Part shown: piece after piece, positions 1-26,288 of the stretch
Layout of the letters: the number at the start of each line of letters is the position of its first letter
Numbering within the stretch: the first letter of the stretch is position 1
Source of the DNA: a virus
Lineage: Duplodnaviria > Caudoviricetes
Strand: one strand, 5' to 3'
Virus record (IMG/VR): IMGVR_UViG_3300020045_000481
Span: 1 to 26,288 of that record
DNA: 26,288 nucleotides
Program-made: the position numbers and the translations under genes
The notes under the pieces: generated by a model
Told to the model about the DNA's origin: nothing
What the model saw: the letters and a program-made list of their open reading frames with translations, nothing else
The model's database searches: none

Positions 1-206
1 TGATGTGGATTACGGGCCGCAAGTATTGGGACTTCATTTCATACGATGACCGCCTGCCAGAGCCGCTGAATATGTTTGTGAAGCGCATTGAAAGGGCCGA
101 AGATTGGATCGGCAAGATACTAGAGCCTCGTATTGCTGAATTTTCTCAGGAATGCGCCGATCTGCACGACAAGCTACGCGCCCAGGCTGAAGGGGCAGGG
201 GCATAA
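1..206 (+). CDS. C-terminal part of YqaJ/lambda-exonuclease family recombination nuclease (5' end outside window)
   Basis: MWITGRKYWDFISYDDRLP resembles the conserved 'W.tgr.w.dFvsYdprl' C-terminal motif of YqaJ-like phage exonucleases; frame is open from the window edge. Confidence 0.75.
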   Translation, partial: MWITGRKYWDFISYDDRLPEPLNMFVKRIERAEDWIGKILEPRIAEFSQECADLHDKLRAQAEGAGA

Positions 207-233
207 ATAAACCAACCATGACGGGAGATAATT

Positions 234-518
234 ATGTTCGGTAATACATTGAGGGATGCACGCATTGAAAACTTGGAAAATATGGTGGAGCAATTGCGCG
301 AAAAGATATATGTACTTGATGGCAAAACGAAAGATTTTGTTGTTGGCGATCGGCTTCCATATCCCTATAGTCTAGGGATGCACCACGATACACGCCCTGT
401 TATTTCAGTCCGTAGCGTAGTGGAGCGCATTCTTGACCATCTTGGCCTGTCCCTGCATGCCACAGAAGCAGTGCCGCAGACAATCACGCTCACCAAGCGC
501 CAGAAGAAAACCGCCTAG
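234..518 (+). CDS. hypothetical phage protein (94 aa)
   Basis: GGGAG RBS upstream of ATG; N-terminal coiled-coil-like segment; co-oriented with neighbours. Confidence 0.7.
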   Translation: MFGNTLRDARIENLENMVEQLREKIYVLDGKTKDFVVGDRLPYPYSLGMHHDTRPVISVRSVVERILDHLGLSLHATEAVPQTITLTKRQKKTA

Positions 519-537
519 CCCCCCCGACACCGAGAGG

Positions 538-756
538 ATGAAAATGGAACTCAGATTTGTGGAAAAAGCGGTTGATGCGCCCGAACATGGAAACGGCATT
601 GGAAAGATAGTGAAAATTCTGCAATACCGCTGCATGGAGCCGTTTGGTTCATGGGGGAAAGACGGGCAGCCTCCTATGCGAATGGGCGAGTGGCGCGACG
701 TTCCGTGTGTACCGCTGGACGCTCTCAGCGCCAGCGAGGCCGAGGGCAAGCCATGA
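538..756 (+). CDS. hypothetical phage protein (72 aa, MKMELRFVEK...WRDVP)
   Basis: Start moved from 433 to ATG 538 (or 544) after GAGAGG RBS, which removes the overlap with 234..518; stop overlaps next start (ATGA). Confidence 0.6.
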   Translation: MKMELRFVEKAVDAPEHGNGIGKIVKILQYRCMEPFGSWGKDGQPPMRMGEWRDVPCVPLDALSASEAEGKP

Positions 757-935
757 TCTCCGGCTGGCTTCTCCCCATATCCAGCGAGAACGGCAAGGCG
801 CACTACGTCCAGCGCATCGACAAGCACATGGGCGAGTCACTGTGCGGAAAGACCGTCAACCTTCAGTACGCCAAGGAAGTCCAACATGCGCGGCACTGCG
901 TTATCTGTGACCGCAAGCTAAGGGAGTGCGAATGA
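753..935 (+). CDS. small putative Zn-binding protein (60 aa; AH...LCG...CxxC)
   Basis: ATG 753 overlaps upstream TGA (ATGA); MISGWLL...KAHY...SLCGK...HCVICDRK. Confidence 0.6.
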   Translation: MISGWLLPISSENGKAHYVQRIDKHMGESLCGKTVNLQYAKEVQHARHCVICDRKLRECE

Positions 936-1060
936 TGATTAACGCCTGGATGCTGCTTCCAGCCTTCATGATTGGTGCATGGGCTGGCATTATGGCGCTG
1001 CTGCTGATGCAGGGCGCGGCTACTGTCTCTCGGAGCGCAGAATCGCCTGACACGCCGTAA
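932..1060 (+). CDS. small single-TM membrane protein (42 aa, MMINAWMLLPAFMIGAWAGIMALLLMQGAATVSRSAESPDTP); not in ORF track
   Basis: ATGA coupling to previous gene, GGGAG RBS, hydrophobic helix; read by hand. Confidence 0.5.
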   Translation: MMINAWMLLPAFMIGAWAGIMALLLMQGAATVSRSAESPDTP

Positions 1061-1523
1061 GCTGCCCAACCACGGCATCAGCCTCGTTCGCTAGGCCGAG
1101 AAGAAATCCAGCAGTCTTTGCCGGAAGGTCGGCTCCCTTGGCACCATTACTTCCGCTGGCACCGGGGGTAGTTGAGGCGGCTTGATTTCCACAGGCTTTA
1201 GGATCGGCGTTTGGGTCGCGCAAGACGAGAGCGCGAGACTCAACAGCAGTAAGGTCAGCAAGGCGCTGGGTTTCATTGTTGGCTATCCGTTTTTGGTACT
1301 GCGCCGATACTGCGGCGAACGCTTGCGCTTGGGCCTGCTCTTTAGCTCGGTACTGCTCAGAGAGAGATTTGTAAGCGGCTTGCGCTTCCGTGGCGGCTTT
1401 GAGGTCGCGCTGGGCTTGCTCTCCGGCGTCGATTTTTGCCCTGTTACGGTCGCCAGCAATATACGACGAAATAGCGATAAGGCCGACAAGAGCCGCGCAA
1501 ACAAGGTTTCCATAGAATGTCAT
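1020..1523 (-). CDS. Rz: i-spanin (Rz-like)
   Basis: N-terminal TM helix, Ala/Gln-rich coiled coil, C-terminal 'EADAVVGQLTACQAIL'; follows endolysin; contains embedded lipoprotein gene. Confidence 0.9.
   Translation of the reverse strand: MTFYGNLVCAALVGLIAISSYIAGDRNRAKIDAGEQAQRDLKAATEAQAAYKSLSEQYRAKEQAQAQAFAAVSAQYQKRIANNETQRLADLTAVESRALVLRDPNADPKACGNQAASTTPGASGSNGAKGADLPAKTAGFLLGLANEADAVVGQLTACQAILRSERQ
1091..1276 (-). CDS. Rz1: o-spanin lipoprotein (Rz1-like), fully embedded in Rz in another frame
   Basis: Signal peptide with lipobox LSS-C (Cys19) and Pro-rich mature part (KPPQLPPVPAEVMVP); lambda-type nested architecture. Confidence 0.88.
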   Translation of the reverse strand: MKPSALLTLLLLSLALSSCATQTPILKPVEIKPPQLPPVPAEVMVPREPTFRQRLLDFFSA

Positions 1524-1987
1524 CCTATCGTTCCACCAGCGTTGATATAAGCAACCCGAAGGTCGCTCGCCTTGTTCTCATGTTGCCCGTATCCCGCTCC
1601 CGGAAGCGATGCCCAAATGTTCCGGCAGGCGTGGATCGCATCGTCAAAGCGCCCATCTTTTATAAGAGGAATAGCCCCGCATTCCCTGATTTGCTGCATT
1701 GCAATAGCATCCTGAGACTCCGGGGAGAAATCTCGTAACCCAAGCTGGTTCCGGTAATGCTCGTAATACCGCCCTAGAAGCTGATAGCGCCCCGCTGCGC
1801 TCGATCTGAGGCCTGGACGCACCTGAACCACAATCTGCGGGTGAGCGGCGTATGAGTCGAATAAACCGCCCCCGACAAGCACGTTATAACCGTCATCCTG
1901 GCCGTACCGTGGCGTTCCCTCGCTGTGGGCCAGCATGTCAAGGAAAGCGGCTTGATTCGGCGTTAAGCTTGCTAGGCGGGCCATCAC
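1520..1987 (-). CDS. endolysin, lambda R-like lytic transglycosylase
   Basis: Motifs AFLDMLAHSEGT, SSAAGRYQLL, DFSPESQD, IWASLPGAGYGQHE. Confidence 0.95.
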   Translation of the reverse strand: MMARLASLTPNQAAFLDMLAHSEGTPRYGQDDGYNVLVGGGLFDSYAAHPQIVVQVRPGLRSSAAGRYQLLGRYYEHYRNQLGLRDFSPESQDAIAMQQIRECGAIPLIKDGRFDDAIHACRNIWASLPGAGYGQHENKASDLRVAYINAGGTIG

Positions 1988-2277
1988 TGATCCTTTGGTG
2001 GCAACGAGAACAATTTAGCGGTAATCGGAGTTATCCACAAGGCACCGTAGGCGGCAAAAAGTAGCTCCGTCATCTTGCCGTCAAAGGTCAGCCGGATCAT
2101 TACCCACGAGGTCACAATGAAGCTGCCAAGGAACACACAGGCCAGCTTCGATATGCGCCCGTTCTCCATCAGCAGATCGAGGAAGTTAAACGTATTCCCA
2201 GGATCGCGGTTGGCCCTGTAAATCGACCACGCCACCATCAGCGCCAGGATCAGCAGGGCGGCATCGGTTACTCTCAC
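1984..2277 (-). CDS. putative holin (about 3 TM helices)
   Basis: Three hydrophobic segments, directly upstream of endolysin; likely start GTG 2277 overlapping upstream stop (ORF track gives 2307). Confidence 0.65.
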   Translation of the reverse strand: MRVTDAALLILALMVAWSIYRANRDPGNTFNFLDLLMENGRISKLACVFLGSFIVTSWVMIRLTFDGKMTELLFAAYGALWITPITAKLFSLPPKDQ

Positions 2278-2513
2278 CGAATCACCGCCGTAACAGTGCC
2301 GATCCATTTTGTCAGAAACGCGCCCACAATCCCGCCAGACCCCCCAACAAGTAGCAGCATTCTCCAGCCGCCCTTGGCTTCGGATAATGTGGCAAGGATA
2401 ACTTTTATGTCTCTCGCCATTTGTTCATGTTGCTTGAGCATGGCCTGCATCTGAGTCTCTAACACAGCAATCCTCTCTCTTGATTCAAGGTCTGATCTAC
2501 GATCCTCAGCCAT
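2274..2513 (-). CDS. putative holin/antiholin-like membrane protein (coiled coil + C-terminal TM)
   Basis: ERIAVLETQMQAM coiled coil, then GGWRMLLLVGGSGGIVGAFL; AAGGA RBS; first gene of lysis cassette. Confidence 0.6.
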   Translation of the reverse strand: MAEDRRSDLESRERIAVLETQMQAMLKQHEQMARDIKVILATLSEAKGGWRMLLLVGGSGGIVGAFLTKWIGTVTAVIR

Positions 2514-2525
2514 TTTTGTTCCTTT

Positions 2526-3641
2526 TTATTGGTCGCCATACACCGCTATGCACAACCTTGTGCAATCTGCCGGCATCTGAATAACCGCTCCCCCAACAGC
2601 ATTGCATTCCACTCTGAATCCTGTTGTCGATGGCGTTGTGCCGTTGTAGATACTTGGAATCATTGATTGATTGGCATTGACCCATGTCAGTCCACCAAAC
2701 ACAACAGAGTAGTTTCCGCTTGACATGGCGGTTGTAAAGGAAAAGGAATAATCCCCTGTTGCATTCTTGGTTGGTGCGGCGAAGTTATAAGACGCAAGGA
2801 CTGCGCCGGTAGCGCCGTTATAAACCATCCACGCCTTACATGCACTTTGATGGTACTGCGCCCTTCCCGGAGTAACCATTACGGAAGTGCTGCTGCCAGC
2901 CTCCATCTGCGCTTGAGAAGCTGCCGCCGTTGACCCGGCAAGCGCGGTTCCATCTGCGCGGATATAGGCCAAGCATTTCCAGTTACCTGACCCGAGCGAT
3001 TTGAACAAAGCCGTATCGCCTGCTGCGGTTGTGATGTTCGCGGCAGACGGGAGGATCATGCTGGTTGCGTTGTAGGTCAGCGTCAACACGCCGGAGAAAG
3101 TAACCCAGCGATGAAGCCCTGCTGTCACATTGTCAAATGCAGTTATAGTAGCCACGCCAGTCACCGTTACGTTGTTAGACGCCGCTGCGCCAATGTTTGT
3201 CGTTGTGGCCGAGGCCACGTTTACATCTGCTGCAAAATTTACCGCTGCGCCCGACATGATGATGGTGCCGGTTACTGTTCCGCCATCGGAGAAAATATCC
3301 CCTGCAAACTGTGATGCGCTGGTCGATTGCATCAGAGTTGCGAAGTAGGCGGAAGGCGTGACGCAGCCAGCCACGTTGTCTATCGGCCCGTAGATTGCCC
3401 CGCCCGTTGAGTCCGTCACCGTAACCCGGTATTCCGTCCCCGGCGTGAACCAGATATTCGCCTCGCCTCTGGAATCCAGCGTGACAGGATTGGTATTGGC
3501 GGTGTTTCCGGTTGAATCCGTCCACGTTGTCGCCGGGGTCGATCCACCGCTGAGATAGGTATAAACCTTCCCGCCTGCCAGCGGTGCGCCAGCCTCGTCA
3601 AAAGCTTGAAATTTTGGCGAAGGTGCCAGATATTTTGTCAT
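2526..3641 (-). CDS. tail fibre / receptor-binding protein 2
   Basis: N-terminal virion-attachment domain (PLAGGKVYTY...NTNPVTLDSRGEA); C-terminal 'KAWMVYNG...TGDYSFSFTTAMSSGNYSV' fibre-tip-like domain. Confidence 0.85.
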   Translation of the reverse strand: MTKYLAPSPKFQAFDEAGAPLAGGKVYTYLSGGSTPATTWTDSTGNTANTNPVTLDSRGEANIWFTPGTEYRVTVTDSTGGAIYGPIDNVAGCVTPSAYFATLMQSTSASQFAGDIFSDGGTVTGTIIMSGAAVNFAADVNVASATTTNIGAAASNNVTVTGVATITAFDNVTAGLHRWVTFSGVLTLTYNATSMILPSAANITTAAGDTALFKSLGSGNWKCLAYIRADGTALAGSTAAASQAQMEAGSSTSVMVTPGRAQYHQSACKAWMVYNGATGAVLASYNFAAPTKNATGDYSFSFTTAMSSGNYSVVFGGLTWVNANQSMIPSIYNGTTPSTTGFRVECNAVGGAVIQMPADCTRLCIAVYGDQ

Positions 3642-5044
3642 GCCCCTACCCCTGTCATTACTCGATTGCCGGTTCCGGTAAGGCTGACCGCAGCGGCCAA
3701 CAGCAGGCTAGGCGACCATGCCAGCCCATGCCAAAAGTTTCCGTTCGGCGTTGCGTTCAGCGTCCAAGTAACCCCATCCAATGATGTCATTGCACTACCA
3801 TCATAGGCTGTTGAAATAAACAAACTTATCTCTGGTGCCCAAACCACGTTAAACCACGGCGCGGTAGAAGCCGCTGCTCTGGTTGTCCATGTAATGCCAT
3901 CTGGTGAAGTCTTAACTCTGACCGTTCCAAGATCGGCAACGGCGACAAATAAAGAAAGTTCAGGCGACCAGCAGATTGACCGCCATACCGTCCCGCCGCC
4001 TGAGTCGTTGGCCCGTTGCGTCCATGTAGTATTGCCGTCAACAGAAGTCCCGATAAGTCCAGCCGACCCGCATCCAGCCCACAGCCCAAGCGATGACGAA
4101 TACGCGCAGCCCGTCATATACATTTGCGAAAAGCCAACCGTGTAGGTTGTCCACGATATTCCATCAGTTGAACTCATTACCTGATCGCCACTTCCGCTGC
4201 TAACCTCGCCACAGACAAGTCGCGTTCCGTTCCATCCAATACACGCCCATTGATAATCATTGGAGCTTGTGCGCGAAGTCCATGTAATTCCATCAGGTGA
4301 AGTCATTACGCGGTTTCCGGTTCCGGTGATGGACACCGCCACGAACAAGCTCAATTCCGCCGCCCATACAATCGCATCCCACTGATTCGCCGCCGCAGCA
4401 GATCGCGCAGTCCAAGTCACGCCATTAGGGGAAGTCATCACCCTGTTGGTTCCATCAAGGGCTATCGCCGCAAATAGTGCCAGCGAAGGCGACCAAGCAA
4501 TGCCGCGCCACTGGTTATCCTCGGCGCTGGTTCTGGCTGTCCACGTTAGCTGCGTGGGCGGGTTATTGATGGTGACATTGTTCGATGCCGCCGCGCCGAT
4601 GGCCGTTGTCGGTGTCCCGTAAAGCGATACATCGGCAGCGTAATTGATCGCAGCATCTTCCATTTGCAGCGTCGCAGTAAATGTCCCGCCCTGCCCGATG
4701 GTTGCCGAGAACGTGCCGGACAGTGACGTTTGCTGCATCAGAGTCGCCATGTACGAGGATGGCGTTACGCTTCCTGCCACCCTCGTAGCCGTGAATTGCA
4801 GCACTCCTGCCGAGTTTTGAACGTGCAGATCGTACTTCACCCCTTGCGTCAGGAACAGGTCGCACTCGCCCCGGCTGTCCAAAACGATAGGGCTGTCGTT
4901 AAGCGTCCCCGACGAATCGGAGTAAGTGTCCCCTAACGTAGTAGTCCCTGCCGCATAAGCATAGACAAACCCGCCACTCAGCGGCACACCGTTCTGATCC
5001 GTGGCGCGGAACTTGGGGGAGGGGGCCAGGTATTTAGTTGCCAT
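3638..5044 (-). CDS. tail fibre/spike 1 with Asp-box (BNR)-like beta-propeller
   Basis: Same N-terminal domain as 2526..3641; about seven ~43-aa repeats with S-x-D/N-G-x-T/S-W (e.g. TSPDGITWT). Confidence 0.85.
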   Translation of the reverse strand: MATKYLAPSPKFRATDQNGVPLSGGFVYAYAAGTTTLGDTYSDSSGTLNDSPIVLDSRGECDLFLTQGVKYDLHVQNSAGVLQFTATRVAGSVTPSSYMATLMQQTSLSGTFSATIGQGGTFTATLQMEDAAINYAADVSLYGTPTTAIGAAASNNVTINNPPTQLTWTARTSAEDNQWRGIAWSPSLALFAAIALDGTNRVMTSPNGVTWTARSAAAANQWDAIVWAAELSLFVAVSITGTGNRVMTSPDGITWTSRTSSNDYQWACIGWNGTRLVCGEVSSGSGDQVMSSTDGISWTTYTVGFSQMYMTGCAYSSSLGLWAGCGSAGLIGTSVDGNTTWTQRANDSGGGTVWRSICWSPELSLFVAVADLGTVRVKTSPDGITWTTRAAASTAPWFNVVWAPEISLFISTAYDGSAMTSLDGVTWTLNATPNGNFWHGLAWSPSLLLAAAVSLTGTGNRVMTGVGA

Positions 5045-6615
5045 TAGCGATCTACCTGCGCCATACCGCCGATGTTAAGCAACTGATTCGCAGACTCGCT
5101 GGTAATGAGATTGCCAAGCCGGTTCGTCATGGAAGGCCCGTAAGACGGGGGATTAACGAGCATGTTTTGGTATGGGCGAGACAGCATAAGCGAGCGACCA
5201 ATGGGCGGGGCGGCCATGATGCCCAACATAGCCGGATTCTGCGTCATGGCCGATGCTATGGCAGAAGCCCCTGCCCACGTCGGACTGATGCTGCCAATGC
5301 CGCCAATAGCTTCCGGGCGTTGTGCGGCTTTTGGAAACTGTTGCCCAAACTCGGCTGCGGTCTTTATCCCACCTTCTAACGGTTTCTTTTTTAGTTCCTT
5401 TGCCAGCCCAGCCGCGTTCACGTTTCCATCGTTTGCCAAATGCTTTTCTACGGTATAGGTTTGAGCGATAGTTTTACGCGCCTCGCGGAAATTCTTGATT
5501 ACATCTTTGGGAGCCTTGTTCGTCACCAGATTTCGCTCAATCAAATCCTCCATCGCATCGGCAACGGCACGAAAATCGCTGCCCATTTTCTTTTCGCCAC
5601 CTCTATAGGCCAAATCCGCTCGCTCGCGCAAGTCCCTGATAACGGGGATTGCCGCGTCTGAGTCAAACTGGCCTACGCCAACAGACTTCACTTCTTTGAG
5701 GATTGGCGGTTCTGCTCGATCAGGGAAATTGGCTTTGATGCGCTCTGCGTCAGCAGTAATGCCTTTCAAAGCGGCCATGTAAGTCTCATCTGCAACGATA
5801 GTCCCGACGTTTCGTACAGCATCGTAGTTCGCTCCTGCGGCGCGACGTATTTCCCCTAGCGCATCAGCCGAAAGCGGAATGTCATCTGGTATGCCAAATG
5901 CCTCTTTTACCAACTTGTTCGTAACCGGCTGGTTCCGCAAAGACGCGGCTTTGTGCAATTTGCCCTCGCTAACAAGCCCCTGAAGCAGTTTGTTCGTCAT
6001 GGATGGATTGACTTGTGCTGGAGGCAAAACATAGCCAGCCGCCTTTGCCTGCGCGGTTCCTGCGTCCGTGAGGGAGCCTGCAACCTTGGCTTGCGCCCTT
6101 GCTGCCTCATCTGCGGCTTGAGCGGCCTTTGTGCCCTTTGGAATAATTTTCCCAAGCACCAGCGGTATGGACTGGATCGCCGTGTTTGTGGCAGTCCCAG
6201 CCAGCGGCCCCGCCACATCTGCTACGGCCTGCCCAGCGGTGTCAGCCTTGCCAGCCAACCACTCAAATGGCGCGGCTATGGTTTTTGTTATGTTCTCGCC
6301 GGACTGCGTGCGCGGCTGATACGTGCCTGCCTGCCCGATCCGCTGCGACAGGTCAGCGCCGATGCCTTCCCGCAGGAACGGGGTTGCCGCAGCCAGCGTG
6401 CCCACGATCCCGCCAGCGGGCGCAGCAATCGCCCCGGTTCCGAGTGCGAGGGCCGTTTCGCCAAGGCCGACGAGCATTCCGCCCTCCGGCTTGGATGGCT
6501 TGGCTGTTTCCGACTTGGAAAGCTCATACGCCTTGCTCACCGTATCGAACTCAGGCGTGCCGCGCTTGTCCTTGTTCTTGACAATCCAAGCTGCGTATTC
6601 TTCTGCGGAGGCCAT
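5044..6615 (-). CDS. DNA ejection (internal virion) protein, P22 gp16-position
   Basis: Ala/Gly-rich, helical; third of three large genes between tail hub and fibres; coupled to neighbours. Confidence 0.65.
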   Translation of the reverse strand: MASAEEYAAWIVKNKDKRGTPEFDTVSKAYELSKSETAKPSKPEGGMLVGLGETALALGTGAIAAPAGGIVGTLAAATPFLREGIGADLSQRIGQAGTYQPRTQSGENITKTIAAPFEWLAGKADTAGQAVADVAGPLAGTATNTAIQSIPLVLGKIIPKGTKAAQAADEAARAQAKVAGSLTDAGTAQAKAAGYVLPPAQVNPSMTNKLLQGLVSEGKLHKAASLRNQPVTNKLVKEAFGIPDDIPLSADALGEIRRAAGANYDAVRNVGTIVADETYMAALKGITADAERIKANFPDRAEPPILKEVKSVGVGQFDSDAAIPVIRDLRERADLAYRGGEKKMGSDFRAVADAMEDLIERNLVTNKAPKDVIKNFREARKTIAQTYTVEKHLANDGNVNAAGLAKELKKKPLEGGIKTAAEFGQQFPKAAQRPEAIGGIGSISPTWAGASAIASAMTQNPAMLGIMAAPPIGRSLMLSRPYQNMLVNPPSYGPSMTNRLGNLITSESANQLLNIGGMAQVDR

Positions 6616-7928
6616 CAGCCGCCCCCTTTCAGGATCGCGTCAGCTTGATCCTGAATCGAACTGCCAGAGTACGCCGGAGGCTCGTCCACGGTCAGGGGAA
6701 TATTGGACTTGACGCCCTTGGCCTTGTTGTTGTGGGACTTGATGATGTTCCGCGCCGCCCGGTCGTTCAGATTCAGGATTTTCTCGATTGAATCCTTGTT
6801 CAGCGTGATCTTGCCGCCAGCCATCTTCTCGGCGTACTCGCGGTCAGCGTTGGACAGCCCGGTTCCTGCGCCGAACTGTTTTATGACCTTGCCGACGTTC
6901 TGCGCCATATTCGCGGCAAATGCTTCAGTGTTGGAAATCGTATCATTGCCTAGACTGATGCCAGCCTGATTGAGAGCCTTGCCAAAGTTTGTGATGTACT
7001 CCGCGCCGAAGCCCGACACGATGCCACTCTTGAGAAGTTGCTTGCCGACGTTGACGGTGTTGATGATTTCCTTGGCGTCCTCGGCCCCCTTGCGGCCAGT
7101 AACAATTTCCTTTGCTTGCTCCTTGCCAAGTTCAACCTCAAATGCCTTTTCCTGGGCTGGCATGTTCACGTTGGTTGTATTTTTGCCAGCATTAGCGATT
7201 TGGACGCGGCCAGCGATATAGTTAGGGTCAAACACTAGCTTTCCAGATGCGTCTCTGACCATGCCAGTCGGAATTGTTGGAGTCTTTTCAAGCGCCGGGA
7301 CGTTTGGCAGTGCGCCAATTGGCCCCGCCATCATATTCTTGTTAACCGGCTGGACAGTACCCCCAAGATCGGTCATTACAACATCAGGGCTATAAGCTTG
7401 AATCGCATTCAGCCCATGCGCCGAAGCCGAAGCCCCGGAGCGCACCCACTGCATCAGCGCATCTTGATTCAGGACGGTAGGCACAGGCGCATGGAACGGG
7501 ATTCCCTGCGCCTTCAGGTTTTCCAGCACTGATCCAACATTATCCGGCGACGGATTGGCAAGCAGGGTAGCCATGCTGTTGCCATAAATCTCAAGATTTT
7601 TGGCGTAGGTGTCGGCTTTGGCCTTGTCCAAATCAATCTTAGACTTGGCCAGTTCTGCCTGCTGCTTAGAAATAGCCCCAGCAGGCTTATACAAACCCTT
7701 TGAGAGCAGCGCATTGACGGCCCTATCGTAGTCCCCACCAGCGCCGGAAATCGCTTGGCGTGTCGCTTCTTCTTCCCGCTGCGCCCGTAGCGCATTCTGG
7801 TACTGAAGCCCACCAAGCTGGTTCTGCTGCTGCGCGTTCTGGATCGCCAGCACATTGGCGTATTGTGACATCGGATCAGCAATTTTCGGCTGCTGATAGC
7901 CCATTGCAATATTGGGATCAAGTGGCAT
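6615..7928 (-). CDS. DNA ejection protein, P22 gp20-position
   Basis: MPLDPNIAMG start, Gln/Ala-rich helical content, synteny. Confidence 0.65.
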   Translation of the reverse strand: MPLDPNIAMGYQQPKIADPMSQYANVLAIQNAQQQNQLGGLQYQNALRAQREEEATRQAISGAGGDYDRAVNALLSKGLYKPAGAISKQQAELAKSKIDLDKAKADTYAKNLEIYGNSMATLLANPSPDNVGSVLENLKAQGIPFHAPVPTVLNQDALMQWVRSGASASAHGLNAIQAYSPDVVMTDLGGTVQPVNKNMMAGPIGALPNVPALEKTPTIPTGMVRDASGKLVFDPNYIAGRVQIANAGKNTTNVNMPAQEKAFEVELGKEQAKEIVTGRKGAEDAKEIINTVNVGKQLLKSGIVSGFGAEYITNFGKALNQAGISLGNDTISNTEAFAANMAQNVGKVIKQFGAGTGLSNADREYAEKMAGGKITLNKDSIEKILNLNDRAARNIIKSHNNKAKGVKSNIPLTVDEPPAYSGSSIQDQADAILKGGG

Positions 7929-7937
7929 GGCTATTCC

Positions 7938-9320
7938 TTACCTGTCACCGTATTCGCCAGAAACCGAATAAGGATCAACGTTATAGCTTCCATAATTCAC
8001 AGGATTTCTGTTGTTCATCAGCGAATTAAGTAATTGCCCACTCTGGTACGCATTGTAAGCGCCAGTCAGCCCCCCAGACAAGGCGTTTGCCTCGCCCATG
8101 TAGCCTGATGCCCGAGCGTTCCCAATCCCCTGCATGGTATTTCCCACATTCTGAGCGGTTGACTGCCCCATGCCGGAAAGCTGGTTGACCGCGTTCTGCC
8201 CCGTTCCAGCCACCCCTGCTAGCCGGTTATAGGCATTCCCCTGATCTTGGTTGTATCGGTTATAGGCGTTCTGGTACTCATTTGATGCCTGATCCTGCCC
8301 GTAGCGGGTGATCCCCTTCAAAACGCCGCCAGAAAGCAGGTTCCCGCGAGCCGCAGCAGATCGCTCGATGGCTTTCATGCCCTCAGACAGCCTGAACCCA
8401 TACCCGGGATCGGCTTGGTAATCGGCCATGCTGAACGGCTTCACCAATGCGCCCCCAGGCTGGATGCCTGCCGCAAGCTGATTAACGGCCCCGGTGCCTG
8501 CCTGTAGCCACGGCTGCATATTGGCTTGGTTCTGCTGGAACATCTGCCATTGGAGGGCGTTAGCGTCCTGCCCAGCCTTGGTTTGGGCATCCACGGCATT
8601 CCCAGCGGCATTTGATCCGAGCAGGCCGCCAACCAGATTCGCGGCTGGCCCCGCCAGATTCTTCACAACATCCCACATTCCAATATCAGCCATAGTTCCT
8701 GCTCCTGTGCCTGCTGCCGTTCCTGCTGCTGTACCTGCCGATCCAGAACCGCCGCCCGAGCTAAAAAGACTGGTCGGGGACGGAATGGAGGACAGCATAT
8801 TCTTAACGCTACCAACGAATCCCGGTTCTACCGCCGCTGGCATGGGGAATGCCCCTGCCGTTCCTGCTGCCGTTGTGCCACCAGAAAGGGCGTTTGTGGC
8901 TGCCCCAAGCGCATTGCCCAACCCATAGGCTCCGGCCATCATTGCGGCAGGCGGCCCCCATTCCTTTAGCGCCATCCCAAGCAAACTGCCGCCAGATTCG
9001 TTCCCCGGAGCGATCTGGTACTGCAACCCCATCGAATCGGCAAACCCTTGCGGAAGCCTTTTCGCGTTGTTGTCCAGAACCATCTGCTCCCACTGGCCGG
9101 TATCAGGATTGAGCATTTCAGAGCGTGCCCCACCCTGCATGTACCGATAGTCCGGCTTGAACGGCTCGCCTTTGGAATTGACGATGTATTCTTCGTAATC
9201 AGCCGAACCCCCGTCCATCGTGCGTTTGAACACGCGCATTCCCGGCGTGAGCTGCCCAGAGAACGGACGTTTTCCGACATTGCCCTCGCCGTTTTCTACG
9301 TCAATGTACCAGTCCATCAT
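7938..9320 (-). CDS. DNA ejection/pilot protein (P22 gp7-like) with long N-terminal extension
   Basis: C-terminal half has 'QPWLQAGTGA...DPGYGFRLSEG...SAAARGNLLSG...GNARASGY' typical of gp7-like proteins. Confidence 0.78.
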   Translation of the reverse strand: MMDWYIDVENGEGNVGKRPFSGQLTPGMRVFKRTMDGGSADYEEYIVNSKGEPFKPDYRYMQGGARSEMLNPDTGQWEQMVLDNNAKRLPQGFADSMGLQYQIAPGNESGGSLLGMALKEWGPPAAMMAGAYGLGNALGAATNALSGGTTAAGTAGAFPMPAAVEPGFVGSVKNMLSSIPSPTSLFSSGGGSGSAGTAAGTAAGTGAGTMADIGMWDVVKNLAGPAANLVGGLLGSNAAGNAVDAQTKAGQDANALQWQMFQQNQANMQPWLQAGTGAVNQLAAGIQPGGALVKPFSMADYQADPGYGFRLSEGMKAIERSAAARGNLLSGGVLKGITRYGQDQASNEYQNAYNRYNQDQGNAYNRLAGVAGTGQNAVNQLSGMGQSTAQNVGNTMQGIGNARASGYMGEANALSGGLTGAYNAYQSGQLLNSLMNNRNPVNYGSYNVDPYSVSGEYGDR

Positions 9321-9646
9321 GTGACCTCGATTCCGCTGCCCATTATGGTCACGCCATCGCCAAGCGCCTGAATGAACCCGCCTTGTTCTAGCACCATGTT
9401 CTCTGCATCAGGGCAAGACCATGTTTCGTTTGACACAAGGGACTTGCTGGTTGTCAGCGTGTTTGTCGTTCCGGCAGTTCCACCAGAAGGAATCAGATAA
9501 ACCGTGACGTTCACCGTTCCGGCTGTCGTATTGCAGAACACCAGCTTTTTGATAACCGTAGTCATTCCGGTTGCTGCGGTGTAATACGTAGCCGCCGATC
9601 CAGTCAGGGCCGATCCGCTGATAATTCGTTTTGCTGTTTGTGCCAT
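9317..9646 (-). CDS. small beta-rich virion (tail-associated) protein
   Basis: Thr/Gly-rich 109 aa; coupled to flanking tail genes. Confidence 0.65.
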   Translation of the reverse strand: MAQTAKRIISGSALTGSAATYYTAATGMTTVIKKLVFCNTTAGTVNVTVYLIPSGGTAGTTNTLTTSKSLVSNETWSCPDAENMVLEQGGFIQALGDGVTIMGSGIEVT

Positions 9647-9647
9647 A

Positions 9648-10691
9648 TTAGGTTGCCGGAGTTGAGGCCGTAAGCAGGCCGTTTGTAAAGGTCATGCTGC
9701 CGGGCGTGCCAAGTCCAGTCAGCGGCGCTGTTGCGATAGTTGTGCTGATGCCGCCAGTTAGTGGGTTAACCCACGTAGCATCGCCGCGCCAGTAGGTTGT
9801 CGCCCCCGCGCTTGTTCCGCTATTGAGATTTGCAATAGGCAGATTCCCCGTAACCCCATTTGCAATATTAACTTGCGCCCACGCGGGATTATTTGAGGTT
9901 CCAGTATTCGAGAGATAGCGCGTTGCATTTGTGTCTTTTGCCAGCGCAGAATAGGTATTGGCCGCAGAGCCATATACCAAGTCTCCCTGCGTAACTGTAG
10001 CTAATCCGGTTCCCCCATTCGTCACAGGTAGCGTGCCAGATACATCAGCCGTTAGCGAAACCGCACCCCAAGTAGGATTTCCCGCCGCATTTCCATGCAG
10101 CAGGGTCGTCGTTGTGCCCTGATTGGCAAAATCAGCAGACGAAAGCACTATTGTTGCAAAAGCCGGATCGGCTCCCGTTGACCCTTTCAGAAACGTGTTA
10201 TTGGCTCCAACAGCCAATGCGACCGGCGCAGCACCAGCGCCACCGCCAACAATAACGCCATGATTTGTCAGCAGCGCCGATGACGCCATTGCAGTTGCAC
10301 TAGAGAAATAGGGTATTCCGCCGCTTGTGCCTGACCAAGCTAGAGCGACATTCCCGCTGTTCTGGTATGGAACTCCAGAAACACCAAGCACTCCGCTAGG
10401 CGCTGTTGCGTTTACATAGCGCACTGTTCCAGTAGTTGAGAAAATTGGCGTAACCACATCCATTTCCTCACTTACCATCGCATCAATCTGCGCTTGCAAT
10501 GACTCTACTTGTGAAGTGTTATCATTTGAAAAAAGCATCTGCGTTGCAAGATCGTCAACATTAACGCCCGATGATGGCTGCGAAAGATTTATCAAATTTT
10601 GCAGAAAAAGATACCCAGCCCTTGATAGGGTTCCATCAGGATTTGTGAATGCAACTCGCGCCCCAGGAATGAACGGTGACTGAATGCTCAT
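9648..10691 (-). CDS. tail needle/fibre-like protein (gp26 position)
   Basis: Start reassigned to ATG 10691 (ATGA overlap with gp10-like stop); short coiled coil ([11 protein letters not shown]), then fibre repeats [13 protein letters not shown] / [13 protein letters not shown]. Confidence 0.65.
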
Positions 10692-12169
10692 GTCTGCGGC
10701 CTTGATCCGCTTGCGGAAAGAAAAGCCCCATTCCACATCAGCGGCACAGGGTCAGAACCGGACAGTTCATACACCCTATCGCGCAGTTTTTCTGTGGAGC
10801 CAAGGCGACGGAAAATAACCCGCGTCTGAGTCGCTCCGATCATGCCCACTTCGCGCTGATGGTAGTTTGACCAAGTATGGCCGCCGTCATCCGACCAGCG
10901 CAATTGCACTACAGGATTTGACCCATCGCCCGTAGCCGTTCCAGTGCCGGTCTGCCCGTCAATCTGCAATTGATGATGGAATGACCGCGTAAGGTCGTTT
11001 TGACCCGTTGGCAACGCCCTCCAAGATCGTACCCATGATTGCGTATCATCAGCATCCGTTGCAATATCCAGAGAGTAACTAACAAGCTTCCCGGTATTCG
11101 TTGTGCCGTATGTTCCGCCAATGATGTTCTGCCCGTTAAACAGCACATGGCAGCGCCCACGAATCGCCCCTAACGTACCGTCATCGGGGTTAAGATAAGC
11201 CCTCTGGTGCCACATTCCGGTAGTCACATCGTAGGCCCATGTCTGCCCAAGCCAGTCCCCATCAGGCGGCGAAGTCAGAACATAGAAACCGTGTCCCTCC
11301 TGGACATAGGAAAAGGCTACCGCATTATCCAGTGACGGCCATTGAGCAATCGCATACTCAATAGCCCGAGTGCTTACAGGCTGCGGAACGTAACCATTGG
11401 CGCGGTATATTACGCCCTGCCCTTGCTTGTTTCGTCCAAGCCAGAAAAGCGAATTGTCCAGCTTGGCAATAGAAAACGCCGCAGCGCATCCCTGCTCGAT
11501 TACCGCGCCTTGAATCCGCTGGTACGGGCTGTCTGTGCTACCAGTCGCGCCAAATACCTCAATCGTCCACGCCCCGAACATCCACGCTTCGTTGTGGTCA
11601 ACATGCAGCGCAACAACTTCGTCCGGTGCCCCTTCTACGGAAAAGAAATCCAGCGCATCAATGCTCGTTCCGTCCGTGATGGCCGTATATTGAACAATCT
11701 GCGTATCCGGCACATTATAGAGAAACGAACCAGCCAGATAGCCAACCGTAACCGCACCCAAAAAATCCGGGTCTGTGATGCGCGAAAGCGTCTGTGCATC
11801 GTAGTCATAGATATATCCATCCGGGTTGCAGGCAATGAAAATCTGCGTTCCGTTGTCATCCATGCTGACCTTCCCCGATCCGGTGACAGTGCCAACCAAC
11901 GTCATGGCAAAGGCGCTAGTAACCCTGAAAAACCCGTCCCCGCATACGGCAAAACAGTAGTCTTTCAGCACCCACGTTCCGCGAACATCTTGCCCTGTCT
12001 GTCCGGTCAGCGTTGCCTCAACCTCTGCACCGGGGCAGCGGAAGAAACCGGCCACGTCCTTGCCGCCAGCGTCGTTTGGGACGGCTTCTGGGTACATATT
12101 GACCAAGCGATTGTCGGCAAGGTTTGGCGACCTTGCGACATAGGCTTGGCCAAGGAAGGGCGTTCGCAT
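10688..12169 (-). CDS. tail hub / packaged-DNA stabilization protein (P22 gp10-like)
   Basis: 493 aa; 'VNMYPE', '[13 protein letters not shown]', '[14 protein letters not shown]', '[13 protein letters not shown]...IFRRLG'. Confidence 0.9.
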
Positions 12170-12170
12170 A

Positions 12171-12437
12171 TTATTCTTCCGTGGCGCGGTGCGGCGATAA
12201 CCGCAACGGCAACCATACGGACTGGTACTCGGATATGTGGGCGGCGAAACTTCTAGCCATCGTGGGCGGCGGCGGATAGCCGTGGTGCGCGCAGCCGAAT
12301 CTGATACGACGTTGGATGCACACTAATTGGGCATATGCTAATTTGTGGCATGTCGTAGGGCGCACAAAATCGCAAGAAGCTGATCTGCGTAGAAATCCAG
12401 TCAAGCAGGTATCCAATCCTGTCGCCACGCTGTTCAT
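12171..12437 (-). CDS. orphan 88-aa Cys/Arg/Pro-rich ORF between adaptor and hub genes
   Basis: Start overlaps upstream stop (TGATG) and stop lies 1 nt before next ATG, but composition is atypical. Confidence 0.35.
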   Translation of the reverse strand: MNSVATGLDTCLTGFLRRSASCDFVRPTTCHKLAYAQLVCIQRRIRFGCAHHGYPPPPTMARSFAAHISEYQSVWLPLRLSPHRATEE

Positions 12438-13147
12438 CAGTACGGCTGCCCAGTAAAGATATTGAACCGAGGCGAGCTAGTAACCAATCTGCTTGGCATG
12501 CTCATCAAGTCATTCGGGTTGTTGATCCGCTTTACGCTGCGCAATGACGATGCCGCAATCCGCTGAACTTTCAACGGTGGATCAATCCCAAACTCTGCCG
12601 CAATTTCACATGCCAGATTGAAGCGGAAGGCGCGAAGATAGCCTGGGGGAATGGTCAACGTTGTTGCCAACGATGCCGCCTGCACAAGCTGCGTCACTGA
12701 AATCAGGTGAAATTCAATCGTGCCAGTTGGGACAGGCCAGATTTTCATGGTGATATTTGGCATCCCCATGTTCACCCACAACAATTGCGGCCATGTTGAA
12801 GTCGAAGATTTCAGCGCAATCGCGTTGTACTGTTCTTCGTTAATCATCGCCAACCCGTAAGACAGGTTATTGACTTTGAAGTAAGTAGAGTCCAAGACTT
12901 CTACAGGTCTGGTGCCTGTTTGATCCGCTCCGGTAGGCCCGAATGTCTGTGATGCCGTTTGAGTCGGCCAAGTGAAGGATTGATCGTTCGTGGCAAATAC
13001 GTTCAGGCGGTCAATTGACCACGCATCGAGCATCTGGTTAAACGCGGTCAGCGCATCAGCAGACGTTTCAGCAGACGGCGCTTCCCCCTCGGCAAGCTGC
13101 CCGATAAGCCTTAGTGCGCCGTCAATTTGATCGCCAACCGTTGCCAT
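12437..13147 (-). CDS. head-to-tail adaptor (P22 gp4-like)
   Basis: 'IDGALRLIGQLAEGE.PS...DALTAFNQMLDAW' and 'PPGYLRAFRFNLACEIAAEFG'. Confidence 0.85.
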   Translation of the reverse strand: MATVGDQIDGALRLIGQLAEGEAPSAETSADALTAFNQMLDAWSIDRLNVFATNDQSFTWPTQTASQTFGPTGADQTGTRPVEVLDSTYFKVNNLSYGLAMINEEQYNAIALKSSTSTWPQLLWVNMGMPNITMKIWPVPTGTIEFHLISVTQLVQAASLATTLTIPPGYLRAFRFNLACEIAAEFGIDPPLKVQRIAASSLRSVKRINNPNDLMSMPSRLVTSSPRFNIFTGQPY

Positions 13148-13149
13148 GA

Positions 13150-13329
13150 TTAAGCCCTCGCTTCAGCCTTCTTTGGAACGCTCAAAGTATTGCTTACGGG
13201 CTGTTCTGCTTGAACAGGCGCATCAAGCTCGTATTCCGTCCAGCCACGCTTTTTGTCATGCTCGACTTCTTCTTCTTGCGTAGCTACCTTGGTGCCATGC
13301 TTCGGATGCTTCATGTAGTAGACGCCCAT
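13150..13329 (-). CDS. small hypothetical protein (59 aa, MGVYYMKHPKHGTKVAT...); not in ORF track
   Basis: GGAG RBS, ATG 13329, TAA 13150; fills the gap in the operon. Confidence 0.75.
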   Translation of the reverse strand: MGVYYMKHPKHGTKVATQEEEVEHDKKRGWTEYELDAPVQAEQPVSNTLSVPKKAEARA

Positions 13330-13332
13330 GCT

Positions 13333-13509
13333 TTACTCCTGTTGATTACCCTTATCATCTAAGACTGGTTCGGGTGTTTCCAGCTTTCTCAAAAGCATAT
13401 TGTGAACATCGACTGCGGCCTGTGCCTTAATCAAAAATGTTTTTGCATTCTCCATTTCAGCATTTAAGGCCGCAATCTCCGCCTCAACAAATTCTTTAGT
13501 GATAATCAC
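13333..13509 (-). CDS. small coiled-coil protein (58 aa, MIITKEFVEAEIAALNAEMENAK...), possible chaperone of upstream virion protein; not in ORF track
   Basis: GTG start 2 nt after upstream stop, GGAG RBS inside upstream gene end, amphipathic helix. Confidence 0.65.
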   Translation of the reverse strand: MIITKEFVEAEIAALNAEMENAKTFLIKAQAAVDVHNMLLRKLETPEPVLDDKGNQQE

Positions 13510-13511
13510 TG

Positions 13512-14168
13512 TTACGGAGCAACGCTTGTTGCCATCAGATAATACGCAGTGCCATTCGCCGCTTTGATTTTGATGGTATGCGTAGAATCCGCTGCAACTT
13601 GTGCAACAACCATTGCCGTAGGGATTTCAAACAGGTTTGCTACTGTTCCCGTTCCGCTGTTAGTGAATCGAATAAATGATGCGCCAGTCCACGACCCCCC
13701 AGAAGCGAAATCGCTATCACATTGAATTGCTGCGATAGTTCCGCCTGGAGCCGTTGACGTTCCACCTAACGTAGCCCGAAGCGCATTCCCAGCCCCTGAA
13801 ATAGTGCCGGAGCCGTTAATGCTCAAGCTAATGTGCGCCCCATTAATCGTTCCGCCAGTTGCTCCATTTGCGCCGGTTACTTGAGAAAACGCCCTAAGCG
13901 TTTCGCCAGAGCCAGTGCTTGTAAAAGAAAGGCGGCTATAAATCAATCTGGTATCGCCAGTCGTAGCCGAAGAAGTCCCATACAAGGCCGCAAAGTTCTG
14001 GGCAGTTGACGTTGACTCTGGAGAGCCAGATGTCCCCATTGTCAAGCTGTTAACATCCATCGTTGCGCCACTAATTGTCGGGCTGGTAATTGTTGCGCTA
14101 TCAATGGTTGTTCCTGATACCAGTGCAGGATCGCTGTATGCGACCCCGACAGGTTTTGAATTTGCCAT
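13512..14168 (-). CDS. virion structural protein (Ser/Thr/Gly-rich, possible head fibre/decoration)
   Basis: MANSKPVGVAYSDP start, beta-rich low-complexity content, AAGGA RBS, downstream of coat. Confidence 0.6.
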   Translation of the reverse strand: MANSKPVGVAYSDPALVSGTTIDSATITSPTISGATMDVNSLTMGTSGSPESTSTAQNFAALYGTSSATTGDTRLIYSRLSFTSTGSGETLRAFSQVTGANGATGGTINGAHISLSINGSGTISGAGNALRATLGGTSTAPGGTIAAIQCDSDFASGGSWTGASFIRFTNSGTGTVANLFEIPTAMVVAQVAADSTHTIKIKAANGTAYYLMATSVAP

Positions 14169-14189
14169 GTTGTTTTCCTTTCAGGAATT

Positions 14190-14209
14190 GGGGCGACCGA
14201 AGCCGCCCC
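14190..14209 (-). terminator. GC-rich stem-loop GGGGCGGC-TTCG-GTCGCCCC; attenuator or mRNA-stabilising hairpin after coat/decoration genes
   Basis: 8-bp stem (one G-U) with C(UUCG)G tetraloop just after stop of 14217..14624; no strong U-tract on minus strand. Confidence 0.55.
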
Positions 14210-14216
14210 TTTCCGG

Positions 14217-14624
14217 TTAGCCGATGCGATAAAGCTGCCAAGTGGCCGTGCCAGTCTTGCGAGCGCGGAAGCGAGCAGAACTAAGCTCTTGCACAACCAC
14301 AACGCCGCCGCCAGTGACCGTCCAGCCAGTGTTGGTCACAACGGAAATGTCGTAGTTGCTCGACGCCAGATTGACAATGGTGAAGTCAAAAAATACGCCG
14401 GTCTTTGCAGCATCAACCAACGACGCCTCAAGGTTCGCAACAGTCGGCAACGTGTAGTTTGCCGCCGAAGTCGGAGTTCCAAGAATGATGCCGTTCAGAA
14501 GTTGTGCAACAGTCAGCGTTGCAGTGTCGGTAGCAGTAGCCGGGACGGGGCAATTGCTGAACTGGACTTCATCCAGATTGCCGTCGCCAATTTGATAACC
14601 ACCACCAGATGCGGGAAGTGCCAT
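14217..14624 (-). CDS. putative capsid decoration/cement protein
   Basis: 135 aa beta-rich, directly after coat gene, strong RBS. Confidence 0.6.
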   Translation of the reverse strand: MALPASGGGYQIGDGNLDEVQFSNCPVPATATDTATLTVAQLLNGIILGTPTSAANYTLPTVANLEASLVDAAKTGVFFDFTIVNLASSNYDISVVTNTGWTVTGGGVVVVQELSSARFRARKTGTATWQLYRIG

Positions 14625-14662
14625 GATGTGTTTCCTTTCAATTCGTTGTCAGTGATTCGCTC

Positions 14663-15865
14663 TTAGCCCCAAATACGGCAGGCCATCGGAGGACGGATCG
14701 TTGAGTAGCCGTACAGCACATCAAGGCGGCAAGGCATACGGTCGTTGTTGATGTCGTACTGACGCACAATCCGCATACTGATACCGTTGTGAACTTGGCG
14801 CGAAGCCATGTCCACGCCTTGAGGCATCAGAAGGTCAGCCGTCGCAAACGTGATGGCATTCTTCTGGTACACAAGGTTTTGCGGATATTGCGTTGCGGCA
14901 GAACCCAACATCGTGATAGCGGCAGATGCTTGCGGGAATGAGTCAACGGTTGCCAGTGCATTAGCCGAAGTGTAGATGGCCGGTGAAATTGCCAGCGTTG
15001 CGGTGGACGAGCCAGAAGTATCAGCAGTCACCACAAACTGTTGCAGCGAGCCGGTAGATTGGCGCGTCTGCGGATTCACGGCATACACATCGGCAATCGT
15101 GAACACATCGCCTTGCTTCCAAGTCTTGCTGGAGCCGGTGAAGCTGATCGGCAGGGTCGCTTGGCCTTGGGTAGACAGGGTGCCAGTGCTGGTAATAGTC
15201 GTTCCCCAATCACCAGTCGTATGGGTTTGCAGAGATTGCGACATGGCAAACTCGTCGTACCCAAGCATCGACTCGGTAATCAGGCCACGCTTGAACTGGC
15301 TGGAAACCAGAGAAACGGGGTTGAACAAGCCCTTCATGCCCTCAACCAGCGCCGCGTTAGCAGCCGGATTCACAGTGCCGTACCGCTCGCCCATCGTTGC
15401 AGCAGACTCATTCAGCTTTTGCTGCGCCTGCAACAGAACCAGCGAAGTGGCCGGGGTGGTTCCAGGGGTGCCAACAGACTGGAAGATGTCTTTGTATGCG
15501 TTGCACACATCGGCATCAATCGAAGCAGCCAATTGCGAAATACGCGGCTTCAGCACCAAGTCTGCGAACTGATCCAACTTCATGGTCATTTCAGCAGTGG
15601 TGAAGTTAATGCCGATATGCTTTTGGCTGGAAACCGTCAGCGTGGTGTACTGCTGGTTTTCATCCTGAACTTGCAGCGCAGCACCGTCCGTGACCAAAGC
15701 GCGGTCAGGCAGGCGAATACGCAAGGTAGTACCGATCTTTGCACCTTGGACGGCAAAAGAATCATCGTACTGGCGGTTGACGTTGCGGGTGACTACCAAC
15801 TCGTTCTCAAGAATCTCTTGAGCTTTCGTGGTAATCATGTCTATGGTAAGAATCGAATTTGACAT
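14663..15865 (-). CDS. major capsid protein, P22 coat (gp5) family
   Basis: 'MSNSILTIDMIT...LEN.L....VNRQYD..F...GAKIG.TLRIRLP' and C-terminal 'RLDVLYG...IRP'. Confidence 0.95.
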   Translation of the reverse strand: MSNSILTIDMITTKAQEILENELVVTRNVNRQYDDSFAVQGAKIGTTLRIRLPDRALVTDGAALQVQDENQQYTTLTVSSQKHIGINFTTAEMTMKLDQFADLVLKPRISQLAASIDADVCNAYKDIFQSVGTPGTTPATSLVLLQAQQKLNESAATMGERYGTVNPAANAALVEGMKGLFNPVSLVSSQFKRGLITESMLGYDEFAMSQSLQTHTTGDWGTTITSTGTLSTQGQATLPISFTGSSKTWKQGDVFTIADVYAVNPQTRQSTGSLQQFVVTADTSGSSTATLAISPAIYTSANALATVDSFPQASAAITMLGSAATQYPQNLVYQKNAITFATADLLMPQGVDMASRQVHNGISMRIVRQYDINNDRMPCRLDVLYGYSTIRPPMACRIWG

Positions 15866-15885
15866 TTGCTTTCCTAATTAATGAG

Positions 15886-16761
15886 TTAGCGACCCTTCTG
15901 CGCTTTCGCAACCTTCTCCGCTCGCCAAGCATTAATGAGTCCCGTTGTGCCAAGTGCCTTGAGAGCTTTCGGATCATCAAGGTTGGTGAACGAAACTCCA
16001 GCAGCAGGCTTTACCGGATTAATCGGCGCTGGTGCAGAAGATGACCTTTTGGTGGGCGTAGGCGGTTCGGCGGCAAGCCGTGCCTCCAACTTTCCCAATT
16101 CCTTTACAGCCAGGATGGGCGACATGCGAGCGAGCTTTGCGGCCTCGTCGGGGTGCCTTCCAAGGTAATACGCAATATCCGGCCCTTGGTCGGATGTGCG
16201 GATTGCTTCAGCCATGATCGCGTTGATAGGCAAGTTCTGGTTGCCAACAACATCGTCATAATCTGCATACTTGTCACGGGCTGTATCTTCCCGTTCCGAA
16301 TACTCAGACATGACTTGCTGCTGATACCGCTCCTGCTCCGTCGCTGCGGTGGCTTCTGCTCGCTCCTTGGCCTTTCGCTCAATAATCTGATCTGCCTTCC
16401 ACTCAGCAACGGCCTCGACATAATCTTCGGTCGTCTGGAAGTTCTCAGGATTTGGTCGATCATTGGCAACAGGCGCAGGCGCTACCTTGGCTGGTTGAGC
16501 TTTGGCAATTGCCTCAGCTACCCGCCGATCTACTTCTCGCTGTGCTTTTCGCTGCTCCTTGGCGATTCGCTTCTGGACAATTTCATCCAATTCCTCTTGT
16601 GTGAAGGTCTTGGTTACTTTGTCCTCGCCCGGCTGATCGTCCCCGCTAGAAGGGGTATCTGCTGGCGCTGCCGTAGCGTCAGAGATAGGCGCAGCATCCG
16701 CTGCTGGTGCGGCGTCAGCCGCAAGGTCATTCAAGGGTGCTACAACATCATCATCAGGCAT
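15886..16761 (-). CDS. scaffolding protein
   Basis: Acidic/Ala-rich N-terminus, 'KTFTQEELDEIVQKRIAKE', 'GPDIAYYLGRHPDEA', 'SSAPAPINPV'; directly before coat. Confidence 0.88.
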   Translation of the reverse strand: MPDDDVVAPLNDLAADAAPAADAAPISDATAAPADTPSSGDDQPGEDKVTKTFTQEELDEIVQKRIAKEQRKAQREVDRRVAEAIAKAQPAKVAPAPVANDRPNPENFQTTEDYVEAVAEWKADQIIERKAKERAEATAATEQERYQQQVMSEYSEREDTARDKYADYDDVVGNQNLPINAIMAEAIRTSDQGPDIAYYLGRHPDEAAKLARMSPILAVKELGKLEARLAAEPPTPTKRSSSAPAPINPVKPAAGVSFTNLDDPKALKALGTTGLINAWRAEKVAKAQKGR

Positions 16762-16767
16762 GTAAAA

Positions 16768-16823
16768 CTCCTGTTTTCAGGATTTCGGCATCTTCACGAC
16801 GCTGCCCCGATAAGCCCTATCGG
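16768..16823 (-). promoter_or_regulatory. structured leader of scaffold gene: three tandem hairpins, the last sequestering the SD
   Basis: Minus strand CCGATA-GGGCT-TATCGG, GCGTC-GTGAA-GATGC, TCCTG-AAAA-CAGGA(G) then TTTTAC-ATG. Confidence 0.5.
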
Positions 16824-16830
16824 TAAGGGA

Positions 16831-17340
16831 CTATTGCACTCTATTGCCTTTCCGCAGATTTTCTTCGGCGGAAAGATATTGCAAATTCCAAGGTACGTGA
16901 AGGCCACAAACGCCATTTCCACGCAAAGGAACAATGTGGTCAACATGAGACCCACTTGGTTTGTTCTTGTAAATCCTTGTCGTTTCCAACATAAATTTCT
17001 TCGCTATCTGCTGGCTTCCAATGCCGCGACTCCTAAGGGAATGATGGGCTTTTGCGGACGCCAACCGACGGTCTTTATTGGCAAGTTGCCAAGCCTTGTC
17101 TAACTCCTTGCACCTATCAATATTATTTTTGCGCCACTCTTTCGATATTTCCCTGTGCTTGGCCGCGTACTTGCTTTTGTCGCGCCCAACACCGTTTTTC
17201 TCGTACCAAAGTCTTTGAAGCTTTGCCTTGCACTGAACGCAACGACCGCTTTTTACAAACCTTATGCCAGCATGGCCGACATCACGCCGGCACGCCTTGC
17301 CAGAGAATGTTGCTGCCTTATCTTTTCGATCAGTTTTCAT
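16831..17340 (-). CDS. free-standing HNH (homing-type) endonuclease
   Basis: [35 protein letters not shown]; N-terminal C...H...CxxC Zn motif; Lys/Arg-rich linker. Confidence 0.92.
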
Positions 17341-17369
17341 AGCGTATCCGCGCCGGTACGGGTTATTAA

Positions 17370-17385
17370 ATCAGTAATTACTCAC
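17370..17385. promoter_or_regulatory. operator-like palindrome (core AGTAATTACT) in AT-rich gap upstream of HNH/scaffold/coat
   Basis: Perfect 10-bp palindrome 17373-17382; TCAGT-N4-ACTCAC shared with 25134-25148. Confidence 0.45.
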
Positions 17386-17403
17386 TTTTCATAGTGTTTT
17401 GTG

Positions 17404-17712
17404 CTAGTTTCCGCAGTCAATCCTATACCGCGCCCAAACCTCATGGTTCCAGCACTCGGCGTGTTTTCTCTCATGCGCCAGAACACAGGCTTTCTCATCG
17501 CTGGTCAGGGCATCAGACAGCAAGATCAACCCCAATGGCTGAATCCACGCCCCATACCTCACCGTCCCGCTCTGCTTCCATAGCTTTTGCAACTGATCGT
17601 GCGGCACTGTCACCACCTGCTGCACCGTCCCGCACTGCGAAGCGTCTGGATACCAGTAGTCCGGTGCAGCGCAGCCGCAGAGCAATAAGCCAAAGGCGGC
17701 GTAAAGTCGCAT
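17404..17712 (-). CDS. small lipoprotein with zincin HExxH motif
   Basis: Signal peptide + lipobox LCG-C (Cys14); 'LILLSDALTSDEKACVLAHERKHAECWNH'. Confidence 0.65.
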   Translation of the reverse strand: MRLYAAFGLLLCGCAAPDYWYPDASQCGTVQQVVTVPHDQLQKLWKQSGTVRYGAWIQPLGLILLSDALTSDEKACVLAHERKHAECWNHEVWARYRIDCGN

Positions 17713-17715
17713 AGG

Positions 17716-20307
17716 TCATAACGCCACACCGCTCTGTGCGGCCATGGCGCGGATAAGCTGGTTCAGGCGGGCTTGGGAGGGGAAGTCGCTAACCAACGCC
17801 AGTGATTTAAACTGCCCGCCAAAGAACAGCGATGTGCCTGCTCGCGCCCCTACATATAGCGTGCTGTTGGCATAGTTGCCGTCAGAATCACCATTGAGAG
17901 TTTGTGTGCTGCCTGTGGTGAGATTAATCTGCGGGAACGTCTGTTGAGCCGTCCCGAGCGTCCTGTCATACCGTGCAGCAGCAATGAAGTAGGCGTTATC
18001 GGTAAATGTTGCCGTACTCTCGGCCTGGTTCAGCACCGCTCCAGTTTTCCCGTTTGTCGGGCTGATCTTTCGAGTGCCATTTATGATCGGCAATGAAAAG
18101 CCGCTGGCACCAGAAGTATTTGTGGTGTACTCAAGGATTTGCTGAATCGAACCAATCTGGGCAGTTCTTATAACGGCTACCACGGTAAGTTTATTCAAGC
18201 CGCTCAGGTCAATTGCAGAACTAAGAGAGAAAGCAGACGCATCAAACAGCACCTGCTGACTCCCCACGATCTGCGCGGGCTTCGCGCCGGTGCTGTTGAT
18301 CGTCACCGTAGCAGCATTCGAACTGGATTCGGTGAAGGTTGTAGCGCCTTCGGGGACGGCGGTGAAGTTGGCATCGAATACCTTTGTCCCGGCGATGCCG
18401 TTGAACAACTGCCAGCGGTAGCGCTTGGCCTGAAGTCCGTTCGTTACCCCGTTTAACTCGCCAGTCGCCAACATTCCGGATGTGAGTAGGTTTTCATTGG
18501 CCGCAGCCGTCTGAGCCGTTCCAATTTCCGTCCACGTCCCTGCAAGCGTGTCCGCGTTATAGTCATCGGAGTAGAAAAAGCGCACGGCGCCAGTCGCCTT
18601 AACGCGAGTGACCCTTATCCAATGTCGCGTGTTATCTGTGAACCCTGTGGCGGCAGACGAGTTGACTACAACCGATCCACTTGTGGCGTAATTTCCGCCG
18701 AAGGCTATACCCCCGCCTGTGCGCACGTTGATGTACCAGCTACCAGTCCATTTGGAGCAAACATTTCCCTCGGTCCCAGGCGTCCAATCAATGGCAGCGA
18801 GGTCGTAGCGAATATCAATATCGCCTGCGATTTGATTGGCCGCCGCATCTGGACTGGTGGCGTTGTTGGACGCGCCAGCGTGTGGTGGAGTCCACAAGTA
18901 ATTCACCCCCGCATACGGACAGTTGTGAACCACAAATGGCACACCGAGCGTCTTGGTGTCGCTGGTAAAGTCCCAAACTTCGCCTTTGTATTGCTCGCGC
19001 CAAATCTTGGTTATCGGGACGTAGAAGTTCTTTTCGTCATCAAACCACTTGCGCTGAGTCCGTTCTGTGCGGGACGCGCCATTGAGTAGTATTTCAACGT
19101 CCTCGCCATTCGCACCGATGTAGAAGCACTCCCGCCCATCTTTCCTGACTTGGTGGTTTATGGTTGCCGGGACACCCAACTTCATAAAGGCATGCATCAT
19201 CCCGCCGACGACAGCCTCTGAAACCGTCGAAATACGCAGGAGAACGCCCTTCTTCCTGACTATGCAGCCATCCCCACTCGCGTATGCCTTGACGAACTCA
19301 CGAAGCACTGGAACCGGGGAATTGAGAACAAAGTCAGGCACGCGCTTGTTATGCGCCCCCGAGCCGAAGAAGCTCTCTACGCATCGGGCAAAGGCCGCTC
19401 CAGTCACATAGAGGCTGCAAGCGTTCTTGCCTTTAGGCTTCTGGATGCTGGCACTGCACTTCATGCGCCGCTCCAGAATTTCCTCTAGTTTCTTGGCAAT
19501 GTGCAGCTCGTCGCCACAAAGACTGAACACAAGGCCGGTAATGCGTTTTTTGGTGTCCCTGGAGAAATGCCCCTCGGCAAGCCACCAACCAAGAACAAAG
19601 GCCATTTCCTCATCAAAAAGGAAGCTGTCACCCGTCTTGTTTGAATAGTTGCTGGTCGTCTTGGCAATGCTCAGTGTCTGATACTCACTTGGCAGAACAG
19701 GCTTTGGCAGCAACATATAGTCGCCAACCCTCAGCTTATCTGCGTCAGTCCATTGGGCTCTAAGGTCACGGACGAATCCACGCCCGCCGTTCCTATTCCG
19801 CTTGCGGTTCTCCGGCTCGTATGGCTTGCCGTGCTTGTTCTCGTACCTGTTTTTGCGGTCGTTGTAGAGTTGAATGCGCCGACCATCCACCCTCAAAACC
19901 TTATGCTCTGGCGTCAGCCCAACAGGCAGGCAACCGCGAGCCGTGAACCAAACAGCACTCCCTTCAAACGGGGTAGTCCACTTGGCAAGCACGGGCTTAT
20001 AGGTTCCGTCGCACTGGAATACATCCTCACCATCCAAGGAATCCTTAACCCGCTTGAATCCGGACTTGAACAGCATCCGAGTTTCAGGCAAGAAGCACAG
20101 GATCGGCTGCGCCGCCGCCGTGGCTTGGGCCAGCGAATTAGACCCTTTTATTGGTGCCCATGCAGAAACTCGCTCAGTAGCCGTTCCTTGCGAAATCCCA
20201 TAATTGGCCTGCCAATATTGCGTTACCCACGGCAACTGCCACGGCTGACGAACAGACGGCATAAATGCCACTCTGTTGCCAATATTGACGCCTATTCCGT
20301 TTTGCAT
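17716..20307 (-). CDS. putative virion fibre / LamG(ConA)-like protein precursor containing an intein (863 aa; 471 aa after splicing)
   Basis: Exteins are Thr/Gly/Ala/Asn-rich beta-sandwich-like sequence (DIDIRYDLAAIDWTP, RHWIRVTR, TLYVGARAG..LFFGGQF); residues 71-462 are an intein. Confidence 0.8.
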   Translation of the reverse strand: MQNGIGVNIGNRVAFMPSVRQPWQLPWVTQYWQANYGISQGTATERVSAWAPIKGSNSLAQATAAAQPILCFLPETRMLFKSGFKRVKDSLDGEDVFQCDGTYKPVLAKWTTPFEGSAVWFTARGCLPVGLTPEHKVLRVDGRRIQLYNDRKNRYENKHGKPYEPENRKRNRNGGRGFVRDLRAQWTDADKLRVGDYMLLPKPVLPSEYQTLSIAKTTSNYSNKTGDSFLFDEEMAFVLGWWLAEGHFSRDTKKRITGLVFSLCGDELHIAKKLEEILERRMKCSASIQKPKGKNACSLYVTGAAFARCVESFFGSGAHNKRVPDFVLNSPVPVLREFVKAYASGDGCIVRKKGVLLRISTVSEAVVGGMMHAFMKLGVPATINHQVRKDGRECFYIGANGEDVEILLNGASRTERTQRKWFDDEKNFYVPITKIWREQYKGEVWDFTSDTKTLGVPFVVHNCPYAGVNYLWTPPHAGASNNATSPDAAANQIAGDIDIRYDLAAIDWTPGTEGNVCSKWTGSWYINVRTGGGIAFGGNYATSGSVVVNSSAATGFTDNTRHWIRVTRVKATGAVRFFYSDDYNADTLAGTWTEIGTAQTAAANENLLTSGMLATGELNGVTNGLQAKRYRWQLFNGIAGTKVFDANFTAVPEGATTFTESSSNAATVTINSTGAKPAQIVGSQQVLFDASAFSLSSAIDLSGLNKLTVVAVIRTAQIGSIQQILEYTTNTSGASGFSLPIINGTRKISPTNGKTGAVLNQAESTATFTDNAYFIAAARYDRTLGTAQQTFPQINLTTGSTQTLNGDSDGNYANSTLYVGARAGTSLFFGGQFKSLALVSDFPSQARLNQLIRAMAAQSGVAL
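18922..20097 (-). mobile_element. intein with LAGLIDADG homing endonuclease (392 aa)
   Basis: Block A CFLPETRML, block B LTPEHKV, block C FVLGWWLAEG, block E FVKAYASGDG, block F YKGEVWDF, block G VVHN followed by +1 Cys. Confidence 0.95.
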
Positions 20308-20309
20308 TA

Positions 20310-20621
20310 TCAGTCCTGCATTGGTTTAGCGTAGACAGACCCGCCAGCGGAAATCTGGATTGCAGAAACGCGCCATTTGCTTGCCCCTGCCCCAGCAGGA
20401 TCAGGAACCATAATTTCAACTGGCGTATAGGCTGGGATTGGCGTTGAACCAGTAGTTGCCGTAACTCCATTGCCAACAGAAATGTAGGCATCCGTGGTTG
20501 TCCACACTAATACCTTATTTGGCCCATACGTCCAGCCAGTCAGACTGCCAGCAGTTCCGGTGTAGGTTGTCGTCTGCGCGGCAAACGAAGCATCTTTGCA
20601 GGGGTTTAGTGCGAGCGGCAT
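20310..20621 (-). CDS. small beta-rich virion protein (possible fibre base/adaptor)
   Basis: 103 aa Thr/Gly-rich; TAATG-coupled to portal; 2 nt upstream of fibre-like gene. Confidence 0.65.
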   Translation of the reverse strand: MPLALNPCKDASFAAQTTTYTGTAGSLTGWTYGPNKVLVWTTTDAYISVGNGVTATTGSTPIPAYTPVEIMVPDPAGAGASKWRVSAIQISAGGSVYAKPMQD

Positions 20622-22834
20622 TACATGACTCCTAGTGACGCCTGTTCAGGCGATACGGGTTGAAAGTGCTGCTCTCCACGTTCAAGCGAGCGGGGTTCCT
20701 CGTCCTCAAGCGATGGAGAAGATAGAATTTGATTGATTGTCTGTTGCAATACCGCATTTGTTCCATCAGGCCCAGCGGATTTTGCCAAGGCATCAAGCAG
20801 CGCCTTGATCCGCGTTGTGTTCGCGTTGTAGGCGTCCACATCAGCCTTGAAGTGCTCGTTCATCACGCGGTTTTTCTCATTCTCGGCCTGCTGCGCTTCG
20901 ATGGACTTCTGGATGTTTTGCAGCATCCCCTGCATCGCCTGATTCATCTGCGAGGATTCCTCAAGCTGCTTCTTCAGCGCAGCAACACGAGGCGTATCCT
21001 CAGCGCCTTCGCCTGCCTCAAGGATTTCTGGCGGGACAGTCGCACGCAGGCGCTTGGACATTTCCTGCGCACCAGGCCAGTCCATATTCTTCACCAGCAG
21101 ATCGCCAACGATTTTCCATAGCTCTGGACTGGTCTGGATGAGCAACCCCATATTTTCGACCGCCTCTTGGCGGCGAGTGGCGTATCCGGGGCCGGTGGAC
21201 ACAGCAACGTCATATTTACCGACGTTCAGATTGTAGATTTTTTTGATTGCCGCGCCAGTTTTCTGATCCTTGATCGAAATAACCGCTTCTTTCTGATCTG
21301 GATTCAACTGAACGTGCGAAGTGTCCCCATCCAGCCCGATAATTCGAGCAATCCGTGGCGTATCGTAAATTTTCGGAATCAGATCAATCAAAATCCGAGT
21401 GCCATAGCGCAGCGATGCGCCAAAATTGTCGTGGAAATGGAAAGTTCCGGTATCAGACTGCTTTTCTCTGGCAAACAGGGCTTTCCCAGACTCGTCCCCG
21501 CGTGACATGCCAAGGGAAGCATCATACTGGCCTGTGGTTGCCTTGATGTCGTCCCCAGCGCCCATTTTGGCCTGGATAAGCCCATTCTGAGGAAGCGGTG
21601 GCGCTACTCGTTGTGGCGCTGGAACAAGCTGGTCGCCCTCAACAACAGCGTTATATTCAAGGTACGGCCAATTCTGAATGTTTGCCGTTTTCCACTGCGT
21701 TTCAAACCCCTCAAACTGCCCTGCAACGCCGACATACGGCGCTTTTGGAGCCAACGCAAGCATTTCCGCTTCTTGCGAAGTCCAATAATTCTTCATCCGT
21801 TGCGCATCTTTGGCATTTCTCACAATGCCAGAGATATAAACGCGCCCCTCAACCTCGTACTTATTGCCCAACACGCGAACAACTGGAATGTATTTCCCGG
21901 CCCAATCCTTTTTCTCAAGGATTTCATTACCGTTCAGCTTGCACCACTTGACCGACTTGATTTCAGTCTTGCGTTCGCGTTTGGGAACCATGCCATAAGC
22001 TTGCGCAAGCCCATGCTCCTTGCTGCCCTTCAGCGCAGTCACCCCCCCGTCATACTCAAGCAGCGTTTCTTCCTTGCTTTCAATGTAGAAATATTCAGCT
22101 ACACGAACGGATTTGGTTGAAAGCCATGCCTGCATCCCCTGATCGCCAACAGCCTGCGGCCCCCACTGCGTAACCGGCGTCTTATCGGGGTACTGATGCT
22201 CAAATTCTTCTTCCGTCAAGTCCTGCGAAATCAGGCACCACTGCGCATCTGACCCGCATGGGTCTTGTGCAGTCGGGTCAAGATGAACAGAAAAGAAATT
22301 CTCAATCCGTTGCAGCCTGATTTCCTGATCGAAACTCAACGGATTGTCGTACTCGGTGATGTAGCGCCAATACCCTTCGCCACAGCCAACCTGATTCTGA
22401 CAGGCAGTGTTATAGACAACATCGGAGTCGCTGATGTACTCGATGTGCCGTACCAGCCCCTCAAAAACTTCGGCAATCTCAACGGATGCCCCATCATTGA
22501 CCGGAATAACCTTCCCGCTCGGCCTGTCCTGTCTCTGCTGATTGGTAATTTGCAACACATGCTGCGGCAGGACATTGATCGTCAGCGTAGGCCGCGCATT
22601 AATGGTTGACCCGTTCCCGGTCGAGCGAGAAGTCAAAACTTCCTGCGGCCACTGCCACTGATTATCCGGCGACCCAGCCAGAAATTTCAGGTCGTCCAAC
22701 TCGTCATCGCGGGAATTGTCGTAAGCTTCCATCGCCATTTGCAGGCGCTTTTTTGCCGTCGCAAGAATATTGGCATCCTCTTTCGAGGTTCCGTTGGCAA
22801 CGCCTGCCGCGCCTACCATACCATTATCGGCCAT
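20621..22834 (-). CDS. portal protein, P22 gp1 family
   Basis: 737 aa; 'DDLKFLAG...QW', 'RPTLTIN', 'GIVRNAKDAQRMKNYW', 'GKYDVAVSTGPGYATRRQEA'; C-terminal coiled-coil barrel. Confidence 0.95.
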   Translation of the reverse strand: MADNGMVGAAGVANGTSKEDANILATAKKRLQMAMEAYDNSRDDELDDLKFLAGSPDNQWQWPQEVLTSRSTGNGSTINARPTLTINVLPQHVLQITNQQRQDRPSGKVIPVNDGASVEIAEVFEGLVRHIEYISDSDVVYNTACQNQVGCGEGYWRYITEYDNPLSFDQEIRLQRIENFFSVHLDPTAQDPCGSDAQWCLISQDLTEEEFEHQYPDKTPVTQWGPQAVGDQGMQAWLSTKSVRVAEYFYIESKEETLLEYDGGVTALKGSKEHGLAQAYGMVPKRERKTEIKSVKWCKLNGNEILEKKDWAGKYIPVVRVLGNKYEVEGRVYISGIVRNAKDAQRMKNYWTSQEAEMLALAPKAPYVGVAGQFEGFETQWKTANIQNWPYLEYNAVVEGDQLVPAPQRVAPPLPQNGLIQAKMGAGDDIKATTGQYDASLGMSRGDESGKALFAREKQSDTGTFHFHDNFGASLRYGTRILIDLIPKIYDTPRIARIIGLDGDTSHVQLNPDQKEAVISIKDQKTGAAIKKIYNLNVGKYDVAVSTGPGYATRRQEAVENMGLLIQTSPELWKIVGDLLVKNMDWPGAQEMSKRLRATVPPEILEAGEGAEDTPRVAALKKQLEESSQMNQAMQGMLQNIQKSIEAQQAENEKNRVMNEHFKADVDAYNANTTRIKALLDALAKSAGPDGTNAVLQQTINQILSSPSLEDEEPRSLERGEQHFQPVSPEQASLGVM

Positions 22835-22946
22835 GTTTCATTTCCCTGAACGCGGCCTGACACGCCACATAAATTATCGTTCTCACCATGCCGCGAGCCT
22901 TCAGGTGCGCCAAGGCTTCCTGCGCGTTCTTTGGGTATTTATTCAC
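22824..22946 (-). CDS. possible 40-aa ORF (MNKYPKNAQEALAHLKARG...) between TerL and portal
   Basis: GTG start overlaps TerL stop (GTGA); ends 11 nt into portal gene; fills the gap. Confidence 0.35.
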   Translation of the reverse strand: MNKYPKNAQEALAHLKARGMVRTIIYVACQAAFREMKHGR

Positions 22947-24316
22947 GATGCCATCCACGAAGTAGCCGTATAAGCGCCCATATTACCCCCGCCGCGATTA
23001 CGCCGCTCCTGCGCTGCTTTTTTCTTCTCGGCTTTAATCACGCCGGGGAATAATTCAGTCACGCCCCATACAAACGCATCAGCACGGTTAGGCGAACGCT
23101 CTCCAACATATCCGGTCGTTGTGAACGCGCACAGTTCTTCTTCCAGCGCCACAAACCGACCGCATAGCCTTATCTTCCCCTGCTCGTGCAGCGCAGAAAT
23201 CGGCTCCGCACGAATCACCTTCCCACGCGATGCCGTAATCTTCTTGAATTTAACCGACACACCTTCTTTAGCTGCCGCCGACTCAACTACATAGCGAACC
23301 ATATCCCCGCCGTAGTTCGCCTCTCCAACAATAATATCGGCCATGTGGCGTTCGTAAGCCTTCACCGCCACAACACCCCATGTCTGCGGCCCACCCTTGA
23401 CGGTCAAATCTTCCAGCATGTACGCCCGACCGTCCACCCCAAGCCCAACCACGGCAATCCCAATCTCATCGTTCTCTTTGTTATCTTCCTCAGACGCTCC
23501 AGACGGGTCAACTGAAATTACAATCCGCTGCATGTCCGGCAATTCCTCATCACCATCGGTGCGGTATTTATCAATCAGTTCTTCCGTCCACAGCGCCCCC
23601 GGCGCAACCTCCCCATATTCGCCTTCAAGGAATCGGCGCTTCATCCGGCCCGACTGGTTTTCCAACTCGCGTATGTAATCCCCCGCCAGATTCTCCACAT
23701 TATCCCGAGGATTAATCTTCACCACCCCATACATATGCGCGTCCTGCAACGGCTGCTTCGACTCAGGCTCTCGCTTCTGGTAGAAAACCTGATACGCCCA
23801 ATGCGCCTTCGACGGCGGGTTGCAGTCGTAGTACATCTTCAGCGGCAACACCACACGCTGACCCTTGTACTCATACTCGCATTTCTGCGCCAAGCGCGTC
23901 AGCGCCAGATTCCGCGCCGACCACGAAATCTGCGAACACTCATTCAACAGAATCGTCGCAAATTCCTTACCCAAAATCTTTTCAGTGCGCTCTTTATCAT
24001 CCAACCCCCCCAGCCAAATCTCAGACCCATTCGGCAGGTAAAAAACCCAATCCCCCTTATGCAGCTTGTATTCCACCCCAGGGAAACACTTCTCAAACAC
24101 GCTCGGCAAGGTATCCATCCCAACCGATTCCTTCACATGCTTGAACTTGAACCGCAAAATCGCGTGCCGAGATTTTGGCGCTTTCAGTGCCCGAGCCACA
24201 ATCTGCCTGCATTCCAGAAACGTCTTGCCAGAACGCGACCCCCCATCCAAGAGAATGTGCTTCACGTCACTGGACATCAGCAACCGCGCTTCCTCCTGTT
24301 TCGGCGTCAGCTTCAT
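22943..24316 (-). CDS. terL: terminase large subunit
   Basis: 'LTPKQ' adenine-binding motif, Walker A GGSRSGKT, Walker B variant ILLNE, coupling motif DCNPP, nuclease ISVDP...GEANYGG...SPNRADA. Confidence 0.95.
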   Translation of the reverse strand: MKLTPKQEEARLLMSSDVKHILLDGGSRSGKTFLECRQIVARALKAPKSRHAILRFKFKHVKESVGMDTLPSVFEKCFPGVEYKLHKGDWVFYLPNGSEIWLGGLDDKERTEKILGKEFATILLNECSQISWSARNLALTRLAQKCEYEYKGQRVVLPLKMYYDCNPPSKAHWAYQVFYQKREPESKQPLQDAHMYGVVKINPRDNVENLAGDYIRELENQSGRMKRRFLEGEYGEVAPGALWTEELIDKYRTDGDEELPDMQRIVISVDPSGASEEDNKENDEIGIAVVGLGVDGRAYMLEDLTVKGGPQTWGVVAVKAYERHMADIIVGEANYGGDMVRYVVESAAAKEGVSVKFKKITASRGKVIRAEPISALHEQGKIRLCGRFVALEEELCAFTTTGYVGERSPNRADAFVWGVTELFPGVIKAEKKKAAQERRNRGGGNMGAYTATSWMAS

Positions 24317-24567
24317 TGCAGCGTTGCCCCCGACTCGCTCGCAAATACCTCATTCGTGTCGCTGTCAACAAATGTAATTTTCCCACACTCCCCAGCGCAC
24401 TCAGCCGCGAACCATGCCGCGTTGTGGCACGTCACATCCCAAAATTCCGCGTCAATCAGCGGCGCGTTCGGGTGGACAAACGCCTGTGGATTCGTCGCCA
24501 TGAACCGCAGCACACGCGAATACACCTCGTTCTGCTCGTCGGTCCAGCGGTCCGGTGTGTCGCTCAT
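24313..24567 (-). CDS. hypothetical acidic protein (84 aa)
   Basis: ATGA overlaps with both flanking genes. Confidence 0.65.
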   Translation of the reverse strand: MSDTPDRWTDEQNEVYSRVLRFMATNPQAFVHPNAPLIDAEFWDVTCHNAAWFAAECAGECGKITFVDSDTNEVFASESGATLQ

Positions 24568-25055
24568 GCCTTCGCATCAACATCATCAAACGTAATCGTC
24601 ACACTCCCCTTCACCCGACCATCACCCACCGAAAACAACCCCTCAGCCTTCGCCAAATTCTCCATCGCCTTGTTCTGATCCGAATGCGTCAACAACTCAT
24701 CCGATACCTCAACCCTCGCCTTCCTCCACCAACCATCCAGCAACCTCTCATGCCTCAATACCTTCCGATCCCCCAGCGCATCACGATACCGCTCACTCAA
24801 CTTCTCGTCCGACTTGATCCACGCCGATAACATCGGCCAGTCCAACCCCTCCTGCTCTACAAACTCCTCCACCGACTTCCCACCCACCAACTCACCCACC
24901 AAATACCGGATCGAACACTCCACCTCATCCATCCCCAACAACTCACCATCCGTCGCTCCACCAGCCTTCGCCTCCCCACGCGCAATGCCACCAACCTCCC
25001 GTTGCCACTCCACCAACCTCACAACCCTCTGCGCCCAATTGATCCGGTTAGACAC
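24564..25055 (-). CDS. terminase small subunit-like protein A
   Basis: HTH-like LVGGKSVEEFVEQEGLDWPMLSAWI...ERYRDAL; C-terminal KAMENLAKAEGLF...SVTITFDD resembling TerS tails; upstream of TerL. Confidence 0.65.
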   Translation of the reverse strand: MSNRINWAQRVVRLVEWQREVGGIARGEAKAGGATDGELLGMDEVECSIRYLVGELVGGKSVEEFVEQEGLDWPMLSAWIKSDEKLSERYRDALGDRKVLRHERLLDGWWRKARVEVSDELLTHSDQNKAMENLAKAEGLFSVGDGRVKGSVTITFDDVDAKA

Positions 25056-25132
25056 GCGGCCCCCAGCAGTTAAATAACCACATAATCAAAAACGCTACCA
25101 ACAAATATCCCACCAATCCCACAACCGCACCC

Positions 25133-25183
25133 GTCAGTGAACACTCACGCACCCCTTCTATCCAATTCTTACACCACTGTCAA
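25133..25183 (-). promoter_or_regulatory. sigma70-type promoter for terminase/late operon with operator-like palindrome at the start site
   Basis: Minus strand TTGACA (25183-25178), 17-nt spacer, TAGAAG (25160-25155), then GTGAGTGTTCACTGAC (25148-25133). Confidence 0.6.
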
Positions 25184-25304
25184 TCCACCCCACACTGTCG
25201 AGATTACAACTAGCCCAAAGTTGGGAATGTAAAAAATGGGGAACTCAGTACCCGCCCCCCATGCTGGCGATCCGGGCATACCCCCCCTATCGGCGGCATG
25301 GCGT

Positions 25305-25347
25305 GTTAGTGAGCGCAAACCCACGTACCCAGCGAGCGCCCACTAAC
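25305..25347. repeat. 12-bp inverted repeat GTTAGTGAGCGC / GCGCCCACTAAC (1 mismatch, 19-nt spacer)
   Basis: Read directly at 25305-25316 and 25336-25347. Confidence 0.75.
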
Positions 25348-25413
25348 ATTGACGAGCGACCGGCCCGAGGCATGCCCGGCCTGACCCTGACGGATGCATG
25401 CCATGCCCCCGAG

Positions 25414-25597
25414 CAGGCCCAGCGCAGGCCGGACAGCACATGCGCCAGGAATGGCAGCGCGGCTTCACTACAGGCCCTACAAGCCTCGATCAGCGCCAGG
25501 CCATGCCATCGCACCATGCCGGCAGGTCAATCGCGCACAGGCCGTTTAAGCGCGTCGGCAGGTTCGGGCGCGCCTAGGGCCGGCTCAAGTACAGGCC
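25414..25597 (+). repeat. six co-oriented CAGGCC hexamers
   Basis: Copies start at 25414, 25425, 25471, 25497, 25538, 25592. Confidence 0.6.
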
Positions 25598-25833
25598 AGG
25601 GCCAGCGTGGTGGCAATACTTCATGTTGAGGGGTTTGTTATAAGGGCGTTATGAGAGAGAGCTTGAGAGTGATGTGGTGGAGGCTGTGGAGGCCGTCTTT
25701 TTGGAGGGGTGGGTGGCCGTTGTTGGACAAAAGTGCGCAGCCTTGTTTTTGGCCGTTTTTTGAGTGGAGGTGCAGGCTAGTTGGGAGGTGGCCTTGGTTG
25801 TATGCGATTGTTTGGTTTGACTGGAGGTAGGTG

Positions 25834-26288
25834 GTGAATGCTGTAGCGACGACGGATGAGAGGTCTGAGTTGCGGGAGGTGGTGAAGTCCACGAGGGCGG
25901 AGTGGAGGGAGAGGTTATCGCTGGCGAGCAAGGTATCGCCGGACTCGAAGTTGGGGAAGAGGGTTGGGGTGTTGTTGCTGGATTTGGAGTTGTTGGAGGA
26001 GCGGATAGCGGAGGTTGGTGGTGAGGAGGAGTTGGTATTTGTGATTTGTGCGCAGGTGGCGAGTGGGGTGACGTTGACGGATTGGTGTGAGCACTATGTG
26101 ATTGAGAGGGGGTTGGTGTGGGCGTTTTTGACGGAGACGCCGGAGCGGTTTGAGAGGTATCAGAGGGCGTTGAGGGGAATAGCGGACGGGTATGTGGAGG
26201 AGACGGTGGGGATAGCTCGTGGGGCGACGGACGACACGCTGGAGGTAAATAAATTTCAGGCCAAGACGTTGATGGATGTGGCGCGGGT
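25834..26288 (+). CDS. terminase small subunit-like protein B (Sf6 gp1-like), 3' end outside window; not in ORF track
   Basis: GGAGG RBS 25823-25827, GTG start, open to window end: ...VICAQVASGVTLTDWCEHYVIERGLVWAFLTETPERFERYQRALRGIADGYVEETVGIARGATDDTLEVNKFQAKTLMDVAR. Confidence 0.75.
   Translation, partial: MNAVATTDERSELREVVKSTRAEWRERLSLASKVSPDSKLGKRVGVLLLDLELLEERIAEVGGEEELVFVICAQVASGVTLTDWCEHYVIERGLVWAFLTETPERFERYQRALRGIADGYVEETVGIARGATDDTLEVNKFQAKTLMDVAR

Follow-up and report, generated by a model that had tools for sequence, protein, structure and literature searches.

A mirror-image G/C strand skew between two TerS-like genes of a P22-like podophage fragment likely marks where DNA packaging starts

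Genes and features of the locus

The window, that is, the whole 26,288-nt stretch of viral DNA that we analyzed, is a fragment of a P22-like podophage. Its right end comprises a gene-free core and two arms, in which all verified genes point outward:

20621-22834, - strand: portal gene, P22-like; tail of the skew gradient (skew 0.21)
22943-24316, - strand: terminase large subunit (TerL) gene; third-position skew 0.53, decaying
24313-24567, - strand: gene for an 84-aa protein; four-fold sites with 26 G versus 3 C; one homologue at 64%
24564-25055, - strand: left TerS-like gene (163 aa), which opens the head operon; third-position skew 0.86
25056-25200, - strand: non-coding flank on the left, rich in G and T on its outward (-) strand; the - strand carries a TTGACA hexamer at 25178-25183
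25237-25287, - strand: G-run element (G7-TA, 35 nt, TTCCCCA, then a T run), oriented toward the left terS and a candidate packaging start
25291-25625, no strand: unskewed, gene-free core where the skew flips, 67% G+C
25305-25347, no strand: imperfect inverted pair, TAGTG-type repeat; related copies in the cores of relatives
25626-25830, + strand: non-coding flank on the right, rich in G and T on its outward (+) strand, without a visible G-run element
25831-26288, + strand: right TerS-like gene, truncated where the contig stops (PF20901, PHROG 1482); third-position skew 0.86

An earlier note on this DNA had taken both genes that flank the core to be TerS-like; the searches support this for the right gene and suggest it for the left. 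By family match, the right gene is an Sf6-type small terminase (PF20901, E 1.4e-8, 35.2 bits against a cut-off of 27); the contig ends 458 nt into it. The left gene had no direct match in Pfam, PHROG, or NCBIfam and is linked to the right family by a profile match (probability 94.7, E 6e-8). One of 20 left-gene homologues (P0031) passed the PF20901 cut-off, and one fell below it. When its model was searched with Foldseek, Sf6 TerS (gp1) took ranks 2, 3, 5, 6, and 9, with weak E values of ~1 to 2. The left gene is followed by the 84-aa gene and then terL, while terS genes of the right family lie directly ahead of terL in L082, L083, and L087, the three relatives with enough DNA scanned. We found no DNA context for the left TerS family, and the right family was absent from the GTDB genomes and named phages searched. 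An inverted duplication of terS was rejected: BLAST gives hardly any alignment of one protein with the other, and the inverted repeats that link the arms are short and variably spaced.

The core has little alignable similarity to the cores of relatives. No full sigma-70 promoter was scored. A structured RNA in the core was discarded: Rfam gave no match up to E 1, and 25240-25625 has a folding z of -1.98. The layout of the G-run element is matched ahead of terS in three relatives (L118, L219, and L220). We surveyed 36 distinct contexts of this element, 30 of them with 2.5 kb of downstream sequence; in 8 of the 36 a terL gene starts within 1.5 kb on the same strand, and in 1 on the opposite strand. 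In phage phiM5, the annotated terminal repeat ends 17 nt past the start of a similar G run, 36 nt before terL. As judged from its sequence, the element resembles packaging starts and is a candidate cut site. A cos end, which had been suggested as an alternative to pac, is not indicated because the head genes are P22-like.

Size and extent of the strand skew

The G/C strand skew around the core is real and goes far beyond chance or codon usage. On the + strand, there are only 2 G at 24841-24900 and 2 C at 25981-26040, exactly as counted earlier. GC skew on this strand is -0.63 in the left TerS-like gene (24564-25055), -0.68 in the non-coding stretch 25060-25200, -0.04 in the core, +0.60 in the non-coding stretch 25630-25830, and +0.59 in the right TerS-like gene, with the minimum of the cumulative skew at 25520. 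Binomial p values are ~1e-32 to 1e-33 per arm, <1e-8 for each non-coding flank, and 0.55 for the core. As the earlier note held, the skew includes the non-coding flanks (11 G versus 58 C on the left and 85 G versus 21 C on the right, + strand). It is unusual within the window: overlapping 400-nt segments over positions 1-22900 (n = 450) span just -0.30 to +0.15.

Two of the proposed limits hold in part. The + strand was said to be G-poor left of ~25290; this is so up to 25200, whereas 25201-25290 is weakly skewed. Likewise, the skew was said to fade inside TerL; it does decay over this gene but continues past it into the portal gene. The decay scale is ~3 to 5 kb from the core, with a local dip in the 84-aa gene (0.30), and the baseline is reached ~4.5 to 5.5 kb out. 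Since the right arm stops at the contig end, the visible decay is that of the left arm.

Codon usage does not suffice to explain these values. When the same TerS-like proteins were re-coded using the background codon usage of the phage (2,000 draws per gene), the expected third-position skew was 0.20 ± 0.08 and 0.19 ± 0.09, with a maximum of 0.53, against the 0.86 observed at these silent sites in both genes; a codon or amino acid effect is thereby ruled out as the cause. On either side of the core, the strand that reads outward is the G-rich one, and the inward strands of the two arms are nearly identical in composition (A 26%, C 45%, G 10 to 11%, T 18 to 19%). The amino acid make-up is shifted as well: G, V, E, W, and D together account for fractions of 0.44 and 0.39 of the two TerS-like proteins, compared with 0.29 in eight Sf6-type TerS without skew. 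Overall, the bias tracks position rather than gene identity.

Distribution of the skew among relatives and named phages

In relatives, the bias begins at the G-run element ahead of terS, and genes inserted between the element and terS are also skewed (an HTH gene, 0.78; an HNH gene, 0.48). In the complete genome G001, terS and terL rank 1 and 3 of 39 genes by skew, rank 2 being a predicted ORF across the core from terS; the lowest and highest 400-nt bins flank this core, and a second divergent gene pair is unskewed (0.13 and 0.13). In the complete genome G003, terS and terL rank 1 and 2 of 33 genes, and two other short genes distant from terS reach 0.64 and 0.74. Most relatives have only one strong arm. 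A weaker opposite lobe occurs in L082 (0.38), L083 (0.53), and G001 (0.44), while G003, L085, and L086 have a faint far lobe or none. The skew in the arms of the window exceeds that of any relative (0.49 to 0.79). The pattern recurs in two TerS families; a head-to-head pair of TerS-like genes was seen at no other locus, and here it coincides with the full mirror.

The skew is lineage-restricted. Among 80 loci of TerL relatives, none exceeded +0.3 in any of the three 300-nt bins that precede the TerL match, which rules out the TerL family as the carrier of the skew; weaker flips lie 2 to 3 kb upstream of the TerL match in L013 and L062. The pattern was absent from eight named TerL relatives, including phiM5, and from six named portal relatives, and no cultured phage with the skew was found among the records checked. 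One of these TerL relatives, C72C1, reaches +0.3 to +0.4 in a generally positive region. Sf6-type TerS genes are mostly unskewed (8 of 13 matches). Neither the G-run element nor the TAGTG repeat predicts the skew: strong skew is seen in just one of the eight terL-linked contexts of the G-run element, a context that had been used in defining the pattern, and 121 loci with the TAGTG repeat have a mean skew within ±0.07. Four-fold differences between L219 and L220 (terS, 21/56; terL, 37/159; portal, 63/253; primase, 104/261) revealed no clear rate change.

With phages P22, Sf6, and SPP1, whose headful packaging starts at terS (at pac in P22 and at pacL-pacC-pacR in SPP1), the window shares P22-like portal, coat, and head-completion genes, an Sf6-type TerS, and a candidate start by terS. 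In contrast, P22 and Sf6 have no skew at terS, the G-rich patch before SPP1 gene 1 is short (+0.45 in 300 nt, +0.72 in 100 nt) and lies on a generally G-rich strand, and none of the three has two head-to-head terS genes. Pseudomonas phage PB1 likewise has two mirror arms around a non-coding centre, in a long non-coding gap (+0.51, then -0.40). However, its G-rich strand reads inward, each arm spans ~300 nt, and only non-coding DNA is involved.

Possible causes and meaning of the skew

The skew sets in at the G-run element, which recurs ahead of terminase genes. The proposed link to a packaging-start region is supported, and the pattern likely marks where DNA packaging starts. As to its cause, we tentatively favor, at a probability of roughly one in three, a footprint of mutations left when strands are opened or re-synthesized in the outward direction from the point where terminase cuts. 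The G-run element would be the cut site, where repeated nicks or cuts by terminase at the packaging start could lead to displacement or renewed synthesis of the outward-running strand. The 3' ends made there might prime outward synthesis, either through recombination-dependent restart or through terminal-repeat copying. The outward strand would then gain or keep G and, nearest the core, also lose C, and a mirror would arise where both directions are used, each arm holding a terS.

Several observations point to such a footprint. The skewed HTH and HNH genes ahead of terS indicate a positional effect; the decay is smooth over gene borders and into non-coding DNA; the two inward strands share nearly the same base make-up; and the shift extends to the TerS amino acids. 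The top ranks of terS and terL in G001 and G003, the unskewed second divergent pair of G001, the placement of the element before terL in 8 of 36 contexts (one of them a source of the pattern), and the phiM5 repeat end near a similar G run are all consistent with it. A precedent exists in ColE1, for which passages of PMC3167613 describe a mutation footprint that decays over at least 1.3 kb from the priming site. Yet most phages that carry the element, or for which a start has been mapped, lack the skew (phiM5, P22, Sf6, DSL-LC05, and seven of the eight contexts with element and terL), the right terS is equally skewed but faced by no G-run element in the window, the two short G003 genes lie far from terS, and the L219/L220 comparison gave no clear rate change. 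Because all verified arm genes face outward, effects of position cannot be told apart from those of transcription. Deamination alone gave the worst fit in a toy equilibrium model (chi2 ~60 on 3 df in both zones) and was set aside as a poor explanation; the T:C balance argues against it too (T at two-fold sites of the 84-aa gene and first 300 TerL codons, 42/90 versus 520/1153 in the background; p = 0.83). Better-fitting mutation models require 4- to 10-fold more C>G. In the TerS zone they are matched or surpassed by selection for G and against C (chi2 10.4 on 3 df) and by free selection (3.6 on 2 df); the TerL zone is fitted by no model (best, 14.6).

Selection related to Rho polarity is the next candidate, although we regard it as rather doubtful. 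A C-poor, G-rich mRNA strand would keep Rho off leaders and off terminase genes, which are presumably translated weakly, and transcripts from the C-rich inward strand would be stopped before entering the promoter and packaging core. The inward strands do have a Rho-utilization-like composition (45% C, 10 to 11% G, 28 YC dimers per 100 nt versus 15 in the background), the two-parameter model of selection favoring G and disfavoring C agrees with the TerS zone, and the unskewed P22, Sf6, and PBR31 carry annotated Q-type antiterminators. According to the main text of PMC13323073, in which the word "phage" occurs 0 times, Rho reads CC/UC dimers and its avoidance has shaped gene composition in Bacilli. 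As in Rho-driven composition (E. coli rut sites, Bacilli purine bias), the sense strand here is C-poor and the antisense strand C-rich and G-poor. Unlike it, the bias is local and decaying rather than genome-wide and favors G with T instead of G with A; the sense strand has T over A, against a purine bias. Moreover, 96% G at A/G two-fold sites exceeds what avoidance needs, several phages with terS first after a gap are unskewed, and the polarity of PB1 is reversed, which suits the handling of DNA ends better than an RNA rule.

R-loops, raised in the earlier note, are an unlikely cause. Strong divergent core promoters would yield G-rich RNA that re-anneals to its template and aids terminase loading or priming, the displaced strand losing C near the start. 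For the two terS genes, RNA:DNA minus DNA:DNA stability is computed at -0.155 and -0.167 kcal/mol/step, versus -0.075 ± 0.030, and all five R-loop-like sites of the window lie at 23.4 to 26.0 kb, four on outward arm strands and one in the core. Passages in PMC3012670 tie T4 terminase loading to the late sigma factor, and passages in PMC6316719 place SPP1 pac over late promoters and the start of gene 1. However, the non-coding flanks do not favor hybrids (-0.08), one background window reaches -0.164, no promoter was scored, and the excess of T over A disfavors hybrids.

Just as improbable is a bidirectional replication origin in the core, in which case the skew would have nothing to do with packaging and would reflect leading-strand synthesis or a polymerase switch. 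The flip has origin polarity, the cumulative minimum falls in the core, the extreme bins of G001 border its core, and primase or helicase genes lie 3 to 4 kb away in G001 and G003. Origin skew and the ColE1 Pol I footprint described in parts of PMC3167613 likewise have a G-rich strand running outward from a fixed point with decay over kilobases. In contrast, the skew here reaches 0.86 at silent sites, is local, starts at a packaging-type element before terS, and surrounds a GC-rich core with short two-copy repeats only and no iteron arrays or AT-rich unwinding element. Three relatives have little or no far lobe, and the broad genome-wide skew of G001 and G003 follows gene direction.

That the mirror is an assembly chimera, or a recent recombinant of two one-armed phage modules joined at a shared core, seems slightly less probable still. 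The head-to-head pair was seen at no other locus, the right family normally leads its own terL, the contig stops early in the right gene, and no read or contig bridges the core (one run, 0.06 share, contigs only; 24200-26288 uncovered). Nevertheless, the arms are equal in composition and more skewed than those of any relative, weaker opposite lobes exist in L082, L083, and G001, and a chimera would account for the symmetry alone, not the skew.

Least probable is a diffuse polarity cue, maintained by selection, from which terminase would take the packaging direction, with or without G-quadruplexes: the bias begins at the candidate cut site and points from terS to terL in two TerS families, and selection models fit, but 8 of 13 Sf6-type TerS matches are unskewed and no oligomer is enriched above background. 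The polarity signal of the earlier note is thus not supported as a read-out oligomer. By the definitions that we assumed for Chi-like and KOPS-like words, the best Chi-like word occurs 10 times versus 4.6 in skewed genes and 26 versus 12.5 in background genes, and KOPS-like words number 0. The suggested G-quadruplexes fare no better: there is no canonical G3 motif, runs of three or more G are depleted in the two arms (21 versus 31 ± 3 and 20 versus 33 ± 3 in shuffles) and are not above synonymous shuffles either, and G4Hunter-type windows number 7 versus 73 and 14 versus 78.

Two head-to-head small terminases might share one packaging-start core, with DNA packaged both ways and strand polarity set or read by terminase. 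We consider this improbable; if true, packaging start and direction would be readable from sequence alone in such phages. How small terminases find the packaging start and set direction is poorly understood, and the genome ends of uncultured phages are usually not known. The bias, which also reshapes the TerS protein sequence, implies a strand-specific process at the site, with none described in the literature searched. In some lineages, a local, decaying strand bias at the element before terS may thus offer a sequence-only marker of a candidate packaging start.

Layout of the skewed arms

The 26,288-nt window is the complete virus record, and the features that bear on the skew are as follows.

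− strand: P22-like head, ejection, tail and lysis operon, including scaffold, P22-type coat, head closure, endolysin and spanin genes
20621-22834, − strand: portal gene
22943-24316, − strand: terL
left operon, upstream of terL: gene of 84 amino acids
24564-25055, − strand, upstream of terL: left TerS-like gene (163 amino acids)
25287-25237, − strand: G-run/TA element, facing the left terS
between the left and right genes: gap of 775 nt
25831-26288, + strand: right TerS gene, cut by the contig end and pointing away from the head operon

The head operon also contains an Endonuclease VII/HNH-like gene (16831-17340, −). Between portal and scaffold, an 863-aa gene (17716-20307, −) has a LAGLIDADG domain and matches several NCBIfam models in their intein parts only; these matches indicate that it is likely an intein within a head-region protein.

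The mirror-image G/C skew proposed in the earlier note is real. On the + strand it is about −0.63 in the left arm and +0.59 in the right arm, it extends over the non-coding flanks (−0.68 and +0.60, respectively), and it is absent from the 335-nt GC-rich core. The amplitude is local, since the remainder of the window spans only −0.30 to +0.15. As that note had also held, codon usage is insufficient to explain it: coding-strand third-position skew is 0.86 in both flanking genes, whereas the protein sequence combined with background codon usage would give about 0.20. Successive blocks of 100 codons in the left operon have skews of 0.81, 0.95, 0.30, 0.59, 0.68, 0.42, 0.50, 0.31, and 0.30; after these, values vary from 0 to 0.39 and, more than 5 kb out, are near or below zero.

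The G-run element and the skew in relatives

The arm begins at the element, in which a G run and TA precede a C run and then an A or T run; no similar element faces the right terS in the window. Searching with a pattern derived from the window and from L118, a compared locus, gave 120 loci, and the 80 with flanks represent 36 distinct contexts. terL starts within 1.5 kb downstream of the element on the same strand in 8 of these 36 contexts and on the opposite side in one, several of the TerL queries having come from those very loci once named by PHROG. One context sits between an HNH gene and terS-terL, the position at which HK97-type ends lie, and the annotated terminal repeat of phiM5 ends within a similar element. 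Given these three associations, the element appears packaging-start-like. The TAGTG-type repeat of cores, a separate motif, occurs in about 390 stretches of viral contigs (L091-L211 among them), often in several copies each.

None of 80 TerL-relative loci has the skew pattern before terL, and 8 of 13 Sf6-type TerS matches, including Sf6, lack it. Five of the six right-family loci reach +0.5 to +0.6 over terS (150-200-nt bins); the sixth covers only 260 nt of the gene. The same arm is present in an unrelated Sf6-type family (L118, L219, and L220), reached via a repeat search, and terS and terL head the gene skew ranking in two complete genomes, G001 and G003. Genes inserted between core and terS are also skewed; thus, the bias follows position. 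At locus L082, the HNH gene that separates terS from terL has a skew of 0.14, with 0.79 and 0.40 in its neighbours, as expected for a newcomer; HNH-like genes lie on both sides of terS there (L082:5355-6954), and the skew of the downstream one is far below that of its neighbours. In L082, L083, and G001, a lobe of opposite sign (0.38-0.53) covers the leftward ORF nearest the core; G003, L085, and L086 have such a lobe weakly or not at all, the last two having less than 900 nt upstream. Two terS genes were seen in no relative, and searches for DNA surrounding members of the left TerS family yielded none.

Identity of the two TerS-like genes

Domain and family libraries assign the right gene, which has 19 homologues, to Sf6-type TerS and give no match for the left gene. 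The latter matches the right family in profile comparison, 1 of the 20 homologues of it that were scanned scores above the Pfam threshold, and a structure search with its model (pLDDT 78.6) returns Sf6 TerS at ranks 2, 3, 5, 6, and 9 with weak E-values. From sequence and predicted structure, the left gene appears TerS-like. A recent inverted duplication as the origin of the pair was ruled out by protein and repeat comparison. Members of the right-gene family occur next to TerL proteins of three different types (L082:5954-8356, L083:3574-5864, and L087:9989-12038), and members of the two TerS families have C-terminal tail types in common, which suggests that tails may have been swapped between the families to match TerL.

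Nature of the bias and possible causes

In five genomes, the share of G at four-fold sites increases from 14-31% to 40-73%.

Pooled odds ratios relative to the background of each genome (five genomes, four of one TerS family and therefore not fully independent)
terS zone: G:A 5.1 (four-fold) and 3.4 (two-fold); T:C 2.3 (four-fold) and 1.9 (two-fold); G:T 2.7
First 300 terL codons: G:A 3.2 (four-fold) and 1.6 (two-fold); T:C 1.2 and 1.2; G:T 2.5

G gain is the main effect, with C loss added close to the core. Deamination alone gave the poorest fit in a toy equilibrium model, extra-transversion mutation and selection for G against C fitted about equally well, and none fitted the terL zone; composition therefore cannot tell mutation from selection. 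There are fewer G runs than expected and no word exceeds its background enrichment, which rules out the G-quadruplexes suggested in the earlier note as well as a Chi/KOPS-type signal.

We favour, at a probability of roughly 35%, a footprint of strand-asymmetric processing starting at the candidate terminase site. Handling of DNA at a fixed point is indicated by the smooth decay across gene borders and into non-coding DNA, by arms that match in composition with amino acids shifted, by the unskewed second divergent pair of G001, and by the reversed polarity in phage PB1. If the core were nicked or cut, the outward strand would be the one extended from that point or displaced at it. In ColE1, footprints of this kind can fade over a distance of 1.3 kb or more (PMC3167613). 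Counting against the footprint are the phages with the same element yet no skew (the majority of its carriers), two short genes in other parts of G003 that are also skewed, the lack of a rate signal in the single close pair compared, and the confounding of gene direction with position. Rho polarity comes second, with a smaller chance. R-loops, also raised in the earlier note, are unlikely, and a replication origin is improbable to the same degree. The mirror skew of PB1 (L216:4568-5511, 58.5-59.5 kb; +0.51, −0.04, −0.40) has its G-rich strand reading inward, whereas that of the window reads outward. In SPP1, a 100-nt bin directly before the cut site (L215:43801-43900) has a skew of +0.72. A chimera is slightly less likely than R-loops or an origin and would account for the symmetry only, and a terminase cue is the least probable of these readings.

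Titles and abstract openings of papers on skew or asymmetry between strands in connection with terminase, pac sites, packaging initiation, genome termini, or R-loops contained no description of such a pattern. Skew in Pbunavirus is interpreted as replication in PMC12390725. Overall, the skew is a real feature of candidate packaging-start regions, restricted to some lineages, and the window is its most extreme and most symmetric case.
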